A stretch of 64,000 nt of DNA. It comes from Candidatus Collierbacteria bacterium (GTDB lineage: Bacteria; Patescibacteriota; Microgenomatia; UBA1400; MFAQ01). The translations under genes were made by a program, and so were the position numbers. Shown here piece after piece: positions 1-64,000 of this stretch. Location of the stretch: positions 1,637 through 65,636 of the forward strand of contig CAISER010000025.1 of the NCBI GenBank assembly GCA_903884375.1. Direction: 5' to 3'. Each line of letters starts with the position of its first letter. The stretch's first letter is position 1. Below the pieces are notes generated by a model. That model did not search any database. It was not told the DNA's origin and worked only from the letters and a program-made list of their open reading frames with translations.

Positions 1-336
1 GATTTTGCACAATATACTGCCTATGGAATGGTAAGTGAATTAAATAACTCAAAAAATAAGATCGAAGATAGACTTGGTATCACAATAAATTCAATTTCAT
101 GGCCATTAGAAAGTTGCCCTGTTTTTGCAAGTGACCTGGTTAAAATAGGCTATCGATACGCTTTTGGAGGCTATTCGAGAGATAAAGTAATAGATCTCGC
201 GGTTAAGAAAGCAGACAAAAATCCGTTCTGTTTACCGAGAATTTTTCCTCCTAACGAAGAAGGTATCTCAATGAGGCCAAAAGGTCTCACTCTAAAAGAA
301 ATTATGGAGTTATATATTGGCGAAGAGATATCTTAG
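1..336 (+). CDS. hypothetical protein, 3' portion; reading frame is open to window start so the gene probably begins upstream
   Basis: ORF track 28..336; frame 1 has no stop from position 1; followed by a terminator hairpin; no recognisable family motif. Confidence 0.35.
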   Translation, partial: DFAQYTAYGMVSELNNSKNKIEDRLGITINSISWPLESCPVFASDLVKIGYRYAFGGYSRDKVIDLAVKKADKNPFCLPRIFPPNEEGISMRPKGLTLKEIMELYIGEEIS

Positions 337-344
337 TAAAATTG

Positions 345-392
345 TTAAAAAAATACCCCCGGCGTTTATGCTGGGGGTTTTTGTTTTTTATT
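345..392. terminator. bidirectional intrinsic terminator between convergent genes (stem CCCCCGGC/GCTGGGGG with one G-U pair, loop GTTTAT, A-tract before and T-tract after)
   Basis: sequence aaaaaaataccccc ggcgtttatgc tggggg tttttgtttttta read directly. Confidence 0.5.
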
Positions 393-1101
393 GAAAGGGA
401 CTGCCGTCCTTTACCTCCGCGCCAACGGCATCAAATATGGTGACGTAGAGAAACTCTGGCTTTGACTGCCCTTTAATTTTGGGGTCGAAAGTGGAGAGGT
501 TCCATTTATTATCACCAAGATACTTATACATCCCCGCTACTTGGTGTAGCGTCCTTCCTAAACGAGGGCCTTTTTGCATTGAGGGAACAAATTCTGCAAA
601 AATTGGTTCTCCCTTTTTGTTATAGCCTAATAAGATTACGACATGGCTATATTCATTGTTCCCATTGTGATTAATCCTTGTTTGAAAATAGATTAATGCA
701 CCGGGATTGATACTGCCCCACAATTTTCCATCAAGTAAATCATTAACGGTTACTTTTATTACTTGGTTGGGGACATTTTTTTCTAGCCAAGCGACTTGCA
801 TGACAGTACTTGCCCAAGGAAATTCTTTTACATCTGCATTGGCATAGTCTTCAGGCCGACTGACAGCCAAGCCAAGTTTTTCAATATACCGACTGGCATA
901 GGTACTACAATGGGCATTTTTCTCCCAGTTATACCCTTGGCCGTTGAAGGAATTTGCAGCATCGTTTGCTGCCTTTACAGCCGTCTTTGTGTATCCTTGA
1001 GGGTCATCTACCAAATCGAATGGCAGAAGACCTTGTCCGTGAACTGGACTAGCTGCCGTCAATACAAGCACGGCAACGATAAATATCACTAATTTCCTCA
1101 C
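388..1101 (-). CDS. secreted cysteine peptidase/amidase, CHAP or NlpC-P60-like (putative cell-wall hydrolase)
   Basis: N-terminal signal peptide (MRKLVIFIVAVLVLTAASPVHG); conserved Cys in NAHCSTYASRY and downstream His in YSHVVILLGY typical of CHAP-type Cys-His amidases; family assignment from motif memory only. Confidence 0.45.
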   Translation of the reverse strand: MRKLVIFIVAVLVLTAASPVHGQGLLPFDLVDDPQGYTKTAVKAANDAANSFNGQGYNWEKNAHCSTYASRYIEKLGLAVSRPEDYANADVKEFPWASTVMQVAWLEKNVPNQVIKVTVNDLLDGKLWGSINPGALIYFQTRINHNGNNEYSHVVILLGYNKKGEPIFAEFVPSMQKGPRLGRTLHQVAGMYKYLGDNKWNLSTFDPKIKGQSKPEFLYVTIFDAVGAEVKDGSPFQ

Positions 1102-1283
1102 TTTATCCTCCTTTAAGGTGCTAGTTTTGATTAAACTGCGAGAATTATACCCATTACGAGCTTAATAGTTAACTATATAGGTTATTGCCGAAATTACTCA
1201 AATGCTTGGAAGTGGTGGTTGGTCTGGAAAAATATTATAAAGATAGGTCTTATTATTCGAAATAATTAAGATAAAATTAAATA

Positions 1284-2228
1284 ATGAAAATTTTAGTAAC
1301 AGGAGGCGCCGGTTTTATTGGCTCACATCTTTGTAAAAGATTGTTGGCCGAAGGAAACGAAGTGATTTGTGTAGATAATTTTTTTACCGGACGAATTAAA
1401 AATATAAAGGAATTAAAGAAAACTGACAATTTTTTGGTTGTTAAGCAAGATATTACAAAACCTTTGAAGTTTTCCGGTCTGGATAGAATATACAACTTGG
1501 CTTGTCCGGCTTCTCCTCCTGCTTACCAAAAAGATCCAGTTTTTACTTGGAAAACATGTGTTCTTGGTATGTTGAATGTATTAGAACTGGCAAAGAAAAA
1601 TGACGGTTGTATTGTTTTACAAGCTTCAACATCAGAAGTGTATGGAGATCCCTTGCAACACCCACAAACGGAAAATTATCGTGGAAATGTTAACCCCGTT
1701 GGGATTCGCTCTTGTTATGACGAAGGGAAAAGGGCAGCCGAAACATTGATGATGGATTACCATCGAAAATATAAAATACCGGTAAGGATAATTCGAATAT
1801 TTAATACCTATGGGCCTAATATGGATCCAAAAGACGGCAGAGTGGTAAGTAACTTTGTGGTTCAAGCGTTGACCAACAGAAATATTACGATTTATGGTAA
1901 CGGAACACAAACGAGAAGCTTTCAATATATTGATGATTTACTTGAGGGAATGATAAAAATGATGGAAAACAAAGTTAATTTTTCCGGTCCAGTAAATATT
2001 GGGAATCCGGTAGAGTTTAGTGTAAAAAAATTGGCAATAACTGTTTTACAAATGATCCCTAAATCAAAAAGTAAGATTGTTTATAAAAATATCCCTGATG
2101 ATGATCCAAAACTAAGAAGGCCTGATATCACTTTGGCTAAGGAAAAATTATTATGGGAACCAACCGTAAAATTAGAAGACGGACTGATTCCTACAATCGC
2201 CTATTTCAAGTCTGAAGTGCTGGGGTAA
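1284..2228 (+). CDS. uxs: UDP-glucuronate decarboxylase (UDP-xylose synthase), NAD-dependent SDR epimerase/dehydratase family
   Basis: N-terminal Rossmann motif [14 protein letters not shown], followed by VDNFFTGR, a signature of UXS-type enzymes; 314 aa. Confidence 0.75.
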
Positions 2229-3133
2229 ATAATTGGTTGGCCATAGTCATATATTTTTATAGGAAAGATTTCTTTTTTGATAAGAATATTGTCTTTGTAG
2301 GTTATTTTTAATATCTCTCCGAGACGGGTTTCGTCTGACCACATTTGATCAAAAATGAGATTCCCGAGAGAGTAATATATTGGTTTTCCTTGATAGATTT
2401 CATCAGTTTGAACCCAGTGAGGATGATGGCCAACAACAATATCAGCACCGGAATCTATTGCAAGATGACCTAGAAATATTTGGCGGTTGTTTGGTTTGTT
2501 TTGATATTCCCATCCCCAGTGGAAGGTAGCAATAACAATATCTGCAGAGAGTGCGGCTTCGGATATTTGAGCCGACATAAAATTTTCGTCTAATTGGGGG
2601 AAATCAGAAAATGATATTAGAGCAATTTTCACATTCTTTACTGTATTAAAGACCGGTTTGCCAAGACCAATCGGGGTGATACCGTTATTGGTGAGTATAG
2701 AGATTGTTTCATCAACTCCTTTTTGTCCCTGATTGCCGATGTGATTATTAGCAAGAGAAGCGAAATCCACTCCAGCGTAAACCAAACCAAATACACTTTT
2801 GGGGTCAGCACAAAAAATCATGCCTTTATCGGTTGGACGACAATCCGTAATAAATGGAGATTCCAAATTGATGATGGATATATCTGCTTCGGATAAAAGT
2901 GAGGTGATATTTTTGAAAGGCCAAGTCGGGTCGGCGTATTTTTGGATACGGGTATTAACGGAACGACCCAGCATAACATCGCCAGTGAATATGAAAGTCA
3001 AGGGGGAAGAAATATTAGGAAAAATTAATTCCGGAAGACGACCGGTGATGGGTAATGGTTTGGCGGAATAAAAAAATATTCCAATAAATAATCCAAGGAT
3101 AAAGAGAAAAAACAGCTTTAAATAACTGCTCAT
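2201..3133 (-). CDS. CapA/PGA_cap-family metallophosphoesterase-like protein with N-terminal membrane anchor
   Basis: motifs [28 protein letters not shown] typical of CapA/YwtB; start chosen at internal ATG ([11 protein letters not shown] helix) preceded by GAGGAT Shine-Dalgarno, because the longer ORF start at 3262 would overlap rpsI; convergent 28 nt overlap with uxs. Confidence 0.65.
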
Positions 3134-3221
3134 GAGGACATTATCCTCTATTTGATGTTTTAACTCTTTGGAGACTGACCCCGGAGTACCGAGGACGAGT
3201 TGCTCCGCAAGTCGTCCGAAA

Positions 3222-3701
3222 TTAACGTTTCGGACTTTGTTTCTTGGCACGAGCACGACCACCTTGACCGGCTTTTCTGGTTTCTTTCATTCGAGGATCA
3301 CGAGTAAGGAAGCCCTTGTCACGCATTAATTTTTTATATTTTTCCGAATCAGCTTTAACTAACGCTCTACCAATACCATGCATAATAGCTTCTGCTTGGC
3401 TCATAATGCCGGATCCAGCAACTTTGATCGAACCAGTATATTGACCAAGAACATCAGCAATCACAAATGGGGAGTGAATCATTTTTTTGATAGTTTCTCC
3501 TTTGAAGTAGGTGGAGAGGGGTTTGCCATTAATCGTAAGCTCTTGTTTACCTGGCCAGATTCGAACACGAGCAATCGCAGTTTTACGCCGACCAACAGCC
3601 GAAAAATAATCTTTGGGCATAGCCAAAAGCCCTTTTTTAACCGGTGTTGTTTTGACCGGTTTGATAGCTACTTTGGATTTTTTGGTTAGTTTTTGTGCCA
3701 T
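3222..3701 (-). CDS. rpsI: 30S ribosomal protein S9 (with lysine-rich N-terminal extension)
   Basis: GRRKTAIARV core and C-terminal KKQSPKR; follows rplM with 2 nt gap. Confidence 0.92.
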   Translation of the reverse strand: MAQKLTKKSKVAIKPVKTTPVKKGLLAMPKDYFSAVGRRKTAIARVRIWPGKQELTINGKPLSTYFKGETIKKMIHSPFVIADVLGQYTGSIKVAGSGIMSQAEAIMHGIGRALVKADSEKYKKLMRDKGFLTRDPRMKETRKAGQGGRARAKKQSPKR

Positions 3702-3703
3702 AT

Positions 3704-4138
3704 TTATTTTGCGGGTTTTTTGTTAAGACCAAGTTCTTGAGAATAGGGATGTTTATCATCAATGAAGATTTTTAAGCGACGTTGTCTTGTTTGTTGGTGT
3801 TTGTCTTTTGGAAGCATACCCTTGATAGCTTTTTCGATAACTTTTCGTGAGTCTTTAGCCATAAGTTGCTCAAGGGAAATTTCTTTGAGACCACCAGGAA
3901 AACCGGAGTGAGAATAATAAATTTTATCAGTTAGTTTTTTGCCGGTAACTTTAATTTTGTCGGAGTTTATGGCGACAACGTAATCACCTTGATCTAGATG
4001 AGAACCATTTAAGGCCTTACCTTTACCCATTAATAGTGTGGCAATTTTAACAGCAGCACGTCCAAGAATCTGGCCATCGAGATCAATAAGATGCCATGTT
4101 CTTTTAATATCTTGAGGTTTTAGCGTAGTTGTTTTCAT
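3704..4138 (-). CDS. rplM: 50S ribosomal protein L13
   Basis: N-terminus KTTTLKPQDIKRTWHLIDLDGQILGR matches L13. Confidence 0.93.
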   Translation of the reverse strand: MKTTTLKPQDIKRTWHLIDLDGQILGRAAVKIATLLMGKGKALNGSHLDQGDYVVAINSDKIKVTGKKLTDKIYYSHSGFPGGLKEISLEQLMAKDSRKVIEKAIKGMLPKDKHQQTRQRRLKIFIDDKHPYSQELGLNKKPAK

Positions 4139-4143
4139 AAAGG

Positions 4144-4602
4144 TTATTTAGCTTTTTTTTCTTTTTTGACAACTTTTTTGTCTTCTTTTTCCTGAGTGAC
4201 TTTAGTTTTTTTATCTATCACTTTTTTCTCAACAACCGGCGGCATAGCCATCAAACTTAGAGTGGCAATGGAAGTGGCATCACCTTTTTGAATGGACACT
4301 TTTTGGATGGTGGTAAAACCACTTTTGCGAGTACCCATAACCGGGATAATGGCATCGATAAGTTTGTTAGCTGACTTTGGTGAACCGAGAGCAGCGGCGA
4401 CATTTCGACGAGATGCGAGTGTCCCCTCTGTAGCTTTGGCGGCAAGTTTATCAAACAATCTCTTGATTATTTTAGCTTTGGTGACCGTAGTTGTTAGTTT
4501 TCCATTTTCAATGAGTGAACGTAACTGAACCCTAAACAAGGATTTTCTTGAATTTGAGTCACGGTTGAGTTTGGAAATGATTGAGTGATGACGTCGTCCC
4601 AT
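4144..4602 (-). CDS. rplQ: 50S ribosomal protein L17 (lysine-rich C-terminal tail)
   Basis: MGRRHHSIISKLNRDSNSRKSLFR L17 N-terminus; position after rpoA. Confidence 0.9.
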   Translation of the reverse strand: MGRRHHSIISKLNRDSNSRKSLFRVQLRSLIENGKLTTTVTKAKIIKRLFDKLAAKATEGTLASRRNVAAALGSPKSANKLIDAIIPVMGTRKSGFTTIQKVSIQKGDATSIATLSLMAMPPVVEKKVIDKKTKVTQEKEDKKVVKKEKKAK

Positions 4603-4604
4603 AT

Positions 4605-5507
4605 TTATTCAATAGTAATGCCCTTTTCACCAGCTTTTTCAATAACCTGCAAAGCAGATTTTTCGCCTAAGTTTTTGACTTTTTTGAGGTCAACCAGTGA
4701 GAGAGCTTTAAGATCTGATAATTTGTTGATATCGGCTTTTTTAAGAGCATTGAGAACACGTGTCGGAAGATCAAGATCGTCTACGAAACCAGCGGTTTCA
4801 ATGATTGATTTTGATTTTACTTCCTTGATATAGGCTTGTTCGGAGTTGACATAGTCAAAGAAACTAGTAAGTATACGGGCAGCTCCTTTTACCGCTTCTT
4901 CCGGGGTGATCGTACCATTGGTTGTAAGAGCCAAACGAACCTTGTCATAATTACTGGAACGACCGACACGGGCAGCTTCGATTGTATAGTTGGCTTTGAT
5001 TACTGGTGAGAAAGAAGAATCTAAGGGAATGACACCAATTTCATCGGTAGCATTGTCTTCTGCAGCAACATAACCCATGCCTTTAGCAACAGTCACTATG
5101 GCTGAAAGTTTGGCTTTGGCTGATGTCAAATGACAGAGAATTGTGTTGGGGTTGGCTAAAGAAACATTGGCAGGGAGATCCAAATCCGACGCTTTAACAA
5201 TGGTTTGTCCTGAAGCTTTGAGCTTAATTTCTACCGGCTCATCGGAGTCAACCTGAAAATTTAGTGTTTTTAAATTGAGGATTAATTCCAAAACATCCTC
5301 TTTCATACCTGAAAGGGTGGAGAATTGATGTGTGATCCCGTCAATTTTGACACGAATAGCGGCTCCTCCTTCAAGAGAGGTTAGTAAAACACGACGAAGA
5401 GCATTACCAAGAGTATGACCAAAGTTTTGTGGAAGCGGTTCGATAATAACTTCGGCGGTGTTAACAGCGATATCTTTGACTGAAACTTTGAAATTTGGTT
5501 CTAACAT
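4605..5507 (-). CDS. rpoA: DNA-directed RNA polymerase subunit alpha
   Basis: N-terminal domain GHTLGNALRRVLL and C-terminal alpha-CTD; canonical position S4-rpoA-L17. Confidence 0.93.
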   Translation of the reverse strand: MLEPNFKVSVKDIAVNTAEVIIEPLPQNFGHTLGNALRRVLLTSLEGGAAIRVKIDGITHQFSTLSGMKEDVLELILNLKTLNFQVDSDEPVEIKLKASGQTIVKASDLDLPANVSLANPNTILCHLTSAKAKLSAIVTVAKGMGYVAAEDNATDEIGVIPLDSSFSPVIKANYTIEAARVGRSSNYDKVRLALTTNGTITPEEAVKGAARILTSFFDYVNSEQAYIKEVKSKSIIETAGFVDDLDLPTRVLNALKKADINKLSDLKALSLVDLKKVKNLGEKSALQVIEKAGEKGITIE

Positions 5508-5537
5508 TTTCTTTTGTTTTTTTAATTACTAAATTAA

Positions 5538-6161
5538 TTACCTTGAGTAGAACTCGATAATGAGATTTTCTTTAATATCACTGCCAATCTCATCACGAGT
5601 AGGAAGACGATCAATTTTACCTTCGGCTCCTTTTTTGGATAACCATTTGGCTGGGACGTTTTTTTCGGTCAGGTTGGGAGAGACAAAAGCAAATTTAGTG
5701 GATTTTTCAGAAAGTTTAATTGTTTGACCTGGTTTGGTAATGTATGAGGCAATATCGACTTTTTTGCCATCGACAGTGACATTCCCGTGAGTAACAAGCT
5801 GACGAGCCAAAGAACGGCTAGAAACAAATCCCAGACGGAAAATTATGTTATCCAAACGGGACTCGAGAAGTTGCATGAGAACTTCTCCGGTATTTTGAGC
5901 TGACTTAATAGCTGTTTCGTAGTAAGTGTGAAATTGATTTTCCAAAATTCCATATGAACGTTTGGCTTTTTGTTTCTCACGAAGTTGGATACCATATCCT
6001 GATAGACGGCCATGAGATCTTTTTTTACCATGTTGACCAGGAATTTGGGCACCTTTTTTTTCAATAGGACATTTGGGAGAGAAACAACGCTCTCCTTTTA
6101 GATAAAGTTTGACGCCTTCACGGCGACAAAGTCTGCATTTGGGGTCGATATATTTAGCCAT
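5538..6161 (-). CDS. rpsD: 30S ribosomal protein S4
   Basis: N-terminal CxxC...CxxC zinc knuckle (CRLCRREG...CFSPKC) and S4 domain. Confidence 0.93.
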   Translation of the reverse strand: MAKYIDPKCRLCRREGVKLYLKGERCFSPKCPIEKKGAQIPGQHGKKRSHGRLSGYGIQLREKQKAKRSYGILENQFHTYYETAIKSAQNTGEVLMQLLESRLDNIIFRLGFVSSRSLARQLVTHGNVTVDGKKVDIASYITKPGQTIKLSEKSTKFAFVSPNLTEKNVPAKWLSKKGAEGKIDRLPTRDEIGSDIKENLIIEFYSR

Positions 6162-6182
6162 GTTTTGTTTTCGTATTATTTA

Positions 6183-6635
6183 TTAGACTCTTCTAGTTTT
6201 CTTTGGACGACAACCGTTGTGAGGAATAGGAGTGGTGTCGGCGAGTATATTAATTTCGATACCTGCAGTTTTGAGGACACGAAGGGCGGCATCTTTGCCT
6301 GGGCCTGGGCCTTTGAGGAAAACATCGACTGAAGTAAGACCTAAAGATTTGGCTTTTCTGGTGCCTTCTTCGATAATGGTGGTAGCTGCAAAAGGAGTTG
6401 AGCGTTTGGCACCTTTAAAACCACAAGTCCCAGCAGAACTCCAACAGATGACATCTCCATTCATATTAGTGAAGGAAACATAGGTTGTATTGAAAGTTGA
6501 TTTCACGTACATTTTTCCTTGACCACTTTTGAAATGAACTGCAGAAGCCTTTTTCCCCTTGGAAGTTATTTTGGTGGCAGGTTCAACAGTTACCGGTTCG
6601 GTTATGGTTGGTTCGATTGTTTTTGTTTCTGGCAT
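6183..6635 (-). CDS. rpsK: 30S ribosomal protein S11
   Basis: conserved S11 core; position S13-S11-S4. Confidence 0.92.
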   Translation of the reverse strand: MPETKTIEPTITEPVTVEPATKITSKGKKASAVHFKSGQGKMYVKSTFNTTYVSFTNMNGDVICWSSAGTCGFKGAKRSTPFAATTIIEEGTRKAKSLGLTSVDVFLKGPGPGKDAALRVLKTAGIEINILADTTPIPHNGCRPKKTRRV

Positions 6636-6644
6636 GTTAGTTAT

Positions 6645-7049
6645 TTATTTCTTGGTTGCTGAGGCTTCTGTCTTGGTAGCGTCTTCTTTGGAAATGGCAC
6701 CAATCGTTTTTCTCTTTCCTTTACGGGTACGAGCATTGGTACGAGTTCTCTGACCATGAACAGGAAGACCCATGGTGTGACGAAGACCACGATAAGCTTG
6801 AATTCGTTTTAGAGTTTCGATGTTGTCGCGGACTATTTTTCGAAGTTCACCTTCGGTAGGAAGAGCTTCAATGGCGGCTTGGATACTCTTGAACTCATCC
6901 GAGGTTAGGTTTTTGGTTCTAATGTTGGGATCAACTTTGGCTGTCTTGAGAATATCTTTAGCAACTTTGTCGCCAATGCCAAAAATATAAGTAAGAGCAA
7001 TGTCTATTCTTTTTTCGTTTGGGATATCGATACCGGCAATTCTAGGCAT
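6645..7049 (-). CDS. rpsM: 30S ribosomal protein S13
   Basis: MPRIAGIDIPNEKRIDIALTYIFGIG S13 N-terminus. Confidence 0.94.
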   Translation of the reverse strand: MPRIAGIDIPNEKRIDIALTYIFGIGDKVAKDILKTAKVDPNIRTKNLTSDEFKSIQAAIEALPTEGELRKIVRDNIETLKRIQAYRGLRHTMGLPVHGQRTRTNARTRKGKRKTIGAISKEDATKTEASATKK

Positions 7050-7062
7050 ATTTTATTTTTAG

Positions 7063-7176
7063 TTATCCTTGACGCTGTTTATGGCGTGGGTTGGTACAAA
7101 TAATGAACACCTTCCCATGGCGTTTAATAATTTTGCAGTTTTTGCATCTGGGTCTGACTGACGATTGAACGCGCAT
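7063..7176 (-). CDS. rpmJ: 50S ribosomal protein L36
   Basis: not in ORF track (below size cutoff); hand translation of minus strand gives [37 protein letters not shown], the L36 zinc-ribbon consensus. Confidence 0.88.
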
Positions 7177-7241
7177 GCGTGTTTAGTATTTAGTTAATAA
7201 ATAGTTTTTGTATTATAAAGCAAACGGGGAGTTGAAATAGG

Positions 7242-7460
7242 TCAACCTTGCCGATAAGTGATTCTGCCTTTGTCGGTGTCGTAAGGGCTCATTTCAACCT
7301 TTACTTTGTCACCGGGCATTACACGAATGCGATATAGTCGCATTTTACCTGCAAGATGAGCCAAGATTTCTCTGCCGTCTTCGAGAGTTACCCGAAATTG
7401 TGTGTTGGGTAAAGCTTCGGAAACGACTCCGTTTACCTCAGTCATCTGGTTTTTAGCCAT
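7242..7460 (-). CDS. infA: translation initiation factor IF-1
   Basis: [42 protein letters not shown]1-like IF-1; start trimmed to the MAKNQ ATG. Confidence 0.9.
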
Positions 7461-7591
7461 ATTTTGTTGTACGAGCGTTATTGTATCAAATATAGGCATG
7501 TTTTGCTAGTGCCTTTTTGATACCGCTTTATTGGTTTGATTTTACTATAATTCCCTAAAAAATAGCCATCTCATTTAGGGATAATTATTAA

Positions 7592-8326
7592 TTATTTTAT
7601 GCCTGTGAGAACGAGTGGTCCATTGGCGGTAAGATAGACTGTTTCTTCATAATAGCCTGTAATGGATTTATCTTGGGTTGAAAGTGTCCAACCATCAGGA
7701 TCTTCAACCAAGTGCGAATCTCCCATGGCATACATAGCCTCAATAGCGATTGTTTGGTCTGTTTGGAGTATGTCTTTTTTGTTTTGATTGTCGGCAAACA
7801 CCGGGATGTAGGGATCCATGTGTAGTTTGCGGCCAATCCCATGACCTGTGAGGTCACGAATGACACTATAACCCCCAGCTTCGATAATTTGCTGCATAGC
7901 CAGACTTATATCAAAAACGGAGTTGCCTGGGAGAGCCATGGTTATGGCTTTTTGGAGAGCTTTTTGACCTATTTCAAGGAATTGGCTGATTTTGATATCT
8001 TTTGGCTCGATTTGAACCGTAATGGCAGTATCAAGATGATAACCATTATGGAAAAGTCCCATATCGATTTTGACAACATCACCGGGCTTGAAGGGGGTGG
8101 CATTTGGAATTCCGTGGACCATGCCTTCATTAATATTGATACAAGTAGCATGGTGGTAGCCTGGTTCCATTTTGAAAGAGGCTTTGTCACCACCTTCAGT
8201 AATCAATTTATCAGCCAACGCTTCAATTTCAATTGGAGTGATTCCGACTTTTGCGGCTTTTACAAGCTGAGTTTTAATCTCGGCAAGTCGGGCGCCACCT
8301 TCAGTCATAGCTTCCAACTTTGTCAT
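7592..8326 (-). CDS. map: methionine aminopeptidase type I
   Basis: pita-bread fold metal ligand motifs; canonical position after adk. Confidence 0.9.
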   Translation of the reverse strand: MTKLEAMTEGGARLAEIKTQLVKAAKVGITPIEIEALADKLITEGGDKASFKMEPGYHHATCININEGMVHGIPNATPFKPGDVVKIDMGLFHNGYHLDTAITVQIEPKDIKISQFLEIGQKALQKAITMALPGNSVFDISLAMQQIIEAGGYSVIRDLTGHGIGRKLHMDPYIPVFADNQNKKDILQTDQTIAIEAMYAMGDSHLVEDPDGWTLSTQDKSITGYYEETVYLTANGPLVLTGIK

Positions 8327-8886
8327 TTTATTATTGTCAATTTACTAACAATATCATTGAAAATGGTCTGGATATCCGGTGTTCCATCTATTACCAAGAG
8401 TTTTCCTTGAGAACGATAATTTTCGATAATAGGAAGTGTAGTTTCTTCGTAAATTTTAAGTCTTTCGTTAATGGCGATTGGAGTGTCGTCTGTACGGTGT
8501 TCGATTTCGGCTCTTTTTCCGAGACGACGGAGACTTTCTTCTTTGGGAATTTCCAATAATATTACTTTGTCGATTTCGATTTTCTTTTCTTTAAAAAATG
8601 AATTCAAATACTCCGCTTGTTGAGAATCGCGGGGCGTTCCATCCAAAACAAAACCGGAAATAGCAGATAACAGTGCCGGTTCAAGAACTGAAACGATAGT
8701 TTCAAAAGGCATAAGTTTACCTGTTGTTAGAATTTTGGCAATAATTTTGCCTTTTTCTGAACCACTTTCCGCTTCATTTCGCAATAGTTCACCAGTAGAA
8801 ATGTGTTTTAGACCAAATTTTTCTGAAAGTAGTTTGGCTTGAGTGCCTTTGCCAGAGCCTTGGGGACCTAAGATTATTAAATTCAT
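8323..8886 (-). CDS. adk: adenylate kinase (short form, no zinc LID insertion)
   Basis: P-loop ILGPQGSGKGTQA and position secY-adk-map. Confidence 0.92.
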   Translation of the reverse strand: MNLIILGPQGSGKGTQAKLLSEKFGLKHISTGELLRNEAESGSEKGKIIAKILTTGKLMPFETIVSVLEPALLSAISGFVLDGTPRDSQQAEYLNSFFKEKKIEIDKVILLEIPKEESLRRLGKRAEIEHRTDDTPIAINERLKIYEETTLPIIENYRSQGKLLVIDGTPDIQTIFNDIVSKLTIIK

Positions 8887-8887
8887 T

Positions 8888-10174
8888 CTAATCCAAGAAT
8901 TTATCGTAACTGTACATGAAAAGTTGAGAGTTGATGGTTTTTAAAATCTCAAGAACAACCGAGACAACGATGAGAATGCTGGTACCGCCAATGGCTAACG
9001 ATGCTATACCAGTAAAGCCTGACATTATCGAGGGAAGAATGGCAACCAATCCGAGAAAACTGGCGCCAACCAAAGTAATACGGGTGAGAACAAAATTAAG
9101 ATAGTCTACGGTATTTGGGCCTGGTCTGATTCCCGGAATAAACGAGCCGGAAGAACGAAGATCTTTGGCAATTTTTTCCGGATTGAATACAACGGCAGTA
9201 TAGAAATAGGTAAAAGCAACAACAAGAACAAAGTAAAGAATATTGTAGAGAGCAGAACTGGGAGTAAGAAGACGACTAATCGTGGTAGCAAAACCAGCAA
9301 GAGCAGGTTGATTTACCCTACCCAATATCTGACTAAGCATCCCCGGAATAAGCATAAAAGAAACTGCAAAGATGATGGGAATAACACCGGCTTGGTTTAA
9401 ACGAAGAGGTAAATGAGAACTGGCGACAGCACTGTATGACGAAGAACCTCCACGACGAGCCGACTGAATAGGAATTTCACGAACTGCTTCTCCGGTTCTC
9501 ACAATCGCATAGATAGCGGCGATAGCAAAAATAAGAAAAATTAGATAGGAAAATATTTTAGTCTGATCTATAGTAGTAAGAGTTTGCATAAGATTTATCG
9601 GAATACGACTAACGATGCCAACAAAGATAATTAAACTAATACCGTTTCCCAGACCGTAATCGTTTAACTGTTCACCCATCCAAATAAGGAGAGAGGTTCC
9701 GGCGGCTAAGGTAAAAACGATTGAAGCCAGTTGTAGAGGATCTACTGTAGTAGTTAATCCCTGCTTTTGAAGAAGAAAAATAAGTGCTATACCTTGAAGA
9801 AAACAGAGAGGAATAGTGAGAAGACGAGTATATTGATTAATTTTTTGACGACCATAATCCCCTTCTTTTTGAAGAGCTTCAAGCTTGGGGATAACCATGC
9901 CGAGCATCTGGAAAATAATTGAGGCGTTGATGTAAGGGTTTAGACCAAGGGCCATAATGGAAAAGTTACCTAAAGTGCCACCAGAAAAGACGTCAAGAAG
10001 TGAGAGAAAGGCAGAGGAATTGAACATCTCTTTGAGGGCAGCGAGATTGATCCCTGGTGCCGGAACGTGGGCTACCAGGCGGAAAATAGCGATGATTATG
10101 GCAGTAAAAATTAGACGATTGCGTAGCTCTTTGATTTTTATGAGAGCACGTAGCGGAGCTAATATATTATTCAT
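8888..10174 (-). CDS. secY: preprotein translocase subunit SecY
   Basis: 10 TM helices, conserved IPxPGI; start set at ATG (MNNILAPLRALIKIKELRNRL), the ORF-track start at 10204 is a TTG. Confidence 0.93.
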   Translation of the reverse strand: MNNILAPLRALIKIKELRNRLIFTAIIIAIFRLVAHVPAPGINLAALKEMFNSSAFLSLLDVFSGGTLGNFSIMALGLNPYINASIIFQMLGMVIPKLEALQKEGDYGRQKINQYTRLLTIPLCFLQGIALIFLLQKQGLTTTVDPLQLASIVFTLAAGTSLLIWMGEQLNDYGLGNGISLIIFVGIVSRIPINLMQTLTTIDQTKIFSYLIFLIFAIAAIYAIVRTGEAVREIPIQSARRGGSSSYSAVASSHLPLRLNQAGVIPIIFAVSFMLIPGMLSQILGRVNQPALAGFATTISRLLTPSSALYNILYFVLVVAFTYFYTAVVFNPEKIAKDLRSSGSFIPGIRPGPNTVDYLNFVLTRITLVGASFLGLVAILPSIMSGFTGIASLAIGGTSILIVVSVVLEILKTINSQLFMYSYDKFLD

Positions 10175-10187
10175 TGGTTTTATTTTA

Positions 10188-10691
10188 TCAGGTTCGTAGT
10201 GCAATTAAGGCAATGTTGTAAACAAAATTGATGGGTGTTCGTTCTAGAATAATACCAGCACTTGCACAAGTGGCAAAAAGATTTACCCCTAAAGCTTCTG
10301 GATTAAAAATGACGTCACCTTGAATATCGGGCCTACCTGGAAGTTCGTTTTCAAGAAAATGTCTAAGTTCACTGCGGAGATGGTTTTGCCAGTGACGGGG
10401 ATTTCTTAGGGCTCTATCCGTCCAGTCGGGATGTTTTTCTCTTTTTTGGGCCAAGTATTCGGCAAAATTAAAACGGATTGCAGCAATATGTGCTTCTTTT
10501 TGATAAATGTCGGGAAAGTATGGAACATGGGGAGGACAACCAGTTTTGTAATTCCAGTTTGGACAGCCTTGGGGATGATTGTAGTAAGCATCACGGCAAT
10601 GGGCTTTGATTCGAGGATCACAAACAACTTCAACCGGACCAATAAATAATTTTTCTCTTTCGATAAATTTAATTTCTTTTTCAACAGACAT
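10188..10691 (-). CDS. hypothetical Cys-motif protein inserted between rplO and secY (C-x7-C ... C-x8-C, HPQGCPNW)
   Basis: 167-aa ORF with ATG start filling a 550-nt gap in the otherwise tightly packed spc operon; no Shine-Dalgarno; no family recognised. Confidence 0.45.
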   Translation of the reverse strand: MSVEKEIKFIEREKLFIGPVEVVCDPRIKAHCRDAYYNHPQGCPNWNYKTGCPPHVPYFPDIYQKEAHIAAIRFNFAEYLAQKREKHPDWTDRALRNPRHWQNHLRSELRHFLENELPGRPDIQGDVIFNPEALGVNLFATCASAGIILERTPINFVYNIALIALRT

Positions 10692-10711
10692 CGTGGTGAA
10701 ATTTTACACCA

Positions 10712-10740
10712 TAAAAAAGACCCCTTGAGGGGCCTTTTTT
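10712..10740. terminator. intrinsic terminator-like hairpin (CCCC-TTGA-GGGG flanked by A6/T6) between rplO and the inserted ORF; possible attenuator inside the ribosomal operon
   Basis: aaaaaagaccccttgaggggcctttttt read directly. Confidence 0.5.
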
Positions 10741-10754
10741 GTTTTTAATTCTAG

Positions 10755-11204
10755 TTACTTAGAAAAGGTGTATTTTCCACCAGCTTTTTCGATGGCTTTG
10801 ATAGCTCCGGCCGTGGCTAGAACATTGACTTCAAGAGCTTTTTCGAGCTTACCTGTGGCAATGATCTTGAAGCCACGTTTGGCTTCTTTGTCACTTACTT
10901 TGAAAGTTTTGACGAGGAGTGCAGCGTCAATGACGTCTTTGTCGTTGAAATATTTGGAGAGGATATCAAAGTTAACAGTGATTGGCTGAAGGTTAATGAC
11001 TTGGAATCTGTGTTTACCTTTAATGAAAGGGGTACGACGGACGATTGGAAGCTGTCCACCTTCAAACCAAAGGGGCATAACACCACGGGTCTTTTGGCCC
11101 TTTTGGCCACGACCAACGGTGTGACCGCCAACTCCTGAACCATAACCTCGACCAAGGCGTTTTTTACCGGTTTTGACTGATTTGGGTAGATTAGATAAGT
11201 TCAT
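10755..11204 (-). CDS. rplO: 50S ribosomal protein L15
   Basis: GRGYGSGVGGHTVGRGQKGQK L15 glycine-rich N-terminus. Confidence 0.93.
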   Translation of the reverse strand: MNLSNLPKSVKTGKKRLGRGYGSGVGGHTVGRGQKGQKTRGVMPLWFEGGQLPIVRRTPFIKGKHRFQVINLQPITVNFDILSKYFNDKDVIDAALLVKTFKVSDKEAKRGFKIIATGKLEKALEVNVLATAGAIKAIEKAGGKYTFSK

Positions 11205-11209
11205 AGGAT

Positions 11210-11743
11210 TTAGGCTTTGGTTTTAAGTTCTTTTAAGAGTTTGTATTTCTTGGCAAGTGACTCAACCTGTTTTAAAGCTTTGAAGGTGGCTCTAGCGTTG
11301 GTAGTCTTGTTGTTTGATCCAAGGGCTTTACAGACAATATCAGTGACTCCTGCGGCCTCAACAACGGCACGGATTGAAGAACCGGCGATGATGCCTGTAC
11401 CTTTAGGAGCTGGACGGAAGAGAACTTTACTGGCACCAAATTTAGAAATGGTCTCGTAAGGGATGGTACCGTTGACCAATGGAACTTGAACCAGATCACG
11501 ATTTCCAAGACGAATGGCTTTTTTTATTGCATCGGCAACGTTTGGGGCTTTGGCCAGACCAAGACCGACTTTACCTTTTTTGTCACCGGTAACGACTAAG
11601 GCAGAGAAAGAAACGTTGGAACCACCTTGAGTCTTTTTACTAACACGGCGAATTTGAAGGACTTGCTCGAAACCATCAGACTGAGGACGTTCTCCTCGGC
11701 CACCACGGTTACTGTTGTTGTTTGAGTTGTTTGAAGGATTCAT
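11210..11743 (-). CDS. rpsE: 30S ribosomal protein S5 (Asn-rich N-terminal extension); directly followed by L15 with no L30 gene
   Basis: S5 dsRBD-like and C-terminal domains; operon position. Confidence 0.93.
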   Translation of the reverse strand: MNPSNNSNNNSNRGGRGERPQSDGFEQVLQIRRVSKKTQGGSNVSFSALVVTGDKKGKVGLGLAKAPNVADAIKKAIRLGNRDLVQVPLVNGTIPYETISKFGASKVLFRPAPKGTGIIAGSSIRAVVEAAGVTDIVCKALGSNNKTTNARATFKALKQVESLAKKYKLLKELKTKA

Positions 11744-11748
11744 AAAAT

Positions 11749-12096
11749 TTAAAATTTGATTCCTGATTCGCGAACGGATTCGGCTAAGATTTTAACTCGG
11801 CCATGGAAACGATAAGAACCGCGATCAAAAATGACGTTTTCGATTTTAGCTTCTTTGGCGGCTTTTCCTAATAAAGTTCCAATTTCTTTGGCTTGTTCCA
11901 TTTTGTTACCCTTAAAATTTTTAAGAGTTTGGGAAGTTGCTGCAGCTAAGACATGTCCGTCTTTTCTAATAATTTGGGCGCCGATGTGCTGGTTTGAACG
12001 GAGCACGGTCAAGCGAGGTAAATTGGTTCCGGCTAAAAGCTTGGCACGAACACGATGCTGTCTTTTGGCCTTAGAGGTTAAGGTGTTTTGAATCAT
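11749..12096 (-). CDS. rplR: 50S ribosomal protein L18
   Basis: position L6-L18-S5 and conserved L18 core. Confidence 0.92.
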   Translation of the reverse strand: MIQNTLTSKAKRQHRVRAKLLAGTNLPRLTVLRSNQHIGAQIIRKDGHVLAAATSQTLKNFKGNKMEQAKEIGTLLGKAAKEAKIENVIFDRGSYRFHGRVKILAESVRESGIKF

Positions 12097-12113
12097 TTTT
12101 GTTAATAAATTAA

Positions 12114-12665
12114 TTAAGCGGCAGTAGTTTTTGTGGCTGTCTTACCTTGTTTTTTGATAACAACTTCATCAGCGTAGCGAATACCTTTACCTTTATATGG
12201 TTCAGGTTTTTTGAGCTCACGGATATTGGCGGCAACTTGACCGACAAGTTGTTTGTCGATACCCGAGATGTGAATTTTGTCTTGACCTTCAACTATCATA
12301 TTGACGCCTTCAACTTTTTTGAAAATGACGGGGTGACTGAAACCTAAAGATAGAGAAAGACCTTCAGCTGTAGCGGCTACACGATAACCTGTGCCTAAGA
12401 GCTGAAGATGTTTTTCGTATCCTTCGGTAACTCCAGTAACGCAGTTTTGGGCTAAACGACGAGCGAGGCCATGAAGGGCTCTAACTGATGGAATATCGTT
12501 TTCGCGAGTAAAGTTTATAACATTGTCTTTTTGTTCGACTTTAATTCCCTTGGGAACAACGGATTCAAGAGTACCTTTTGGTCCAGTGAATTTAAGCGAA
12601 GTATCAAGCATTTCTACTTTAACAGTTTCGGGGAGATATAGAGGTTTTCTTCCTATGCGGCTCAT
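12114..12665 (-). CDS. rplF: 50S ribosomal protein L6
   Basis: MSRIGRKPL start (internal ATG of the longer ORF, 4 nt after rpsH stop). Confidence 0.92.
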   Translation of the reverse strand: MSRIGRKPLYLPETVKVEMLDTSLKFTGPKGTLESVVPKGIKVEQKDNVINFTRENDIPSVRALHGLARRLAQNCVTGVTEGYEKHLQLLGTGYRVAATAEGLSLSLGFSHPVIFKKVEGVNMIVEGQDKIHISGIDKQLVGQVAANIRELKKPEPYKGKGIRYADEVVIKKQGKTATKTTAA

Positions 12666-12669
12666 ATTT

Positions 12670-13059
12670 TTACCAAATTTGACAAATAACTTCACCACCG
12701 AGATGTTTTTCTCGAGCGGTTTTTCCGGTCATGAGACCTTGTGATGTAGAAACAATGGTGGTACCAGCACCGGATAAGGCTTGAGGAATTTTGTCGAAGC
12801 CGGAATAGATTCTTACACTGCCTTTACTAATACGTTTAATACCAGTAACGGCAGGAAGATCTTTTTCGAAATAACGAAGGTCAAGAATAATTTTTTTTGA
12901 TGGTTTGGTGTTTTCTACAGAGTAATCAGTAATGTAACCGTCGGCCTTAAGAAGTTTTGCGATTCCTTCACAAACTATAGTGTGTTTGGCTATGACGGTA
13001 TCTTTTTTTGCGAGATAGCCGTTTCTTATAATGGTGATGAAGTCAGCAATTGTATCCAT
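12670..13059 (-). CDS. rpsH: 30S ribosomal protein S8
   Basis: MDTIADFITIIRNG S8 N-terminus; start trimmed to abut rpsN. Confidence 0.92.
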   Translation of the reverse strand: MDTIADFITIIRNGYLAKKDTVIAKHTIVCEGIAKLLKADGYITDYSVENTKPSKKIILDLRYFEKDLPAVTGIKRISKGSVRIYSGFDKIPQALSGAGTTIVSTSQGLMTGKTAREKHLGGEVICQIW

Positions 13060-13060
13060 A

Positions 13061-13246
13061 TTATTTTGACATTTTGTAGACGCCCGGAAGTTCACCTTTG
13101 TGGGCTAATTCTCTAAAGCACAAGCGACATAATCCGAAGATTCGAATGACACCTCGAGGTCTGCCACATAATTGACAACGACGACGATCTCTAGTCGAGT
13201 GACCAACTAATCTTTTTGATTTTTCGATTTTACTTGTTTTAGCCAT
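13061..13246 (-). CDS. rpsN: 30S ribosomal protein S14, zinc-binding Z-type (61 aa)
   Basis: CQLCGRPRG...CRLCFRE zinc ribbon, length 61 aa. Confidence 0.93.
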
Positions 13247-13254
13247 GGTTTAAC

Positions 13255-13806
13255 TTAGTTTGCGTCTTTGGTAAAAGGCATACCGAGAGCAGTAAGAAGC
13301 ATCAGGGAAGTTTTTGCGTCTTTGGCACTTGTTGAAATAGTAATTTCCAAGCCTTGAATCCTGCCTATTTTATCATATTCGACCTCGGGAAACACAATTT
13401 GTTCGGAAAGCCCGAGAGTGTAGTTGCCATTTTGATCAACGGTTTTTTGAGAAACACCTTGGAAGTCTTTAATACGAGGCAGAACAATGGAAGTGAGTTT
13501 TTGGAAAAAGTCATACATACGATTACCTCTAAGAGTAACTTTGATTCCAACAACTTCTCCTTCACGAAGATTAAAGGCAGCGATACTGTGTTTGGCTTTA
13601 GTTTCAACAGGTGCTTGGCCGGTGATTTGGGTGATCCATGCCTTGGTTTTGGCGAGAAGCTCTTTGTCTGTTTTGAAGTCTCTGGATGAAGTATTTAATG
13701 TAATTTTCACCAATTTTGGGGTAGCTTCAATCGAAGAAAGTCCTAGCTCTTTTTGTAAAGCCGGTCTGATTGTTTTTTGATAGTTTTCTTTTAGTGTTTG
13801 AGTCAT
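13255..13806 (-). CDS. rplE: 50S ribosomal protein L5
   Basis: position L24-L5-S14 and conserved core. Confidence 0.93.
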   Translation of the reverse strand: MTQTLKENYQKTIRPALQKELGLSSIEATPKLVKITLNTSSRDFKTDKELLAKTKAWITQITGQAPVETKAKHSIAAFNLREGEVVGIKVTLRGNRMYDFFQKLTSIVLPRIKDFQGVSQKTVDQNGNYTLGLSEQIVFPEVEYDKIGRIQGLEITISTSAKDAKTSLMLLTALGMPFTKDAN

Positions 13807-14129
13807 TTTTTCTTGGTTTCGCTGGTGATAACTTGACGACAGAGGTGACAGACGCGAACCTTAGGAGTCTGTGAGGCATCAAAACCTATCCTGGTAGCCT
13901 TACCGCAGCTCGGGCAGACAAGTGCGACCGAAGCGGTGGAAATGGCACGAGGAAGAGTAACTATCGAACCGGCTTCGTTGCCTTTGGGTTTGAGATGTTT
14001 TTTATAGACATTTAAACCTTCGACTAAAACTTTTTGATCTCCTGGAAGAACTTTAATGATTTTTCCAGTACGACCTTTATCTTTACCGGCGGTTATTTTT
14101 ATGGTATCTCCAATTTTAAATTTAAACAT
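13803..14129 (-). CDS. rplX: 50S ribosomal protein L24 with C-terminal CxxC...CxxC zinc-ribbon extension
   Basis: KOW motif FKFKIGDTIKITAGKDKGRTGKI; C-terminus CPSCGK...CHLCRQ. Confidence 0.92.
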   Translation of the reverse strand: MFKFKIGDTIKITAGKDKGRTGKIIKVLPGDQKVLVEGLNVYKKHLKPKGNEAGSIVTLPRAISTASVALVCPSCGKATRIGFDASQTPKVRVCHLCRQVITSETKKK

Positions 14130-14135
14130 ATTCTT

Positions 14136-14510
14136 TTAAACAACTTCGGGTGCTAAAGAGGCAATTTTGGCAAATCCAGCATCTTTGACTTCACGGGCGA
14201 TGGGTCCAAAAATACGGGTGCCGAGAGGTTGTTTGCCAGCAATTGAGTCAATAATAACAACAGCGTTGTCATCAAAACGAACATAAGTACCGTCGGGACG
14301 ACGAGTTTCTTTGCGACATCTCACGATGACGGCTTTAACGACTTGTTTGTCCTTGACTGTACCGTTTGTGTCTGAACCTTCAACGGCGGCGGTGACGATA
14401 TCACCCACAAAACCGAATCGTCTGCGAGAACCACCATGAACCAGAATAACTTTAACTAGTTTGGCACCAGAGTTGTCGGCAACATTGAGGACTGATCTTA
14501 GTTGAATCAT
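14136..14510 (-). CDS. rplN: 50S ribosomal protein L14
   Basis: [18 protein letters not shown]14 N-terminus. Confidence 0.95.
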
Positions 14511-14734
14511 AATACTTTAGTTATTTGCCAATGTTTATTTTTACTTATGGGTCTCGTATCTTTGAGTTGAACTTTGTCGCCTTCTTTTGCACCAATTTCG
14601 TTGTGAGCAGAATATGATTTATTTACCTTGATACGTTTGAGGTATTTCGGGTGAACTTGAAAATGAACCACGTCAACCACAGCAGTTTTCATCATCTTAG
14701 CGCTTTTGACAGTTCCAATTAGTTGTTTTTTCAT
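14507..14734 (-). CDS. rpsQ: 30S ribosomal protein S17
   Basis: OB-fold S17, position L29-S17-L14. Confidence 0.92.
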
Positions 14735-14735
14735 A

Positions 14736-14933
14736 TTATTTATTATTTGATTTTCCTCCAGAGGCGGATCCGACTTTGGCGGATGATAGCAATTGAGCGA
14801 TTTGAACTTTGGTTTTTTTGTGAGCGTTGGTATTTTTTTCTTGATTAGCTTTAATCTTTAGTTTGATATCAGCCAATTTAATTTTTAACTCGTCAAGGGT
14901 TTCGATGGTGTTCTCCGTCTTTGTTTTAGGCAT
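14736..14933 (-). CDS. rpmC: 50S ribosomal protein L29
   Basis: 65 aa helical protein in canonical position. Confidence 0.88.
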   Translation of the reverse strand: MPKTKTENTIETLDELKIKLADIKLKIKANQEKNTNAHKKTKVQIAQLLSSAKVGSASGGKSNNK

Positions 14934-15339
14934 TTTCTTTTTCTATAAATTTTGTTTTAACGGACAATTTGTGACCTGCAAGTCGAATCGCTTCTGCAGC
15001 AATTTCTCGACTGACACCGGAGATTTCCATAAGAATTTGACCAGGTTTAACGACGGCAACATAAGCTGAAACATCGGATTTTCCTGAACCCATACGCGCC
15101 CCGGGTGTTTTCCAACCGATTGGCTTGTGAGGAAAAACTCTTAAAAAGAATTTACCCATACGTTTGGTGTGGTGAGTAATAGTACGACGTGCTGACTCGA
15201 TTTCAGCGGCGGTAACCCAACCACAAACTTCGGATTTGATTCCATATTCACCATAGGCTAAGAAGTTGCTTCTGGTAGCAACACCACCCATAGAACCTCG
15301 GAACTCTTTTCTGTATTTGCGTCTTGATGGTTGTAGCAT
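14926..15339 (-). CDS. rplP: 50S ribosomal protein L16
   Basis: MLQPSRRKYRK L16 N-terminus. Confidence 0.94.
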   Translation of the reverse strand: MLQPSRRKYRKEFRGSMGGVATRSNFLAYGEYGIKSEVCGWVTAAEIESARRTITHHTKRMGKFFLRVFPHKPIGWKTPGARMGSGKSDVSAYVAVVKPGQILMEISGVSREIAAEAIRLAGHKLSVKTKFIEKENA

Positions 15340-15354
15340 AGTCTTTAAATTAAA

Positions 15355-16008
15355 TTAGATGATGATATCTCCGGTATAGATCCAAACTTTGATGCCCACA
15401 TAACCGGAACGAGTGAGGGCGGGTTTTTCGACATAATCGATATTGGCACGAAGAGTTTGTGTAGGGATACGGCCCTGTTTAAATTTTTCGGTACGGGCGA
15501 TTTCAGCTCCATCGATACGACCGGCGAAGACGATTTTGACACCCTTGGCTCCAGCAGCCATAACTTTTTCGATGGCTTGGTTAGCGGCTCTGCGGAAAGG
15601 ATAACGGTGTTCCAGCTGATTCGCTAAACGGTCGACAATAATCCCCGCGGAGAGTTCTGGATTTTTAATTTCCATCGGATGGAGATTAATTTTGATAGCG
15701 TTTTTAGCCTTCAAATCAATCTTTAATAGTTTTTCAACATCTTTTTTGAGCTGTTCTAAAGAAGAACCGCCGCGTCCAATGACGACACCAGGTCGTGAAA
15801 CATACATAAAAATATCAACAGTGTTGATACTTCGTTTGATTTCAATATTGGTAATACCAGCTAGTTTCAATTTTTCCTCAAGAAAACGTCTGATTTTATT
15901 GTCTTCAAGAACAAACTTGGCGTAATTTCGAAAATTGCTGTACCAAACAGATCTCGTAGGGAACGTGTAGCCGGTTCTAAAAATGGTAGGATTGACTTTT
16001 TTACCCAT
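15355..16008 (-). CDS. rpsC: 30S ribosomal protein S3
   Basis: MGKKVNPTIFR start (trimmed to abut rplV), KH domain. Confidence 0.93.
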   Translation of the reverse strand: MGKKVNPTIFRTGYTFPTRSVWYSNFRNYAKFVLEDNKIRRFLEEKLKLAGITNIEIKRSINTVDIFMYVSRPGVVIGRGGSSLEQLKKDVEKLLKIDLKAKNAIKINLHPMEIKNPELSAGIIVDRLANQLEHRYPFRRAANQAIEKVMAAGAKGVKIVFAGRIDGAEIARTEKFKQGRIPTQTLRANIDYVEKPALTRSGYVGIKVWIYTGDIII

Positions 16009-16009
16009 G

Positions 16010-16426
16010 TTATTTAGTTTTTTTAGTGGTTGCTGCTTTGGCCTCAACTTTTGGAGTTACTACTTTTGGAGAAGCAACTCTTAATTTTAAGGTTAGATGA
16101 GAAGAAATTCTTTCATATGGTTTGGTACGGCCACGACCGCCAATATGGGCTCGTTTGACGGTACGACCCTTAGTGGCGAAAGCGGAGTCGATAATGAGAG
16201 TGTCCGGTGAGAGTTGTTTTTGAGAAACGGCGTTACCAATGGCTTGTTTTATAAGCTTGGCAATGGGATCTGAAGCTCTTTTTTGGATAACCGAAAGTTG
16301 TTTAATAGCTAATAGTGCGGGTCGACCAACCAAAGCCTTAAGGATAAGGTTTGTTTTGCGGGGAGAGGAGAGTACATGACTCTCACGAGCAACGATTAGA
16401 TTGGTGTTTTCTTTATTAGTAGCCAT
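16010..16426 (-). CDS. rplV: 50S ribosomal protein L22
   Basis: canonical position S19-L22-S3. Confidence 0.9.
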   Translation of the reverse strand: MATNKENTNLIVARESHVLSSPRKTNLILKALVGRPALLAIKQLSVIQKRASDPIAKLIKQAIGNAVSQKQLSPDTLIIDSAFATKGRTVKRAHIGGRGRTKPYERISSHLTLKLRVASPKVVTPKVEAKAATTKKTK

Positions 16427-16431
16427 ATTTT

Positions 16432-16716
16432 TTATGTTTTGGTTAAGAGTCTCTTAACAATTCGTCCATGTCCTCTAAAGTTTCTTGTGGCCGAAAATTC
16501 ACCCAAGCGATGGCCAACCATATCTTCGGTAATAAAAACGTCTTTAAAAACTTTGCCATTATGGACTAAAAAGGTGTAACCAACAAATTCCGGAGGAATC
16601 TGTGAAGATCTTGCCCAGGTTTTAATAGGTTCTTTTTTACCCGAGTTTTTCATACGCTCAACTTTAGCGATAAGCTTCTCGGCTACATATGGTCCTTTGA
16701 TCGAACTTCTGGACAT
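16432..16716 (-). CDS. rpsS: 30S ribosomal protein S19
   Basis: [11 protein letters not shown] and [11 protein letters not shown] motifs. Confidence 0.95.
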
Positions 16717-16718
16717 AA

Positions 16719-17477
16719 TTAATGGTTATAACGATGTTTAATAATTGATTTATTGCTATATTTCTTTTTGTTTCTGGTTCTTTTACCCATGGTTCTTTTA
16801 CCCCAAGGAGATTTTGGAGATTTCATACCGACACCGGAACGACCTTCACCACCACCGTGGGGGTGAGATCTTGGATCTTGAGCAACACCACGAACTGTGG
16901 GACGGATACCCATATGGCGTTTGCGTCCGGCTTTTCCAAGGATTTCTTCTTTGTGATGTTCGTTTGTTAAACTTCCAATTGTGGCCTTACAAGCACCTTT
17001 GAAAATGCGAATTTCACCTGATGGTAATTTAACCGAAACCAATTCTCCTTCTTTGGACTGAACTGTGGCTGAGTTACCGGCGCTTCTGACCATTTGGGCA
17101 CCTTTTCCGGGGGTGATTTCCAGATTATGAATCTGAATACCAATTGGAATGTTTTTTAATGGCAGACAATTGCCAATTTTGATTTCGGCAGTTTCGGAAG
17201 AAATAATGATATCTCCGACTTTGAGACCTTGAGGGGCCAGAATATAGTCTTTGACACCATTTCCATAGACTAAAAGTGCAATATCGGCTGTACGATTTGG
17301 ATCGTACTCGATAGAAGCCACCTTAGCGGACAACGCCAAACTACGCTTCCAGTCGATATGACGAAGAAAGCGTTTTTCGCGGCCACCTTGATGACGAACT
17401 GTTATTTTACCAGAAAAATTTCGGCCTGACGATTTTGGATTAATTGATTTAAGTTTTTTAGATGAATTTGTCTTCAT
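16719..17477 (-). CDS. rplB: 50S ribosomal protein L2
   Basis: conserved L2 C-terminal region [17 protein letters not shown]. Confidence 0.95.
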
Positions 17478-17482
17478 AGGCT

Positions 17483-17791
17483 TTAAGACTTAAGTGCGGA
17501 AAAGAGATCAATTTTTTGACCTGCTTTTATTTTAACGATAGCTTTTTTGTCGGTTGGTCTGGTAATATGTCGACCAGTTTTTCTTGATTTTTCACTTCTG
17601 GCGTTGTGTTTTACTGTGTTGATACTTAATACATTTACTTTGAATAGATCTTCAACAGCTTTTTTTATCTGATATTTACTGGAAGCTGGATCAACTTTAA
17701 AAACGTATTTATCAAGCGCTGAAAGAACATAACTTTTTTCGGTGACAACAGGGCTAATAATAGTGTTTTGGTGAATAAGTGGTGTAGACAT
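17483..17791 (-). CDS. rplW: 50S ribosomal protein L23
   Basis: position L4-L23-L2. Confidence 0.9.
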   Translation of the reverse strand: MSTPLIHQNTIISPVVTEKSYVLSALDKYVFKVDPASSKYQIKKAVEDLFKVNVLSINTVKHNARSEKSRKTGRHITRPTDKKAIVKIKAGQKIDLFSALKS

Positions 17792-17793
17792 AT

Positions 17794-18411
17794 TTATTTA
17801 GATTTGGCGGATAAAACGGTTTTAAGTCTTTCTGTTAAGTGGATATAGGCACTGGGGGTTATGACAAGTTTGGGGCTTTGAACCACCTTGTAGACGTTTA
17901 AACGATTGGCTGAAAGTAATACAACATTTTTAAGATTACCAATAGCTTGGAGGGTTTTTGTTTCTTCATGGAAATGAACAAGACCAAGATTTTCGGAACC
18001 AAGAGCTTTAAGTGCAGATTTGGTGGAGTGGTCTTTGATACTATCAATGTCGAGCAATGAAAGACGGCCTTCTTTGTTGTAAAGGGACAAAGCGCCAAGA
18101 AGTGCCTTTATTTTCATTTTTTTATTGAGAGATTTTGGTGTAAGTTTTAAGCCACGAGGACCAAAAACGACTCCTCCTCCCACAAAGATTGGAGCAGACT
18201 TGGCTCCATGACGAGCATTTCCAGTACCTTTTTGTTTGTAAACTTTCTTTTTGGTATAGTCTATTTCACCACGAGTTTTGACTTTGGATACTCCAACGTG
18301 AGAGTTTTCTTGATAAACATAAATTGCTTGAGCAAGAAGAGAAGGAGTTACCTCGATATTAAATATCGAAAGATCGGGCATAGTTTTGGTTTGAACTTTT
18401 TTTGTAGCCAT
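17794..18411 (-). CDS. rplD: 50S ribosomal protein L4
   Basis: position L3-L4-L23; conserved core. Confidence 0.92.
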   Translation of the reverse strand: MATKKVQTKTMPDLSIFNIEVTPSLLAQAIYVYQENSHVGVSKVKTRGEIDYTKKKVYKQKGTGNARHGAKSAPIFVGGGVVFGPRGLKLTPKSLNKKMKIKALLGALSLYNKEGRLSLLDIDSIKDHSTKSALKALGSENLGLVHFHEETKTLQAIGNLKNVVLLSANRLNVYKVVQSPKLVITPSAYIHLTERLKTVLSAKSK

Positions 18412-18414
18412 AGT

Positions 18415-19017
18415 TTATAGAATAGTGATCTTGGTAACTGCTCCACGGCCACCAGGAATAGCTCCGGTTATTTGAAGTATGCCTGACTCGTTATCAAAAG
18501 AGTGAATTCTTAAGTTTTCGATAGTAACGTTGACATCGCCCATATGACCAGCCATATGTTTGCCTTTGACAACTCTTCCGGGGGTTGTTCCACGGGCGAT
18601 AGATCCAGGAGCGCGACCTCTATCAGATTGGCCATGAGTGCGTGGACCACCAGCAAAACCCCAACGTTTCATAACACCAGAGGTACCCTTGCCTTTTGAA
18701 GTTGCAGTAACATTAATTAATGTTCCCGGAACTAATATTTCGGCAAGATTATAATTTTCCGATTCCTGAAGAGAAATTTCTCTGATTATTTTTGGAGTAA
18801 TTCCAATACCGGTTTTTTTGAGATAACCAGCAAGAGGTTTGTTGGCTTTTTTTCGATTACCGATGCCAATTATTTGTGCCTCATAACCATCTTTTTCAAT
18901 AGTTTTTTGAGAAATAACCACGTGAGGATCTACCGAGAGAACGGTCAAGGGGATCCGCTTACCTTCTACGAAGGTTTGAGACATAGCTCTTTTGATTGCG
19001 TATACTTGTTTTGTCAT
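18415..19017 (-). CDS. rplC: 50S ribosomal protein L3
   Basis: AIKRAMSQTF matches L3 N-terminal GKKVGMTQIF pattern. Confidence 0.93.
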   Translation of the reverse strand: MTKQVYAIKRAMSQTFVEGKRIPLTVLSVDPHVVISQKTIEKDGYEAQIIGIGNRKKANKPLAGYLKKTGIGITPKIIREISLQESENYNLAEILVPGTLINVTATSKGKGTSGVMKRWGFAGGPRTHGQSDRGRAPGSIARGTTPGRVVKGKHMAGHMGDVNVTIENLRIHSFDNESGILQITGAIPGGRGAVTKITIL

Positions 19018-19104
19018 TTTTATTAATAGATTACCCGACCCGATTATCGGGGAAACCGAAAACCGGAAAGGGAAGTTTTAGTTATTTAAAGATAGCGACA
19101 TTTG

Positions 19105-19422
19105 TTACATCTTGATTTCAATACCAACACCAGCTGGAAGATCAAGGTGCTGAAGAGAATCAATTGTCTTATTGGTTGGGTTCACAATATCAATAAGTCT
19201 CTTGTGAGTGAGGATGGCAAATTGTTCACGAGAGTCTTTGTCGGTGTGAGGAGAAGCGGTAACGACAACAACTTTCTTCTTGGTGGGCAATGGCACAGGA
19301 CCAACCACCTGAGCGCCAGAAACTAAGGCTGCTTGAATAATTTTTTTGGCAGCTTCATCGATAACACGATGATCAAATGATTTTAGTTTGACGCGAATAC
19401 GTGGTTGGTCTGTCATGTTCAA
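19105..19422 (-). CDS. rpsJ: 30S ribosomal protein S10
   Basis: [16 protein letters not shown]10 signature. Confidence 0.95.
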
Positions 19423-19445
19423 GAAGAATAAATGTGCGATTTTGG

Positions 19446-19464
19446 GCCTAAATCGAATTTAGGC
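19446..19464 (-). terminator. 8-bp stem-loop (GCCTAAAT-CGA-ATTTAGGC) overlapping the tuf stop codon; possible partial terminator/attenuator between tuf and rpsJ
   Basis: perfect inverted repeat read directly; no strong U-tract on transcript so terminator function uncertain. Confidence 0.3.
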
Positions 19465-20634
19465 GATAACCTTGGTAATAACACCAGCGCCAACTGTAAG
19501 TCCACCTTCGCGGATAGCGAAGTTTTGGCCTTCCATCATAGCGATTGGCTGAATAAGTTCAACATTCATCTTGGCATTGTCACCAGGCATAATCATCTCA
19601 ACGCCTTCGGGAAGTTTAACTTCTCCAGTGACGTCGGTGGTTCTGATAAAGAATTGAGGTTTGTAACCTGTGAACATTGGAGTGTGGCGACCACCCTCAT
19701 CTTTGCCTAAGATATAAGCTTCGGCTTCAAATTTAGTGTGAGGAGTGATTGAGCCAGGCTTGGCCAAAACTTGACCTCTTTGGACATCATCTTTTTCAAC
19801 ACCTCTAAGTAATAGACCAACATTGTCTCCTGCTTGGCCTTGCTCGAGTTGTTGGTGGAACATTTCAACTCCGGTAACGACTGATTTAGTGGTATCTTTG
19901 ATACCAACAATTTCAATTTCATCTCCGATTTTGACGATTCCGGTTTCAATACGTCCAGTAACAACTGTACCGCGACCTTTGATAGAAAAAACGTCTTCAA
20001 CAGGCATAAGGAAAGGTTTGTCGAGATCACGAACTGGATCTGGGATCCATTCATCAACCGTATCCATTAGTTTCATAATTCCTGCTTGAGCTTCTTTGTC
20101 TCCTTCGAGAGCTTTGAGTGCTGACACACGAACGATTGGAGTGTCTTCCTCAAATTTATATTTTTTCAATAACTCTTTAATTTCCATTTCGACCAGCTCA
20201 AGAAGTTCTGGATCTGAAACGGCATCAACTTTATTTAAGGCAACTACCAATCGAGGAACGTTAACTTGGTGAGCCAAAAGTAAATGTTCTTTGGTTTGAG
20301 GCATTGGACCGTCTGTAGCAGCAACAACCAAAATACCTCCATCCATCTGGGCTGCACCGGTGATCATATTTTTGATGTAGTCGCGGTGACCTGGACAGTC
20401 AATATGTGCATAATGACGTTTGGATGTCTCATAAGGAACGTGAGAAATATTGATTGTAACTCCTCGTTCTCTTTCTTCGGGAGATTTATCAATTTGATCA
20501 AAAGGAAGAGCTTCTGCAAGTCCTTGAGCTGCTAATGTGGTGGTAATAGCGGCAGTAAGAGTGGTCTTGCCGTGGTCGACGTGACCGATAGTGCCGATAT
20601 TAACGTGAGGTTTGGTTCTTTGGTATGTAGCCAT
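19459..20634 (-). CDS. tuf: elongation factor Tu
   Basis: [16 protein letters not shown]1 motif; 391 aa. Confidence 0.97.
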
Positions 20635-20706
20635 TTTTGTTAATTTTTTTTAATTATTTATAATTGCGCTTTTTCAAGCCTATTTATTTTAGCAGATTTT
20701 ACTCTA

Positions 20707-22827
20707 TTATGCGGGATTTTTCAACAACTTGGAAGCAATATTGTTTGGTAGTTCTTGATAATGACTTGGTTCCATATAATATGAGGCACGACCGGCAGTA
20801 AGTGAACGAATAGCAGTAGCATAAGATGAAAGTTCTGAAAGAGGAACAGTTGCCGTAATAACACGTGCGTTGCCTCTTTGGGCAGTACCACCAATTTGAG
20901 CACGTCTGGCTGATAGATCTCCAATAATATCGCCCATATTGGCTTCCGGCGTGGTAACTTCGACTTTCATAATTGGTTCGAGAATAACCGGACCGGCTTG
21001 TTTGACAGCGTCTTGAAGAGCCATAGATCCCGCGATTTTGAAGGACATTTCCGAAGAATCGACTTCGTGGAAACTTCCATCGACAACTGCTACATCGAGA
21101 TCAACCATCGTAAAACCAGCGATAATACCGTTGTCAAGGGCTTCACGAACACCTTTTTCGATAGGATTAATAAATTCACGAGGAATCGTGCCACCAACAA
21201 TTTTATTAGTAAATGTGAAGCCTTCTCCGCGAGATTTTGGAGTAACAATTAAAATACAATGTCCATATTGTCCTCGACCACCCGATTGACGAATGTATTT
21301 TCCCTCGCCTCGAGCTTCTTTGGTAATAGTTTCACGATAAGCAACTTGAGGAGCCCCCGTGGTAGCGTCAACTTTAAATTCACGACGAAGACGATCAACT
21401 AATATTTCCAAATGTAATTCACCCATACCGGCGATGACAGTTTGGCCTGTTTCATGATTTGTTTTAATCTTGAAAGTTGGATCTTCTTCCGCCAATCGTC
21501 CAAGAGCAATATCCAATTTTTCTTGATCTGCTTTTGTTTTTGGTTCAATAGCTAGTGATATAACCGGATCCGGGAAGTCGATTGACTCAAGAACGATAGG
21601 TTTTGATTCGTCACAAAGAGTATCGCCTGTTTTAGTAGCTTTTAAACCAACAATACCAACAATTTCACCTGCTTTGGCTTCTTGAATTTCTTCTCGAGTA
21701 TTAGCATGCATGAGCATTAAACGACCAAGGCGCTCTCTTTCTGACTTACTGGCGTTGAAAACATATGAACCTGCTTGGATTTTCCCTGAGTAAAGACGTA
21801 CATAGGTAACTTTTCCAACATGAGGATCTGCTTGGATTTTGAATGCTAAACCCACAAAGGATTCATCAGGACTGGGTTTTCTTGTTTCGGCTTCTTTGGT
21901 TTTGGGGTTGATCCCTTCTGTGTCGGCAATATCGAGAGGAGAAGGGAGAAAATCGACAACAGCGTCAAGGAGAGGCTGGACACCTTTATTGCGTAGCGAA
22001 GAGCCAGGAAAAACTGGAACAATTTCGTTATTGATGGTAGCTTTGCGAAGAGCCGTTTTAAGATCTGCCATTGAAGGTTCCTCGCCATTTAAGTATTTTT
22101 CCATTAAGACTTCATCGGTTTCGACAATTGACTCGATGAGCTTACCTCTTTCACTTTCACACTCCGACTTCATGTCTTCGGGGAAACCATCGGTAACATC
22201 ATATTTGGCACCGGTTTCGTCACCTTGCCAAATAATAGTTTTTCTTTCCAAAAGAAGCGCGACCCCCTTGAAAGTATTTTCAACTCCAATAGGAAGCGCC
22301 ATGATGGCAGTTTTGGCTCCAAGTTTTTCATGGACATCTTTTATGGTAGCCATAAAATCGGCTCCCAAGACATCCATTTTGTTGATTAGAGCAATACGAG
22401 GTACTTTGTATTTATCAGCTTGACGCCAAACAGTTTCTGTTTGAGACTGAACTCCGCTTCCTGCATCAAGAACAATAATGCCACCATCAAGTACGCGGAG
22501 GGAGCGTTCCACTTCAGCTGTAAAGTCTACATGTCCTGGGGTATCAATAATATTAAAACGACAGTCCTCCTTGATGTTGGCATCAGCTAAAACAGGAGTC
22601 CAAAAAGTTGTGGTGGCAGCAGATACTATGGTGATACCACGTTCACGCTCTTGATCCATCCAATCCATTTGAGTATCTCCTTCATCAATATCACCAATTT
22701 TATAAGTTTTTCCAGTATAAAAAAGAATACGTTCGGTGGTTGTGGTTTTTCCAGCGTCAATGTGAGCAATGACACCAATATTTCTAACACGATCAAGTGG
22801 TACTTGTTTTGAGACGGGTGCAGCCAT
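20707..22827 (-). CDS. fusA: elongation factor G
   Basis: AHIDAGKTTTTERIL G1 motif, 706 aa five-domain EF-G. Confidence 0.96.
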   Translation of the reverse strand: MAAPVSKQVPLDRVRNIGVIAHIDAGKTTTTERILFYTGKTYKIGDIDEGDTQMDWMDQERERGITIVSAATTTFWTPVLADANIKEDCRFNIIDTPGHVDFTAEVERSLRVLDGGIIVLDAGSGVQSQTETVWRQADKYKVPRIALINKMDVLGADFMATIKDVHEKLGAKTAIMALPIGVENTFKGVALLLERKTIIWQGDETGAKYDVTDGFPEDMKSECESERGKLIESIVETDEVLMEKYLNGEEPSMADLKTALRKATINNEIVPVFPGSSLRNKGVQPLLDAVVDFLPSPLDIADTEGINPKTKEAETRKPSPDESFVGLAFKIQADPHVGKVTYVRLYSGKIQAGSYVFNASKSERERLGRLMLMHANTREEIQEAKAGEIVGIVGLKATKTGDTLCDESKPIVLESIDFPDPVISLAIEPKTKADQEKLDIALGRLAEEDPTFKIKTNHETGQTVIAGMGELHLEILVDRLRREFKVDATTGAPQVAYRETITKEARGEGKYIRQSGGRGQYGHCILIVTPKSRGEGFTFTNKIVGGTIPREFINPIEKGVREALDNGIIAGFTMVDLDVAVVDGSFHEVDSSEMSFKIAGSMALQDAVKQAGPVILEPIMKVEVTTPEANMGDIIGDLSARRAQIGGTAQRGNARVITATVPLSELSSYATAIRSLTAGRASYYMEPSHYQELPNNIASKLLKNPA

Positions 22828-22946
22828 ACTTTTTGTTGTTTTGTTTAATTGTATATTTTGACGAAATAAATCTGTCCGTTATTGGGACATATTTCACGAG
22901 CTTAATTTTACCATAACACTATAGCTATGGGTATAAATAATGGCGA

Positions 22947-25007
22947 TTAATGACGGAATCGGTGGCGGGAGAAGTGTTTCGAATTTTGAGATTTTTTTTC
23001 TTGCCGTTTTTGGTGTTTCCCAAAATTACGAAATAGATCCGGAAGATAATCTTTTAACCAATCTTTTTTTACTTCCAAGCAGGTACAAGCAAAAGTTTTT
23101 CCTTGAGGGTTGATAAAGATTTCATTGGCCACTAAGAATGAACCTTTGGATGGATAGCTGTTGAAATAGACAGAGTTGGGATGAATATAAATGTTAGACT
23201 TGGTTCCATCAACTTTTTTATAATAAAATTTATCAGACTTTTGAATTAGATTGCCAATAAGACCAGCCGTAATTGCTTGATGAATGGCATCTTTTCTGAT
23301 AATCGGCTTAGTGTTGGGATCAATATTGATTTGATGGTTGGCTAAGACAGTCAAAATATCCAAACGAACGTTTTTGGCTTCTTCAAGAACTTTTTCGTTG
23401 AAATAATTTTGTTTTGCCCAATCGTCACTGTAACCACTGGCGGCATATGCTTTCCAAATATTGAGCAGAACAATAAAATCTGAGTCGTTATTATTGATAT
23501 ATTGATCATGAGCTTTGTCAGCGAGGATTGCCTGGGCAGCTTCTTGAGGTCTGATAAATAAATTTTTCCCATCTAGAAGAGAAGCAATTATGACTATTTC
23601 ATTGACACAATTTATTTTTGGATCTAACGATTCAATAATCATGCGACCCAAACAAGGTTCTACCGCCAACTCAACTAACCAATCGCCTATTTCGGTAATT
23701 TGGCCTGATTCGTCCAAAGCACCAAGAGAAGTAAGAAGATTTAGAGCTTGAATGAGATTCTCGCTGCCTGGGTGATCCATAAAATCAAAGTTTCCAACAT
23801 TTTCGATGCCGACTTTTTTCATTGCGAGAACAACTTGGGACAAGTTGGAGCGTTGAATTTCAGGCGTTTGATACTGAGGGCGGTGTTTTAAACTTTCTTC
23901 AGTAAATAATCGATAACAATAGCCTGGTGCAGTGCGACCTGCTCTTCCTTTGCGTTGCTCTAAACCACTTATGGCGTGTTCAATAAGTTCTAACTTTTCA
24001 ATCCCGGATTTTGGATCAAACTTTGTTTGTTTAATTAGTCCGGAGTCGATAACGTGAATAACCCCATCGATAGTTACAGAGGTTTCGGCAATATTGGTAG
24101 CAATAATTATTTTTCTTTTGGGTGTAATAGTAAAAATATTGTCTTGCTCTTCTGGGGGTAGCTCTGCATGAAGAGGAAGAATTTCGACATCTGAAGAGCC
24201 CAACATTGCTTCAATTTTTTCAACTGTATCAGCAATTTCCTTTTTACCTGGCATAAAAATGAGAATATCTCCTTCGAGTTTTTGGTCGATGATCATTTTG
24301 ACTTTTTCGGCAGCGCCTTTGGTAAAGTCATAGTTGTAGGGAATTTCATTTTCGTAAAATATTTTTACGGGATACATTTTCCCAGGAATTTCAACCGAGT
24401 TATTGTTATCCTTCATGCCAATGTATTCAGCAAATCTATTCCGCTCAATAGTAGCCGAGGTAACAATGACACGAATAGGATCAACTCCAGCACCCAAACG
24501 ACGTTCGTTGACATCTTTAAGAAGTCCAAGGCAGAGATCAATGTTCAAACTGCGCTCATGAGCTTCGTCAACCATGACAATGGCGTAGTCAGTGAGCAAT
24601 GGGTCAAATTGAATTTTCCTTAATAAAATACCATCCGTCATAAAAGTAATGTCGGTGTTGTCCGTTGTCATGTCTTCAAAACGAATATGGAAACCTACCT
24701 GATCACCAACTTCACATTGCATCATTTCGGAAACACGACTAGTAACACTTCTTGTGGCGATTCTTCTGGGTTGAGTAACTGCGATTCCCCCCTTAAGTTT
24801 GAGCTCGTTTCGAAGTTCAAGGAGAAGAGGCGGTAAACAAGTGGTTTTGCCTGAACCGGTTTCTCCGATAAGAACAAAGTTTTGATGCTGTCTTATTTCT
24901 TGACGCAATAAATTTCTGAGATTGGCGACAGGAAGCCTATCCAAATTTTCAAGAGCATATTCCGACGAACAAATTTGTCGATTAATAGTATTTATTTCAG
25001 GTTTCAT
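22947..25007 (-). CDS. DEAH-box (DExH/RHA-type) ATP-dependent RNA helicase, HrpA/HrpB/Prp43-like
   Basis: motif I GETGSGKTT, motif II VMVDEAHER, motif V TNIAETSVTIDG, motif VI QRKGRAGR, followed by winged-helix/OB C-terminal region; 686 aa. Confidence 0.8.
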   Translation of the reverse strand: MKPEINTINRQICSSEYALENLDRLPVANLRNLLRQEIRQHQNFVLIGETGSGKTTCLPPLLLELRNELKLKGGIAVTQPRRIATRSVTSRVSEMMQCEVGDQVGFHIRFEDMTTDNTDITFMTDGILLRKIQFDPLLTDYAIVMVDEAHERSLNIDLCLGLLKDVNERRLGAGVDPIRVIVTSATIERNRFAEYIGMKDNNNSVEIPGKMYPVKIFYENEIPYNYDFTKGAAEKVKMIIDQKLEGDILIFMPGKKEIADTVEKIEAMLGSSDVEILPLHAELPPEEQDNIFTITPKRKIIIATNIAETSVTIDGVIHVIDSGLIKQTKFDPKSGIEKLELIEHAISGLEQRKGRAGRTAPGYCYRLFTEESLKHRPQYQTPEIQRSNLSQVVLAMKKVGIENVGNFDFMDHPGSENLIQALNLLTSLGALDESGQITEIGDWLVELAVEPCLGRMIIESLDPKINCVNEIVIIASLLDGKNLFIRPQEAAQAILADKAHDQYINNNDSDFIVLLNIWKAYAASGYSDDWAKQNYFNEKVLEEAKNVRLDILTVLANHQINIDPNTKPIIRKDAIHQAITAGLIGNLIQKSDKFYYKKVDGTKSNIYIHPNSVYFNSYPSKGSFLVANEIFINPQGKTFACTCLEVKKDWLKDYLPDLFRNFGKHQKRQEKKSQNSKHFSRHRFRH

Positions 25008-25117
25008 TTAGGCTGAATTAGATTAACATAAGAAGGTGAAAATATGTATAGGTGTTGTATATATGTATCTAGTGTCGTTAATTAATGATTGATGCGCTTG
25101 ACTGACGGAAAATACAA

Positions 25118-25150
25118 AATAAGCGCCCAATTAAGGGCGCTTTTTAATTT
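25118..25150. terminator. bidirectional intrinsic terminator (GCGCCC-AATTA-AGGGCGC, T-tracts on both strands) ending the small ORF upstream of the helicase gene
   Basis: aataagcgcccaattaagggcgctttttaattt read directly. Confidence 0.6.
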
Positions 25151-25334
25151 ATTCCGGTTCAGAAGGAAATTGAGCCGGGCAGTCGAATTGTCGAAAATCT
25201 GGTTTGGTTTCGGGGAGAGCCTGGTTCTTTGGTAACGATAACAAATCATCGTTACTGTTTTGGGAATTGGTGGCGGGTGCTGCTGGGGCAACGGGTTCGT
25301 TCTTTATAGATTTATTCGGTAGGCGTTTAGACAT
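25149..25334 (-). CDS. small hypothetical protein, 61 aa, Pro/Ala-rich, acidic C-terminus (MSKRLPNKSIKNEPVAPAAPATNSQNSNDDLLSLPKNQALPETKPDFRQFDCPAQFPSEPE)
   Basis: ATG preceded by consensus Shine-Dalgarno TTAAGGAGGT at optimal spacing, own terminator immediately downstream, sits between two terminators inside the str locus. Confidence 0.6.
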   Translation of the reverse strand: MSKRLPNKSIKNEPVAPAAPATNSQNSNDDLLSLPKNQALPETKPDFRQFDCPAQFPSEPE

Positions 25335-25511
25335 TAATACCTCCTTAAGGTGCAAGATTTGGAGATATTTTAGCACAAACACTTATTTGCTAGGTAGGAT
25401 ACAACACAATTTCCTTTTGTCTTTTTAATATCGCTCTCGGTGAAACGAATTATTTGATACATATATCCATAATAAACCCAAACATTTAACTAATCAATAC
25501 CGAATCAATAT

Positions 25512-25545
25512 ATAACAAAACACCCCGTTTCCGAGGTGTTTCTAA
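25512..25545 (-). terminator. intrinsic terminator after rpsG (ACACCCCG-TTTC-CGAGGTGT hairpin followed by U-tract on the minus-strand transcript)
   Basis: aacaaaacaccccgtttccgaggtgtttcta read directly; rc gives hairpin then TTTTGTTATATATT. Confidence 0.5.
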
Positions 25546-25565
25546 TTATTCTATATATTATAGGA

Positions 25566-26041
25566 CTACCATCTAAAATGAGCGAAGGCCTTGTTACTTT
25601 CAGCCATTTTGTGTGTATCTAGCTTTTTCTTGATTGCTGAGCCTGTGTTTTCATGAGCTTCCATGACTTCAGCAGCAAGTTTATCAGCCAGAGTTCTGGT
25701 TGGGTTGTTGGATCTGGCCTTGGCAGCATTCAATATCCAACGAATAGCAAGTGAATCGCGACGCTCCGGACGAATGGGAGTTGGGACCTGATAAGAGGCT
25801 CCTCCAACACGACGAGAACGAACTTCAATGTTTGGTTTGACATTTTCGATAGCTTCAGAAAGAAACTCTAGGCCGTTTTTGCCTGATTTTCGGCAATGAT
25901 ATCAATGGCGGTATAAATTTGTTTGGCAGCAACTGATTTTTTGCCTTCGAGCATACAACCATTAATGATCTTGGATACCAACTCACTTCCGTAAATTGGA
26001 TCAAGTTGAATTTTTTTAGTTGGGGTTTTTTTTGATCTCAT
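25566..26041 (-). pseudogene. rpsG: 30S ribosomal protein S7, interrupted by a +1 frameshift in an A4 (plus-strand T4, 25887-25890) homopolymer; probably a sequencing/assembly indel rather than true gene decay
   Basis: hand translation: frame A gives MRSKKTPTKKIQLDPIYGSELVSKIINGCMLEGKKSVAAKQIYTAIDIIAE then stop; frame B continues KSGKNGLEFLSEAIENVKPNIEVRSRRVGGASYQVP...KMAESNKAFAHFRW stop, together a complete S7; one extra A restores the frame. Confidence 0.7.
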
Positions 26042-26046
26042 ATTTT

Positions 26047-26466
26047 TTATTTAGCAGGAGCTGGACGTTTGGTACCATATTTACTGCGACTGGTGCGACG
26101 TTTTTCAATACCGGCAGTATCAAGCTTTCCTCTTATAATGTGATATTTAACACCAGGTAGATCACGAACACGTCCTCCCCTGATCATCACGATACTGTGT
26201 TCGGCTAAATTATGGCCTTCACCCATGATGTAAGCTGTGACTTCTTGCTTATTTGATAGTCTGACACGAGCAATTTTACGTAGAGCCGAGTTTGGTTTTT
26301 TGGGAGTCATTGTTTTGACTTGAAGACAAACTCCAGCTTTTTGAGGAGATTGAGTCTCGACCATGCGCCGTTTGACTGAGTTAAAACTCTTACGAAGAGC
26401 AGTGGTTTTCACCTTTCGTGCACTAGTAAGACGACCCTTCTTGATTAATTGATTTGTTGTAGGCAT
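26047..26466 (-). CDS. rpsL: 30S ribosomal protein S12
   Basis: [12 protein letters not shown] ... [11 protein letters not shown]12 signature. Confidence 0.96.
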
Positions 26467-26485
26467 AGATGCGTTGTGTATTTTA

Positions 26486-29400
26486 TCAGATATTTTCGAT
26501 TTTTGCTCTCAGTTTGCTCGTGGGAACCAACCGACCAATAATAACGTTTTCTTTCATGCCAATAAGGTGATCTATTTTCCCTTGAACTGCGGAGTCAGTT
26601 AAAACGGAAGTTGTATCTTGGAAAGAGGCAGCCGAAAGCCAGGAATCAGTATGTAAAGCAGCTCTTATAGCACCAAGGATTAAATTGGTAGCGGTAGCCG
26701 GTTCTCCTCCTTGAGCGATAACGGCTTCGTTGGCCATTTCATATAAACCTCGACTAATAACATCTCCTGCGACCAAAGCCGTATCACCGACAGCATCAAT
26801 TCTGACGTAGTCACACATTTTGCGTAGAATAACTTCAAAATGTTTGTCATGAATACTAATACCCTGAGACTCATAAATGGATTGAATTTCTCCAATGAGA
26901 TAGTTTTGAGTTGTACGAAGGCCTTTAATCTTTAAGAGTTGTTTGATATCTACTCCTCCTGAGGCCAATTGAGTGCCAACAGAAATTAAGTCTCCGTCAG
27001 CAACTTTAAGCGACATGGCAAGAGGAATAAGATATTCTTTTCGATCTTCTTTGGCTTTGCTACTTGGAGTGATAGTAACCAAATTACCGTTTTCTGTTTC
27101 AACAACTTTTACTTTTCCAGAAACTTCAGCAATTGGAGCAACCAACTTGGGAGTTCTGACTTCCAATAATTCTGTTACGCGAGGAAGTCCTTGGGTAACG
27201 TCGACGCCTGCAGCACCTCCTGAGTGTTTGGTACGCATAGTGAGCTGAGTTCCAGGTTCACCAATGGATTGGGCGGCAATGACACCAACCGGATCGCCAA
27301 CAATGGCAAGAGAATTGGTGGCTGTGTTATGACCATAACATTTGGCACAGAGTCCAAAACGTAGCTTACAGGTTATCGGGGAACGAACTTCGACCTCTTT
27401 AACTCCAGCTGCTTCAATTGCGGAGGCAATTTCTTCTGTTATTAATTCTCCAGCATCAACCAGTACTTTTTTCGTCTCTGGGGCAACAACTTTTTTAACT
27501 ACATAACGATAAACAATACGTTTAGCAAAAATCTTTGGTCTTTCTTCTGAAGTTATTGTAATAAATTCATCAGTACCACATTCTTCGGCACGGATAATGG
27601 CATCATGGCTAACGTCGACCAAACGACGGGTTAAGTAACCTGCGTCGGCGGTACGAAGAGCTGTGTCGGTAAGACCTTTTCTTGAACCTCTAATGGAAGT
27701 AACATACTCGAAGATTGAAAGACCTTCGCGGAAGTTGCCTTTAATTGGAAGTTCAATTAAATTGCCTAATGGATCAGCAATAAGACCACGCATGGCGGAA
27801 AGTTGTTCGATTGAGTTTTTGGTAACACGACCGGAGGCAGAGTCAATAACTAGACGAATTGGATTAACTTTTGAGAACGTTGCCCAGGTTTTTTCTGCCA
27901 AATCAGAAGCTGTTTCTCGCCACATATTAATGGTTAATTTGCTTCTTTCACTGTCGGTTATCAAACCTTGTTTGTAGTTATCTTCAATTTCTTCGGCTTT
28001 TTTGTTTCCTGAAGAAATAAGTTCCGATTTTTGGGGATAAACTTCGTTATCGGAGATGGCAAATGAGAAACTACTGATAGTGGCATATTCAAAACCAATA
28101 TTCTTAACAGCGTCAATCAATTTAACAACACGTTTGGTGTCACAAGTTTTGATAGCGCGGGTGAAGAGGGCGGAAATTTCTTTACCGGTAAAACTCTTGT
28201 TCTGGAAATCCCATTCTTTGGGAAGAATGTGATTAAAGATAATACGACCGACGGTAGTGTTGGTCATAACCATCTGTTCCGGATCAAGACGAACATCAAT
28301 TGGTTGACGAACTTCTACAACTTTATTTTGATATGCGGTAATCGCTTCCGTTGGACTACCAAAAGGATATTTATAAGGAGTTAAAGTTTCATCAATTGAA
28401 GTGAGATAGTAAACACCAACGGCCATTTCTTTACGTGAAGGAATATTGACACTTTGTCCCGAAGAGGGTTTAAGAAGATTGAATTGGGGCAACATGAATT
28501 TTTTGGCCTCACGAATAGCTTTTTTGGTTAATGGTACATGAACAGCCATTTGGTCTCCATCAAAATCAGCGTTGAAACCTTCACAAACAACAGGATGTAA
28601 TCGAATAGCAGAGCCATCGACCAGTACAGGTAAAAAGGCAAGAATTGAAAGTTTGTGGAGTGTGGGAGCGCGGTTTAAGAGTATTGGATGTTTTTTGGTA
28701 ATTCTTTCCAAAATGTCGAAAACCTCAGGTTGACGTTTTTCGATGAGAGCTTTTGCAGCTTTGACGTTTGGCGCCAAGTCTTGCTTGATGATCTCGTGAA
28801 GAACAAATGGTTTGAACATTTCAAGAGCCATATCTTTGGGAAGGCCACATTGATTAAGTTTAAGTTCCGGACCAACGATGATAACGGAACGACCTGAGTA
28901 ATCAACACGTTTTCCAAGAAGGTTTTGACGGAAACGGCCCTGTTTTCCACGAAGCATGTCTGAAAGGGACTTGAGAGTTTTACCCGTTCTGGATCTTCTG
29001 GTAGAACGTGCCTGTGAAGAGTCAATTAAAGAGTCAACAGCTTCTTGAAGCATTCGTTTTTCGTTTCTTAATATAATTTCAGGAGCTCCAAGATCAATTA
29101 AATGTTTTAAGCGGTTGTTGCGGTTGATGACACGACGATATAAATCGTTTAGGTCGGAAGCAGCAAAACGACCACCCGAGAGCTGAACCATCGGACGAAG
29201 ATCAGGAGGAATAACAGGAAGAACTTCCAAGACCATCCATTCTGGTTTTACTTTTGAATCAAGAAGGCCTCTTACTACCTGAAGACGCTTGGTGGCTCTG
29301 ACACGTTTCGCTTCTGAGCTTGAGAGAGATTCTTCTTTAAGCTTGACGGCCATCTCTTCAAGATTAACTTTCTTAAGGGCGTCCAAAATTGCCTCTGAAC

Positions 29401-30193
29401 CCATACCGGCAGTCATCCAATCTACAAGGTTATATTCGGCGAGTTTGGCGTATTCCGAGTCAGACAGAAGAGAATTAACTTGAATTTTTTCAATAATGAT
29501 AGCGAGTTTACTGTAGATTTCTTCAGTGAATGCCAATTCGACGACCATTTGTTCACGGAGACTGGCAATTTTTTGTTTGGTTTCGACTTTTAAGTCTTCT
29601 GACTTAAGTTCGCGTTCGTCTTTGGCTTTGGATTTTTTCTTTACTTCAGTAAGTTCTTTTTTACCTTCGTCTTTTATTTCTTCAATTTGCTTGTCAAAAT
29701 TAGCGCGAACTTCTTCAAGTTTGGCATCTTTTTGGATTGTAATATCTTTTAGAGCTGCTTCTCTTTTTTCTTCATCAACTGACATGATGAGGAACTTACT
29801 AAAATAAATTACCGAGGTAAGTGCTTTAGGAGAAATATCCAATAGTAGAGAAAGTTTACTGGGGGCGCCTTTGAAAAACCAAACATGGGCTACTGGAGCT
29901 GCTAAATTAATGTGACCCATGCGTTCACGACGAACACGACTGAGTGTTACTTCAACACCACATTTGTCACAAATGATACCCTTGAATCTGACTCTTTTAT
30001 ATTTACCACAATAACACTCCCAGTCCTTAACTGGACCAAAAATTCTTTCACAAAAAAGACCATCTTTTTCCGGTTTTTGAGTTCGATAGTTAATGGTTTC
30101 CGGTTTGGTAACTAAACCGTGTGACCATTTTCTAACGTCATCCGGACTGGCAAGTCTGATTTGTAATCCTGAAAAATCGACTATGTTATTCAT
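26486..30193 (-). CDS. rpoC: DNA-directed RNA polymerase subunit beta' (with Lys/Glu-rich lineage-specific insertion near residues 135-260)
   Basis: zinc-binding CxxC..CxxC N-terminus, NADFDGDQM catalytic motif, 1235 aa. Confidence 0.96.
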
Positions 30194-30198
30194 GTGAT

Positions 30199-33100
30199 TT
30201 ATTGATTTTGTTCTTCATTAGTAACACCCGCTTCAGCGGCCTCTTCCGAAACTTCTTCTTTTTCAATATCGGCCTCTTCTTCATCTTCAAAAGTGGCGGC
30301 TTGAAGTTCTTCGCTCATAGCTGTTGCTTCGGAAATTACAGCGGCAACTTCCGGTTTTATAGAAACGGCTTCTTCTTCTGCAACTTCAACTGAACCGGTG
30401 GGAACAATGGCAAGGCCAAGAGAATTTAATTCTTTAACAAGAACTTTAAAAGACTCTGGAACCGATGACATTGGAATGGTTTCGCCTTTAACTATTGATT
30501 CAAAAGCTTTGGAACGGCCAACTACATCGTCGGATTTGATTGTAAGCATTTCTTGAAGTGAGTAGGCAGCTTTGTGTGCTTCGAGAGCCCAGACCTCCAT
30601 TTCTCCCAAACGCTGACCACCCATTTGAGCTTTACCTCCTAATGGTTGCTGAGTAACAAGACTATAAGGTCCTATCGAACGGGCATGAGTCTTGTCTTCG
30701 ACCATGTGATTTAACTTGATGATGTAGGAAACACCAACAGCGGTTTCTGCTTCAAATGGTTCACCAGAACGACCGTCAAATAGTTGAATTTTCCCGGAAA
30801 CTGGAAGGTTGGCTTCTTTTAAGGCGTCAGCGATTTTGGCTTCAGATACATTTTCAAATACTGGAACAGAATAACGTTTGTTTAATTTACTTCCGGCAAA
30901 ACCGAGCTGAGCTTCAAGCAATTGACCTAAGTTCATACGAGCCAGTACGGAAAGCGGAGAAATAATAATATCAACAGGAGTACCATCAGCCATGTGAGGC
31001 ATATCGGCGGTGGAAACTATTTTACTGATAACTCCTTTATTTCCATGTCGTCCGGCGACTTTATCTCCAACGGTAATTTTTCTTAGTTGAGCAACTTTTA
31101 TTTTGATTTGTTTGATGACACCGGCGTCAAGTTCATCTCCCTCATCACGGTCTAAAATACGAACGGAGATAACGACTCCTTGTTCACCATGAGGCATACG
31201 AAGTGAGGTGTCTCTCACCTCTCTTGCCTTTTCACCAAAGATAGCACGAAGTAATCTTTCTTCTGCAGTAAGTTCAGTTTCTCCTTTGGGGGCAATTTTC
31301 CCGATAAGAATATCGTTTGGGCCAACAACGGATCCAATAGCGATAATCCCTTCGTGATCAAGATTTCGAAGGTCTGTTTCGGCAACATTAGGAATGTCTC
31401 GTGTCAACTCTTCAGGTCCTAGTTTGGTATCCATAACATCACAAGTGTGTTCGTGAATGTGAACTGAGGAGAGTAAATCCTGACTTACACAACGATCAGA
31501 AACAACAATGGCATCTTCATAACCCAAACCCTCAAAAGCGGCATAGGCGATTAAAAGATTTTGTCCAAGAGCTAGTTCACCTTTTTCAGCCGCAGGACCG
31601 TTGATAATAACATCACCTTTTTTAATTTTATCGCCAACATCAACGAGAGGATGTTGGTTGTAAGAAGTATCTTGAGAAGAGTTGTGATATTTTCTGATAT
31701 TGTAGGTAACTATGTCTTTGTTTATTTCGACAAAGCCATAATCAAAAGGCGAGATACTGGATGTAGCAGTTTTGGCATCAATATCAGAAAGTTTAAGAGA
31801 AATATGATCAGCATCAACAGAAATTACTTCGCCGGCAAAAAGAGATTTAATTGACCAACCCATACTTTGAGCAACAACGTTTTCCATACCTGTTCCAACG
31901 ATAGGAGCAGATGGTTTTACCAAGGGTAATGCTTGAGTTAGGTGGTGAGTGCCCATGAGAGCACGAGTGCCTTCGTCTTGTTGGATGAAAGGAATAAGAG
32001 AAGCAGAAGTACCAACAACCTGACGAGGAACGACATCGATATATTGAATTAAGTCAGCGTCAACTTCAATATATTTTCCTCTAAAACGAGCCGGAACCCA
32101 TTTTTGAGTGATGACGTCACCTTCACGTTCAATACCGGCATGAGTGATATAAGCATCTTCTTCGTCATCAGCAGCTAGATAAGTAATCTCTTTACCGATA
32201 ACCATTTTACTTTTACCTCCCTTGGTAATTTTTTCGACTTTAAGATAGGGTGATTCCAAGAAACCATAATCATTAACTCGGGTGTAGAGAGCAAGATAAG
32301 TAACCAAACCAATGTTTGGACCTTCTGGAGATCTAACCGGGCAGATACGAGAGTACTGAGAAGCATGAATATCACGCATGGAGAAACTGGCTCTTTCTCT
32401 GGTGATACCTCCCGGTCCCATAACGGAGATACGACGAAGGTTATCAATTTCGGATAATGGATTAACTTGATCAAGAATAGAAGAAAGTCTGTTTCGTCTA
32501 AAAAATTCAGTAATGGCAGAGATAATAGGACGAGGGTTAACAAAAGCGGCGGGGGTAGGAAGTTCATCTGGTTTGGCAAGAGACATCTTTTCTTTAATTG
32601 AACGTTCAAGCCTTAATAGTCCTGCCTTAAAAGCAGTTTGATTGACTAACTCGCCCACACAACGCAATCGACGATTAGCCAAGTGATCGATATCATCAAC
32701 CTTGCCATGACCGTTTTGTAAACCAATGAGATATTTAATAGAACCAACAAAATCATCGATGGTCAAAGTAATATGCTGTTTATCTACTGGAGTCGCTAAG
32801 CCAAGTTTACGACTCATCTTGTAACGACCGACAAGTCCTAGGTTGTAACGGCGAGAATCAAAAAACATTTGATGGAGTAAAGCTTTGGCATTTTCGAGAA
32901 CAGCCGGTTCACCGGGACGAACTTTTTGATAAAACTCGAGAAGAGCTTCTTCGGTGTTTGTAGTGGTGTCTTTTTGAAGAGTGGTGGCGATATATTGATG
33001 GTCTTTGTCGACATCAACGTCGGTAAAAAGTGCCAAAATTTCTTCGTTGGTACTAAAGCCTAATGCACGAAGTAGTGTGGTCGCAGATACTTTACGATGG

Positions 33101-33642
33101 CGGTCAATCCTGACAGAAACGTGATCATTACGACTGACAAGTACTTCCAACCAAGAACCGCGCATTGGCCGTATTTCAGCTTGGTGAATAGCACGACCAG
33201 AGTGAGGGTCAACTTCACGGGTGAAGTAGGCTCCTGGAGATCGAACTAACTGGTCAACGACTACACGTTCGACACCATTAATAATAAAGGTGCCTGTGGT
33301 TGTCATCATGGGAATATCGCCAAGGAAGATTTCCTGTTGCTGACTATCTTTTGAATGAAGGTTAGTAAGTTTGACGGTTGCCCAAAGAGGAGCTTCAAAA
33401 GTAACACCTTTTTCAATGGCTTGTTTGGGGGTTATTTTGGGAAGTCCAACACGATTGGAAAGAAATTCAAATTCAAAAACCTTACCAGTAAAATCTCTAA
33501 TTGGATTTAACTCGATCAACGATTCACGTATACCATCTTCGATAAATTGTTTGTATGAGTCTAATTGAATTTGAGTCAAATTCAATTCTGGTAATACCGG
33601 GTTTATAGTTCCCCAGTTTTCACGATTGGTTTGTTTATTCAT
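30199..33642 (-). CDS. rpoB: DNA-directed RNA polymerase subunit beta (acidic about 60-aa C-terminal tail)
   Basis: conserved beta-subunit blocks throughout; start placed at ATG MNKQTNRENWG... (ORF-track start at 33705 is a GTG and adds 21 residues with no similarity to beta N-termini). Confidence 0.93.
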   Translation of the reverse strand: MNKQTNRENWGTINPVLPELNLTQIQLDSYKQFIEDGIRESLIELNPIRDFTGKVFEFEFLSNRVGLPKITPKQAIEKGVTFEAPLWATVKLTNLHSKDSQQQEIFLGDIPMMTTTGTFIINGVERVVVDQLVRSPGAYFTREVDPHSGRAIHQAEIRPMRGSWLEVLVSRNDHVSVRIDRHRKVSATTLLRALGFSTNEEILALFTDVDVDKDHQYIATTLQKDTTTNTEEALLEFYQKVRPGEPAVLENAKALLHQMFFDSRRYNLGLVGRYKMSRKLGLATPVDKQHITLTIDDFVGSIKYLIGLQNGHGKVDDIDHLANRRLRCVGELVNQTAFKAGLLRLERSIKEKMSLAKPDELPTPAAFVNPRPIISAITEFFRRNRLSSILDQVNPLSEIDNLRRISVMGPGGITRERASFSMRDIHASQYSRICPVRSPEGPNIGLVTYLALYTRVNDYGFLESPYLKVEKITKGGKSKMVIGKEITYLAADDEEDAYITHAGIEREGDVITQKWVPARFRGKYIEVDADLIQYIDVVPRQVVGTSASLIPFIQQDEGTRALMGTHHLTQALPLVKPSAPIVGTGMENVVAQSMGWSIKSLFAGEVISVDADHISLKLSDIDAKTATSSISPFDYGFVEINKDIVTYNIRKYHNSSQDTSYNQHPLVDVGDKIKKGDVIINGPAAEKGELALGQNLLIAYAAFEGLGYEDAIVVSDRCVSQDLLSSVHIHEHTCDVMDTKLGPEELTRDIPNVAETDLRNLDHEGIIAIGSVVGPNDILIGKIAPKGETELTAEERLLRAIFGEKAREVRDTSLRMPHGEQGVVISVRILDRDEGDELDAGVIKQIKIKVAQLRKITVGDKVAGRHGNKGVISKIVSTADMPHMADGTPVDIIISPLSVLARMNLGQLLEAQLGFAGSKLNKRYSVPVFENVSEAKIADALKEANLPVSGKIQLFDGRSGEPFEAETAVGVSYIIKLNHMVEDKTHARSIGPYSLVTQQPLGGKAQMGGQRLGEMEVWALEAHKAAYSLQEMLTIKSDDVVGRSKAFESIVKGETIPMSSVPESFKVLVKELNSLGLAIVPTGSVEVAEEEAVSIKPEVAAVISEATAMSEELQAATFEDEEEADIEKEEVSEEAAEAGVTNEEQNQ

Positions 33643-33778
33643 CCGTTTTTGGATTGTAAGGAAAGCTAAATAACAATGGACAACATACAAAAACCTGACC
33701 GACACAAAATCCAGCCAAGTTTATAGCAGTGGCACAAGGATATCATAATATTGAGGCCGTTGTCAACCTGGAAATTTC

Positions 33779-34768
33779 TTAATTATTACAGTCTTTTTGA
33801 AGATAGACACAAATGTTATTGTGGTGCTGTTCTATTGTATTGGCAAAGTGAATAATGCCTTTTGTATCATGAAGATAAAACCAGGCAGAAGTTTTTTTAG
33901 GAGAAGCTGCAGCTTTTATGGCAGCGGCGCCAGGATTACATATTGGTTTTGGTGGTAGACCTTGATTTTGATATGTATTGTAGAGAGATTTTATTTGAAG
34001 ATCGGTATTTGAAAGACTTTTAGGCCACCAGTCACAGACTAAGTTTTTGCATCGGGCGGAAGAAAGAGCAAACTGAATAGTGGCATCAATCTGAAGAGGC
34101 CATTTGGCAGCGAGTCTGTTTTCTATTACTCCGGCAATTTCAGGCATTTCTTCTGCTGTGGCGGCTTCCCTTTCTAGAAGTGAAGCTAATATAAGAATAC
34201 TGTTTTGATCTTGTATATTAATTTTCGCTTCATTTAATACATCATTAAATCGGTTTTCCAAACGAGTGATAATGTCCGAAGTGCTGTCTTTGGGATCAAA
34301 ATCGTAAGTATCTGGAAATAACTTGCCTTCTTTGTTTTCAGTTTGATTCATAAATTCCGTCAAGGAAAAAGTTTTTCCTTCAATGTTTTTGAAGGCGTTG
34401 TCAAAAATGAGAGCGATTTCTTGGCGTCTTAAACCTTCCGGAATTGTAACTCTAACTTGTTTGGTACTGGCATGAGTGAGTGCTTTGGCAATGTCGGTAA
34501 TACTCATATTGGGAGAAAGACGAAAATATCCGGCTTGGACATTACTGCTAATTCCCATGGTAACAACGGTAATTTTAAATGCACTTCTGGATCTTATTAA
34601 TTGTTTGGTGCTTAGTTCCTGACCGATGCGATCGATACCCCATCCTGACACAATTTCGAACTCGACAGAAGGCAGCTGTTTGTACGTAACCGGTCTAGTG
34701 GCAAGGTAAAACCAACCAAAAAATGCGATGGCGATAAAAACAAGGGCGATAAAAAGACGTTTAAACAT
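33779..34768 (-). CDS. mltG: endolytic murein transglycosylase MltG (YceG-like)
   Basis: N-terminal TM anchor then YceG-like domain; 329 aa. Confidence 0.7.
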   Translation of the reverse strand: MFKRLFIALVFIAIAFFGWFYLATRPVTYKQLPSVEFEIVSGWGIDRIGQELSTKQLIRSRSAFKITVVTMGISSNVQAGYFRLSPNMSITDIAKALTHASTKQVRVTIPEGLRRQEIALIFDNAFKNIEGKTFSLTEFMNQTENKEGKLFPDTYDFDPKDSTSDIITRLENRFNDVLNEAKINIQDQNSILILASLLEREAATAEEMPEIAGVIENRLAAKWPLQIDATIQFALSSARCKNLVCDWWPKSLSNTDLQIKSLYNTYQNQGLPPKPICNPGAAAIKAAASPKKTSAWFYLHDTKGIIHFANTIEQHHNNICVYLQKDCNN

Positions 34769-34772
34769 GTGA

Positions 34773-34979
34773 CTAAACTTCGCTTAAAAGGGCACGTCTG
34801 TAGGTTTTTGTCTTTGGGTTATAGATAAAAATACGGCCACATTTACAAGTAACCTGATTGCATCCTTTTATTTTATTTGAAGGAGTACTTTCGCCTTCAA
34901 TTAAAGGTGTGCCACAACCAACGCAGGAACCCTTGGAAAGAAGCCAGGCTTGAACCGGAGCAATAATATTCTTAAACAT
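34773..34979 (-). CDS. small zinc-ribbon protein (CxxC ... CxC), function unknown
   Basis: CVGCGTPL ... CNQVTCKCGRIF; 68 aa; 4 nt from mltG. Confidence 0.5.
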   Translation of the reverse strand: MFKNIIAPVQAWLLSKGSCVGCGTPLIEGESTPSNKIKGCNQVTCKCGRIFIYNPKTKTYRRALLSEV

Positions 34980-35001
34980 ATTTATATTGTATCAGTAGTG
35001 A

Positions 35002-35400
35002 TTATGACAAAAGATTTTCGAGGTAATCTTCCAGAATAATGGCGGCGGCGGTTTGATGTTCACTTTTTTTTCTTTTGACGATGGTTTTTCCGGTTACTTT
35101 TAAAAGACTTCTCGCTGAACGAGAAGAAAGATCTTCGGAAAAGAGAACTATCTCGCCGGAGAAAATTTTTTCCAGTTCGGATTTGACGGCATCAGCATAC
35201 TCAACCAATGGACCATGAGGGGGAATGCCGATAACAATAGTATCAGGATGGGTCTTGACGATTAAGGGGAGAAGTTTACCTATGAGCTTATCAATCTTTG
35301 ATTCAAAGATTGTCGCCAAAGGTTCTGCCAATATTCCTTCACGAGAAATGGCTAAACCGGTGTGGACAGTACCGACATCAAGACAAAGAATTGTGGGCAT
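35002..35400 (-). CDS. ruvX: putative pre-16S rRNA nuclease / Holliday-junction resolvase-like YqgF (RuvX)
   Basis: MPTILCLDVGTVHTGLAIS RNase H-fold N-terminus. Confidence 0.8.
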   Translation of the reverse strand: MPTILCLDVGTVHTGLAISREGILAEPLATIFESKIDKLIGKLLPLIVKTHPDTIVIGIPPHGPLVEYADAVKSELEKIFSGEIVLFSEDLSSRSARSLLKVTGKTIVKRKKSEHQTAAAIILEDYLENLLS

Positions 35401-35502
35401 AATTTATTATAGTGTAGATGATTATCCCATCTTTTCTTTCCCTGTCCATTATTCCTTTATCTATCGGCTCAAAGAGTGTTAGAAATAATTTAGCGAGGGA
35501 GG

Positions 35503-36255
35503 TTAGTTTTCGATTAAGGAACCCTCAACTACCAAGCGACGTAGTGTGGTTCCAGGAGGGACACAGGTCACTACTTTTATCGTTTTGGAATTGTAATTTT
35601 GTTTTAATACCCAGAGTTCAGAGGGTTTTACTTCAATTACTTTGGTAACCCGGTAGGTGTACTCTTTGTCATTGTATTTGACGAATATGTCCGAGCCAGG
35701 TTTTATTTTTGGAAGATTGGAAAAAATAGTGGTGTATTTTTGTGCATCAAAAAATTGGGGAAGGGTGGAATGGCCAAAAATAACCGGTGAGCCGACCTGC
35801 CCAGGAAGAGCTGTTTGAGGATACTGAACCAGATGTTTAGTAAGATCTTCATCAAAAAGACTAACTTTTGCTTCTGCTAGACCGAGAGAGGGAATCGAAA
35901 TGGTATAAAATTCCGGAATTTCTCCATCATTTTCGATAGGTGAATTGAAAAGCTGATTTTGAGTACTACCTGGGAACCAACTACTGGCTTTGGTGTAGTC
36001 TAAATCACTTAATACTTTGGGTTCACTATCCGAATTTGCTTTTGATTCGTAGTAAACAGGTGACAACAAACCTTGGTCTTTTGAGTTGAAAAGATTTATA
36101 TCTTTAAGCTGATAACTGACAACCGGATAAATAACTGCACCAAGAATCCCAAGCCCCAAAGCAGAAATTAGAGTAGGAATTGTTTTTAGATAGATAGGAA
36201 TTTTTTTCCCGGGATGCGGATTTTTTGCCGTAGCCTTTTTGTACCCGTAGAGCAT
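35503..36255 (-). CDS. sortase-family transpeptidase with N-terminal membrane anchor
   Basis: catalytic His context VIFGHSTL and TLxTC-like motif IKVVTCVPPGTTLRRLVV near C-terminus. Confidence 0.7.
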   Translation of the reverse strand: MLYGYKKATAKNPHPGKKIPIYLKTIPTLISALGLGILGAVIYPVVSYQLKDINLFNSKDQGLLSPVYYESKANSDSEPKVLSDLDYTKASSWFPGSTQNQLFNSPIENDGEIPEFYTISIPSLGLAEAKVSLFDEDLTKHLVQYPQTALPGQVGSPVIFGHSTLPQFFDAQKYTTIFSNLPKIKPGSDIFVKYNDKEYTYRVTKVIEVKPSELWVLKQNYNSKTIKVVTCVPPGTTLRRLVVEGSLIEN

Positions 36256-36256
36256 A

Positions 36257-38434
36257 TTATTTCTCTTTCAGCTCAAACTTGATGTTTTTTAGAGGAATAT
36301 AGTTGGCAAAAACAGGAATTTTGGGAGATATTCTGATGGTCAGATGGTCAAAACCTTGGATTGTGGTAAAAAAAGGACGAATATCGGCGGCCGGTTTCCC
36401 TTTGATAAATCCAGCAGTTTTTATCTCATCAATTTTAGGAAAAAGACTGGTTTCCACATTTATTTTGGCTTCATAGAAACTTCCTTTATTGGTGGGAGTT
36501 TCAAGTTTCATGGAAGTGTTACCGGGAAAAATTTCCGAACCGGAAGAAATTTTTGGAGAAAGCTGATTCGAAACTAACTGAAATAATCCGTCTTCGGAAT
36601 AAACAAGTGTTTCAACAGAACCTTCTAAATCAAGGTTGAGAACGGTGGCTTCTTCACCAACATTTTTATCAAAAGTTTTTTTGGTATAGGTAAAATCAGA
36701 CAGGGCTAAGGATTTATAACCCGTTGTTTGATCCCCTGTCGATGATTGAATCTGGGACGTTATCTTTTCACCAGCGATTTGAAGTAATTTTTCTTGATCA
36801 ATTTTCGAAACTGCTTGAACAGCTCTCGACGTACCACCGGAAAAGTCTGAGTCCGCCACAGCTACAATGGTGTTTTTTGAGTAGTTATCAACTGAAAAAG
36901 CAGAATTTTTGGGTAGATTGTGATCGGCACCAATTTTAGTAGCAGTTACTTTTACGCCTGAGGCAATTCCATAAGCACCCTGAACAATACCGACATCGGC
37001 GCTTTTGGAAGCGATGGTAATAGCCTCAGTAATGAGATAAGAATATTTGCCATTATCAGATAAGATTGAAGCACCTGATTTTAGAATAATCGGAGCAGTT
37101 GATTTGTTGGCGACAGTGATAATACCATTAGCTTTATCACCAACTGTTGCTTCTCCAGTGGTTGGAATTTGTTCTTTGGCGGAACCGAAAACTGTTTTTT
37201 TGGTGGCAAGTAGAGTTGGCGAACCGGAAATAGTGCTCTCGGCTATTGAAATTGAAAATTGATCGTTAATTTTTTCAGGTTTGAAATATATAGAGATGAT
37301 TGCTTGGCCGGTAAAAAGATAAAAAACAAAGCCTAAAATCAAAAATGCGGGAATAATAAGAAGATATAACCAGGAAAATTTACTTATTTTTAAGTTTGGA
37401 AAGTGAAATTTGGGTAATGAAGGAAGGGGTAGGGTATATTTTTGTTTGGGAGTTTTTATAAGAAGCGGTTCTTCGGGTTCAATAGCATATTCCGATTCTT
37501 CAGGTTCCGTTACCGATTCTATAATTGGCTCGGGCGGAGCTTTTTCAAGTGAGTCTGGAGCGGTTGATTCTTCGTAAGAAAAACCCAATTCACTTATAGA
37601 AGATGGTGTAACTTCGGGGATATAAATATTTGTTTCTTCTCGCGGAAGACTTTCTTCGTGAGTGTCTTCGATAACTTGCCCGGTAAGGTACTGAACAGCT
37701 TCGGTTCCTCCGGTGAGAGCAATGGCTTTAATACTAAAATCAACTGCCAATACTTCAACTTTTGGCATGTGCTGAAAAGGAAGGCGTTCTTGCCACGGAT
37801 GTGAAGTTATTCGTTGTTCCTCTTCTTCCAAGACTCCACCGTTAGTGAGAATAAAACGAGTGGGAAGTTTTTCGTGGCCGATCACGGTAAGCCCTTCTTC
37901 TACATCTTGTGCGAGGTCATCTGACCTTGCAGCTTCTTCTGAAGAAGTAATTTCACCTTTTTCTATAATTGAAACAACAACTTTGGTGGTATAAATCTCT
38001 AACAGAATAGCTGTCGGAGGAATACCTTCAAGTTTTTTCATGTAATGGGCAATTGCCGAGTTTATGGGAACCATACCAATCGGGTTAAGGCCCAACTCTT
38101 TTACCAGTCTGGCAATAAGTTTCGTTTTTGAAGGATGTATTTTGCCGTCATGTATCCAAGAATCCGGCAAACCAAAAATGACTTTACGCGGTTCTGCTTT
38201 AATTATTTTGACAGCTTGTTCGAGAGAGGCATCAACACCATTAATAAGTGAGTCTTCATCGGTCCAAGACTCAAATGAACCGACACTTACAACCGAAGGA
38301 TTGCCATTGGCAATTTCCCAAAGGGCGGTTTTGATTAAAGATTCATGGATTTCGATGGCCAAAAAATATTCCGGTTCTGTGGATTTTGATTTGTTCCCAA
38401 ATAGATTTACAAGATTCATGACGACAGTCGTCAA
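36257..38434 (-). CDS. fusion protein: cytoplasmic FtsA/PilM-like actin-fold domain, acidic Pro/Glu linker, single TM helix, about 350-aa extracytoplasmic beta-rich domain
   Basis: N-terminal YFLAIEIHESLIKTALWE...VVSVGSFE resembles FtsA/PilM phosphate-1 region; TM FSWLYLLIIPAFLILGFVFYLF; translationally coupled (ATGA) to alaS; next to sortase. Confidence 0.5.
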   Translation of the reverse strand: MTTVVMNLVNLFGNKSKSTEPEYFLAIEIHESLIKTALWEIANGNPSVVSVGSFESWTDEDSLINGVDASLEQAVKIIKAEPRKVIFGLPDSWIHDGKIHPSKTKLIARLVKELGLNPIGMVPINSAIAHYMKKLEGIPPTAILLEIYTTKVVVSIIEKGEITSSEEAARSDDLAQDVEEGLTVIGHEKLPTRFILTNGGVLEEEEQRITSHPWQERLPFQHMPKVEVLAVDFSIKAIALTGGTEAVQYLTGQVIEDTHEESLPREETNIYIPEVTPSSISELGFSYEESTAPDSLEKAPPEPIIESVTEPEESEYAIEPEEPLLIKTPKQKYTLPLPSLPKFHFPNLKISKFSWLYLLIIPAFLILGFVFYLFTGQAIISIYFKPEKINDQFSISIAESTISGSPTLLATKKTVFGSAKEQIPTTGEATVGDKANGIITVANKSTAPIILKSGASILSDNGKYSYLITEAITIASKSADVGIVQGAYGIASGVKVTATKIGADHNLPKNSAFSVDNYSKNTIVAVADSDFSGGTSRAVQAVSKIDQEKLLQIAGEKITSQIQSSTGDQTTGYKSLALSDFTYTKKTFDKNVGEEATVLNLDLEGSVETLVYSEDGLFQLVSNQLSPKISSGSEIFPGNTSMKLETPTNKGSFYEAKINVETSLFPKIDEIKTAGFIKGKPAADIRPFFTTIQGFDHLTIRISPKIPVFANYIPLKNIKFELKEK

Positions 38435-40269
38435 ACAAATTGTAAATAAAGGCGGCGTGTCCCTGCGCCAAGCGACTCTTGTTTGACTATCTTTATCTTA
38501 GCAAGTTCTTCAGTGTTCGTCACGTGGGGACCTCCACAAATCTCTTTGGAAAACGGATTATTTTTGTTCCCGATGGTGTAGACACTAACAATATCAGGAT
38601 ATTTTTGTCCAAAAAAGGCCATGGCACCTTCTTTTATTGCTTTTTCTTTAGGCATTTCTTCGCGGGTGACCGCTTGTTTTTCTGCGATAGTTTTATTAAT
38701 TAATTCTTCGACCTGTAGGAGCTCTCCGTCTGTTAATTTTTCTGGGTGAGAAAAATCAAACCTTAGTCTTTGCGCTGTTAAATTTGAACCTTTTTGACCA
38801 ATATGGTTTCCAAGTATTTGACGTAGAGCCGAGTGAAGAAGATGAGTAACAGTATGATAAGCGGTGACTGTTTTTGAGTTGTCTTCAAGACCACCCTTAA
38901 ACATACCAACAGAAGCAGTCCGACTAAGTTCTTTGTGTTTTTCAAATTCGGTTTCAAATTGATTGGTATCGATTTTAATATCCATTTGAGACAAAATCTC
39001 TGTGGTAATTTCAATGGGGAAACCGTAGTTTTGGTAAAGGTCAAAGGCTGTTTTCCCATCAATGTGGGGGTTTTTTTGAAGTTCTTTAATTCCTTTATCG
39101 AGTGAGAAACCAAATTTTTTTATTTCTACCCTTATCGTTTCAAAAATAACCGGAATATCTTTTTTTATTTCAAAATATATGGGTGAGTAAAATTGACAGA
39201 CAAGTGAACTTATTGGAGCCATCTTTTCCAGTATTTCGAGATTGCCTGTAAGAAAATACATTTTTACAGCTGCGCGGCGAAGTAGTCTTCTTAAAACATA
39301 GCCTTGAGCTTTATTTGTGGGGAAAACTCCGTCTTTAATCAAAAAAGTTGCAGCAGTTAAATGGTCTGCAATAACTCGCATTGAGGGCTGATTGATAACA
39401 TCAGAGTAAGACTTACCAGATATTTTTTCGATTTCTTGAATCAGGGGGTATAGGCTGCTAATTTTAAACATATCCGGTTCGGAATTGGTAACTGCTTCGA
39501 GTCTGGTAAGCCCACCACCAAAATCAATATTTTTTCGAGGAAGCTCCACCAAAGAACCGTCTTCATTTTTAATATATTGCATAAAAACAGAATTACCAAT
39601 TTCCAAGAAACGTCCACATTCACAGTTGGGGTGACATTTTTCATTTTTAAATGGTGATTTTTCATGAAGCAGACGATTTTCACCAAAATCAAAGAAAACT
39701 TCAGAATCTGGACCGCCTGGTTCACCTGGGGGCATATTTTCCGGCACCCCTGCTCTAGACCACCAATTTTTATTTGACTGATAGGCAAAAATGCGCTCAC
39801 CTTCTTTTGCCGTAAGACCGACTTTTTTAAATAAATCTTGCCAGATGGCAATTGATTCAATATCCTTACCCACTCCAGAACCACCCCCAAATACCGTGAT
39901 AAATAATTTTTTAGGGTCAAGACCAAGACCTTCATCTTTTTTTGTTAAAAATGTAAAAAACCATTCGAGCTGTTTGTCTTTAAAATAATCGCCTAAAGAC
40001 CAGTTCCCTAACATTTCAAAAAAAGTGGTATGACGATTATCACCAATTTCATCAATGTCACCAGAACGGAAACATTTTTGAGAATCAACCAGACGGGTAC
40101 CAAGGGGATGTTTTTGACCTAATAGATAAGGCATCATGGGTTGCATCCCAGCGGAAGTAAAGAGAGTAGTGGCGTCACCTTCTGGAACTAACGAAGAAGA
40201 GGGAATAATGGAATGACCTCGTTTTTCCATAAATAAGAGATATTTCTGCCTTATTTCATTGATGGTCAT
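38431..40269 (-). CDS. alaS: alanine--tRNA ligase, short form (catalytic, tRNA-recognition and editing domains; no C-Ala domain)
   Basis: FTSAGMQPMMPYLLG, FEMLGNWSLGDYFK, editing-site HTVTHLLHSAL and CGGPHV motifs; 612 aa. Confidence 0.88.
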   Translation of the reverse strand: MTINEIRQKYLLFMEKRGHSIIPSSSLVPEGDATTLFTSAGMQPMMPYLLGQKHPLGTRLVDSQKCFRSGDIDEIGDNRHTTFFEMLGNWSLGDYFKDKQLEWFFTFLTKKDEGLGLDPKKLFITVFGGGSGVGKDIESIAIWQDLFKKVGLTAKEGERIFAYQSNKNWWSRAGVPENMPPGEPGGPDSEVFFDFGENRLLHEKSPFKNEKCHPNCECGRFLEIGNSVFMQYIKNEDGSLVELPRKNIDFGGGLTRLEAVTNSEPDMFKISSLYPLIQEIEKISGKSYSDVINQPSMRVIADHLTAATFLIKDGVFPTNKAQGYVLRRLLRRAAVKMYFLTGNLEILEKMAPISSLVCQFYSPIYFEIKKDIPVIFETIRVEIKKFGFSLDKGIKELQKNPHIDGKTAFDLYQNYGFPIEITTEILSQMDIKIDTNQFETEFEKHKELSRTASVGMFKGGLEDNSKTVTAYHTVTHLLHSALRQILGNHIGQKGSNLTAQRLRFDFSHPEKLTDGELLQVEELINKTIAEKQAVTREEMPKEKAIKEGAMAFFGQKYPDIVSVYTIGNKNNPFSKEICGGPHVTNTEELAKIKIVKQESLGAGTRRLYLQFV

Positions 40270-40329
40270 TTGAATATGAATTATAACAAGCTCTTTAAGA
40301 GAAAGTATAAGTAAAAGAATCCTGATTCA

Positions 40330-40677
40330 TTATATTGGCCGAAAGGGGCGAACAGAAGGAGGTGCCGGGGGAGGAACTTCCCCCAAAGAAACATTGGGGC
40401 CTAATACTTCAGTACTGTGAAAATCATAGGTAGAATGATGAGGTGTTTCCTCCGGAATTATTATAGGAGTTCGTGGAAGTTCTGGTTTATCTTGATGAAT
40501 TAAATTATCAGGAATTTTTTTATATTTTTCAGGTATGGAATCAAGAACTTTTTTGACAACCTTACGGCCTTCTTCAGTGCCAAAAAGTAAGGCAGCAATG
40601 ATACCTATAGTGGCTCCCATAGCAAAGGAAGAAAAATGATGATCGGTGGCTTTATTAGATGGAGTCATTGTTTTCAA
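40330..40677 (-). CDS. YtxH-like small membrane protein
   Basis: MGATIGIIAALLFGTEEGRK TM-then-charged pattern; start uncertain (internal ATG at 40620 possible). Confidence 0.5.
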   Translation of the reverse strand: MKTMTPSNKATDHHFSSFAMGATIGIIAALLFGTEEGRKVVKKVLDSIPEKYKKIPDNLIHQDKPELPRTPIIIPEETPHHSTYDFHSTEVLGPNVSLGEVPPPAPPSVRPFRPI

Positions 40678-40954
40678 GATTTACCGGGGGAGTTGGCTGA
40701 TCTTTACCCAGAAGATGTTGAACCATCTCAACGATTTTGCCTGACTGGCGGAAACCCTCGATGATGGCAAAAAGTCCAACTGCTGGTTGAGAAAGTTTTT
40801 GGAGAGTATCATCGGCAGTGTCGAGAGTGTGATTGATTCTGGTAAGGGAACTTTTCATTTCTTTTAAAACAACTATTAGCTCAATGCCGACGATAACGGC
40901 AACAATAGTCAGTACGGACATAGAGATTAAGGAAACAATTTGGGGCAGTGTCAT
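40655..40954 (-). CDS. DUF948/YtxG-like membrane protein
   Basis: N-terminal TM helix followed by coiled-coil; paired with YtxH-like gene as in Firmicutes ytxGH. Confidence 0.5.
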   Translation of the reverse strand: MTLPQIVSLISMSVLTIVAVIVGIELIVVLKEMKSSLTRINHTLDTADDTLQKLSQPAVGLFAIIEGFRQSGKIVEMVQHLLGKDQPTPPVNLENNDSI

Positions 40955-41006
40955 GTATTAATAATAACAAATTTCAAGTAGCAATGATTTAATAACTAAA
41001 AACTCT

Positions 41007-41636
41007 TCAGTTTGAAATAACGGTAAGGGGTAATTCGATAAAAGAGGAACGAGAAAAACGGTTGGTCGTTTTTATTTTTATTATTGTCTCCCCCACCGGA
41101 AGGCTAAGTCTCAACTGAAAGTGGCCATTTTGGTCTGGCTTTACCACATTATCATCATTAATAGTAACTAATGAATCGGTGGAAGTTTCCCCCAGTATTT
41201 CAACAGGAGAGGCTAATACTGTATCTTTTTGGGGTTTGCTTATTTCCAGAGGTGGTGGAGTGAGAATGACCCGAAACTGGAAAGCCAAATAGATAATAAA
41301 AACAACAATACCAAGGATAATAGAGAAAAATTGTGGTGATAATCCAGATAGGATCTTTTTGGATGATCGATTATTATTTTTTAAAAAATTGTTATTATCA
41401 AAATTACGATAATCTCTTCTGAAAATAGCAATGTTTTCTTCGGGGTTGCATCCTAGATTTAAAGAGAGATTTCTGATAAAACCCTTAGCAAAGGTTTCTG
41501 ATGGAAGAAGATCATATTTGTCGGCTTCAAGAGCTTTTATGTATTTAACGTCAATCTTTGTAGCGAGAGATAGCTCTTCAACGGAAATATTTTTTATATT
41601 TCTTTCTTTGTAAAGTAACTGGCCGACTGTTTTCAT
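41007..41636 (-). CDS. rodZ: cytoskeleton protein RodZ-like (XRE-type HTH, TM helix, extracytoplasmic C-terminal domain)
   Basis: HTH LYKERNIKNISVEELSLATKIDVKYIKALEADKYDLLP then TM FFSIILGIVVFIIYLAF. Confidence 0.7.
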   Translation of the reverse strand: MKTVGQLLYKERNIKNISVEELSLATKIDVKYIKALEADKYDLLPSETFAKGFIRNLSLNLGCNPEENIAIFRRDYRNFDNNNFLKNNNRSSKKILSGLSPQFFSIILGIVVFIIYLAFQFRVILTPPPLEISKPQKDTVLASPVEILGETSTDSLVTINDDNVVKPDQNGHFQLRLSLPVGETIIKIKTTNRFSRSSFIELPLTVISN

Positions 41637-41641
41637 AACAG

Positions 41642-43762
41642 TTATTCTTCCAAAGTTTCGTTTTGGGGCAGATATTCATCAAAACTGCTAACAATAATTT
41701 CACGGGGTTTGTTGCCTTCAGCATGGGCCAAAATACCGGCATTTTCCAACTGGTCGAGGATTCTGGCTGCTCTGGCGTAGCCGACTTCGAGACGCCGTTG
41801 AAGAAGGGAGGCCGAACCCTTGCCTTCGGCGATACAGAGTCTGGCAGCTTCTTCAAATTTTTCGTCAACGTTACCTAAGTCTTGACCATTGGTGGACATG
41901 GTCCCTTTAGTAGAAACATTCCGAGTAATAGTGTCATCAACCTTTGCTTCAACTCCCATGCTCTTTATGTATCTAATTAGGTCGCCAATTTCTCGTTCAG
42001 AAACGAAGGCTCCTTGAATACGTTTGGGTTTGGCAACGTCTGGAGGAATAAATAACATATCGCCTTTACCTAATAGTTTTTCGGCACCTGGTGAGTCAAT
42101 AATGACACGAGAATCGATCATGGAAGTGACTTGGAAAGCAATACGGGCAGGGACATTGGCCTTGATAATACCAGTCAAAACGTTAACTGATGGACGTTGG
42201 GTGGCAAGAACCAAGTGAATACCAACGGCACGAGCCATCTGGGCTAACCTAACAATGCGATTTTCAACTTCCCCGGCATTTTTACTCATCATAATATCGG
42301 CAATTTCATCAATAACAATGACAATATAAGGCATGGATTGAAAGGCTTTACTTTCGTTGTAACCAGCAATATTTTTAACACCAACCTCTTGGAATATTTT
42401 GTAACGAGTTTCCATTTCTTTGACAGCCCAACCAAGAGCGTTGACTACTTTATCAACATCTACAATAACATCGGTAAGAAGATGAGGAATTCCACTGTAA
42501 GGAGTAAGTTCGACACGTTTTGGGTCAACCATGATAAATTTAACTTCTTCAGGAGAAGCACGGAAAAGAATTGAGGCGATAAAGGCATTAATTAAAACGG
42601 ATTTTCCGGAACCTGTAGTTCCGGCTATAAGAACGTGAGGCATTTTGGCTATATCAACAGTACAAGCTGTGCCAGAAACATCAAGACCTAACGAAACCAT
42701 GGTTTTTGATTTACTGCTTTGCATGGCCGGAGAACTTAGCATGTCTCTCAGAGAAACAAATTCAAGTGAGCGATTAGGTATTTCGATACCGACCAAGTCT
42801 CTCCCGGGGATGGGGGCTTCAATACGAATTTGACCTTGGGGAGCTGACAGAGCCAAGGCCAGATCTGATTGAAGTGCGTTTATTTTACTTAGCTTTGTCC
42901 CCATAGCGATAGTGAGAGCATACTGAGTGACTGCAGGACCTTTGTGAACTTCGGAAACTTGAGCTTCAATTGAAAATGATTTCAAAGTATTTTGAATGAT
43001 TTCAATATTTTTGTTGATATCACCACGATCGGCTTTGCCAAGTTTTTGATCAGAGAGAAGATTAATGGGAGGATATTGCCAAATAGTAGCCGTAGCTCCT
43101 TCGAGTAGTGGCTTGGGCGGAAGCTGACTTACTGGTTGAGTCTTGATTTTTGCTTCTTGATGAATAACCGGTGTGGTTGGTGTAAATGTATCCTCTCCAC
43201 CAGTAATTTTGACTGAACCAGGTTTACTAACGAAAACGGTGCCATTTCTTTTTCCTAGAGTTTGAAGTTTATTTCCAGCATCACCAACTTTTTTGGCACC
43301 TTCCTGAATAAAAAGGACTAGGTCTTCGATTGAAGTCTCAAAAAGAATAAATAAACCGATGGCGGTACCGACAACAAAAAAGAGAATGGCTCCAGGTGTT
43401 GAGATCAGAGAAACAATAGAGTCTTTTATACCAACACCAATACTGCCCGAACCTGTAAGACCAGATAACGAAATCATCGTTACAACACTACCCAATAGAA
43501 CATGAGCAGATGCAATGGCTAGTTTAACATGAGTCAACATTAAGCCACCAGAAATAAGAATAAAAGGAATAAAAAGAAGTGGCCAACCGAGTAACCCGCG
43601 GCCAACTTCATTGACCTTGGTTAAAAAGACGCCTTGTTGGGAGAAAGAAATAGCGATTAAACCACCTATTCCCATAATTAGAACGGCCATGATGGAATTC
43701 ATGGTGTCTTTTTTAAGATTTAGTTTGTAAGGTTTTGAACGGCGACCTTTTTTACGAGCCAT
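41642..43762 (-). CDS. ftsK: DNA translocase FtsK/SpoIIIE
   Basis: N-terminal 4 TM helices, motor domain Walker A GTTGSGKSV, C-terminal gamma winged helix; 706 aa. Confidence 0.92.
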   Translation of the reverse strand: MARKKGRRSKPYKLNLKKDTMNSIMAVLIMGIGGLIAISFSQQGVFLTKVNEVGRGLLGWPLLFIPFILISGGLMLTHVKLAIASAHVLLGSVVTMISLSGLTGSGSIGVGIKDSIVSLISTPGAILFFVVGTAIGLFILFETSIEDLVLFIQEGAKKVGDAGNKLQTLGKRNGTVFVSKPGSVKITGGEDTFTPTTPVIHQEAKIKTQPVSQLPPKPLLEGATATIWQYPPINLLSDQKLGKADRGDINKNIEIIQNTLKSFSIEAQVSEVHKGPAVTQYALTIAMGTKLSKINALQSDLALALSAPQGQIRIEAPIPGRDLVGIEIPNRSLEFVSLRDMLSSPAMQSSKSKTMVSLGLDVSGTACTVDIAKMPHVLIAGTTGSGKSVLINAFIASILFRASPEEVKFIMVDPKRVELTPYSGIPHLLTDVIVDVDKVVNALGWAVKEMETRYKIFQEVGVKNIAGYNESKAFQSMPYIVIVIDEIADIMMSKNAGEVENRIVRLAQMARAVGIHLVLATQRPSVNVLTGIIKANVPARIAFQVTSMIDSRVIIDSPGAEKLLGKGDMLFIPPDVAKPKRIQGAFVSEREIGDLIRYIKSMGVEAKVDDTITRNVSTKGTMSTNGQDLGNVDEKFEEAARLCIAEGKGSASLLQRRLEVGYARAARILDQLENAGILAHAEGNKPREIIVSSFDEYLPQNETLEE

Positions 43763-43795
43763 ATTTAATCTAAGTATAGCTTAATGAATTAAATT

Positions 43796-45454
43796 TTAAA
43801 CCTCAAGAAGAATGGCTATAACCAGAGGACGTCTTTGGGTATGATCGAAAGCAAATTTCTCAAGTTGGCCTTCAATCTTTTTTCTAATAAATCCCCAATC
43901 TGTAGCTTGACCTTTGAGATCTTTAAGACATGCATAGACATGTTTCCGAGCATCGTTTATCAACTCTTGCGATTCTTTTTGATAAACGAAACCTCTGGAA
44001 ATAATTTCAATATCTCCGGTTACCTGAGAGTTATCTCGACGCATGGGAACAATGGCCAGTAATATGCCGTCGGCGGACATGACTTGTCGGTCTCTTAAAA
44101 CAACCGTTCCAACATCACCAATACCTAAGCCATCTACGTAAACGTTTCTGGTTTCGATTTTGGGACCTTGTTTGACGATTCCTCCTTCCAATACAATGGA
44201 CTGGCCGTCGGAGAGAACAAAAACTTTTTCAGGGTCAAAGTTCATTTCTTTGGCTAGGTCTTTATAAATCATCATGTGACGAAGATTGCCGCCAATAGGA
44301 ATAATGTTTTTGGGTTTTATCAAACGGGCAAGGAGAGTTAAATCACCTCGATATCCATGACCAGAAACATGAAGATTTTCGGAAGTGCCTGAGTATGTTA
44401 CTTGAATACCTCTTTTGTAGAGAGTGTCGAGTAAATCGAAAATGTCACCTTCATTCCCGGGAATAGCATCGGAACTAATGAGTACTTTGTCACCTTTTTT
44501 TAACTTTATCTGAGTATGTTCGTCATTGGCAAGACGATGCATAGCGGAACCAACCTGGCCTTGAGAACCGGAGACAATAACCGTTACTTGGTGTGCGGGA
44601 AGTGTGGAAACTTGCTGACTTTTAATAAATATTCCTTTGGGGATTTTGATAAAACCATTTTTGGCGGCGGCTTCGACATTTTGTTCGACACTACGCCCAA
44701 TGATGGCTACACGACGATGATATTTGGCACTGGCATCGATGGCCATCTGAATACGAGAAATCGAAGAAGACATGGTAGTAAATATCATTTTGCCTTCGGT
44801 GGAGCGAACTTCACTGTCTATGGCTGTGAGTAAAGAACGTTCCGATGGACAGAAGCCGTTTTTTTCAACACGAAGACAGTCGGTAAGCATCAAGTCAACA
44901 CCGTTATTCCCGGCAACGGCCATGGCACCCATATCCGGAGGAAGATTATCTATTGGTGTTAAATCAAACTTAAAATCGGCACCATGATATACGGTTCCGG
45001 CGGGAGTTTTGATGAGAACATGAAAACAGTTGGGGACGGAGTGAGTGATATGAATGAATTCCAAGTGGAAAGGTCCAAGATTTAGAACTCCTTCAACAGG
45101 TGTCATTTTGTTAGTTATGCCAAACTCGCGAACTTTGATTTCGGCAATAGCGATAGCCAATTTGCTTCCATAAACTTCGATGCCTTTAAGACGAGGAAGA
45201 ATGTAAGGCAAACCACCAACATGATCTTGATGGGCGTGGGTTAGAACAATTCCATGAAGCTTTTTATTGGAGTGCTCAAGATAACTAATATCGGGAATAA
45301 CGGCATCGACGCCAAGGGCGTCATCTTTGGGGAAACCCATACCACAATCAATCACAATTTGATCGTTGCCATATTCATATACGTACATATTTTTGGTGAC
45401 GTCACCGACGCCTCCCAAAGGAATAATTTTTAAAGGAATTTTTTTAAAATCCAT
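43796..45454 (-). CDS. rnj: ribonuclease J (metallo-beta-lactamase/beta-CASP)
   Basis: HAHQDHVGGLPY metallo-beta-lactamase motif, beta-CASP and C-terminal domain; 552 aa. Confidence 0.9.
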   Translation of the reverse strand: MDFKKIPLKIIPLGGVGDVTKNMYVYEYGNDQIVIDCGMGFPKDDALGVDAVIPDISYLEHSNKKLHGIVLTHAHQDHVGGLPYILPRLKGIEVYGSKLAIAIAEIKVREFGITNKMTPVEGVLNLGPFHLEFIHITHSVPNCFHVLIKTPAGTVYHGADFKFDLTPIDNLPPDMGAMAVAGNNGVDLMLTDCLRVEKNGFCPSERSLLTAIDSEVRSTEGKMIFTTMSSSISRIQMAIDASAKYHRRVAIIGRSVEQNVEAAAKNGFIKIPKGIFIKSQQVSTLPAHQVTVIVSGSQGQVGSAMHRLANDEHTQIKLKKGDKVLISSDAIPGNEGDIFDLLDTLYKRGIQVTYSGTSENLHVSGHGYRGDLTLLARLIKPKNIIPIGGNLRHMMIYKDLAKEMNFDPEKVFVLSDGQSIVLEGGIVKQGPKIETRNVYVDGLGIGDVGTVVLRDRQVMSADGILLAIVPMRRDNSQVTGDIEIISRGFVYQKESQELINDARKHVYACLKDLKGQATDWGFIRKKIEGQLEKFAFDHTQRRPLVIAILLEV

Positions 45455-45697
45455 ATTTATTTATTTAATTACTAAACTTTCAACACAGAATCACTGCTTG
45501 AATACGCCACAATAAGGTGGCAAAACTTAATTTATTTTACACTTACTAAGGGGATTGTTTTCGGAACCAAAGCTGCAATAAACTTGGGGTCAAAGATACT
45601 TTTCTTAGTCAAGCCAAAACTTAATATAGGACTATTATACCACAATAATAAATAATTAGTGTTTACATTGAAGAGAAAAAGAGTAAACTATTTTTGA

Positions 45698-47062
45698 ATG
45701 GAAAAATTGGTGAAAGAAAGAGTGATTCGAATATTTAATTTATCAGAGGATGTTTGGCCTTTTATTGAAACGATGGGCAACAAAAAGGCAAGAATGTCGG
45801 AGATTGAGGAAAACGCAAACTTGGCCGACCGTGATTTGTTTTCAATGGCTGAGGAGTTTGAGTTTACCTTTATCACTCCCAAAAAACTGGATCCCCATTT
45901 CGTAAACTACTTTATCAAAGTTTGTATGATGCGGGAAATGGAAGTATTGGTTCCCAAAAAAAATAGTGGACTTATTTGTGAGGATATTTTGGCGGATAAG
46001 GAGATTATGAAGAGGCTTGTTAAACTGGGGAAGAGCTGTAAAAGATTGGTGCTTACCGCCTACTCTACTTCGCCATATTTTTTACACTTGGTTGGCGAGT
46101 TACGGAAAAAGGGAATTGAAGTACGAACACCAGAAGCTCCAGATGAGGCTAATGCTTGGACGGTAAATTTTTACGGAAGCAAATCGGGGATAAGACAACT
46201 GACACAGATAAACGGGGCAATTAGAGCGGACTTGAAAATGCCTAATGGAGTTGTTTCCTCGGGAGTGTTGGACTCTGCAAGGATAGCGGCAAATAAATAT
46301 ATAAAGGAAAATGGAGTAGTAATCAAAACAAACAAAGGCCACTCAGGAATGGGAGTACTTATTTTCCGTAAAGGTGATTTGCCGAAAAAATATCGAGAGT
46401 GTCAGAAAAAAATTATTGAAATATTTAACGGAGACAGTTACTGGGAAAAATTTCCGATCGTGGTGGAGTCTTTGGTAAAACCCAATCCTCGGATCGGAGG
46501 AGGTTTTCCAAATGCGGAGTTTTTGATAAAAAAAGATGGCGAGGTAAAACTTTTGTATTACTGTGGAATGCGAGTAGACGACAAGGGCGTTTTTGGCGGA
46601 GTGGAGATAGGAGAAGAAGTATTGCCTCGTCGTGTGACTTCCAGAATTACCGATATCGGTTATCTAATTGGCGAACAGTATGCCGAAGACGGTTATCGTG
46701 GTTTTTTTGATATTGATTTTATTGCCGGAAAAGGTGGAGAGATATTTGTGAATGAGTCGAATGTAAGAGTCACTGGAGGAACACATGTGTATCAAGCAGC
46801 AGTAGAACTGGCTGGGCGAGAGTTTATGAAGAAAGTCTATGTGTTGTCGAATAATAACTACGATATTCCAAACAAAAAAATCTTTACTTTCGACAGACTT
46901 CATAAACTAATGAAACCGATACTTTTTGACAGAAAAACGCGTGAGGGATTGGTGATTGCATCGTCAAATCTATTGGCAATGGGAAAACTGGCTTACATTA
47001 TTTTTGGAAAAAATAAACGTAGAGCTTTGGCCGTCGAGGAAGAGATGACGAGATTATTATAA
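45698..47062 (+). CDS. ATP-grasp superfamily carboxylate-amine/thiol ligase, subfamily unassigned
   Basis: VVIKTNKGHSGMGVLIF matches ATP-grasp phosphate-binding loop (cf. RimK VVxKPxxGSxGxGV); C-terminal FVNESNVRVTGG matches the E-x-N-x-R motif; 454 aa; only plus-strand gene in a 45-kb minus-strand block. Confidence 0.7.
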   Translation: MEKLVKERVIRIFNLSEDVWPFIETMGNKKARMSEIEENANLADRDLFSMAEEFEFTFITPKKLDPHFVNYFIKVCMMREMEVLVPKKNSGLICEDILADKEIMKRLVKLGKSCKRLVLTAYSTSPYFLHLVGELRKKGIEVRTPEAPDEANAWTVNFYGSKSGIRQLTQINGAIRADLKMPNGVVSSGVLDSARIAANKYIKENGVVIKTNKGHSGMGVLIFRKGDLPKKYRECQKKIIEIFNGDSYWEKFPIVVESLVKPNPRIGGGFPNAEFLIKKDGEVKLLYYCGMRVDDKGVFGGVEIGEEVLPRRVTSRITDIGYLIGEQYAEDGYRGFFDIDFIAGKGGEIFVNESNVRVTGGTHVYQAAVELAGREFMKKVYVLSNNNYDIPNKKIFTFDRLHKLMKPILFDRKTREGLVIASSNLLAMGKLAYIIFGKNKRRALAVEEEMTRLL

Positions 47063-47193
47063 ATATAGAATGGACCCCTCTCCCGCTCAACCAGGTTTGT
47101 TACAAAACTGGTTTCGCAATCGTCGCAAATTCCTTATGCTATGTTTTTTATAATCTGCACAAGGCATATTATGAAAAACCGGGAATTTACTCC

Positions 47194-48255
47194 TCACCAC
47201 TTTGGTAGAAATGATTTTATATTTTCGGGCGTGAGAGATATTGTCTTGGCTTGACCGGTAACAATTAATAGAGCAACTTTACGGACAATACCTTCGATCG
47301 TGCGATTTAGGGTACGAATACCGGCGTCGTAACCTAGAGGACGAATAATCATCGGCCAGAGAGCAGGGTCAATGGTAATGATTGAGGGATCCATACCGGC
47401 GGCTTCCAAAGCTTTGGGGAATAGATATTCGAGGGCAATATGAGTTTTTTCATCGTCGGAGTAAGAAGGCATTTGAATTGGTTCCAAACGATCCATAACG
47501 GCGGTCGCTAAATTGCCCGTGTTGTTGGCCGTGGCGATAAACATAACTTCGGAAAGGTCAACGGGGTAATCAATAAAGTGATCGAGAAAACGATTGTTTT
47601 GCGTTGGATCAAGAAGCTCGACCAAAACACCCATAATATCAGCTCTGGCTTCTTCGGTAACACGGTCGATTTCATCCAGAAGAATAATGGGGTTTTTAAC
47701 TCCCGTATCACAAAGAGCTCTGACCACATAACCAGGTTCGGCTTCAAGATGTAGACGAGACTGGCCACGTAAGTCTTTAGCTGAACCCAAACCTCCAAAA
47801 GGAATACGGGCAATGGGGCGGCCAAGCGCTTCAGAGAGGGCATAAGCAAAAGTAGTTTTACCGGTACCAACAAGACCAACTAAGCAAACAATCGGAGCTC
47901 TCCCCGCTCCAAGGTTTCTGGTGGTACGGAGTTTTAAGATAGACATATATTCAAGAATTCGTTCCTTGACCTCGTTCATGCCGTAGTGATTTTTATCAAG
48001 TGTGGCCTTGATAGCAGTTAAGTCAATCGGGCGTTCGACTCTTTTTGTCCAAGGAACTTTGGCAACCCAAGAAATATAGTGGCTGATTTTTTCGTATTCT
48101 TCAGAAAAAAATCCTTGGGTGGAAAGACGCTCGAGACGAGCAATCATATCAAGAGTATTTTCTTTTAACTCTGGGGGTGTTTCGATACTTTCAATTTTTT
48201 GACGAAGATCATCAAGAAGAGTATTGGCTTTTGTGGTGATTGGAGCAGGATCCAT
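47194..48255 (-). CDS. Lon-like AAA+ ATPase lacking both the Lon N-terminal (LAN) domain and the S16 protease domain
   Basis: near-collinear match to the LonA AAA+ module: YISWVAKVPWTKRVERP...LDKNHYGMNEVKERILEYM (cf. Lon LDxDHYGLExVKxRILEYLAV), Walker A GLVGTGKTT, Walker B ILLDEID, sensor/Arg-finger region; protein ends exactly where the Lon protease domain would begin. Confidence 0.75.
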   Translation of the reverse strand: MDPAPITTKANTLLDDLRQKIESIETPPELKENTLDMIARLERLSTQGFFSEEYEKISHYISWVAKVPWTKRVERPIDLTAIKATLDKNHYGMNEVKERILEYMSILKLRTTRNLGAGRAPIVCLVGLVGTGKTTFAYALSEALGRPIARIPFGGLGSAKDLRGQSRLHLEAEPGYVVRALCDTGVKNPIILLDEIDRVTEEARADIMGVLVELLDPTQNNRFLDHFIDYPVDLSEVMFIATANNTGNLATAVMDRLEPIQMPSYSDDEKTHIALEYLFPKALEAAGMDPSIITIDPALWPMIIRPLGYDAGIRTLNRTIEGIVRKVALLIVTGQAKTISLTPENIKSFLPKW

Positions 48256-48367
48256 AGTTTCATTATATCCGTTTTAAAAAATACTTAGATCAGAATAAAT
48301 CACACACTCTATCTAAGAAAAGGATCTTTATCGAGGATATTATTAAATAGGGCTGCTGTTAATTTTA

Positions 48368-49363
48368 TTATCGAATATTGTAGGTTGGTGGCTTAGTGCT
48401 GCCGCTACCGGTGTTAATTCTGCACAAACTATCGTTAGTACAAGTGCTTTTAGGACATGTTGAGCTAATATTGACAGTTTTTGATATTGATTTACAAAGA
48501 TTGTTACTACATGTTTTGTAAATACAAACTTTTGTGTTTGCCACTCCTGATCCCACTGTCGAGCATTTACATGTAATGCTCCCATCTTTACAGGTACACA
48601 CTCTGCTCTTTGATTGTCCTGTTCCACAACCTAATGATGCCGGACAATTACCGGAACATTGATTATATGATTGACCGCTGGCAAAAGTATAACCATCACT
48701 GGTAGTGCAAGTGCCAGGCTTAATGATGGTACCGGCACAAGTATTATCATTTGAGCCTTTGCATGTACTAGTAGGACAGGTCGAACTTTGTTTAAAGGTC
48801 ATGTTATATGACTTACACTGACCCTGATAACACTGGGACCATTTACATTCTTTAGTCCCTGAGGGAACGGGCTCTTTATCGGCTATGCATTGGCCGACTG
48901 CGGAACTGGCGGTATAGTTTAAGGCAATTTTTCCATTACCACAGTGATAACCAGAGCAACACTGCCGGACATCATTCCAAGAAAAAACTCCACAGTGTCC
49001 ACCTTCTTCCACACACCTATTTGAAGTTGGTCGAGGTTTTTCAGTGCAATTCGATGGTTTACAGCTCGCGGTAAACGCTCTGCTCTCGCCTCCACCAGTG
49101 TAAGCGCAAATTTCTCCGGTTTTGCAGCCACCTTCCCAACCACATTTATTTGCGGTTGCCAGGCTGCTGCCACAAGTAACGTTTGCCGCTGCTGGTTCAC
49201 TTTCTGGAGCATTGGGGGCTACGGCTTGTCTGGCAGTTAATTGAGCAGCAATAAAAAGAACGGCACCAAGAATAGCAGCAAAAATTAAGACAGGAAAAAA
49301 CTTTTTCAAAAAAGGATTAGTATGCTGTTTGACAATCGTCTTCTTGGGCATCTTCTTGGCCAT
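48368..49363 (-). CDS. membrane-anchored, extremely cysteine-rich extracytoplasmic protein (about 32 Cys in about 270 residues, Thr/Ser/Gly-rich, repeated S-T-C-P-x-S-T-C-like units)
   Basis: Lys-rich N-terminus, one TM/signal-anchor (FFPVLIFAAILGAVLFIAAQL), then Cys-rich domain; locally GC-richer than surroundings; no bacterial family recognised. Confidence 0.7.
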   Translation of the reverse strand: MAKKMPKKTIVKQHTNPFLKKFFPVLIFAAILGAVLFIAAQLTARQAVAPNAPESEPAAANVTCGSSLATANKCGWEGGCKTGEICAYTGGGESRAFTASCKPSNCTEKPRPTSNRCVEEGGHCGVFSWNDVRQCCSGYHCGNGKIALNYTASSAVGQCIADKEPVPSGTKECKWSQCYQGQCKSYNMTFKQSSTCPTSTCKGSNDNTCAGTIIKPGTCTTSDGYTFASGQSYNQCSGNCPASLGCGTGQSKSRVCTCKDGSITCKCSTVGSGVANTKVCIYKTCSNNLCKSISKTVNISSTCPKSTCTNDSLCRINTGSGSTKPPTYNIR

Positions 49364-49442
49364 ATTAGTGTGAGTTAATTATTAATTAAATTAATTAACC
49401 TCTGTTTTAATAATAACTGTTTTTTTGTAAAGGTCAAATTAA

Positions 49443-49470
49443 CAAAACGCCCCGAGAATCGGAGCGTTTA
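49443..49470 (-). terminator. intrinsic terminator downstream of pnp (ACGCCCCGA-GAA-TCGGAGCGT hairpin, U-tract on minus transcript)
   Basis: aacaaaacgccccgagaatcggagcgtttattg read directly. Confidence 0.55.
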
Positions 49471-49499
49471 TTGCTAAGGCCTAACTTTATTATTCTACA

Positions 49500-51677
49500 T
49501 TAACGAGAGTCTCTAAAATTGCGGAAGTTTGGACGACCACCACCTCTTTGACCGCCTCGATCACCACCGCCAAATCTTGGCCTGTCTCCTCCGCCACCCA
49601 TAGGTCGCTGTGCTCTTATTGGTTCCTCGCCTTCTTTGAGCATGGTGAGATTTACGCGACCCATGGAGTCTACTTCGTAACATCTGACTTCAACTTTGTC
49701 GCCGATTTTCATTGTTTTGAAAACTTCTGGTTGGACTTGGGAAATATGAACTAAACCATCTTTCCCCGGAAGAATATTGACGAATGCGCCAAAAGCTTCA
49801 ACTCTAGCAACAGTACCTTGATAGGTCATGCCAACTTCGGCTTCGGCAACAATGGAATCAATGAAAGCTCTGGCTGCATCTACCTTGGATTGATCTGTAC
49901 CGGTAACGGTAACAGTACCATCATCTTCGATGTTGACTTCAACTAAGAAATCATCTTGGATTTGGTGAATGATCTTGCCACCTGAACCAATAACGTCACC
50001 AATCTTGGCAACCGGGACTTTGGTGGAAACAATTTTAGGAGCGTACTGAGATAGTTTTTCGCGTGGAACAGAAATGGATTCGACCATGAGGTCTAGAATC
50101 TTCATTCTGGCACGTTTGGCTTGTTCAACAGCTTGGGTTAGGACTTCGGCTTTGATACCCGTAACCTTGACGTCCATTTGGAGAGCGGTGATACCGTCTT
50201 TGGTTCCAGCGACTTTGAAATCCATGTCACCTAGGTGATCTTCGAGACCACAGATGTCGGTGAGGGTGACAAAATCTTTGCCTTCGGTAATTAGTCCCAT
50301 GGCAGTACCGGCAACAGGTTTTTTAATTGGAACACCAGCGTCCATGAGAGACAAGGTAGAACCACAAATTGAGGCTTGAGAAGTAGAGCCATTTGAAGAC
50401 ATAACTTCAGAGACAACACGAATGGTATACGGGAAAACGGCGGTGTCTGGAAGGACAGGAACCAAGGCTCTTTCGGCAAGATTCCCATGACCAATCTCAC
50501 GGCGACCTGTACCTGGGCGACCAACTTCACCGGCTGCGTAGCCTGGCATGTTGTAGTGATGCATATAGCGCTTGGTGGTTTCACCCTTCATACCATCGAT
50601 AAGCATTTCTCTGGCTGGAGAAGCTAGAGTAACAACCGAAAGTACATGAGTAAGTCCTCTTTGGAAAAAGGCAGAGCCGTGAGTACGAGGAAGCAAACCA
50701 ATCTCGATATTGATAGGGCGAATATCCTCGATTCCACGTCCGTCTGGTCTGGTTTTGGTTTCGAGAATGGTTTTTCTAGCCTCGTCACGAAGCATATGAT
50801 CAGCGGTTTCGGCAATGTGACTAGCATTGTATTCTGGATGAGCGGCGATAATGCCGTCGACGATTTCTCTAGCTTGGATTCCAGTTTTGGTAGCTTCGTT
50901 TTTCAAGATTACTTGAAGATCTCCAATTTCGGCGCTAACAAACTTTTTAATTTCAGAATCTATAACGATTTCAGGGATAGTACGTTTGGCTTTGCCGTTT
51001 TCTTTGGCAAATTTGTCAATTCCTTCGGCAATGATGTCGACATATTTTTGAGCGTAGGCAAGGGCGCCGGTCATCTTTTCTTCGGAAACTTCATTGGCTC
51101 CGGCCTCAACCATACAAATGCCCCCCTTAGGACCAGAAACGACAAGATCGAGAGGAGAAACAAGCTTTTCTTGCTCATTTGGGTTGATGATGTACTCACC
51201 TTCTGGGGTCATACCAACACGAACAGCACCAACCGGTCCGGCCCATGGATAGTCAGAAAGAGATACAGCAGCTGAAGAAGCAATAATGGCTAAAATTTCT
51301 GGCTCTTCGACTCCATCGATGGAGAGAGGATAAGACATGATCTGAACTTCATTTCTTGAAGCTTGATCAAACAAAGGACGGAGAGAGCGATCGATCACAC
51401 GACCAACAAGGATTTCACCTTCTGAAGGACGTCCTTCACGTTTTATAAAACGACTGGAAGAAATAACTCCACCTGCGTAGAATTTTTCTTGGTAATCAAT
51501 GGAAAGAGGAAAATAATCAATTCCTTCTTTAACTCTGTTTGTGGCTACTACTGAAGCAACAACTATAGTGTCGCCGCATCTTGCAGTAACAGAACCTGAG
51601 GCCTGGGCACCAAAACGGCCGGTTTCGATTGTAATTGTTTTACCATTGAGAACAATGGTAGTTTGAGGATGTGTCAT
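49500..51677 (-). CDS. pnp: polyribonucleotide nucleotidyltransferase (PNPase) with C-terminal RGG/Gly-Arg-rich tail
   Basis: two RNase PH domains, KH and S1 domains; start set at ATG MTHPQTTIV preceded by AAAGGA (ORF-track start 51704 is GTG); C-terminus GGGGDRPRFGGGDRGGQRGGGRPNFRNFR. Confidence 0.93.
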   Translation of the reverse strand: MTHPQTTIVLNGKTITIETGRFGAQASGSVTARCGDTIVVASVVATNRVKEGIDYFPLSIDYQEKFYAGGVISSSRFIKREGRPSEGEILVGRVIDRSLRPLFDQASRNEVQIMSYPLSIDGVEEPEILAIIASSAAVSLSDYPWAGPVGAVRVGMTPEGEYIINPNEQEKLVSPLDLVVSGPKGGICMVEAGANEVSEEKMTGALAYAQKYVDIIAEGIDKFAKENGKAKRTIPEIVIDSEIKKFVSAEIGDLQVILKNEATKTGIQAREIVDGIIAAHPEYNASHIAETADHMLRDEARKTILETKTRPDGRGIEDIRPINIEIGLLPRTHGSAFFQRGLTHVLSVVTLASPAREMLIDGMKGETTKRYMHHYNMPGYAAGEVGRPGTGRREIGHGNLAERALVPVLPDTAVFPYTIRVVSEVMSSNGSTSQASICGSTLSLMDAGVPIKKPVAGTAMGLITEGKDFVTLTDICGLEDHLGDMDFKVAGTKDGITALQMDVKVTGIKAEVLTQAVEQAKRARMKILDLMVESISVPREKLSQYAPKIVSTKVPVAKIGDVIGSGGKIIHQIQDDFLVEVNIEDDGTVTVTGTDQSKVDAARAFIDSIVAEAEVGMTYQGTVARVEAFGAFVNILPGKDGLVHISQVQPEVFKTMKIGDKVEVRCYEVDSMGRVNLTMLKEGEEPIRAQRPMGGGGDRPRFGGGDRGGQRGGGRPNFRNFRDSR

Positions 51678-51706
51678 CCTTAAATCCTTTCTTTTTCGCG
51701 CCACCC

Positions 51707-51747
51707 TTCTTGAGAAGAAAACAGAAGATACCCAAGGACACCCTTGG
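51707..51747 (-). promoter_or_regulatory. two stem-loops (TTCTT-GAG-AAGAA and CCAAGG-ACAC-CCTTGG) in the rpsO-pnp intergenic leader; candidate pnp autoregulatory/RNase III-type processing site by analogy with E. coli
   Basis: inverted repeats read directly in the 98-nt leader between rpsO stop and pnp start. Confidence 0.3.
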
Positions 51748-51775
51748 ACGGATATACTCTATTTACTCCTCAAGC

Positions 51776-52066
51776 TTATTTTGCTGAGTCGCGCAACTGA
51801 CTGTTAATGTTTAGAGACTTGGTAACTTCAAGATAATCTTTTGAATTGGATTTTAGAAGATAATTTAGGAGGCGGCGTCTTTTGGAAATAATCTTTAAGA
51901 GGCCACGTCTGGAATGATTATCTTTATTGTGAACTTTTAGATGATTGGTGAGTTCTTCGATTTGGGCAGTGAGAAGGGCAATTTGCACACGAGGAGAACC
52001 AGTGTCTTTGTCACTGGCAGCGAAGGATTTTATGATATCTACTTTTGTTTCGGATTTAAGAGCCAT
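51776..52066 (-). CDS. rpsO: 30S ribosomal protein S15
   Basis: [51 protein letters not shown]15 signature; start set to [11 protein letters not shown] (ORF-track start is TTG). Confidence 0.9.
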
Positions 52067-52131
52067 ATCGGGTTGTATTGTAACAGATGTATTTCGTTTT
52101 GCCAAGACTGAACTGTGCGTAAAGAAAAAAT

Positions 52132-52389
52132 TTAATCATCGGAATCAAGGTCTTTGTCTTTGGTTGGTTGAGATTTCCAGATACCACCCTTGTCTTCAGG
52201 CTCAACTGGTTCAAGTTCATTACCCCAGGCTCTAAACATTCTTACTTGTCTGGGGGTAAGTTTCCGGATCAAGACAACCCTTTCCCCTGTTTCGGGGACA
52301 ATCCCTGTTTCATAAGTACCGTCGGGTCCTTTTATCTTAAAAGGACGCGTAATATCGTCGTCTTGTTCGTATTCTGGTATTCCACCCAT
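52132..52389 (-). CDS. small hypothetical protein, 85 aa, acidic C-terminus
   Basis: ATG-initiated ORF 15 nt downstream of the DHH-like gene and 26 nt upstream of rpsO; no family recognised. Confidence 0.4.
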
Positions 52390-52404
52390 ATTAACTATAT
52401 TATA

Positions 52405-53319
52405 TCAACCATTGTCACCAACACGGAAGATTTTAGGTTTGTTCCAGTCTGCCGGGATTGAGGTACCAGCTTCATTGGTAGATAGGTTTTCTTCTTCCGG
52501 AAGAGGAATGTTTTCTTCGGTAGGAGCCGATGGAACATCGGGCACTTCAAAAAATGGCGCTTGGGAAAAACGAGGAGTTTGAACTTTTGTTTTTGGAAGA
52601 TGAGCACCGGAGCGCATAAGGAAAGCAATGGCTTCAAAGGTGTCTGCCGTTAGATTGCCTGTGGATAAATTATTGGAACTTTCGTAAATATTGGTTAATA
52701 GATTTTGAGAAACAGAAGTGTTTAGTTTTAATTTTAATTCCTTGAGAAGACCAATAACCAACTCAGAAAAAGAACCCATGTTTTTGTGATAAAGATTGCC
52801 GGTAAATGCGGCTGGTCGAAGAGTATTGTTGAGATTTAGAATGGTGGCATTATCCAAAAAGTTTTTTTCATCGGCATAAATTTTTCCTAATTCTTCGAGA
52901 GAATTAATACCAAGAGTAATGACTAAGTCGGCTTGAGCTCCTGAGTAAGAGTATTTAACACCGCCGATATCGGGAACGGGAGCACCAGTTTTGGGTTTTA
53001 CCAATAGATAAAATTTGCCGTCATCTCTGACATCGTAGTCAACTTTATCCAAATCTTCTTCACGATAATCAAAGGAGATAATTAAGTTACGACTACCAAT
53101 GGAGTCGGGGATGTTTTTTATACCATTAGTTTCGTCATCAACTTCGACTTCACTTCCACAACCGATTTGAGAAATTTTCCCTGATTGTTTTAGAGCAAGA
53201 TGAAGACTGATTCCGGCGGTAACAAGATCTTTTCCTGGATCGGGAGGAAGAATAATAATAATAGACTTGGCAGATTTAATTAAATTATTAACGTTTATTT
53301 CCGATTTGTTGTCTTCCAT
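52405..53319 (-). CDS. DHH-family (NrnA-like) homolog with degenerate catalytic motifs, likely catalytically inactive
   Basis: collinear with NrnA N-terminal DHH domain (IIIILPPDPGKDLVTAG vs IvIhrHvrPDGDalGS; NLIISFDY motif II Asp retained) but DHH triad replaced by TLG and no GGGH DHHA1 motif; occupies the rbfA/nrnA slot after infB. Confidence 0.5.
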   Translation of the reverse strand: MEDNKSEINVNNLIKSAKSIIIILPPDPGKDLVTAGISLHLALKQSGKISQIGCGSEVEVDDETNGIKNIPDSIGSRNLIISFDYREEDLDKVDYDVRDDGKFYLLVKPKTGAPVPDIGGVKYSYSGAQADLVITLGINSLEELGKIYADEKNFLDNATILNLNNTLRPAAFTGNLYHKNMGSFSELVIGLLKELKLKLNTSVSQNLLTNIYESSNNLSTGNLTADTFEAIAFLMRSGAHLPKTKVQTPRFSQAPFFEVPDVPSAPTEENIPLPEEENLSTNEAGTSIPADWNKPKIFRVGDNG

Positions 53320-53320
53320 T

Positions 53321-54724
53321 TTAGTTTTCTATAGTTGTGGCCGTCATTATATCACCAGTTTTAAACTCAATATTGGGAGTTAAAACCAAACCACATTCCT
53401 GATCTTTTTTGGCCTCCAAAACATCTTCTTTGCCGATTTTAAGGGAAGTAATTTTTGAGTTATCAACCGTGTCGCCAATTTTAAATTTACCTGAGGTAAT
53501 ACTACAACCATAGACGATGGTCCCGCCAAAATTAAAGACTTTGAGAACACTGGCTTCCCCTGTCGTAATTATCTTGGGAGCGGCTTGTGCCGATTTGGTT
53601 GTTTGCAGTTCTTTTAGATAATCAAATAGTTGATAAATTATTTTGAAATTGGTGAATTTGATATGTTCGATTTCCGCCAAACGGGCAACTGAGGCCGACA
53701 TTTTGGAGTTGAAGCCTAAAATTTCGGCTTTGGTGGCAATAGCTGTTTCAATATCGGAATCAGTGACCAAACCAACGGAACTACTAACAATATTGGCTTT
53801 ATCTTTGATTGTTTCTGAGATGGCTTCAAGTGAACCTTGGACATCGGCTTTGAGAATAATGGTAGGAATTTCTTCACTAATAACATCCGAAACACCAAAA
53901 GTATTATTTGTTTTTTGGTTGATGCAGGGTTTGCTGGTGATAATGTCGCCAACATTGGGAACTTTGGCAAAACCAATTACTTGAAAAGGAGTCGAGGGGG
54001 TTGCCTTGGAAAGAAATTTACCGGAGTAGTCCAACATGGAGCGGATTTTGCCGAAATCAATTTTACCGTTGTAGAGAGGATCGTTTTTATCAAAAACACC
54101 ACTTTTTACTAATAGAGTTGCCAAAGGACCTTTTTGCGGATGCATTGACGACTCAATAACAAGAGCCGTGGCCGGACAGTCATCCGAATTGTCTTTTAGC
54201 TCTTCCAGCTCAGCCAATAGAAGAATAATTTCCAGTAAATCATCTACGCCCTCACCGGTTTTGGCGGAAATGTTGACTATGGGAATATTCCCTCCATAGC
54301 CTTCAACAAAAACGCCTTCGTTTGCTAGATCTGTTTTGACTCTTTCAGGATTTACTCCTGCAAGGTCGGTTTTATTAACGGCAACAACAAAAGGAATACC
54401 GGCAGATTTGATGTGTTCGATGGATTCTTTCGTCTGGGGCATCACCGAGTCGTCGGCAGCAATAATAAGGATAGCTACATCAGCAGCTTGGCCACCTCTT
54501 CGACGCATTGCCGAAAAAGCCGCATGACCGGGGGTATCGATAAAGGTAATTATTTTGCCTTGATGTTCAATTTGATAAGCACCAATGGCTTGAGTAATGC
54601 CACCAACTTCACCTGAAGCAACCGAAGCATGACGAATCCTGTCTAATAAAGAGGTCTTTCCATGATCTACGTGTCCTAAAATAGTAACCACCGGTGGCCT
54701 GGTGGCAATTGTTTTTTCGGCCAT
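53321..54724 (-). CDS. infB: translation initiation factor IF-2, short form (G domain starts at residue 10)
   Basis: [15 protein letters not shown]1 motif; 467 aa; after nusA. Confidence 0.9.
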   Translation of the reverse strand: MAEKTIATRPPVVTILGHVDHGKTSLLDRIRHASVASGEVGGITQAIGAYQIEHQGKIITFIDTPGHAAFSAMRRRGGQAADVAILIIAADDSVMPQTKESIEHIKSAGIPFVVAVNKTDLAGVNPERVKTDLANEGVFVEGYGGNIPIVNISAKTGEGVDDLLEIILLLAELEELKDNSDDCPATALVIESSMHPQKGPLATLLVKSGVFDKNDPLYNGKIDFGKIRSMLDYSGKFLSKATPSTPFQVIGFAKVPNVGDIITSKPCINQKTNNTFGVSDVISEEIPTIILKADVQGSLEAISETIKDKANIVSSSVGLVTDSDIETAIATKAEILGFNSKMSASVARLAEIEHIKFTNFKIIYQLFDYLKELQTTKSAQAAPKIITTGEASVLKVFNFGGTIVYGCSITSGKFKIGDTVDNSKITSLKIGKEDVLEAKKDQECGLVLTPNIEFKTGDIMTATTIEN

Positions 54725-54732
54725 GATTTAAT

Positions 54733-55941
54733 TTAGTTTTTGTAAACAGCCAACTGCGATTTGATTTTTTCAAGAGTCTTGGGGCCAAGACCTTTGACTG
54801 AGTCGAGTTTATCAGAGGTGAGATCCTCAATATGAGTTAGCTCTGCTTCCAAAAGAATATTTCTGGTTTTGGTGTCTAAACCTAGTTGGTCAATTTCGTA
54901 TTCTTCTGTACCGGTAACAACAATCCCTGCATCTTTATCTTTGGTTTCTTCAGAAATTATTCTCAATTTTGTTTGAGTAAGCTTGGCAGCCAATTTAACA
55001 TTTTGACCACCACGACCGATCGCCAATGAAAGCTGGTCTGCAGGAACGGTAACAATTGTTTCGCCAGTTGTTTTGTCGTATTTTATTTCCAATCCTTCAG
55101 CGGGGGCTAAAGCAGACTTAATATATTTGTCTTTGTCTTCTGAGAACTGAATAATGTCAATTTTTTCGTTATTTAATTCATTAATGACTGCTTGAACGCG
55201 AACTCCTTTTTGACCAACGCAAGAACCTACTGGATCGACTCCGGGTTGTGTAGACTCAACGGCAACCTTGGAACGACTTCCTGGTTCACGAGCAACCCCT
55301 TTTATGATGACACTACCAGCACTAACTTCAGGAACTTCTCTTTCGAAAAGACCTGAAAGTAAATTGTCATCGGCTCGAGATACAATAATTTGACGGCCTT
55401 TAGCTGTTTCGGCAATTTCTTTCAAATAAACTGCAAGACGAGAATTTAAACGATAAAACTCAGTTGGAGATTGTTCTTCGGGAGGCATGACTGCTTGGCC
55501 ACGACCTAAATCAATAATTACACTACGTCCGTCCATGCGTTGGACCATACCGGTCATGACTTCACCAATGTGGTCTTGGTAATCAGCGAGAACGGAGTCA
55601 CGTTCGGCTTCGCGAATAGTTTGGAGAATAACAAATTTGGCGGCTTGAGCAGCAATACGACCGAAGCCAGGAGGAGTAATGTCTTTTAAATCTTTTTTCT
55701 TGGCACCTTCCTCACCAACAAACAAACGGAATTGGCCGTTATCGGAATCGACATCGGCAGTAATCATTTTGCCTTCTTCTTCAAGTTTTAGTGCCTGTTC
55801 TGGATAGTCTTTTTTAAATGAAGCTATGAGAGCAGTATTGATGGCGCCCAACACAGTTTCCGGAGCGATGCCCCGTTCGGAACAAATTTGATTTATGGCT
55901 GCGGCGAACTCGGTTCTTGCCGATAGTGTTTGTGTATCCAT
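54733..55941 (-). CDS. nusA: transcription termination/antitermination factor NusA
   Basis: N-terminal domain, S1 and two KH domains; 402 aa; precedes infB. Confidence 0.9.
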   Translation of the reverse strand: MDTQTLSARTEFAAAINQICSERGIAPETVLGAINTALIASFKKDYPEQALKLEEEGKMITADVDSDNGQFRLFVGEEGAKKKDLKDITPPGFGRIAAQAAKFVILQTIREAERDSVLADYQDHIGEVMTGMVQRMDGRSVIIDLGRGQAVMPPEEQSPTEFYRLNSRLAVYLKEIAETAKGRQIIVSRADDNLLSGLFEREVPEVSAGSVIIKGVAREPGSRSKVAVESTQPGVDPVGSCVGQKGVRVQAVINELNNEKIDIIQFSEDKDKYIKSALAPAEGLEIKYDKTTGETIVTVPADQLSLAIGRGGQNVKLAAKLTQTKLRIISEETKDKDAGIVVTGTEEYEIDQLGLDTKTRNILLEAELTHIEDLTSDKLDSVKGLGPKTLEKIKSQLAVYKN

Positions 55942-56038
55942 GTTAGATGTTTTAAATTTTATGTTTTACGTTTAATATTTTTGACTAAGTTTAAAAAAGG
56001 ACGGTCAAACGCCGCCCAAAATACACTTAATCGAGGTT

Positions 56039-56047
56039 ATTATAGCA
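56039..56047 (-). promoter_or_regulatory. candidate extended -10 element (TGCTATAAT) of a nusA-infB operon promoter, about 95 nt upstream of nusA ATG
   Basis: rc of plus-strand attatagca gives tgcTATAAT; no convincing -35. Confidence 0.3.
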
Positions 56048-56090
56048 CGTTGAAGCCAAATCGAGAAAGAATTTAAATGGTGAAATTGAT

Positions 56091-56939
56091 TTAGGATTCC
56101 TCGAATTTATTAAGAAGATCCTTTTGCTTATTAGAAAGATGAGTGGGGAGTTTTATGACAAAACGAATATATAAATCGCCATGTTGATTGCCTTTGAGAT
56201 GTTTAATGCCTTTCCCGGTTAGTCGAAGTGTGGTACCGGGTTGAGTGCCGGAGCGAACTTTGATCTTTAAATCTCCGTTTAAGGTAGGGATTGTGGTGTT
56301 ACCGCCCAGGATAGCTTGTGTGAAAGAAATTTCATGATTAACAATAACGTCATAGCCTTCGCGTTGGAAAATTTTGCTGGGACGGACAACAAAACTAATA
56401 TCAAAATCGGAGTAACGAATTTGGGTTCCCTCGTCTGCTCCTGCAGGAATTTTGACAGTGTATTCTTTTCCTTGGTGAACAATGGTTTTTTCGGCACCTT
56501 TGACAGCGTCGTCAAAATCAATTTTAAGTGAGTAATGAGTCTTTTGTGGTCTTCTTTGTCCACCAAAACCTCCGCCAAAGAAACCACTAAAAATATCAAA
56601 GGGGTCGGAAAAACCACCGGCTCCACCAAATAAATCTTCAAAATTAATATTGCCACCTTGCTGATAGTAACCACCGAAGGGATTTCCTCCAGCACCGAAG
56701 GGATTTCCTCCACCTTGGCTAAAAGCAGCATGACCAAACTGATCATATTTAGCTTTTTTATCAGAGTTGCTTAAAACTTCGTAGGCTTCATTGATTTCTT
56801 TGAATTTTTCATGAGTATCGCTATCTTTATTTCTGTCGGGGTGCCACTTGAGCGCTAGTTTTCTATAAGCAGATTTAATCTCTGCAGCTGTGGCAGATTT
56901 ATTTACTCCGAGAATGTCATAGTAATCTCTTGTTGTCAT
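56091..56939 (-). CDS. dnaJ: DnaJ-family co-chaperone lacking the CxxCxGxG zinc-finger domain (CbpA/type-II-like)
   Basis: J domain DYYDILGV...HPDRN with HPD, Gly/Phe-rich region, C-terminal substrate-binding domains; 282 aa. Confidence 0.85.
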   Translation of the reverse strand: MTTRDYYDILGVNKSATAAEIKSAYRKLALKWHPDRNKDSDTHEKFKEINEAYEVLSNSDKKAKYDQFGHAAFSQGGGNPFGAGGNPFGGYYQQGGNINFEDLFGGAGGFSDPFDIFSGFFGGGFGGQRRPQKTHYSLKIDFDDAVKGAEKTIVHQGKEYTVKIPAGADEGTQIRYSDFDISFVVRPSKIFQREGYDVIVNHEISFTQAILGGNTTIPTLNGDLKIKVRSGTQPGTTLRLTGKGIKHLKGNQHGDLYIRFVIKLPTHLSNKQKDLLNKFEES

Positions 56940-57107
56940 TTGTTATTTAGATATCATAATAAGAGCTTTCTCGTTTTCTTTTCAATAATTTTATTATTGA
57001 AATATCCAAACTGCGCTTCCTCTTATATTCGCTCATAGTTCGTTTCACTTCACTATGATGCTTGAATATAGTCTCTCGTGGTAGCCATATTAATTCAACA
57101 ACCATTT

Positions 57108-57133
57108 TAACAGGGGCTTGAATCGTCAAGCCC
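57108..57133 (-). promoter_or_regulatory. perfect 9-bp stem-loop (GGGGCTTGA-ATCG-TCAAGCCCC) in the dnaK-dnaJ intercistronic region; possible mRNA processing/attenuation element
   Basis: inverted repeat read directly; weak U-tract so not a confident terminator. Confidence 0.35.
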
Positions 57134-57149
57134 CTGAAATTAATTGGTT

Positions 57150-59051
57150 TTATTCGACAACCTCGCCTTCCTCGGCAGTTTTGGCATCAGTCTTTGCTTC
57201 TTCAGCTTTGCCGTCTTCAGGTTTACTTTCTTCTTTCTTGTCTTTTTCACCGGCGGCTTTGTATAGCGCTTCTGCATGTTTTTGAACCAGTTCGGTGGCG
57301 GTTTTTAGTTTGGCATCAACAGATTCCAAAGTAGTATCGGCTTTTTTCAGTTCTTCTTCCAACTCCGAAAGTGATTTTTCGATTTCTTCTTTGGCAGCAC
57401 TATCGAATTTGTCTCCCGAGTCTTTGAGAACTTTTCTTGTTTGAATGATTAAAGTGTCGGCTTCGTTTTTCTTGTCGACCAACTCTTTCTTCTTTTTATC
57501 GTCTTCGGCATACTTCTCGGCTTCTTGTTTCATTCTTTCGACTTCTTCATCGGAAAGGTTGGTAGCGTTTTTTATCGTAATCTTTTGTTCTTTGCCGGTG
57601 GCCTTATCCTTGGCCGAAACATTTAAGATACCGTTGGCGTCGATGTCAAAAGTAACTTCAATCTGAGGAATACCTCGAGGTGCAGCCGGAATACCATCAA
57701 GGATGAAACTACCTAGTGTCTTGTTGTCTGCGGCCATTGGTCGCTCACCTTGGAGAATATGAATCTCAACTTGGGGCTGATTGTCACTGGCTGTTGAAAA
57801 TACTTGAGATTTACTGGAAGGAACCGTGGTGTTTCTTTCGATTAGAGGAGTCATCACTTGGCCCATGGTTTCGATACCAAGAGTTAGAGGAGTAACGTCT
57901 AGAAGTAGGACATCTTTGACGTCTCCGGAGATAACACCTCCCTGAATGGCGGCACCAAGAGCAACGGCTTCGTCCGGATTAACGGATTTGTTTGGCTCTT
58001 TGCCAAAGAAGTCTTTGACTACTTGCTGAACCTTGGGCATACGAGTCATTCCACCGACCAAAATGATTTCGGCAATAGCAGATTTTTCAATCTTGGCATC
58101 AGCCAAAGCTTTTTTACACGGTTCAATGGTTTTTTGAATTAAATCATCAACTAATTCTTCAAGTTTGGCTCTGGTTATCTTCATAGTTAAGTGAAGTGGG
58201 TTGCCATCACGTTGAGTGATAAAAGGTTGATTAATTTCTGTTTCGGTAGCACTGGAAAGTTCGATTTTGGCCTTTTCGGCGGCGTCTTTAATACGCTGAA
58301 GCGCTTGTTTGTCTTGAGCAAGGTCAACACCATTTTCCTTTTTGAATTCGGAAACAATGTATTCAATTATTTTGTGATCAAAATCATCACCACCAAGGAA
58401 AGTGTCGCCGTTGGTTGATTTGACTTCAAAAACGCCATCGCCCAGTTCGAGAATAGAAACGTCAAAAGTACCACCACCTAAGTCATAGACCACGACAACT
58501 TCATTTTTTCCTTTATCCAACCCATAGGCCAAAGCGGCGGCGGTTGGTTCGTTTACAATGCGCTTTACATTTAATCCGGCAATCTCACCTGCTTGTTTGG
58601 TGGCTTGGCGTTGAGAATCATCAAAATAGGCAGGAACAGTAATGACAACGTCGGTTACGGGTCCTCCAAGATAGGCTTCGGCGTCTGCTTTGGCTTTTTG
58701 GAGAATTTTGGCAGAAATTTCCTGTGGTGTGTATGTTTTCCCTCCAATTTTTATAATAGCCAGACCATCTTTACCCGCTTCAATATCGTAAGGAGCAATT
58801 TCTTTGGTTTTTTGGGCTTGTTTGCCGGAATATTTTTGGCCCATCAATCTTTTAACGCTAAAAATCGTGTTTTCCGAGTTTAAGACCATTTGACGTTTGG
58901 CAACATCACCAACAAGATTTTTTAGAGGTTCAACAATTGAAGGAAAGGTGTTTTTCCCTTCAGCCGTGGGGATAATTTTGGCTTTTCCAGCCTCCATGAC
59001 CGCAATGGCACTATTGGTGGTGCCTAGATCGATGCCGATTATTTTTGACAT
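57150..59051 (-). CDS. dnaK: molecular chaperone DnaK (Hsp70)
   Basis: [18 protein letters not shown] motifs; 633 aa. Confidence 0.97.
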
Positions 59052-59084
59052 ATGTTTTTGTTTAATTAATTTATTAATACTTGA

Positions 59085-59534
59085 TTATTTTTCTCCTGAG
59101 CCGACATTTACTTTAGCAGGACGGAGAACCTTATCGAAAAGATAATAGCCTTTGGTAAGGGTAGAAATGACATGGTCTTTTTTGCCCGGAACGACTTCGA
59201 GACAATCCATAGTGAGTGGATCAAAGAGTTTCCCATCCGATTCAATTAATTGAAGTCCTTCTGTTTTTAGAGTTTCATGAAGTTGTTTGATAACCATTTC
59301 CAAACCGGCATCATGGAGATGATTTTGCGCCATTTCCAATGAATCGAGATTGAGAAGAATTTTTTCAAGAAGCACCGCATTGGCGAATTTGACTATTTGA
59401 GTCTGAGTTTCTTTAAAGCGACGGTCTTGATTTTGATAATCAGCCAATACTCGTTTGTAGTTTTGTTCGTGTTCATCAGCACGAGCGATGATTTTTTCTA
59501 TTTCTTTGCTGGAGGGATGTGTTTTTTTTACCAT
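59085..59534 (-). CDS. grpE: nucleotide exchange factor GrpE
   Basis: coiled-coil N-terminus and C-terminal beta domain; position between hrcA and dnaK. Confidence 0.88.
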   Translation of the reverse strand: MVKKTHPSSKEIEKIIARADEHEQNYKRVLADYQNQDRRFKETQTQIVKFANAVLLEKILLNLDSLEMAQNHLHDAGLEMVIKQLHETLKTEGLQLIESDGKLFDPLTMDCLEVVPGKKDHVISTLTKGYYLFDKVLRPAKVNVGSGEK

Positions 59535-60271
59535 TCTTGTGCAATTTGATTTACTAAATTAGCGATATAGCGAACGAAGGGAATATTGCGGTCATATTCC
59601 TGACGACTGGAGCCGATGATACCGAGACTGCCACGATGACCACCAATGTTTAGATCGGCAAAGACACAACTGGCAGGGCGAAGGAGGGTGATACCCATTT
59701 CGTCACCAACTAAAATATGAATTGGAGAGTTGTTTCCTGCCCGATTAAATATATCCAAAAGACGTTGGTGTTGATCTAATAGATAGAATACTTCTTTTGC
59801 GGTAGTAAAATCTTGAAACTCAATCTCATTAAAAATATTGGCATAACCGGCATGATACATTTGACCTTCTTCGGTGGTGGCGATACAAAGTGACTTGGTT
59901 CTTTCGGAGAGAACTTTGGTAGCTTCACGGAGAAGATCATCTCTGTTATAGCGATGATCCCAAACTCTTGATTTCACATTAACCTCTTCAGCAACAGAAA
60001 GATCTTTTTCTTTCATTAATTCATTAACATAAAACTTGATGGCCATGGGGGTGGGGATGCGACCGGCAGAGGTGTGTGGTTGGGTGAGAAAACCTTTTTC
60101 TTCCAGAACAGCCATTTCATTTCGAAGAGTTGCCGGAGATACACCAAGACGGTATTTGTTTTCCAGAGTGACCGAACCGACCGCTTCGGCAGTCTGGGTA
60201 AACTCTTCAACAATCGTTTTAATTATTTGTATCTGTCTTTCGGTTAGATCCATAATTTTTTTGTTTATCAC
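59528..60271 (-). CDS. hrcA: heat-inducible transcription repressor HrcA (short, 247 aa)
   Basis: N-terminal winged HTH LTERQIQIIKTIVEEF...VGSVTL and first gene of hrcA-grpE-dnaK-dnaJ operon; CIRCE-like operator just upstream. Confidence 0.85.
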   Translation of the reverse strand: MINKKIMDLTERQIQIIKTIVEEFTQTAEAVGSVTLENKYRLGVSPATLRNEMAVLEEKGFLTQPHTSAGRIPTPMAIKFYVNELMKEKDLSVAEEVNVKSRVWDHRYNRDDLLREATKVLSERTKSLCIATTEEGQMYHAGYANIFNEIEFQDFTTAKEVFYLLDQHQRLLDIFNRAGNNSPIHILVGDEMGITLLRPASCVFADLNIGGHRGSLGIIGSSRQEYDRNIPFVRYIANLVNQIAQEW

Positions 60272-60288
60272 TCTAGTTAGGAAAGTGA

Positions 60289-60315
60289 TTAGCAGTACTA
60301 TATCATGAGTGATAA
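60289..60315. promoter_or_regulatory. CIRCE-like HrcA operator: TTAGCAGTA-N9-GAGTGATAA (consensus TTAGCACTC-N9-GAGTGCTAA), 15/18 arm positions match with the canonical 9-nt spacer
   Basis: ttagcagtactatatcatgagtgataa read directly; overlaps -10 of the putative hrcA promoter; nested in a longer TTATCACTC...GAGTGATAA inverted repeat. Confidence 0.65.
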
Positions 60316-60326
60316 TTGGTCGTCAA
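60297..60326 (-). promoter_or_regulatory. putative sigma-70-type promoter of hrcA-grpE-dnaK-dnaJ: -35 TTGACG, 18-nt spacer, -10 TATAGT
   Basis: rc of plus strand 60297-60326 reads TTGACGaccaattatcactcatgaTATAGT. Confidence 0.45.
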
Positions 60327-60351
60327 GTCTTTTTTGTTGTAAAGTTATTTC

Positions 60352-61743
60352 ATGGCTAGAAAAAGTGAGTTGTTTAAAAGCTTGATACCGTTGATTTTTG
60401 GATTAATAGTGATAGTCATTGTGGTAGAAGTAATCCCAAACGCGGTTAAGTTGGTTAGCAAAGCTTCGGGACAAAAAGCTGATTTAGTTTTTAATCTTGA
60501 AGGTGTTATCGGAAAGATGCCTACACCTTGGAGAAACTTGGCACAGGGAGGAGAAGAACAGGGTGATATGATTTCCAAAGTAATACCGGAAGTTCGGGCA
60601 CTAAAACCTGAGTATATTCGTATTGACCATATATATGACGCATATAAAGTAGTATCCAGAAATGAGGGGCAGCTCGTTTATGACTGGTCGCGTCTTGATA
60701 GTGCAGTAGCTTCAATCATGGCAACTGGTGCTAAGCCATTTTTATCTTTGTCTTATATGCCGGAAGTTATTGCCAAAGGAGATATAGTGTCGGCAGCTCG
60801 TGACTGGAGTGAGTGGGGACAGGTAGTGGGAGCAACAATTCAACATTACAGTGGCATAAATCAAAAAAATATTGATGGCGTAATTTATGAAGTGTGGAAT
60901 GAACCTGATTTGTTTGGCGGTTTTAAAACATACGGAGAGAAAAATTATCTTGATATGTATGCCGCCTCGGCTCGAGCGGCCGCTAATGTTCGTGGAACAA
61001 ATTTATTTGAAATTGGAGGACCGGCAACTACCGGACTTTATCAAAACTGGCTGGAAAGATTAATTAAATTTGTGGAAGCTAATAGTTTGAGAATGGATTT
61101 TATTAGTTGGCATAAATACACAACCGATCTTGAACAGTTCGAAAAAGATGTTACTTCCGCTAGATCTTGGGCAGAAAACATTCCAGCATTAATAAATCTA
61201 AAGTACTACGTAACAGAGTGGGGTTTTGATAGTGAAAACAACAAAGGATATGACGAGAGAAGCGGAGCTATCCATTTATTGGCGGCAACTAGAACTATGG
61301 TGGGAACTGTCGACCGTGCCTTTGTATTTGAAATAAAAGATGGTCCGGGACCGGAAAAATACTGGGGGCGATGGGGAGTTCTCACCAATGAAAAATTCGG
61401 TACACCCGAGAAAAAGCCTCGATATGAAGCGATCGAGTTTATCAATAGCTTGTATCCGTATCGTATAAGCGTTTCCGGTGAAGGATCTTGGATTAAGAGT
61501 TTGGCAACAGCAAATGAAAATGGTGATATTAAAATTTTGGTGACCAACTACGATTCAAAGAACAGCCATGTTGAAGCAGTGCCAATAACTTTGGAAAATT
61601 TACCAAAGAGTAAGTTCACAATTGTTCGAGATAACTTTATGGGAGAAAGTAGAAGTTTAAAAGTGGCTACAACAAGTGCGACATGGAAAACCAGTGAGTA
61701 TTTTGAACCAAACTCGGCGGCAATATTTACGATAAATTTTTAA
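60352..61743 (+). CDS. membrane-anchored glycoside hydrolase, clan GH-A (GH39/GH5-like)
   Basis: N-terminal TM helix; catalytic acid/base motif EVWNEPDL and downstream nucleophile context VTEWGFD typical of clan GH-A (beta/alpha)8 glycosidases. Confidence 0.6.
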   Translation: MARKSELFKSLIPLIFGLIVIVIVVEVIPNAVKLVSKASGQKADLVFNLEGVIGKMPTPWRNLAQGGEEQGDMISKVIPEVRALKPEYIRIDHIYDAYKVVSRNEGQLVYDWSRLDSAVASIMATGAKPFLSLSYMPEVIAKGDIVSAARDWSEWGQVVGATIQHYSGINQKNIDGVIYEVWNEPDLFGGFKTYGEKNYLDMYAASARAAANVRGTNLFEIGGPATTGLYQNWLERLIKFVEANSLRMDFISWHKYTTDLEQFEKDVTSARSWAENIPALINLKYYVTEWGFDSENNKGYDERSGAIHLLAATRTMVGTVDRAFVFEIKDGPGPEKYWGRWGVLTNEKFGTPEKKPRYEAIEFINSLYPYRISVSGEGSWIKSLATANENGDIKILVTNYDSKNSHVEAVPITLENLPKSKFTIVRDNFMGESRSLKVATTSATWKTSEYFEPNSAAIFTINF

Positions 61744-61752
61744 GAAAATATA

Positions 61753-63522
61753 TTAGACCTTAACTACAGCGAGGAAAGCAGACTGGGGAAGTTGAACTTT
61801 GCCGAATTGTTTCATACGAGCTTTACCTTTTTTCTGTTTGTTTAAAAGTTTTAGATTTCTGGTAAAGTCGCCGCCATGGAGCTTAGCATCCACATCTTTT
61901 CTGTATGCTTTGATAGTTTCACGAGCAATAATTTGACCGCCGATGGCAACTTGAATGGGGATTTCGAATTGTTGACGAGGAATGGCTTCTCTCAGTTTTT
62001 CGGCAATAGCTTTAGCCTTAAAGCCCGATTTTTGCTTGACCGTAATAATGCTCATTGGAGTAAAGACTTCGTGATTTAACAATACATCCAGACGAACCAG
62101 CTCAGCTTTTTGCCAGCCGGAAAGTTCGTAGTCGAGGGAGGCAAAGCCTTGAGAGACACTTTTTAAACTATCGTGAAGTGCGGTAATGACTTCGATTAGA
62201 GGTAAGAGATAGTCGATTTCGACAAGCTGATCAAGATAGCTGACATTAGTCATATTGCCACGAAGATCTTGACAAAGTTGCATGACAGCACCGACATAAT
62301 TATCGGTTACCACAATTTTGACATTGGCCATTGGTTCATAACCCTCGGCGATAATAGCCGGGTCGGGAAAATCAGCTGCCGAACTAAAGATTTTCTCTAT
62401 GCCATTTCTTTGGACTACTTTATATTCAACTGATGGCGAAACGGCAATAACCGGTAAATTAAATTCACGTTCAAGACGTTCGCCAACAACTTCTGAATGT
62501 AATAACCCAAGGAAACCGACTTTAACACCTTGACCAAGGATAGGAGAGTTGATTCCTTGAGTAGTAAGAGCCGAGTCATTTAATTTTAGTTTTTCCAACG
62601 CATCAACTAAGTCTCTATATTGAGAACCATCAGATGGATACATATCCAAGTAAACATTGGGGTGAATTTTGCGGAAACCGGGGAGCGGAGTAACTTCTTT
62701 GCTTTGTGATGCCAAACAAAGAGTGTCCCCGACCAAAATACGACGAATATCTTTTAGACCAGTAATGATGTAACCAACATTCCCAGCAGTAATGATTTTT
62801 CTTTCTTCACGTTTGGGACTAAACACACCAATTTCGGATGCCATAATAACTTGACCAGAGTTTAAAAACTCCAGTTTGTCATTAGTATGAAGATCACCTG
62901 TAATGATACGGCAAAAGGCAATGACACCAAGATGAATATCGTAGACCGAGTTAAAAACGAGTGCTTGAAGAGGTTTGTCTTCCGTTTTTGGTGAAGGTAG
63001 GTCAGAAATTATCTTGTCTAGTAAATCGGCTACTCCCTCACCAGTTTTGGCGGAAACAAAAAAGGGTTCTGTGGAGATATTTAATAACTGTTTTATTTGC
63101 CTGGTGGCTGCGGCTACATCGGCAAGAGGAGCATCAATTTTATTGATGACAGGAATAATTGTAAGTCCTAAGTGTTTGGCAAGTCTTAGGTTGGCGACTG
63201 TTTGGGCTTGTACTCCTTTGGTGGCATCAACCAGAAGAATAGCGCCGTCACAGGCTTCTAGTGCCCTTTCGACTTCATAATTAAAATCCACATGTCCGGG
63301 AGTGTCGATAAGATTTAGAGTGAAACCTTTGTAATGCATGGTCACTGGAGCAAGTTTTATGGTGATGCCACGCTCTCTTTCAATGGGGTTGCTGTCGAGA
63401 AGCTGGGGAATGATTTTGTCTTTATCGACGGTTCCGGTAATTTCCAACATCCGGTCGGCCAAAGTGGATTTACCGGCATCAATATGGGCAATGATAGAAA
63501 AATTTCTGATTTTGTTTTCCAT
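61753..63522 (-). CDS. lepA: elongation factor 4 (LepA)
   Basis: FSIIAHIDAGKSTLADR G1 motif and LepA-specific C-terminal domain; 589 aa. Confidence 0.95.
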   Translation of the reverse strand: MENKIRNFSIIAHIDAGKSTLADRMLEITGTVDKDKIIPQLLDSNPIERERGITIKLAPVTMHYKGFTLNLIDTPGHVDFNYEVERALEACDGAILLVDATKGVQAQTVANLRLAKHLGLTIIPVINKIDAPLADVAAATRQIKQLLNISTEPFFVSAKTGEGVADLLDKIISDLPSPKTEDKPLQALVFNSVYDIHLGVIAFCRIITGDLHTNDKLEFLNSGQVIMASEIGVFSPKREERKIITAGNVGYIITGLKDIRRILVGDTLCLASQSKEVTPLPGFRKIHPNVYLDMYPSDGSQYRDLVDALEKLKLNDSALTTQGINSPILGQGVKVGFLGLLHSEVVGERLEREFNLPVIAVSPSVEYKVVQRNGIEKIFSSAADFPDPAIIAEGYEPMANVKIVVTDNYVGAVMQLCQDLRGNMTNVSYLDQLVEIDYLLPLIEVITALHDSLKSVSQGFASLDYELSGWQKAELVRLDVLLNHEVFTPMSIITVKQKSGFKAKAIAEKLREAIPRQQFEIPIQVAIGGQIIARETIKAYRKDVDAKLHGGDFTRNLKLLNKQKKGKARMKQFGKVQLPQSAFLAVVKV

Positions 63523-63530
63523 AGAGAATA

Positions 63531-64000
63531 TTAACTACCAGAAACCGGAGTCTCGATGACTTCATCGGTTTCAGCAAATACTTGTCTCCAGTTGCCTAGT
63601 TTCCCAAAAAGCCGTTGGACGTCAATGAATTGATTGATTTTGAGTAGATAAGCGAGACCAAAATAAACAGTAAGACCGGTGATACTAACAATTGCTGTCA
63701 GGATTAGAAGAGGAACGGTGCGAGTAGTGTCAAAAACGAATTGATCCAAGAGTTTCATGGGTATCCACAAAGCGATAGCAGTGAGAGAAGATACCAGAAG
63801 CATTTTGATTATTTCTTTGGTGATTTTTAAGCTTGGTAATCCAGCACGAATAACTAAGTAAAGAACAAAAAAGTTTAAAGCGTTGCTAAGACTCATGGCA
63901 AAACTCATACCCAACACTCCCCAGGCAAAGGTATCGGTAAACAAATATGACGATACAACGAAGAGAATTAAGGTGGCGATATTAATAATAAGAGGCGTCT
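63531..64000 (-). CDS. murJ: MOP-superfamily flippase (MurJ-like lipid II flippase), C-terminal portion; gene continues beyond the window end
   Basis: hydrophobic helices with MurJ-like C-terminal pattern; ORF-track start is a TTG and the frame stays open to position 64000. Confidence 0.5.
   Translation of the reverse strand, partial: TPLIINIATLILFVVSSYLFTDTFAWGVLGMSFAMSLSNALNFFVLYLVIRAGLPSLKITKEIIKMLLVSSLTAIALWIPMKLLDQFVFDTTRTVPLLILTAIVSITGLTVYFGLAYLLKINQFIDVQRLFGKLGNWRQVFAETDEVIETPVSGS

Follow-up and report, generated by a model that had tools for sequence, protein, structure and literature searches.

In ClpXP and HslUV, the ATPase and the peptidase reside, as a rule, on separate subunits. 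ClpX and HslU, which like Lon belong to the HCLR clade of AAA+ proteins, are stand-alone polypeptides and possess aromatic pore loops and peptidase-docking elements (an IGF loop or a C-terminal tail). LonA (endopeptidase La; MEROPS S16), with members such as M. taiwanensis, E. coli and B. subtilis Lon and human LONP1, carries a LAN N-domain and an S16 Ser-Lys peptidase domain in addition to its AAA+ module, and its closed hexamer depends in part on the protease domains. Chaperone activity of Lon without proteolysis is known from proteolytically inactive yeast Pim1/Lon and from LONP1 together with mtHsp70. In MtaLonA, Tyr397 of pore-loop 1 and Trp431 of pore-loop 2 act as translocation residues and are required for degradation (PMC8503904). 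A recent review describes all Lons as single chains in which an ATPase domain is combined with a protease domain (PMC9569914). LonC of Meiothermus taiwanensis gave up one of the two Lon activities, as it keeps the protease while its AAA-like module is inactive (PMC3391209, PMC13069640). In this study, we describe the mirror image of LonC, a Lon-type protein with intact ATPase motifs and no protease domain.

The protein is encoded by a 353-aa ATG-to-stop ORF on the minus strand (47194-48255, stop codon 47194-47196) of contig CAISER010000025.1 of Candidatus Collierbacteria; coordinates refer to the window, the whole 64-kb stretch of DNA that was analysed. Pfam detected only AAA (PF00004, E 6.6e-16) and Lon_lid (PF22667, E 6.9e-8), without a match to the LAN beta-domain (PF02190) in the N-terminal part or to the S16 peptidase domain with its Ser-Lys dyad (Lon_C, PF05362). 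The NCBIfam model TIGR00763 'lon' was matched over positions 250-571 of 795 with 307.2 bits (cutoff 608.05), NF008053 with 229 bits (below its cutoff of 891), and Clp-type models were marginal (ClpA, E 5e-5). Solved LonA/LONP1 structures were found with E ~1e-68 in a phmmer search of PDB sequences, in which residues 14-334 align with residues 246-561 of the 793-aa Meiothermus LonA. Thus the protein starts at the equivalent of LonA residue ~246, comprises the last N-terminal LonA helices through the AAA+ lid, and lacks the remainder of LonA. The original prediction, that it begins after LAN, aligns with the LonA AAA+ module and ends at the AAA+/protease boundary, is correct in these respects, and the LonA motifs it quoted are all present in the translation (VAKVPWTKR, LDKNHYGMNEVKERILEYM, Walker A GLVGTGKTT and Walker B IILLDEID). 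Residues 1-112 (47920-48255) are helical and correspond to the last part of the helical region of LonA and to the bundle of helices that precedes the AAA+ core, with helices at 5-23, 28-44, 50-66, 79-89 and 94-112 in the AlphaFold2 model. The Lon-type lid, a small alpha subdomain, covers residues 263-353 (47197-47469, minus strand) and ends in FLPKW at the AAA+/protease linker. The model (pLDDT 86.9, pTM 0.81) is most similar to LONP1/LonA AAA+ structures (Foldseek, TM 0.80-0.89). Mean identity to full-length LonA representatives over the module is ~38%, the alignment is collinear, and the AAA+ alpha/beta core, the Lon lid and the preceding helices are shared. An isolated E. coli Lon AAA+ fragment (PDB 6N2I, 344 aa) has nearly the same boundaries (query 16-350, chain 13-339) and fold (TM 0.85/0.88). 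However, this fragment was engineered by truncating a full protease in the laboratory and has canonical pore loops, whereas the protein described here is the natural product of a conserved gene.

The protein belongs to a large family. The best 120 database relatives have the same architecture (66-93% identity; 310-455 aa, nearly all ~351-357 aa), and a Lon_C or LAN domain was found in none of these 120. Relatives occur in at least 568 GTDB species genomes, including Collier-, Woese-, Shapiro-, Gottesman-, Beckwith- and Chisholmbacteria and other lineages, and a search with a distant member returned only AAA plus Lon_lid proteins of 342-507 aa, from Dojka- and Nomurabacteria. The stop codon is at the same position in 77 of 91 loci and within 0-7 residues of it in all 91. 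Comparison of the gene with 20 orthologues gave dN/dS values of 0.04-0.10, indicating strong purifying selection, and a protein identical to the ATPase occurs on independent metagenome contigs. A neighbour-joining comparison of 75 protease-less sequences with 57 LonA representatives separated the two groups in 99 of 100 bootstraps. Among full-length LonA representatives with a name, the nearest come from Eubacteriales and Deinococcus, not from CPR. Judged by these sequence comparisons, the protease-less members form one Patescibacteria (CPR) clade apart from full-length LonA, and the gene is a functional, vertically inherited, protease-less LonA descendant and not a broken gene. The original prediction had left the choice between a bona fide standalone ATPase and a decayed lon, and had named full-length orthologues as the finding that would speak against a truncated form; the relatives are short and share the stop, which together with dN/dS and the catalytic residues supports the standalone form and refutes the decayed lon. 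That prediction was made without knowledge of the Patescibacteria-wide clade or of the conserved gene block around the locus.

The ATPase site is preserved in full. Walker A (GLVGTGKTT, residues 127-135, 47851-47877) contains the invariant Lys133 and differs from GPPGVGKT of LonA by 'LV' in place of 'PP' (GPPG to GLVG). Walker B (IILLDEID, residues 190-197, 47665-47688) carries the invariant pair Asp194/Glu195. Sensor-1 Asn244 (47524-47526) and the trans-acting Arg finger Arg256 (47488-47490) follow on the same minus strand, as does sensor-2 Arg314 (47314-47316) within the Lon lid. All of these residues, which are shared with LonA, are invariant in the alignment of 121 close and 15 distant protease-less members. 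Sensor-2, for which a comparison with LonA had been suggested, is therefore intact. Because an Arg finger acts across subunit interfaces, the protein most likely forms a ring and hydrolyses ATP.

In contrast to the ATPase site, both pore loops are rewritten relative to LonA, a feature that the original prediction had missed although it proposed to check their intactness. Pore-loop 1 (RGQSRLHLEAEPG, residues 163-175, 47731-47769, minus strand) replaces RGHRRTY(I/V)GAMPG of LonA; Tyr is changed to His169, Gly to Glu171 and Met to Glu173, and thus Tyr-(Ile/Val)-Gly becomes His-Leu-Glu. In pore-loop 2 (RVTEEARADIMGV, residues 198-210, 47626-47664, minus strand) the LonA aromatic residue, Trp431 in MtaLonA and Phe/Tyr in most other LonA, is Ala203, and 'RGDP' reads 'RADI'. 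The position of Tyr397 is occupied by Tyr in 55 of 55 LonA sequences and by His in 119 of 119 close relatives, and it varies among other protease-less members. Gly399 is replaced by Asp or Glu, and Met401 by Glu, in 246 of 251 protease-less sequences, and the pore-loop-1 signature across the clade is an acidic (D/E)-x-E-P-G. Since an invariant His-Leu-Glu and a further Glu take the place of the canonical aromatic-hydrophobic-Gly motif, the pore is predicted to be acidic. Loss of the pore Tyr was considered as a trait that defines the family, but this goes too far, as it applies to the Microgenomates-like subfamily (His in all 119) and not to the Dojkabacteria-like set, in which 62 of 117 members keep some aromatic residue in pore-loop 1. 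Translocation of polypeptides may thus persist in some family members, such as these, and a grip on the substrate by His169 is also conceivable.

Taken together, we favour, with a probability of roughly 60%, a functional, vertically inherited, protease-less LonA descendant of Patescibacteria that works as a ring ATPase and as a non-proteolytic remodeller or holder of a specific client. On this reading, the protein lost the LAN and S16 domains of its LonA ancestor and retained the AAA+ core together with the Lon lid and the final N-terminal helices. The 353-aa subunits would assemble into a ring and hydrolyse ATP, as the trans-acting Arg finger suggests. Because pore-loop 1 is acidic, pore-loop 2 carries Ala and a proteolytic chamber is absent, substrates are probably not threaded for degradation. 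A more likely role would be that of an ATP-driven, chaperone-like remodeller or holder of a specific client that may be basic. The earlier description as a standalone Lon-derived unfoldase or chaperone thus stands as regards the standalone ATPase, whereas 'unfoldase' is doubtful in view of the pore-loop changes to His and Ala. The Pim1/LONP1 cases provide a precedent for useful work of a Lon ATPase without proteolysis, but these proteins retain their protease domain and have canonical pore loops. A module without protease domains may assemble differently from LonA, or may need a partner.

The gene is located within a conserved rpsO-pnp-X-rnj-ftsK block, where X is the ATPase gene. In the window, its ancestral upstream neighbour pnp (49500-51704, minus strand) encodes a PNPase with two RNase_PH domains, KH and S1 (Pfam) and a basic Arg/Gly-rich tail, and its ancestral downstream neighbour rnj (43796-45454, minus strand) encodes RNase J (Pfam Lactamase_B, RNase_J_b_CASP and RNase_J_C). 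Two insertions separate the three genes. Between pnp and the ATPase gene lies a Cys-rich ORF of 331 aa (48368-49363, minus strand) that has a hydrophobic segment at its N-terminus; it is without a Pfam match and without a tblastn match in 80 GTDB loci, and no ORF occupies this position in the related loci whose gene tables were read. A convergent 454-aa ORF (45698-47062, plus strand), with only a sub-threshold PGM1_C match in Pfam, lies between the ATPase gene and rnj and is found mostly in the closest, Collierbacteria-like, relatives. Among 84 related loci, PNPase is encoded upstream on the same strand in 61 (median stop-to-start gap 103 nt; 32 gaps of at most 150 nt) and RNase J downstream on the same strand in 66 (22 gaps of at most 150 nt), with examples of gaps of 16-22 nt. 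In a scan for promoters and terminators, promoter-like sites occurred at chance frequency and a strong terminator-like hairpin after pnp was the sole notable feature; Rfam matches and tRNAs were not found in the window. Regulation of the ATPase gene by heat shock was considered and discarded, as there is no CIRCE-like element near it and the only one in the window (60289-60315) is located upstream of hrcA-grpE-dnaK-dnaJ. A role in anti-phage defence was likewise discarded, as the only PADLOC match was a weak one of generic AAA type, to DolB (E 8.7e-6, 23 bits), and the context in the window is housekeeping rather than a defence island.

Given the conserved site after pnp and before rnj, RNA decay and the translation machinery are the first place to look for a client. 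This site also suggests an alternative, in which the protein is an accessory ATPase of RNA decay and its ring works with PNPase and/or RNase J in a minimal CPR degradosome; the acidic pore loops could, for example, bind the C-terminal tail of PNPase, which is basic and Arg/Gly-rich, or the ring could remodel ribonucleoprotein substrates. We consider it rather unlikely. The same-strand adjacency persists in distant members, between pnp and X in a ~40%-identical member labelled Nomurabacteria and between X and rnj in a member with 51% identity. Basic R/G/K-rich tails were found on 41 of the 61 PNPases that adjoin the ATPase gene, a count that covers only PNPases of loci that carry the gene. The acidic pore would suit such a tail, but argues against direct threading of RNA. 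Moreover, the whole nusA-infB-rpsO-pnp...rnj-ftsK block is collinear in related genomes; since it includes the functionally unrelated ftsK, synteny says little about function, and the adjacency may reflect inherited gene order. The linkage is also broken in several lineages: neither PNPase nor RNase J is a neighbour in 4 of 80 loci, four genes intervene and rnj is absent in one lineage, and a Dojkabacteria member is sited elsewhere. In the window, the two insertions and the hairpin after pnp indicate that co-transcription is not required. The ATPase may be linked to RNA decay, but the support is weak. A bolder version, which we regard as a long shot, is that Patescibacteria are without any proteolytic Lon and turned the ancestral lon into a non-proteolytic ring, whose acidic pore engages the basic Arg/Gly PNPase tail or other basic RNA-binding proteins, and which regulates or organises a minimal PNPase-RNase J decay machine. 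If true, the ring would be unprecedented both as an AAA+ component of a degradosome and as a natural Lon that lacks a protease.

Potentially, the ring could instead feed a distantly encoded peptidase (a standalone S16, ClpP or HslV), with ClpX and HslU as the functional model. Separate ATPase and peptidase subunits would follow the rule of ClpXP and HslUV, and the C-terminal [FY]LPx[WY], which is common among the 91 loci and kept in close relatives, could be a docking tail. However, this motif is not conserved in the wider protease-less clade, the protein is collinear with LonA in the PDB sequence alignment and has no insertion that might act as an IGF-type docking element, and its pore loops are non-canonical, with the residues for translocation replaced. 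A peptidase partner was not found nearby either. The 131 nt that separate the stop codon from the 3' end of the convergent gene (47063-47193) have no coding potential for a protease domain, and offer neither the room nor the frame for the hidden in-frame domain that the original prediction had considered there. Queried with S16 and LAN domains taken from four full-length LonA proteins, tblastn gave only noise (E > 1) across the whole window, and neither domain was found at E <= 1e-5 within 10 kb of 91 homologues (1.47 Mb of flanks); a domain hidden downstream, in other frames or elsewhere in these regions was thus rejected, in line with the earlier statement that the protease is not encoded adjacently. 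Except for a sortase, there are no peptidase genes in the window. This search covered the 64-kb window and 10-kb flanks, which leaves some room for a distant partner; a report of a split Lon was not found in the literature. Altogether, a split ATP-dependent protease appears improbable. A remnant of a decaying lon, or a sequencing or assembly error that removed the protease domain, can be dismissed almost entirely: although a non-coding gap followed by a convergent gene can resemble a truncation, the conserved stop codon and the low dN/dS rule out a pseudogene or artefact, and the identical protein on independent contigs, the invariant catalytic residues and the deep monophyletic clade point the same way.

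The preferred reading, a non-proteolytic ring ATPase derived from LonA, has consequences for annotation. Members of the family are currently labelled either 'ATP-dependent Lon protease' or 'Lon protease' (JGI and older GenBank records), names that assign them the wrong activity, or 'AAA family ATPase' (NCBI), an uninformative label. Full-text literature searches turned up no account of a LonA module without its protease, whether in CPR or in other organisms. Metabolic reconstructions that score the protease-less clade as Lon overstate the proteolytic capacity of the organisms that carry it. In summary, a deep and species-rich clade has kept only the motor of Lon, with every catalytic ATPase residue preserved over a very long period and the pore rebuilt. 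For AAA+ research, this is a natural experiment on the job of the Lon motor without its chamber, and it prompts one to ask how tiny-genome Patescibacteria, with a reduced toolkit, manage their protein quality control and perhaps also their RNA decay.

The Lon-type ATPase is encoded by an ATG-to-stop ORF of 353 aa on the minus strand (47194-48255), in which Pfam detects an AAA core (residues 123-260), a Lon-specific lid (residues 285-337) and nothing else. By descent and fold, its nearest family is LonA. Solved LonA and LONP1 structures match it at E ~1e-68 in sequence search, residues 14-334 align with residues 246-561 of the 793-aa Meiothermus taiwanensis LonA (MtaLonA), and its C-terminus (...NIKSFLPKW) has its counterpart in B. 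subtilis Lon (...NLQDFIGK) immediately ahead of the protease domain. TIGR00763, the NCBIfam equivalog for Lon, covers the protein only at model positions 250-571 of 795 and scores 307 bits, half of the 608-bit cutoff. AlphaFold2 predicts, with good confidence (mean pLDDT 86.9, pTM 0.81), five N-terminal helices, an alpha/beta core and a helical lid; the best Foldseek matches of this model (TM 0.80-0.89) were the AAA+ modules of LONP1 and bacterial LonA, among them 6N2I, an engineered E. coli Lon AAA+ fragment with nearly the same boundaries. Downstream, a non-coding stretch of 131 nt separates the gene from a convergent 454-aa ORF, whose 3' end comes next. tblastn of the whole 64-kb window with the substrate-binding (LAN) and protease (S16) domains of four full-length LonA proteins returned noise only, and the sortase is the sole peptidase gene in the window. 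Thus, the original prediction of a Lon AAA+ module lacking LAN and S16, with a gap and a convergent gene downstream and no adjacent protease, was borne out in every detail. A perfect TATAAT lies ~6 nt 5' of the start codon (48256-48270, minus strand). A Shine-Dalgarno sequence is not evident, and the transcript may begin with a very short leader or none.

The family was mapped to MtaLonA numbering, with Y397, W431, R484 and R541 checked at the places given in PMC8503904. The Walker A Lys (K133), Walker B Asp-Glu (D194/E195), sensor-1 Asn (N244), trans Arg finger (R256) and sensor-2 Arg (R314) do not vary among the protease-less members aligned (121 close, 15 distant), and the nucleotide-hydrolysis site is complete and intact. 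Compared with LonA, the sensor-2 Arg is kept and the pore-loop residues are replaced. In pore-loop 1, RGHRRTY(I/V)G(A/S)(M/L)PG of LonA corresponds to RGQSRLHLEAEPG. The Tyr (55/55 LonA representatives) is His in 119/119 close relatives, and the rest of the protease-less clade has various residues at this position (S, N, V, Y, A, F and others). In the aromatic-hydrophobic-Gly motif, protease-less members have Asp/Glu in place of Gly (52/55 LonA representatives), and 246/251 of their sequences have Glu for the Met/Leu that follows. In pore-loop 2, Ala stands in place of an aromatic residue that is Trp431 in MtaLonA and Phe/Tyr in the majority of LonA, and RGDP is replaced by RADI. In MtaLonA, Tyr397 and Trp431 touch the translocating chain and are needed for degradation (PMC8503904). 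The acidic, non-canonical pore-loop-1 sequence is strongly conserved inside the Microgenomates-like subfamily, and the pore loop is re-purposed and not decaying. Most likely, the Lon-type ATPase would form a ring and hydrolyse ATP, because an invariant trans-acting Arg finger is sensible only at a subunit interface. Threading of polypeptides for degradation would be unlikely, since both a proteolytic chamber and the aromatic-hydrophobic-Gly motif are absent. With a probability of about 0.6, we infer a general class of activity only, namely ATP-driven remodelling or holding, without proteolysis, of a specific, possibly basic client.

In minus-strand reading order, lepA and a plus-strand GH39-like gene, opposite in orientation to the block, precede hrcA-grpE-dnaK-dnaJ, nusA, infB, an unknown 304-aa gene, rpsO, pnp (49500-51704), a Cys-rich 331-aa ORF (48368-49363, minus strand), the Lon-type ATPase gene, the convergent ORF (45698-47062, plus strand), rnj (RNase J), ftsK and a RodZ-like HTH gene. 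Further along lie alaS, the sortase gene, ruvX, yceG and two very long ORFs (1168 and 1235 aa), taken from size and position to be rpoB/rpoC, which are further upstream of a DEAH/HrpA-like RNA helicase gene (22947-25007, minus strand; DEAD, Helicase_C, HA2, OB_NTP_bind); this directly precedes fusA and tuf, and a run of short same-strand ORFs then occupies the position of a putative ribosomal-protein cluster. A CIRCE-like inverted repeat (60289-60315, 3 mismatches), the sole one in the 64-kb window, is located just upstream of hrcA, and none was found near the Lon-type ATPase gene. The Cys-rich ORF has an N-terminal hydrophobic segment, no Pfam match and no tblastn match in any of 80 GTDB loci. 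The convergent ORF recurs in ~18 related loci, for the most part in the closest, Collierbacteria-like relatives, and Pfam gives no more than a sub-threshold match to PGM1_C (ATP-grasp peptide maturase C-terminal). Directly after pnp there is a strong terminator-like hairpin with an 11-bp stem (49469-49445, minus strand), then a 10-of-12 promoter-like site (49437-49410, minus strand) ahead of the Cys-rich ORF. Because this hairpin and the insertions separate the genes here, co-transcription with pnp or rnj is not obligatory.

Both flanking insertions are often missing in relatives, where pnp and rnj, on the same strand, are the immediate neighbours of the gene, with gaps down to 16-22 nt. Among 84 loci, PNPase is encoded upstream on the same strand in 61 (median gap 103 nt; <=150 nt in 32) and RNase J downstream on the same strand in 66 (median gap 767 nt; <=150 nt in 22), and both neighbours are present in 52/80 GTDB loci. 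The order pnp-X-(udg)-rnj-ftsK (X = Lon-type ATPase) is kept in a member labelled Nomurabacteria, and X-rnj adjacency in a 51%-identical member. This gene order speaks for an accessory function in RNA decay by PNPase and RNase J, as do the basic Arg/Gly-rich tails of 41/61 neighbouring PNPases (R/G/K-rich, 15-110 aa; ATPase-carrying genomes only, loci including L012-L094), which could suit an acidic pore; the PNPase of the window ends in such a tail of ~45 aa (49500-49640, minus strand; ...GGGGDRPRFGGGDRGGQRGGGRPNFRNFRDSR). However, the nusA...ftsK block is collinear as a whole in these genomes and contains the unrelated ftsK, therefore the association is a lead and not evidence of function. 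Furthermore, the link is broken in some lineages: one relative has four intervening genes and no rnj, another has unrelated neighbours, and a Dojkabacteria member is located elsewhere. We regard this accessory role as rather unlikely. Even less probable is an ATPase half of a split protease with its peptidase encoded far away, as no S16 domain was found within 10 kb in 91 loci, the pore loops are altered and a docking insertion is missing. Between rnj and ftsK of a related genome, an RVT_1 reverse transcriptase gene adjoins a bAvd-like or Polbeta-like small gene (L008 13492-15418; L009 9068-10526), which looks like a diversity-generating retroelement.

A pseudogene or artefact, and with it the proposed remnant of a decayed lon, is refuted by the exact protein on two independent metagenome contigs, by stop codons 0-7 residues from the query end in 91/91 loci (identical position in 77), and by dN/dS of 0.04-0.10 against 20 orthologues (79-89% amino-acid identity), ratios that are approximate and probably overestimates because synonymous sites are close to saturation. 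The best 120 matches in a search of 5.8 billion proteins (66-93% identity) are 310-455 aa long, nearly all ~351-357 aa, and each has AAA and Lon_lid domains only. One genome from each GTDB species was scanned with two family-specific peptides as probes, which confirmed at least 568 relatives; named genomes among the matches listed are Collierbacteria, Woesebacteria, Shapirobacteria, Chisholmbacteria, Cerribacteria, Gottesmanbacteria, Beckwithbacteria and 'Microgenomates group'. Many other loci, including L012, L015, L016, L023, L025 and L048, stem from MAGs titled 'uncultured Pseudomonadales', 'Gammaproteobacteria', 'Spirochaetia' or 'Bathyarchaeia'; these titles are probably placeholders or mis-assignments, because both the gene order and the protein similarity match Microgenomates/Patescibacteria. 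Searching with a 40%-identical member (P0168) returned only AAA + Lon_lid proteins of 342-507 aa, named Dojkabacteria, Nomurabacteria or Patescibacteria group. In a neighbour-joining analysis (326 columns), 75 protease-less sequences split from 57 full-length LonA representatives in 99/100 bootstraps, with mean identities of 52% among the protease-less sequences and 38% between them and LonA; the closest named representatives are from ordinary bacteria (Eubacteriales, Deinococcus) and not CPR. On these sequence grounds, the protease-less form is a single, old lineage of LonA characteristic of Patescibacteria. The suggested bona fide standalone Lon-derived ATPase is supported, as the short form is conserved, selected and monophyletic with invariant ATPase residues; the label 'unfoldase' is doubtful given the replaced pore-loop aromatics.

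LonA protease membership fails on four tested features (LAN domain, S16 domain, curated score cutoff and pore-loop aromatics), and therefore the protein should not be filed as a Lon protease. Database labels for the family are 'ATP-dependent Lon protease' or 'Lon protease' (JGI, older GenBank) and 'AAA family ATPase' (NCBI). Proteins P0121-P0136 of the representative search (900-1700 aa) have Lon-type AAA+ modules in tandem, two or three per protein, and then a single Lon_C; these are multi-AAA Lon proteins of an unusual type or else fusions in the gene models. ClpX and HslU are likewise ATPases on a separate polypeptide, but they have docking elements and canonical pore loops, which the Lon-type ATPase lacks. 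LonC keeps the protease with a dead ATPase (PMC3391209, PMC13069640), and is thus the mirror image of the Lon-type ATPase with its apparently intact ATPase and no protease. A recent review states that all Lons hold both an ATPase and a protease domain (PMC9569914), and the full-text literature searched yielded no account of a protease-less LonA module occurring naturally. The finding would be moderately surprising for Lon and AAA+ specialists. The sequences point to a widespread Patescibacteria clade of Lon, not characterised before, in which the motor is kept, the protease lost and the pore rebuilt. This clade raises a concrete, testable question on proteostasis and RNA decay in CPR bacteria.

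Follow-up and report, generated by a model that had tools for sequence, protein, structure and literature searches.

Partner recognition and phage coping in ultra-small symbiotic bacteria are largely obscure, and most surface proteins of these organisms are without annotation. In Mycoplasma, whose members are small-genome, host-dependent bacteria, the Vsp, Vlp and Vsa proteins combine a conserved 5'UTR and a membrane-anchoring leader with divergent ectodomains, and are encoded by clustered, recombining paralogues. The Giardia VSPs, with approximately 11-12% Cys, form a protease-resistant variable coat in which a variable ectodomain is joined to an invariant anchor with a short conserved juxtamembrane/tail motif. 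Among CPR bacteria, Peribacteria encode large, strain-variable, Cys-rich extracellular proteins for which an attachment role has been proposed (Anantharaman et al. 2016, PMC4736985).

Here we describe a gene for a 331-aa Cys-rich protein, located in a 64-kb stretch of DNA that we refer to as the window, and the family to which it belongs. The family shares with Mycoplasma Vsp/Vlp/Vsa the conserved 5'UTR and N-terminal anchoring leader, the divergent ectodomains and the clustered paralogues. The Mycoplasma anchor is a lipobox-acylated Cys, whereas the window protein has a transmembrane (TM) helix, and the Mycoplasma ectodomains are Cys-free tandem repeats in place of the Cys-rich modules found here. 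Neither a site-specific invertase nor a proven phase-variable tract was found at this locus; there is just an A7 run within the spacer of the promoter-like site. With Giardia VSPs the window protein shares the Cys level, the variable Cys-rich ectodomain and the invariant membrane anchor; the Giardia proteins are eukaryotic, CXXC-rich and anchored at the C-terminus (CRGKA tail), whereas the window protein is anchored at the N-terminus and has no CXXC. No sequence relationship between the two was found with Pfam or phmmer.

The Peribacteria proteins likewise come from a small-genome, probably symbiotic bacterium, are exported or membrane-associated, contain at least 7% Cys and vary between strains (PMC4736985). 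They average approximately 1,655 aa, have signal peptides and are encoded by a cluster of 14 genes (PMC4736985); compared by description only, the window protein differs in its length of 331 aa, its N-terminal TM anchor, its invariant motif and its modules of 35-49 aa. An NCBIfam scan of the window protein gave no match, hence no Cys-rich repeat family. The CPR Pam pilus was also considered, and its Ig-like pilins with signal peptides are unrelated to the window protein.

A Cys-rich gene with a predicted N-terminal membrane anchor

The gene and its upstream elements are as follows.

48368..49363, minus strand: complete gene for the Cys-rich, predicted membrane-anchored protein of 331 aa (ORF list, composition, identical NCBI/ENA protein, syntenic homologues)
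49445..49469, minus strand: terminator-like hairpin belonging to pnp, which lies upstream (stem of 11 pairs, then a T run)
49410..49437, minus strand: promoter-like site TTGACC-16-TATTAT with the A7 run in its spacer (consensus scan only, 10/12 matches)
49364..49409, minus strand: conserved AT-rich 5'UTR, ..AGGTTAATTAATT..AACT.AC..AAT (comparison of upstream sequences)
49301..49363, minus strand: Lys-rich tail, predicted cytoplasmic, aa 1-21, net charge +7 (sequence; conserved in close homologues)
49244..49300, minus strand: putative TM signal-anchor, aa 22-40, FFPVLIFAAILGAVLFIAA (mean Kyte-Doolittle 2.71)
49184..49243, minus strand: invariant juxtamembrane motif, aa 41-60, QLTARQAVAPNAPESEPAAA (conservation)

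The gene is genuine. It begins with ATG, its product is identical to an NCBI/ENA protein (P0001), and homologues sit at the same syntenic position. The initial annotation had asked whether the frame might be an artefact of a gene on the other strand; no + strand ORF of at least 50 aa lies beneath the gene, and codons 22-60 of the leader differ from those of a paralogue by 14 synonymous and 3 non-synonymous changes, which settled the question and indicates that the leader is under purifying selection.

Counting bore out the approximately 32 Cys first reported for an ectodomain of some 270 residues: there are 32 in the 271 residues past residue 60, or 11.8% there and 9.7% over all 331 aa. Mean Cys content across the other 41 genes of the window is 0.62%, the binomial P for at least 32 Cys is 1e-27, and this is the sole Cys-rich real gene among those in the window. 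The richness in Gly, Thr and Ser also held, with S+T+G together making up 31% of the protein, and the three strings originally singled out were all located (STCPTSTC, aa 194-201; CTCKDGSITCKC, aa 256-267; SSTCPKSTCTNDSLC, aa 300-314). An impression of elevated local GC held only in part: the gene shows a small rise (43.4% versus 40.6 ± 2.5%), but both adjacent genes exceed it. GC at codon position 2 is 0.572, raised because of the amino-acid composition, and GC3 is native (0.343 versus 0.331 ± 0.035), so that the suspected horizontal acquisition was not borne out and a foreign origin judged by GC was rejected.

The tail and the TM helix correspond to those proposed at the outset, and aa 22-40 are the only hydrophobic segment of the protein. 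Since distant homologues have 50-170 extra residues ahead of the same helix, it would act as an anchor rather than as a cleaved signal peptide. As predicted from its sequence, the protein is therefore a single-pass membrane protein with its N-terminus inside, its C-terminus outside and a Cys-rich modular ectodomain. It was rejected both as a bacterial lipoprotein and as a sortase (LPXTG) surface protein since neither signal is present: the first Cys, at aa 64, lies well past the helix, and the C-terminus (..STKPPTYNIR) has neither LPXTG nor a hydrophobic segment. The residues of aa 41-60 are the same in six close sequences despite synonymous differences, and the invariant part comprises 17 residues, QL[ST]xRQxV[AS]PNAPESxP, which distant homologues keep as L[ST]x[RQK]QxV[AS]P[NT]APESxP.

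The terminator-like hairpin after pnp suggests that the Cys-rich gene is transcribed on its own. Paralogues also have comparable TTGAC..TATA elements upstream, and the 5'UTR is common to all leader-bearing paralogues. A regulatory RNA was rejected, as Rfam gave no match and a hairpin in the 5'UTR lacked covariation support. The neighbours of the gene are pnp, a Lon-type AAA+ gene, an ATP-grasp-like gene and the gene for RNase J; a functional operon with the Lon-type AAA+ or the ATP-grasp-like gene was rejected because the adjacency is absent in three related loci (L013, L014 and L015), and a defence system because PADLOC returned weak generic AAA matches only. The organism is probably a tiny symbiont-like bacterium; the absence of ribosomal protein L30 between S5 and L15 gives indirect support to the episymbiont-like character mentioned in the initial annotation.

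The ectodomain is divided into five Cys modules

The Cys of the ectodomain are grouped in five modules of 35-49 aa, A-B-C-D-C', with 6/6/6/8/6 Cys and short Pro/Gly/Thr/Ser linkers between them, which gives a discrete form to the repeated Cys spacing noted initially.

49046..49174, minus strand: module A, aa 64-106, 6 Cys, C-x9-C-x5-C-x5-C-x14-C-x4-C (13 copies aligned)
48887..49015, minus strand: module B, aa 117-159, 6 Cys, C-x6-C-x10-CC-x4-C-x17-C (ICK/CBM1-like spacing)
48737..48847, minus strand: module C, aa 173-209, 6 Cys, C-x4-C-x4-C-x12-C-x4-C-x7-C (internal duplicate of C')
48563..48709, minus strand: module D, aa 219-267, 8 Cys, ending C-x-C-x6-C-x-C (sequence comparison)
48422..48526, minus strand: module C', aa 280-314, 6 Cys, second copy of C (comparison with module C)

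Modules C and C' are 45% identical (E=3e-9), and module C also occurs in the homologues P0003 and P0008. Module D is 52% identical to the C-terminus of an alternative allele, P0002. In 13 of 13 independent short family members the number of Cys after the motif is even (chance approximately 2^-13), which fits complete disulfide pairing, and the modules are probably disulfide-knotted.

Pfam and NCBIfam gave zero matches to the full protein and none of significance to single modules, and no ubiquitous metal-binding family, which the initial annotation had named as a refuting case, emerged from them; phmmer against PDB sequences returned no match. Structure prediction, which had been recommended as a check, succeeded for module A and failed for the whole: AlphaFold2 gave module A a beta-hairpin core (pLDDT 76), while the full-length model from a 6-sequence alignment was unusable (pLDDT 37.6; approximately 25 in the module B region). 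Module A, the family-defining first module, had no significant match in fold or sequence searches. The best match of its profile to PDB sequences was the scorpion ICK toxin lambda-MeuTx (E=0.053), and the non-significant fold matches included the EGF-type fold of Pfs28 (E=1.7), a sea-anemone toxin and hirudin.

The Cys spacing of module B resembles that of CBM1 and of ICK mini-proteins such as tachystatin B and the scorpion lambda toxins; modules A and B have marginal matches to ICK peptides, all those to ICK families with E-values above 0.05. It conforms to the six-Cys knottin spacing C-x(3-7)-C-x(3-11)-CC-x(1-5)-C-x(4-17)-C and carries the string GxCG..W.....CCSGYxC. A phmmer match to P0007, a protein with 11 copies of CBM_1, reached E=2e-10 summed over 8 repeats, and an hhalign comparison with a profile built from 8 CBM1 repeats reached a probability of 91% and a pairwise E of 1e-6, though over only 24/34 columns. 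The Pfam CBM_1 model (PF00734) did not match module B by hmmscan at E<=10, against 417 bits for the control P0007; the only match of module B alone at that threshold was Tachystatin_B (E=0.079), and an AtDEF-like match was likewise non-significant (E=0.25). By inspection of the alignment, the CBM1 aromatic face (Y..YY; Y5, Y31 and Y32 in CBHI numbering) is not conserved in module B, where the N-terminal position is a His and ..YYSQC is replaced by ..SSAVGQC after a last loop 8 residues longer.

Of the eukaryote-like texture read into the protein at first, what stands is that its nearest likenesses are eukaryotic knottin, CBM1 and EGF-type mini-domains, but all of these are marginal. The EGF, granulin and keratin-associated folds put forward with it found no support. 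An EGF-like domain was rejected for want of a significant profile or fold match, and granulin (12 Cys, four CC pairs) and KAP (CC-rich pentapeptides) because there is a single CC pair, aa 135-136, among the 32 Cys.

A small family with a shared leader and shuffled modules

Homologues of the protein fall into 14 clusters among 1.84 billion representatives, and the family is, as far as these searches reach, very small and lineage-restricted. Members share the 5'UTR, tail, TM helix, juxtamembrane motif (QLTARQAVAPNAPESEP) and module A, with shuffled Cys modules beyond. Defined by a basic tail, a TM helix, the motif and Cys modules starting with A, the family comprises P0001-P0004 and P0008-P0021; the window protein has all of these features, and no published name for the family was found, nor any in the searched databases. 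Larger relatives carry beta-sandwich domains on this leader. Several independent metagenomes contain the leader and module A in conserved form, with variation at synonymous sites.

Relatives hold 2-3 leader-bearing paralogues in the same neighbourhood. In a related population (L002-L004), three such paralogues are interleaved with the AAA gene and a 456-aa gene, and one homologue, P0005, is a chimera of a P0004-like tail and the P0003 ectodomain. A second lineage pair, L013 and L015, has a conserved leader with differing modules, plus a tandem 99-aa paralogue. No family member turned up in two scans of GTDB genomes, the first with a protein pattern and the second with a degenerate DNA pattern for TARQAVAPNAPE. 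A metagenome scan returned only contigs already known, and no additional alleles came from contigs that share the exact rpsO protein. Two profile searches of a 5.8-billion-protein index returned almost nothing; low-complexity and TM words probably swamped candidate selection.

The ectodomain is replaced between near-identical strains

Comparison with a closely related strain, L001, delimited two further features.

48217..49182, minus strand: allele-specific cassette, taking in the coding sequence of the ectodomain, the spacer between the genes and codons 1-13 of the AAA gene downstream (blastn break points, break-point alignment, synonymous saturation)
47717..48216, minus strand: divergent shoulder, covering 500 bp at the 5' end of the Lon-type AAA+ gene (sliding mismatch profile versus L001)

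Flanking proteins of the window and L001 are 96.6-100% identical (PNPase 99.7%; a 454-aa protein, RNase J and FtsK 100%; the leader 98%), while at the site of the cassette L001 has an unrelated 486 bp. By blastn, DNA homology breaks off at 49183, exactly where the leader ends, and picks up again at 48216. The window allele has five modules and that of L001 two, the shared module types being only 44-52% identical, with synonymous codon differences that rise to 46-68% across the modules as against 1-12% in the flanks. The shoulder is 7-9% divergent, as opposed to 0-1.6% further out, and is probably the right-hand end of a recombination tract.

This replacement of the ectodomain between near-identical strains suggests that the product is a variable surface protein. 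Since two alleles only were recovered from the species-level population, the case for diversifying selection rests on one replacement together with the pattern among paralogues. A DGR target was rejected: the 64-kb window contains no second copy of any part of the gene, no reverse-transcriptase domain occurs among its annotated genes, and the differences are whole-module replacements rather than adenine-specific changes.

Proposed function and alternative explanations

Given these data, the reading we favour, if with some reserve, is that the 331-aa protein is a disulfide-stabilised, recombination-diversified surface protein. It would be a type-II membrane protein with its Lys-rich tail in the cytoplasm, one TM helix and the remainder outside the cell, the exposed part consisting of five small modules in a row, each probably knotted by disulfides. 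A conserved 5' cassette (5'UTR, tail, TM helix, motif and module A) would be fused to variable Cys modules; it would anchor the protein, might also direct its processing, and at the DNA level could provide the homology stretch where recombination swaps the downstream ectodomain. The result would be a surface protein that varies from strain to strain, with an external partner as the likely selective agent, be it a phage, a predator or the surface of a host cell. That the Cys form disulfides, that the ectodomain is exposed at the surface, that alleles are exchanged by recombination and that the product serves as an adhesin or surface coat is what we infer here. In favour of this reading, MdbA/DsbA-like oxidoreductases beside VKOR are commonly encoded in CPR genomes (bioRxiv 10.1101/335083). 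Against it, no Dsb, VKOR or thioredoxin gene occurs among those annotated in the 64-kb window, and the source samples may come from stratified or anoxic lake water, in which disulfides outside the cell might be less easily maintained. An adhesin role is plausible: of the host-attachment or adhesin module that the initial annotation had suggested, a surface-interaction role fits the allele replacement, but attachment to a host can be drawn from it only at one remove.

Tentatively, and we regard this as doubtful in its full extent, the 5'UTR, tail, TM helix and QL[ST]xRQxVAPNAPESxP may together be an undescribed N-terminal anchoring/processing signal and recombination handle for a cassette-swapping surface system in an uncultivated CPR-like lineage. 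At least five knottin-sized disulfide modules (A, B, C, D and a tail module, CPxGYxSNGKCEAGLRPxTxSNCC) would make up the private stock with which such a system alters its specificity for hosts or phages, in a bacterial parallel to the variation of Giardia VSPs or Mycoplasma Vsp proteins. With its conserved leader, 17-residue invariant motif, definable mini-domains and natural allele swap, the locus is a compact and tractable case. If the function holds, its alleles would serve as metagenomic time-series markers of host or phage specificity, and its modules would supply bacterial members for a class of disulfide-rich mini-proteins whose known folds are mostly eukaryotic; if this is merely another variable surface protein, the annotation is still useful for a family that is nameless in the searched databases.

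The replacement of alleles and shuffling of paralogues apply equally to a protective or decoy coat, or a phage receptor under escape selection, whose variation would evade phages or grazers rather than serve host binding. Approximately 12% Cys on a conserved membrane anchor mirrors the Giardia VSPs, and no recognisable binding domain was found with Pfam or NCBIfam. Against this, neither the protein nor the module A model has a phage-related match, and the window holds one copy with no large silent repertoire. Although we consider a coat or receptor unlikely, the same data fit it and an adhesin alike and cannot separate the two. A phage origin of the gene itself was rejected, as tblastn against phages and PHROGs gave nothing.

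Conotoxin and bacteriocin gene families likewise pair a conserved leader with a hypervariable mature region. The protein might accordingly be a membrane-tethered precursor of knottin- or defensin-like effectors, shed at the juxtamembrane motif and directed against a host or competitors; it has the conserved leader and variable core, its motif is as invariant as a protease site might be, and its marginal likenesses are to ICK and antimicrobial peptides (lambda-MeuTx, Tachystatin_B and AtDEF-like). Every one of these toxin or antimicrobial similarities is non-significant, however, and a maturation protease, a C39/ABC exporter and an immunity gene are absent nearby. A Pro directly after the V-A/S pair disfavours signal peptidase I, as an established rule, and the beta-sandwich domains on the same leader in larger relatives suggest that the leader is a general anchor. 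We therefore hold an effector precursor to be improbable.

Still less probable is an extracellular thiol or metal binder, metallothionein-like or acting as a redox buffer, with its Cys reduced in anoxic water. In its favour, the spacings of the abundant Cys include C-x-C, CC and C-x4-C, and the genes annotated in the 64-kb window include no thiol-disulfide oxidoreductase. A metallothionein-like class was nevertheless rejected, as 12% Cys is far under the approximately 30% of metallothioneins, CxxC is absent and there are 21 aromatic residues (9 F, 9 Y, 3 W) and only 3 His. The even Cys number in every module and in 13/13 short homologues and the compact beta-hairpin mini-domain modelled for module A also speak against a metal binder, for which wholesale allelic replacement would be unexpected.

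An annotation or assembly artefact, whether a spurious ORF, an other-strand gene or a chimeric two-strain join inside the gene, is very improbable: two other, independent assemblies of the window allele do break within the gene, their contigs beginning at aa 161 and aa 182 so that modules A and B of this allele rest on a single assembly, but there is no competing + strand ORF, leader and module A recur with synonymous variation in several independent metagenomes, module C spans the break points with its frame and Cys pattern unbroken, and the overlaps of 516 and 453 coding bases are 100% identical. The gene has no internal DNA repeats, and assembly breaks in such a gene fit strain heterogeneity at the locus.

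A Cys-rich, membrane-anchored protein built of five modules

The Cys-rich gene (window 48368..49363, minus strand) encodes a 331-aa protein with 32 Cys, equal to 9.7% of all residues and 11.8% of the 271 residues past position 60, versus a background of 0.62% across the other 41 window genes (binomial P for at least 32 Cys = 1e-27); none of the window's other real genes is rich in Cys. Residues 1–21 have a net charge of +7, and the sole hydrophobic segment spans residues 22–40 (FFPVLIFAAILGAVLFIAA; mean hydropathy 2.71). These data confirm the Cys-rich, membrane-anchored protein described in the initial annotation, and all of the Cys strings quoted there were found. The frame also held, as the opposite strand has no ORF of at least 50 aa. 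The gene lies downstream of a terminator-like hairpin of pnp, with a separate promoter-like site (TTGACC-16-TATTAT) and no Shine-Dalgarno close to the start codon. An AT-rich 5'UTR (49364–49437 region, minus strand) is kept in all paralogues; a hairpin in it had no covariation support. In the same region the promoter-like spacer contains a run of seven A, with no length variation seen; L001, a contig from a second, near-identical strain, is identical there.

The Cys residues fall into five modules separated by Pro/Gly/Thr/Ser linkers of 9–13 residues.

Cys modules of the ectodomain
Module A: residues 64–106, 6 Cys, C-x9-C-x5-C-x5-C-x14-C-x4-C
Module B: residues 117–159, 6 Cys, C-x6-C-x10-CC-x4-C-x17-C
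Module C: residues 173–209, 6 Cys, C-x4-C-x4-C-x12-C-x4-C-x7-C
Module D: residues 219–267, 8 Cys, ending C-x-C-x6-C-x-C
Module C': residues 280–314, 6 Cys, a repeat of module C

The Cys spacing has no single period, but is regular at the level of modules. Modules C and C' are 45% identical (E=3e-9) and represent a genuine internal duplication; the gene contains no long DNA repeat. The Cys number is even in each module, as well as in 13/13 independent short family members, matching what complete intramodule disulfide pairing would predict.

A conserved leader defines a rare family

The whole protein had no match in Pfam or NCBIfam at E<=10, or among PDB sequences. Marginal similarities were found between module B and Tachystatin_B (E=0.079), module A and AtDEF-like (E=0.25), and a module A profile and the scorpion ICK toxin lambda-MeuTx (E=0.053). 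Phmmer aligned P0007, which carries 11 CBM_1 repeats of the fungal type, to module B, and hhalign matched a CBM1 profile to this module at a marginal 91% probability over only 24 columns. However, the Pfam CBM_1 model did not match module B, and inspection of the alignment revealed that the CBM1 aromatic binding face is not kept. The proposed eukaryote-like Cys texture is thus fair as a resemblance, but membership of a family was not established. Nor is the protein related to the CPR Pam pilus described recently.

An index of 5.8 billion proteins yielded three clusters of homologues, and a set of 1.84 billion representatives gave 14 matches below E=1e-3; the family is very rare and uncharacterised. 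Its members share a leader (residues 1–60), in which a basic tail and a TM helix are followed by a juxtamembrane motif that hardly varies; it reads QLTARQAVAPNAPESEP in close members and L[ST]x[RQK]QxV[AS]P[NT]APESxP in distant ones. Codons 22–60 have 14 synonymous versus 3 non-synonymous differences, and the motif is conserved at the protein level while synonymous sites vary. Module A usually follows the motif, whereas later modules differ between members and are shuffled, and some carry an extra tail module (CPxGYxSNGKCEAGLRPxTxSNCC). Since some distant members have 50–170 Pro/Thr-rich residues ahead of the helix and a beta-sandwich-like domain beyond the Cys modules, the helix is a signal-anchor rather than a cleaved signal peptide. 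The leader seems to serve this lineage as a general surface anchor.

The ectodomain is an allele-specific cassette

The gene order is rpsO, pnp, the Cys-rich gene, a Lon-type AAA+ gene, a convergent ATP-grasp-like gene, RNase J and FtsK.

Genes beside the Cys-rich gene
47194–48255, minus strand: 353-aa Lon-type AAA+ protein whose match to Lon is confined to the AAA+ module (TIGR00763 positions 250–571 of 795), with neither N-domain nor protease domain
45698–47062, plus strand: 454-aa protein whose weak matches are of the ATP-grasp type (biotin carboxylase, BesA ligase, PGM1_C)

L001, which comes from another sample, is 97.4% and 99.0% identical to the window DNA on the two sides; flanking proteins are 96.6–100% identical (the ATP-grasp-like protein 100%) and the leader 98%. 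The DNA homology ends exactly at the leader end (49183) and restarts at 48216, past codon 13 of the AAA gene. Between these points lie 966 bp in the window, encoding modules A-B-C-D-C', and 486 bp in L001, encoding module A, a Pro/Thr linker and module D. Where the two have a module type in common, identity is just 44% and 52%, with synonymous codon differences of 68% and 46% versus 1–12% in the flanks. Within the AAA gene, divergence is 7–9% over the initial 500 bp and then returns to 0–1.6%. This pattern is the footprint of an allelic cassette, probably swapped by homologous recombination, not of recent point mutation; the leader would anchor one side of the exchange and the AAA gene the opposite side. 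Two other assemblies contain the window allele with 100% identity, and one of their contigs was seen in 6 samples; both contigs terminate within the Cys-rich gene despite its lack of an internal DNA repeat.

Three further patches (51998–52497, 51248–51497 and 52998–53247) are 5–10% divergent from L001, the rest of the alignment being 0–1%, which points to recombination tracts arranged as a mosaic. An acidic 85-aa ORF (52132–52389) is spanned by the first patch, in the slot that leader genes occupy in distant relatives.

In this same region, a population at 77–85% DNA identity has three paralogues that bear the leader, as well as a chimera of two of them; leader-bearing genes lie on both sides of its ATP-grasp-like gene. 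In a more distant pair of lineages (contigs L013 and L015), leader genes lie between infB and rpsO, with the leader conserved and the modules different. L013 also encodes an uncalled 99-aa leader-bearing paralogue (2805–3104, plus strand) with only 4 Cys and the tail module CPSGYESNGKCEAGLRPITTSNCC, in tandem with the homologue P0009. The AAA gene adjoins the Cys-rich gene in close relatives too. In the L013/L015 lineages the leader genes do not adjoin the AAA and ATP-grasp-like genes, and we therefore rejected the three genes as one system.

No compositional evidence of a foreign origin

Elevated local GC had been noted, with horizontal acquisition to be assessed by GC and codon comparison. 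The gene has a slight excess (43.4% versus 40.6 ± 2.5% in other genes), and both flanking genes are higher. As the excess is located in codon position 2 (0.572), it is due to amino-acid composition; GC3 is ordinary (0.343 versus 0.331 ± 0.035).

Interpretation

The best-supported reading is a membrane-tethered, disulfide-stabilised surface protein, with recombination exchanging its exposed modules. Such exchange would imply selection by an external partner, which may be a host cell (an adhesin role), a phage or a predator. Alternatively, the Cys modules may be released as effectors. Metal binding is an improbable role because of the even Cys counts, absence of CxxC and presence of aromatic residues. 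The surface-protein reading is plausible for CPR bacteria, as strain-variable Cys-rich extracellular proteins were observed in CPR Peribacteria (PMC4736985), and MdbA/DsbA-like and VKOR genes are widespread in CPR (bioRxiv 10.1101/335083). The initial interpretation is borne out in part: the protein is membrane-anchored with a very Cys-rich ectodomain, an adhesin role is plausible, and GC does not point to a foreign origin. Variable surface proteins with a conserved leader as anchor are known, and the family belongs to this general class. What is unusual is the presence of Cys-knot-like modules in a bacterium, the N-terminal position of a TM anchor that carries an invariant motif, and a cassette swap documented so cleanly.

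Other features of the window

The ribosomal S5 and L15 genes (10755–11743, minus strand) are separated by 6 bp and lack an intervening L30 gene, an arrangement described for CPR bacteria and the sole hint of a CPR taxon here. At 35503–38434 (minus strand), a sortase gene directly follows the gene for a 725-aa protein with a TM segment in its middle, lacking a C-terminal LPXTG and any match in Pfam, NCBIfam or PHROG. Among otherwise housekeeping genes, a GH39-type glycoside hydrolase (60352–61743, plus strand) and a PGA_cap (poly-gamma-glutamate capsule type) protein (2201–3262, minus strand) are envelope/glycan-related.

What the first reader, a model, noticed from the sequence alone, without database searches (positions are those of the whole stretch)
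52405..53319. Catalytically degenerate DHH (NrnA-like) protein in the nusA-infB-(rbfA) slot
The protein is collinear with the NrnA/GdpP DHH domain. The DHH triad is replaced by TLG, motif I is altered (DPGKD), and the DHHA1 GGGH motif is absent. Its position, directly after infB where rbfA and often an NrnA-like phosphoesterase sit in other phyla, suggests a retained non-enzymatic role (a pseudo-enzyme, perhaps RNA or nucleotide binding) in ribosome maturation. No rbfA is present in the window.
Basis: partly seen in the sequence, partly recalled or inferred. Interest (0 to 1): 0.5.

Follow-up and report, generated by a model that had tools for sequence, protein, structure and literature searches.

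The report
Dead NrnA-like protein after infB
The gene right after the translation initiation factor gene infB encodes a relic of a small-RNA-degrading enzyme (NrnA) that has lost its catalytic residues and its second domain but gained a conserved tail peptide; it is kept across a whole class of ultra-small bacteria and probably acts as a non-enzymatic adaptor, though its function is untested.

Summary

One detail is wrong: TLG is the remnant of motif II (Asp to Gly137), and the DHH triad corresponds to N164-N165-T166.

Of eight catalytic positions only Asp31 survives. None of 150 family representatives has the full set. The whole DHHA1 domain is missing, not just GGGH.

New features:
- a conserved four-strand beta insertion of about 50 residues;
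- a P/Q-rich disordered linker of variable length;
- a strongly conserved C-terminal peptide, [DE]W..PK[IV][FY][KR].

The gene follows nusA-infB in 43 of 43 loci carrying this tail. A sister subfamily with a different tail is not infB-linked (3 of 3).

The family is large (over 2,000 clusters at 50% identity). Named members are all Microgenomatia, a class reported to have lost rbfA.

Best reading: a pseudo-enzyme adaptor derived from NrnA' that is tethered to the translation-initiation machinery. The identity is solid; the mechanism is inferred.

The parts
52405..53319 (-). Whole ORF, 304 aa plus stop: dead DHH-only, NrnA'-derived protein
   Evidence: ORF. There are 202 close homologues and 3,691 clusters at 50% identity with E<=1e-3. 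dN/dS is about 0.1 against orthologues.
52585..53319 (-). Folded DHH-like core, residues 1-245
53227..53247 (-). Motif I remnant, P25-P-D-P-G-K-D31 (canonical H-x3-D-x-D)
   Evidence: HMMER alignments to 4ls9 and TM1595. His to Pro25, Asp1 to Gly29, Asp2 kept as Asp31. Asp31 is D in 144 of 150 representatives.
52936..53088 (-). Family-specific beta insertion of four predicted strands, residues 78-128 (SFDY..KVDYDV..GKFYLLVKPK..PVPD..KYSYSG)
   Evidence: The wider unaligned stretch is residues 65-128. It corresponds to 5-17 residues in TM1595 and 4ls9. Strands E78-82, E90-97, E103-109 and E122-126. It is the second most conserved segment of the family.
52909..52929 (-). Motif II remnant, D131-L-V-I-T-L-G137. 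The catalytic Asp is replaced by Gly137.
   Evidence: Aligned to ELLVVVD (D80) of TM1595 and DLVVTVD of 4ls9. Gly in 124 of 150 representatives and Asp in 12 of 150. Asp is kept in 106 of 121 members of the Roizmanbacteria branch.
52822..52842 (-). Motif III remnant, I160-L-N-L-N164-N165-T166. This is the position of the DHH triad.
   Evidence: Aligned to VVIDHH of TM1595. Relatives read IDRH, IDNH or IDSN. The first His is not among the six commonest residues at its column (each of the others is at most 9 of 150). The second His is kept in 17 of 150.
52666..52692 (-). Motif IV remnant, N210-I-Y-E-S214-S215-N-N-L (canonical GIxxDTGxF)
   Evidence: Aligned to GIATDTGFF (D154) of TM1595. The Asp position is S in the query and A in 75 of 150. 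The following Thr is kept in 137 of 150.
52456..52584 (-). Disordered linker, residues 246-288, in place of the DHHA1 domain
   Evidence: pLDDT below 50 for residues 257-289. In the family its length runs from 0 to 167 residues. Composition P 16%, Q 13%, S 10%. Column conservation 0.17.
52408..52455 (-). Conserved C-terminal peptide, P289-A-D-W-N-K-P-K-I-F-R-V-G-D-N-G304. Motif [DE]W..PK[IV][FY][KR].
   Evidence: Most conserved segment of the family (0.61). The strict motif is in 113 of 151. W292 in 118 of 150, P295 in 138 of 150, K296 in 134 of 150. pN 0.035-0.07 where synonymous sites are near or at saturation, pS 0.68-0.96.
53317..53323 (-). infB stop / ORF start junction, TAA-A-ATG
   Evidence: Sequence. 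The same tight spacing, about 5-30 bp and up to about 130 bp in the most divergent loci, holds in the 40 related loci.
53321..54724 (-). infB: short IF2 of 467 aa that starts at the G domain. Upstream operon partner.
   Evidence: Pfam GTP_EFTU, EF-G_D2 and IF-2. Syntenic in all loci.
54733..55941 (-). nusA, first gene of the conserved nusA-infB-ORF block
   Evidence: ORF. tblastn synteny. NusA Pfam domains in the orthologous loci.
51776..52105 (-). rpsO (S15), the next conserved gene downstream, followed by pnp at 49500-51704
   Evidence: Pfam Ribosomal_S15. Synteny.

Best explanation
The ORF encodes a pseudo-enzyme descended from the infB-linked NrnA' branch of DHH phosphodiesterases.

Shown:
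- It keeps the DHH-domain fold.
- It has lost seven of the eight catalytic or metal-binding positions. Only Asp31 remains, and that residue may be kept for a structural reason.
- It has lost the entire substrate-holding DHHA1 domain.
- It has gained a beta insertion of about 50 residues and a conserved basic/aromatic C-terminal peptide (DW-KPKIFR) on a flexible P/Q-rich linker.
- It is placed one base after infB, in a gene order conserved across Microgenomatia.

Inferred:
- It no longer hydrolyses nucleotides.
- It works as an adaptor. The dead DHH core acts as a scaffold, probably dimeric as in NrnA.
- The tethered C-terminal peptide docks onto a partner from the same operon or pathway: IF2, NusA or the 30S subunit.
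- This links it to translation initiation or late 30S maturation in organisms that have lost RbfA and whose IF2 lacks its N-terminal domains.
For: Homology and fold:
- PDB profile hits are all DHH/NrnA (E 4e-4, 2e-19).
- 30 of 64 relatives hit Pfam DHH and none hits DHHA1.

Loss of the catalytic set:
- 0 of 150 representatives carry the full set.
- The Roizmanbacteria branch has D-R-H with an invariant Arg in place of the first His, Ala or Ser in place of the motif IV Asp, and Ser or Thr in place of the first motif I Asp.

Selection:
- dN/dS is about 0.1.
- The tail has pN 0.035-0.07 where synonymous sites are near or at saturation.

Tail and linker:
- The tail is the most conserved segment. 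The linker is the least conserved and varies from 0 to 167 residues.
- The tail is not docked on the core in the model, with pLDDT below 50.

Gene context:
- nusA-infB-ORF holds in 40 of 40 GTDB loci and in 3 distant members.
- The sister subfamily with a different tail (GSL.YQP) is not infB-linked in 3 of 3 loci.

Background:
- The NrnA' clade is co-transcribed with infB and rbfA in mycobacteria (PMC4081065).
- Microgenomatia have lost rbfA, era and der (PMC12641178).
- E. coli IF2 uses its N-terminal domain, absent here, to bind NusA (PMC12297416).
Against: - No partner has been identified and no binding was tested here. A multimer prediction was not possible.
- Gene order is the only link to translation or ribosome biogenesis.
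- The Roizmanbacteria branch keeps four of the eight positions under strict conservation (motif I Asp2, motif II Asp, motif III Asp and the second His). Some residual ligand or metal binding there cannot be excluded.
- The Collierbacteria clade has many invariant charged residues (C54, D94, D96, K108, K110, E143, K152, D156) whose role is unknown.
- No model coordinates were available, so conserved residues could not be mapped onto surfaces or onto a dimer interface.
Confidence: 0.55

Rival explanations
1. The protein is a pseudo-enzyme that binds RNA or a nucleotide directly, for example a pre-16S rRNA end or nanoRNA. It acts as a ribosome-maturation factor in place of RbfA.
For: - It sits in the slot where rbfA and nrnA' sit in Actinobacteria.
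- rbfA is lost in the class and absent from the window.
- The ancestor bound short RNAs.
Against: - The DHHA1 domain is absent. In NrnA-type enzymes that domain carries the substrate-binding GGGH and Arg residues (established knowledge).
- The core is acidic, net charge about -6 and pI about 5.1, across the family.
- The only basic element is the short tail, with net charge +1.
- There is no RbfA or KH-like fold.
Confidence: 0.15
2. It is still an enzyme. Either the active site has been rebuilt from other residues, or it uses one metal ion or none, and it hydrolyses a different substrate.
For: - The Collierbacteria clade has invariant Cys54, Asp94, Asp96, Lys108, Lys110, Glu143, Glu151, Lys152 and Asp156.
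- The Roizmanbacteria branch keeps Asp, Asp, Asp-Arg-His strictly.
- Databases annotate some members as 'DHH family phosphoesterase' or 'nanoRNase'.
Against: - None of these candidate residues is conserved family-wide. Across the 64 diverse members only D31, E186, T215 and G238, four hydrophobic or proline residues in the insertion (V93, Y95, L105, P109), a few other structural positions and the tail are nearly invariant.
- 0 of 150 have the canonical set.
- The substrate-binding domain is missing.
- The database names are automatic transfers from a Pfam or COG hit.
Confidence: 0.1
3. It regulates an active DHH enzyme of the same cell, such as RecJ, NrnA or GdpP. It would form a heterodimer through the DHH-domain interface, which is a common pseudo-enzyme mechanism.
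For: - NrnA-type proteins dimerise through the DHH domain (PMC4081065 abstract; established knowledge).
- In the Roizmanbacteria-type loci L041 and L042, recJ lies two genes downstream.
Against: - recJ linkage is not seen in L043 or L044.
- The 40 Collierbacteria-type loci instead have rpsO-pnp downstream.
- No other DHH gene is present in the 64-kb window.
- This idea explains neither the infB coupling nor the conserved tail.
Confidence: 0.08
4. It is a decaying gene remnant without function.
For: Catalytic residues and one domain are lost. It evolves faster than its neighbours: 39-75% identity, against 44-87% for infB in the same loci.
Against: - dN/dS is about 0.1.
- The reading frame is intact in all 40 loci.
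- There are thousands of clusters.
- New conserved elements have been gained, namely the insertion and the tail.
Confidence: 0.02

Closest known systems
NrnA' clade of DHH/DHHA1 nanoRNases (M. smegmatis MSMEG_2630, PDB 4ls9; M. tuberculosis Rv2837c/CnpB, PDB 5jju/5cet)
   Same: - The operon neighbourhood is the same: nusA, infB, then the DHH gene. In mycobacteria this is co-transcribed with infB and rbfA (PMC4081065).
   Different: - There is no DHHA1 domain and no GGGH.
- Seven of eight catalytic positions are replaced.
- It has a beta insertion of about 50 residues before the motif II strand.
- A disordered linker plus a conserved C-terminal peptide takes the place of DHHA1.
- No rbfA lies between infB and the gene.
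TM1595 (T. maritima pApA phosphodiesterase), B. subtilis / S. aureus NrnA, GdpP catalytic domain, B. fragilis Nrn, Borrelia DhhP
   Different: All of these are active two-domain, two-metal enzymes. The window protein lacks the metal ligands and the second domain.
Catalytically dead DHH/RecJ-fold scaffolds: eukaryotic Cdc45 and archaeal RecJ-Cdc45 homologues. That they are inactive scaffolds is my own knowledge of the CMG helicase literature.
   Different: They belong to a different branch (RecJ-like, not NrnA-like), a different process (replication) and a different architecture. They show no specific sequence relationship to this family.
RbfA (ribosome-binding factor A)
   Same: It occupies the gene position immediately after infB, which rbfA holds in most bacteria.
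   Different: The fold is unrelated: DHH here, against the KH-like fold of RbfA. There is no Pfam RBFA hit. This is a positional analogy only.
SSB-type 'folded core + disordered linker + conserved C-terminal tip' hub proteins. This is an analogy from my own knowledge.
   Same: The architecture matches: an oligomeric folded core, a low-complexity linker of very variable length, and a short C-terminal peptide that is the best-conserved element.
   Different: There is no sequence or fold relationship. The SSB tip is acidic (DDDIPF), whereas this one is aromatic and basic. Its partner is unknown.

Membership tests
DHH superfamily (Pfam PF01368 fold) | DHH-domain three-dimensional fold | tested here: met
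   [not shown]
DHH superfamily (Pfam PF01368 fold) | Significant sequence-profile match to DHH family proteins | tested here: met
   The query alone gives no Pfam hit even at E<=10. The family profile hits PDB NrnA/PDE chains at E 2e-19. 30 of 64 relatives hit PF01368, best 1.1e-14.
DHH superfamily (Pfam PF01368 fold) | Four catalytic motifs (DxD, D, DHH, D) that bind two divalent metal ions | tested here: not met
   H to P25, D to G29, D31 kept, D to G137, DHH to N164-N165-T166, D to S214. 0 of 150 representatives have the full set.
NrnA / NrnA' bifunctional nanoRNase and pAp phosphatase | Two-domain DHH + DHHA1 architecture with a GGGH motif | tested here: not met
   The ordered part ends at about residue 245, followed by a disordered linker. 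0 of 64 hit Pfam DHHA1. No GGGH in the 121 Roizmanbacteria-branch sequences, nor in the query (sequence).
NrnA / NrnA' bifunctional nanoRNase and pAp phosphatase | NrnA'-type gene neighbourhood (nusA, infB, rbfA) | tested here: met
   nusA-infB-ORF in 40 of 40 loci plus 3 distant loci. rbfA itself is absent. The clade is defined in PMC4081065.
NrnA / NrnA' bifunctional nanoRNase and pAp phosphatase | Mn2+-dependent hydrolysis of nanoRNA, pAp or pApA | not testable with these tools
   This needs a biochemical assay. The sequence predicts loss of activity.
RbfA | RBFA (KH-like) domain | tested here: not met
   No Pfam hit. The fold is DHH.
Pseudo-enzyme (generic definition: enzyme fold with catalytic residues lost, retained under selection) | Enzyme fold, missing catalytic residues and purifying selection together | tested here: met
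   Fold. Residues. dN/dS about 0.1. Absence of activity itself was not tested.

The most novel reading that the evidence does not exclude
The dead DHH core is a reusable scaffold in Microgenomatia whose exchangeable C-terminal peptide sets its destination.

The DW..PKI[FY][KR] version is made together with IF2 and docks on IF2, NusA or the 30S subunit. It would supply a bridging or checkpoint function that other bacteria get from RbfA and from the N-terminal domains of IF2. Both are missing here.

The GSL.YQP version is sent to a different machine, encoded beside giant unknown proteins and type IV pilin-like genes.

This would be a new class of translation-initiation or 30S-maturation accessory factor specific to ultra-small bacteria.
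Probability: 0.2. Interest if true: 0.75.

Novelty: new variant of a known kind. Interest (0 to 1): 0.5.

Why it matters
Patescibacteria (CPR) run translation with about half the usual set of ribosome biogenesis factors. Microgenomatia are reported to lack RbfA, Era and Der (PMC12641178). How their 30S subunits mature and enter initiation is unknown.

This protein is kept by an entire class, is very likely translationally coupled to IF2, and is clearly not doing its ancestral chemistry. That makes it a concrete, testable candidate for a lineage-specific accessory factor.

It also corrects annotation. Members of the family are labelled 'DHH family phosphoesterase' or 'nanoRNase/pAp phosphatase' in public databases. 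Metabolic reconstructions should therefore not count them as nanoRNA, pAp or c-di-AMP hydrolases.

Finally, it adds a bacterial, NrnA-derived case to the short list of catalytically dead DHH-fold scaffolds such as Cdc45.

Tried and rejected
- Single-sequence searches of the query against Pfam, NCBIfam and the PDB found nothing, apart from one chance NCBIfam hit at E 0.099.
TLG aligns with the motif II strand.
- I considered an alternative register in which S82-F-D84 is motif II. The Staphylococcus NrnA and SH1221 alignments suggest it. I rejected it for three reasons. The strand-helix-strand stretch 131-166 aligns continuously to TM1595 and 4ls9 motif II through motif III. The Roizmanbacteria branch keeps Asp at column 137 in 106 of 121 members. 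Asp84 is not conserved (77 of 150).
- The search for related loci with the diverse alignment A2 failed because it had no conserved stretch. The run with A1 worked.
- The exact window protein is not on record in the contig index, so the source contig was not retrieved.
- The afdb50 fold library was unavailable.
- A search for a paralogue in the window found none.
- A search for rbfA among 20 small or unassigned window ORFs found none.
- ORFs in the variable gap between this gene and rpsO in 14 related loci are heterogeneous cargo, and none is a shared or RbfA-sized conserved gene by inspection. These were not run through Pfam.
- The profile search with A2 in the word-indexed database added little, because of its 8,000-candidate limit.
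- Literature searches found no paper that describes this family.
- A multimer prediction of tail-partner binding could not be run with the available tools.

Full report
**1. What is at the coordinates**

A 304-aa ORF occupies 52405-53319 on the minus strand. It lies in a run of minus-strand genes:
- hrcA-grpE-dnaK-dnaJ
- nusA (54733-55941)
- infB (53321-54724)
- this ORF
- a poorly conserved 85-aa ORF (52132-52389)
- rpsO (51776-52105)
- pnp (49500-51704)
- a Cys-rich protein and a Lon-like AAA+ protein

The infB stop and the ORF start read TAA-A-ATG, an arrangement typical of translational coupling. The wider window holds the ribosomal-protein, rpoBC and EF clusters at about 40% GC. The closest relatives are Collierbacteria and Woesebacteria, that is, Microgenomatia within Patescibacteria/CPR.

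**2. Is it a DHH protein?**

The query alone matches nothing in Pfam (even at E<=10), in NCBIfam or in PDB sequences.

Profile-level evidence:
- 202 close homologues exist. All are unnamed or labelled 'hypothetical'.
- A profile of 48 of them (A1) hits nine PDB sequences. All nine are NrnA-type or RecJ-like DHH proteins. The best is M. smegmatis NrnA' (4ls9, E 4e-4).
- An exhaustive HMMER search found 3,691 clusters at 50% identity with E<=1e-3, and 2,029 with E<=1e-10.
- A profile of 64 diverse representatives (A2) hits TM1595, SH1221, S. aureus NrnA, 4ls9, Rv2837c, RecJ-like, B. fragilis Nrn, B. subtilis NrnA and GdpP, at E 2e-19 to 1e-6.
- 30 of those 64 members individually hit Pfam DHH (best 1.1e-14). 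None hits DHHA1.

Structure-level evidence:
- An AlphaFold2 model (pLDDT mostly 84-94 over the canonical DHH part, 71-86 over residues 61-130, disordered after about residue 250) matches NrnA/PDE-type DHH structures.
- Foldseek gives E 1e-11.

Homology to the NrnA-type DHH domain is therefore firm.

**3.

The mapping below uses the HMMER alignments to TM1595 and 4ls9 and the query numbering.

| Motif | Canonical | In the query |
|---|---|---|
| I | H-x3-D-x-D | P25 ... G29-K30-D31 (only the second Asp kept) |
| II | Asp (TM1595 D80, in ELLVVVD) | G137, in DLVITLG |
| III | DHH (in VVIDHH) | N164-N165-T166, in ILNLNNT |
| IV | Asp (TM1595 D154, in GIATDTG) | S214 |

So TLG is motif II, not the DHH triad.

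Among 150 representatives, none has the full set:
- motif I His: absent (P in 88 of 150)
- motif I Asp1: 18 of 150
- motif I Asp2: 144 of 150
- motif II Asp: 12 of 150 (Gly in 124)
- motif III Asp: 63 of 150
- motif III His1: not among the six commonest residues (each of the others is at most 9 of 150)
- motif III His2: 17 of 150
- motif IV Asp: rare (Ala in 75)

The Roizmanbacteria branch is less decayed but still incomplete. It keeps Asp2, the motif II Asp (106 of 121) and D-R-H, with an invariant Arg where the first His should be. It has Ser or Thr for Asp1 and Ala or Ser for the motif IV Asp. An Arg in a former metal site is a common pseudo-enzyme signature (inference).

**4.

(a) The DHHA1 domain is entirely absent, not just its GGGH motif.

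(b) Between strand 2 and the motif II strand, 5-17 residues in TM1595 and 4ls9 correspond to about 64 residues here. Residues 78-128 are predicted as four beta strands. This is the second most conserved part of the family.

(c) After residue 245 comes a P/Q/S-rich linker. Its length varies from 0 to 167 residues and it has almost no column conservation (0.17).

(d) The protein ends in the peptide P-A-D-W-N-K-P-K-I-F-R-V-G.
- It is the most conserved segment of all (0.61).
- The strict motif [DENSQ]W.{1,3}P[KRQN][IVL][FY] is present in 113 of 151 members, 2-26 residues from the C-terminus.
- Against six orthologues, the tail has pN 0.035-0.07 while synonymous sites are near or at saturation (pS 0.68-0.96). 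The whole gene has dN/dS of about 0.1.

(e) The folded core is acidic (pI about 5.1, net charge about -6) and the tail is basic.

**5. Genomic context**

- In 40 of 40 species-representative genomes found by pattern search, the order is nusA-infB-ORF-(0-2 kb of variable cargo)-rpsO-pnp. This holds down to 39% identity of the ORF.
- Three distant members with the same tail also sit directly after nusA-infB (P0267, P0261, P0254). In two of these loci the downstream genes differ, being rmuC and recJ, or rmuC alone.
- A subfamily with a different conserved C-terminal peptide (GSL.YQP[ST]G) is not next to infB in 3 of 3 look-ups. It sits beside very large unknown ORFs and, in two of the three loci, T4SS-pilin-like genes; a YtxH gene adjoins one.
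- Tail type therefore tracks genomic context. This is the main argument that the tail is a targeting or docking element.
- IF2 in all these loci is short (467-490 aa) and starts at the G domain.

**6. Comparison with what is known**

- Srivastav et al. (PMC4081065) split nanoRNases into two clades. They named NrnA' the clade whose neighbours are infB, rbfA and nusA. They showed co-transcription of infB-rbfA-MSMEG_2630.
- The window protein is best read as a derivative of that clade. It has the same slot, and NrnA' is its best close-family PDB match.
- rbfA is reported to be lost in Microgenomatia along with der and era (PMC12641178). It is found in only 969 of 2,177 CPR genomes (PMC6744442). 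No rbfA was found in the window.
[quoted passage not shown] That domain is missing here.
- I found no paper that describes this family.
- Some members are auto-annotated as 'DHH family phosphoesterase' or 'nanoRNase/pAp phosphatase'. The residue analysis makes those labels doubtful.

**7. Mechanism**

Shown:
- the fold
- the loss of catalytic residues and of DHHA1
- the new conserved insertion and tail
- purifying selection
- the strict infB linkage

Inferred:
- The protein is not a hydrolase.
- The core is a scaffold, probably dimeric like NrnA.
- The tethered tail docks on a partner of the initiation or 30S pathway.

Direct RNA binding by the core is unlikely, because the core is acidic and the substrate-binding domain is missing. 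An enzyme with a rebuilt site is unlikely, because no alternative polar residues are conserved family-wide. A regulator of an active DHH paralogue is possible but does not explain the context. A decaying gene is excluded.

**8. Verdict**

It needs one correction (the motif register) and important additions: the missing domain, the insertion, the tail, the family size and the second subfamily.

It is a new variant of a known kind, a pseudo-enzyme offshoot of NrnA'. Interest is moderate. It is a conserved, testable candidate accessory factor for translation initiation or 30S maturation in a lineage that lacks RbfA, but its function remains inferred from gene order and architecture only.

Noticed in passing
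window 53321-54724 (-): IF2 is only 467 aa and begins directly with the G domain, so all N-terminal domains of bacterial IF2 are missing. Orthologues in related loci are 482-490 aa (L041, L043, L044).
   Followed up: partly
window 52132-52389 (-): An 85-aa acidic ORF lies between the DHH-like gene and rpsO. Weak homologues (38-40%) occur only in L007 and L008. In other relatives this gap is 20-2000 bp and carries unrelated cargo: Fic-like in L003, M16-peptidase-like in L037, membrane or secreted proteins in L021 and L023. It looks like an insertion hot spot inside a conserved operon.
   Followed up: partly
L045 436-1374, L046 484-1464, L047 5001-5909: A sister subfamily of the dead-DHH family carries a different conserved C-terminal peptide (GSL.YQP[ST]G). 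It is not infB-linked. It sits beside 1,100-1,250-aa unknown ORFs, T4SS-pilin-like genes and YtxH.
   Followed up: partly
L041 6001-7050 and Roizmanbacteria-branch proteins P0294-P0412: The Roizmanbacteria branch of the family has an invariant Asp-Arg-His in place of DHH and keeps the motif II Asp. It is annotated 'DHH family phosphoesterase' or 'nanoRNase' in NCBI and JGI, although it lacks three other catalytic positions and DHHA1.
   Followed up: partly
window 47194-48255 (-): A 353-aa Lon-like AAA+ protein with no protease domain evident. The orthologue in L044 has the AAA and Lon_lid domains. It is syntenic downstream of pnp in 33 of the 40 related loci.
   Followed up: no
window 48368-49363 (-): A 331-aa Cys-rich protein with an N-terminal hydrophobic segment lies between pnp and the Lon-like gene. 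Weak matches occur only in L016 and L017.
   Followed up: no
window 45698-47062 (+): A 454-aa ORF on the opposite strand interrupts an otherwise almost uniformly minus-strand gene array. It was not characterised.
   Followed up: no
window 1-64000: ARAGORN finds no tRNA gene in 64 kb, even though the window holds the ribosomal-protein, rpoBC, EF and chaperone clusters.
   Followed up: no
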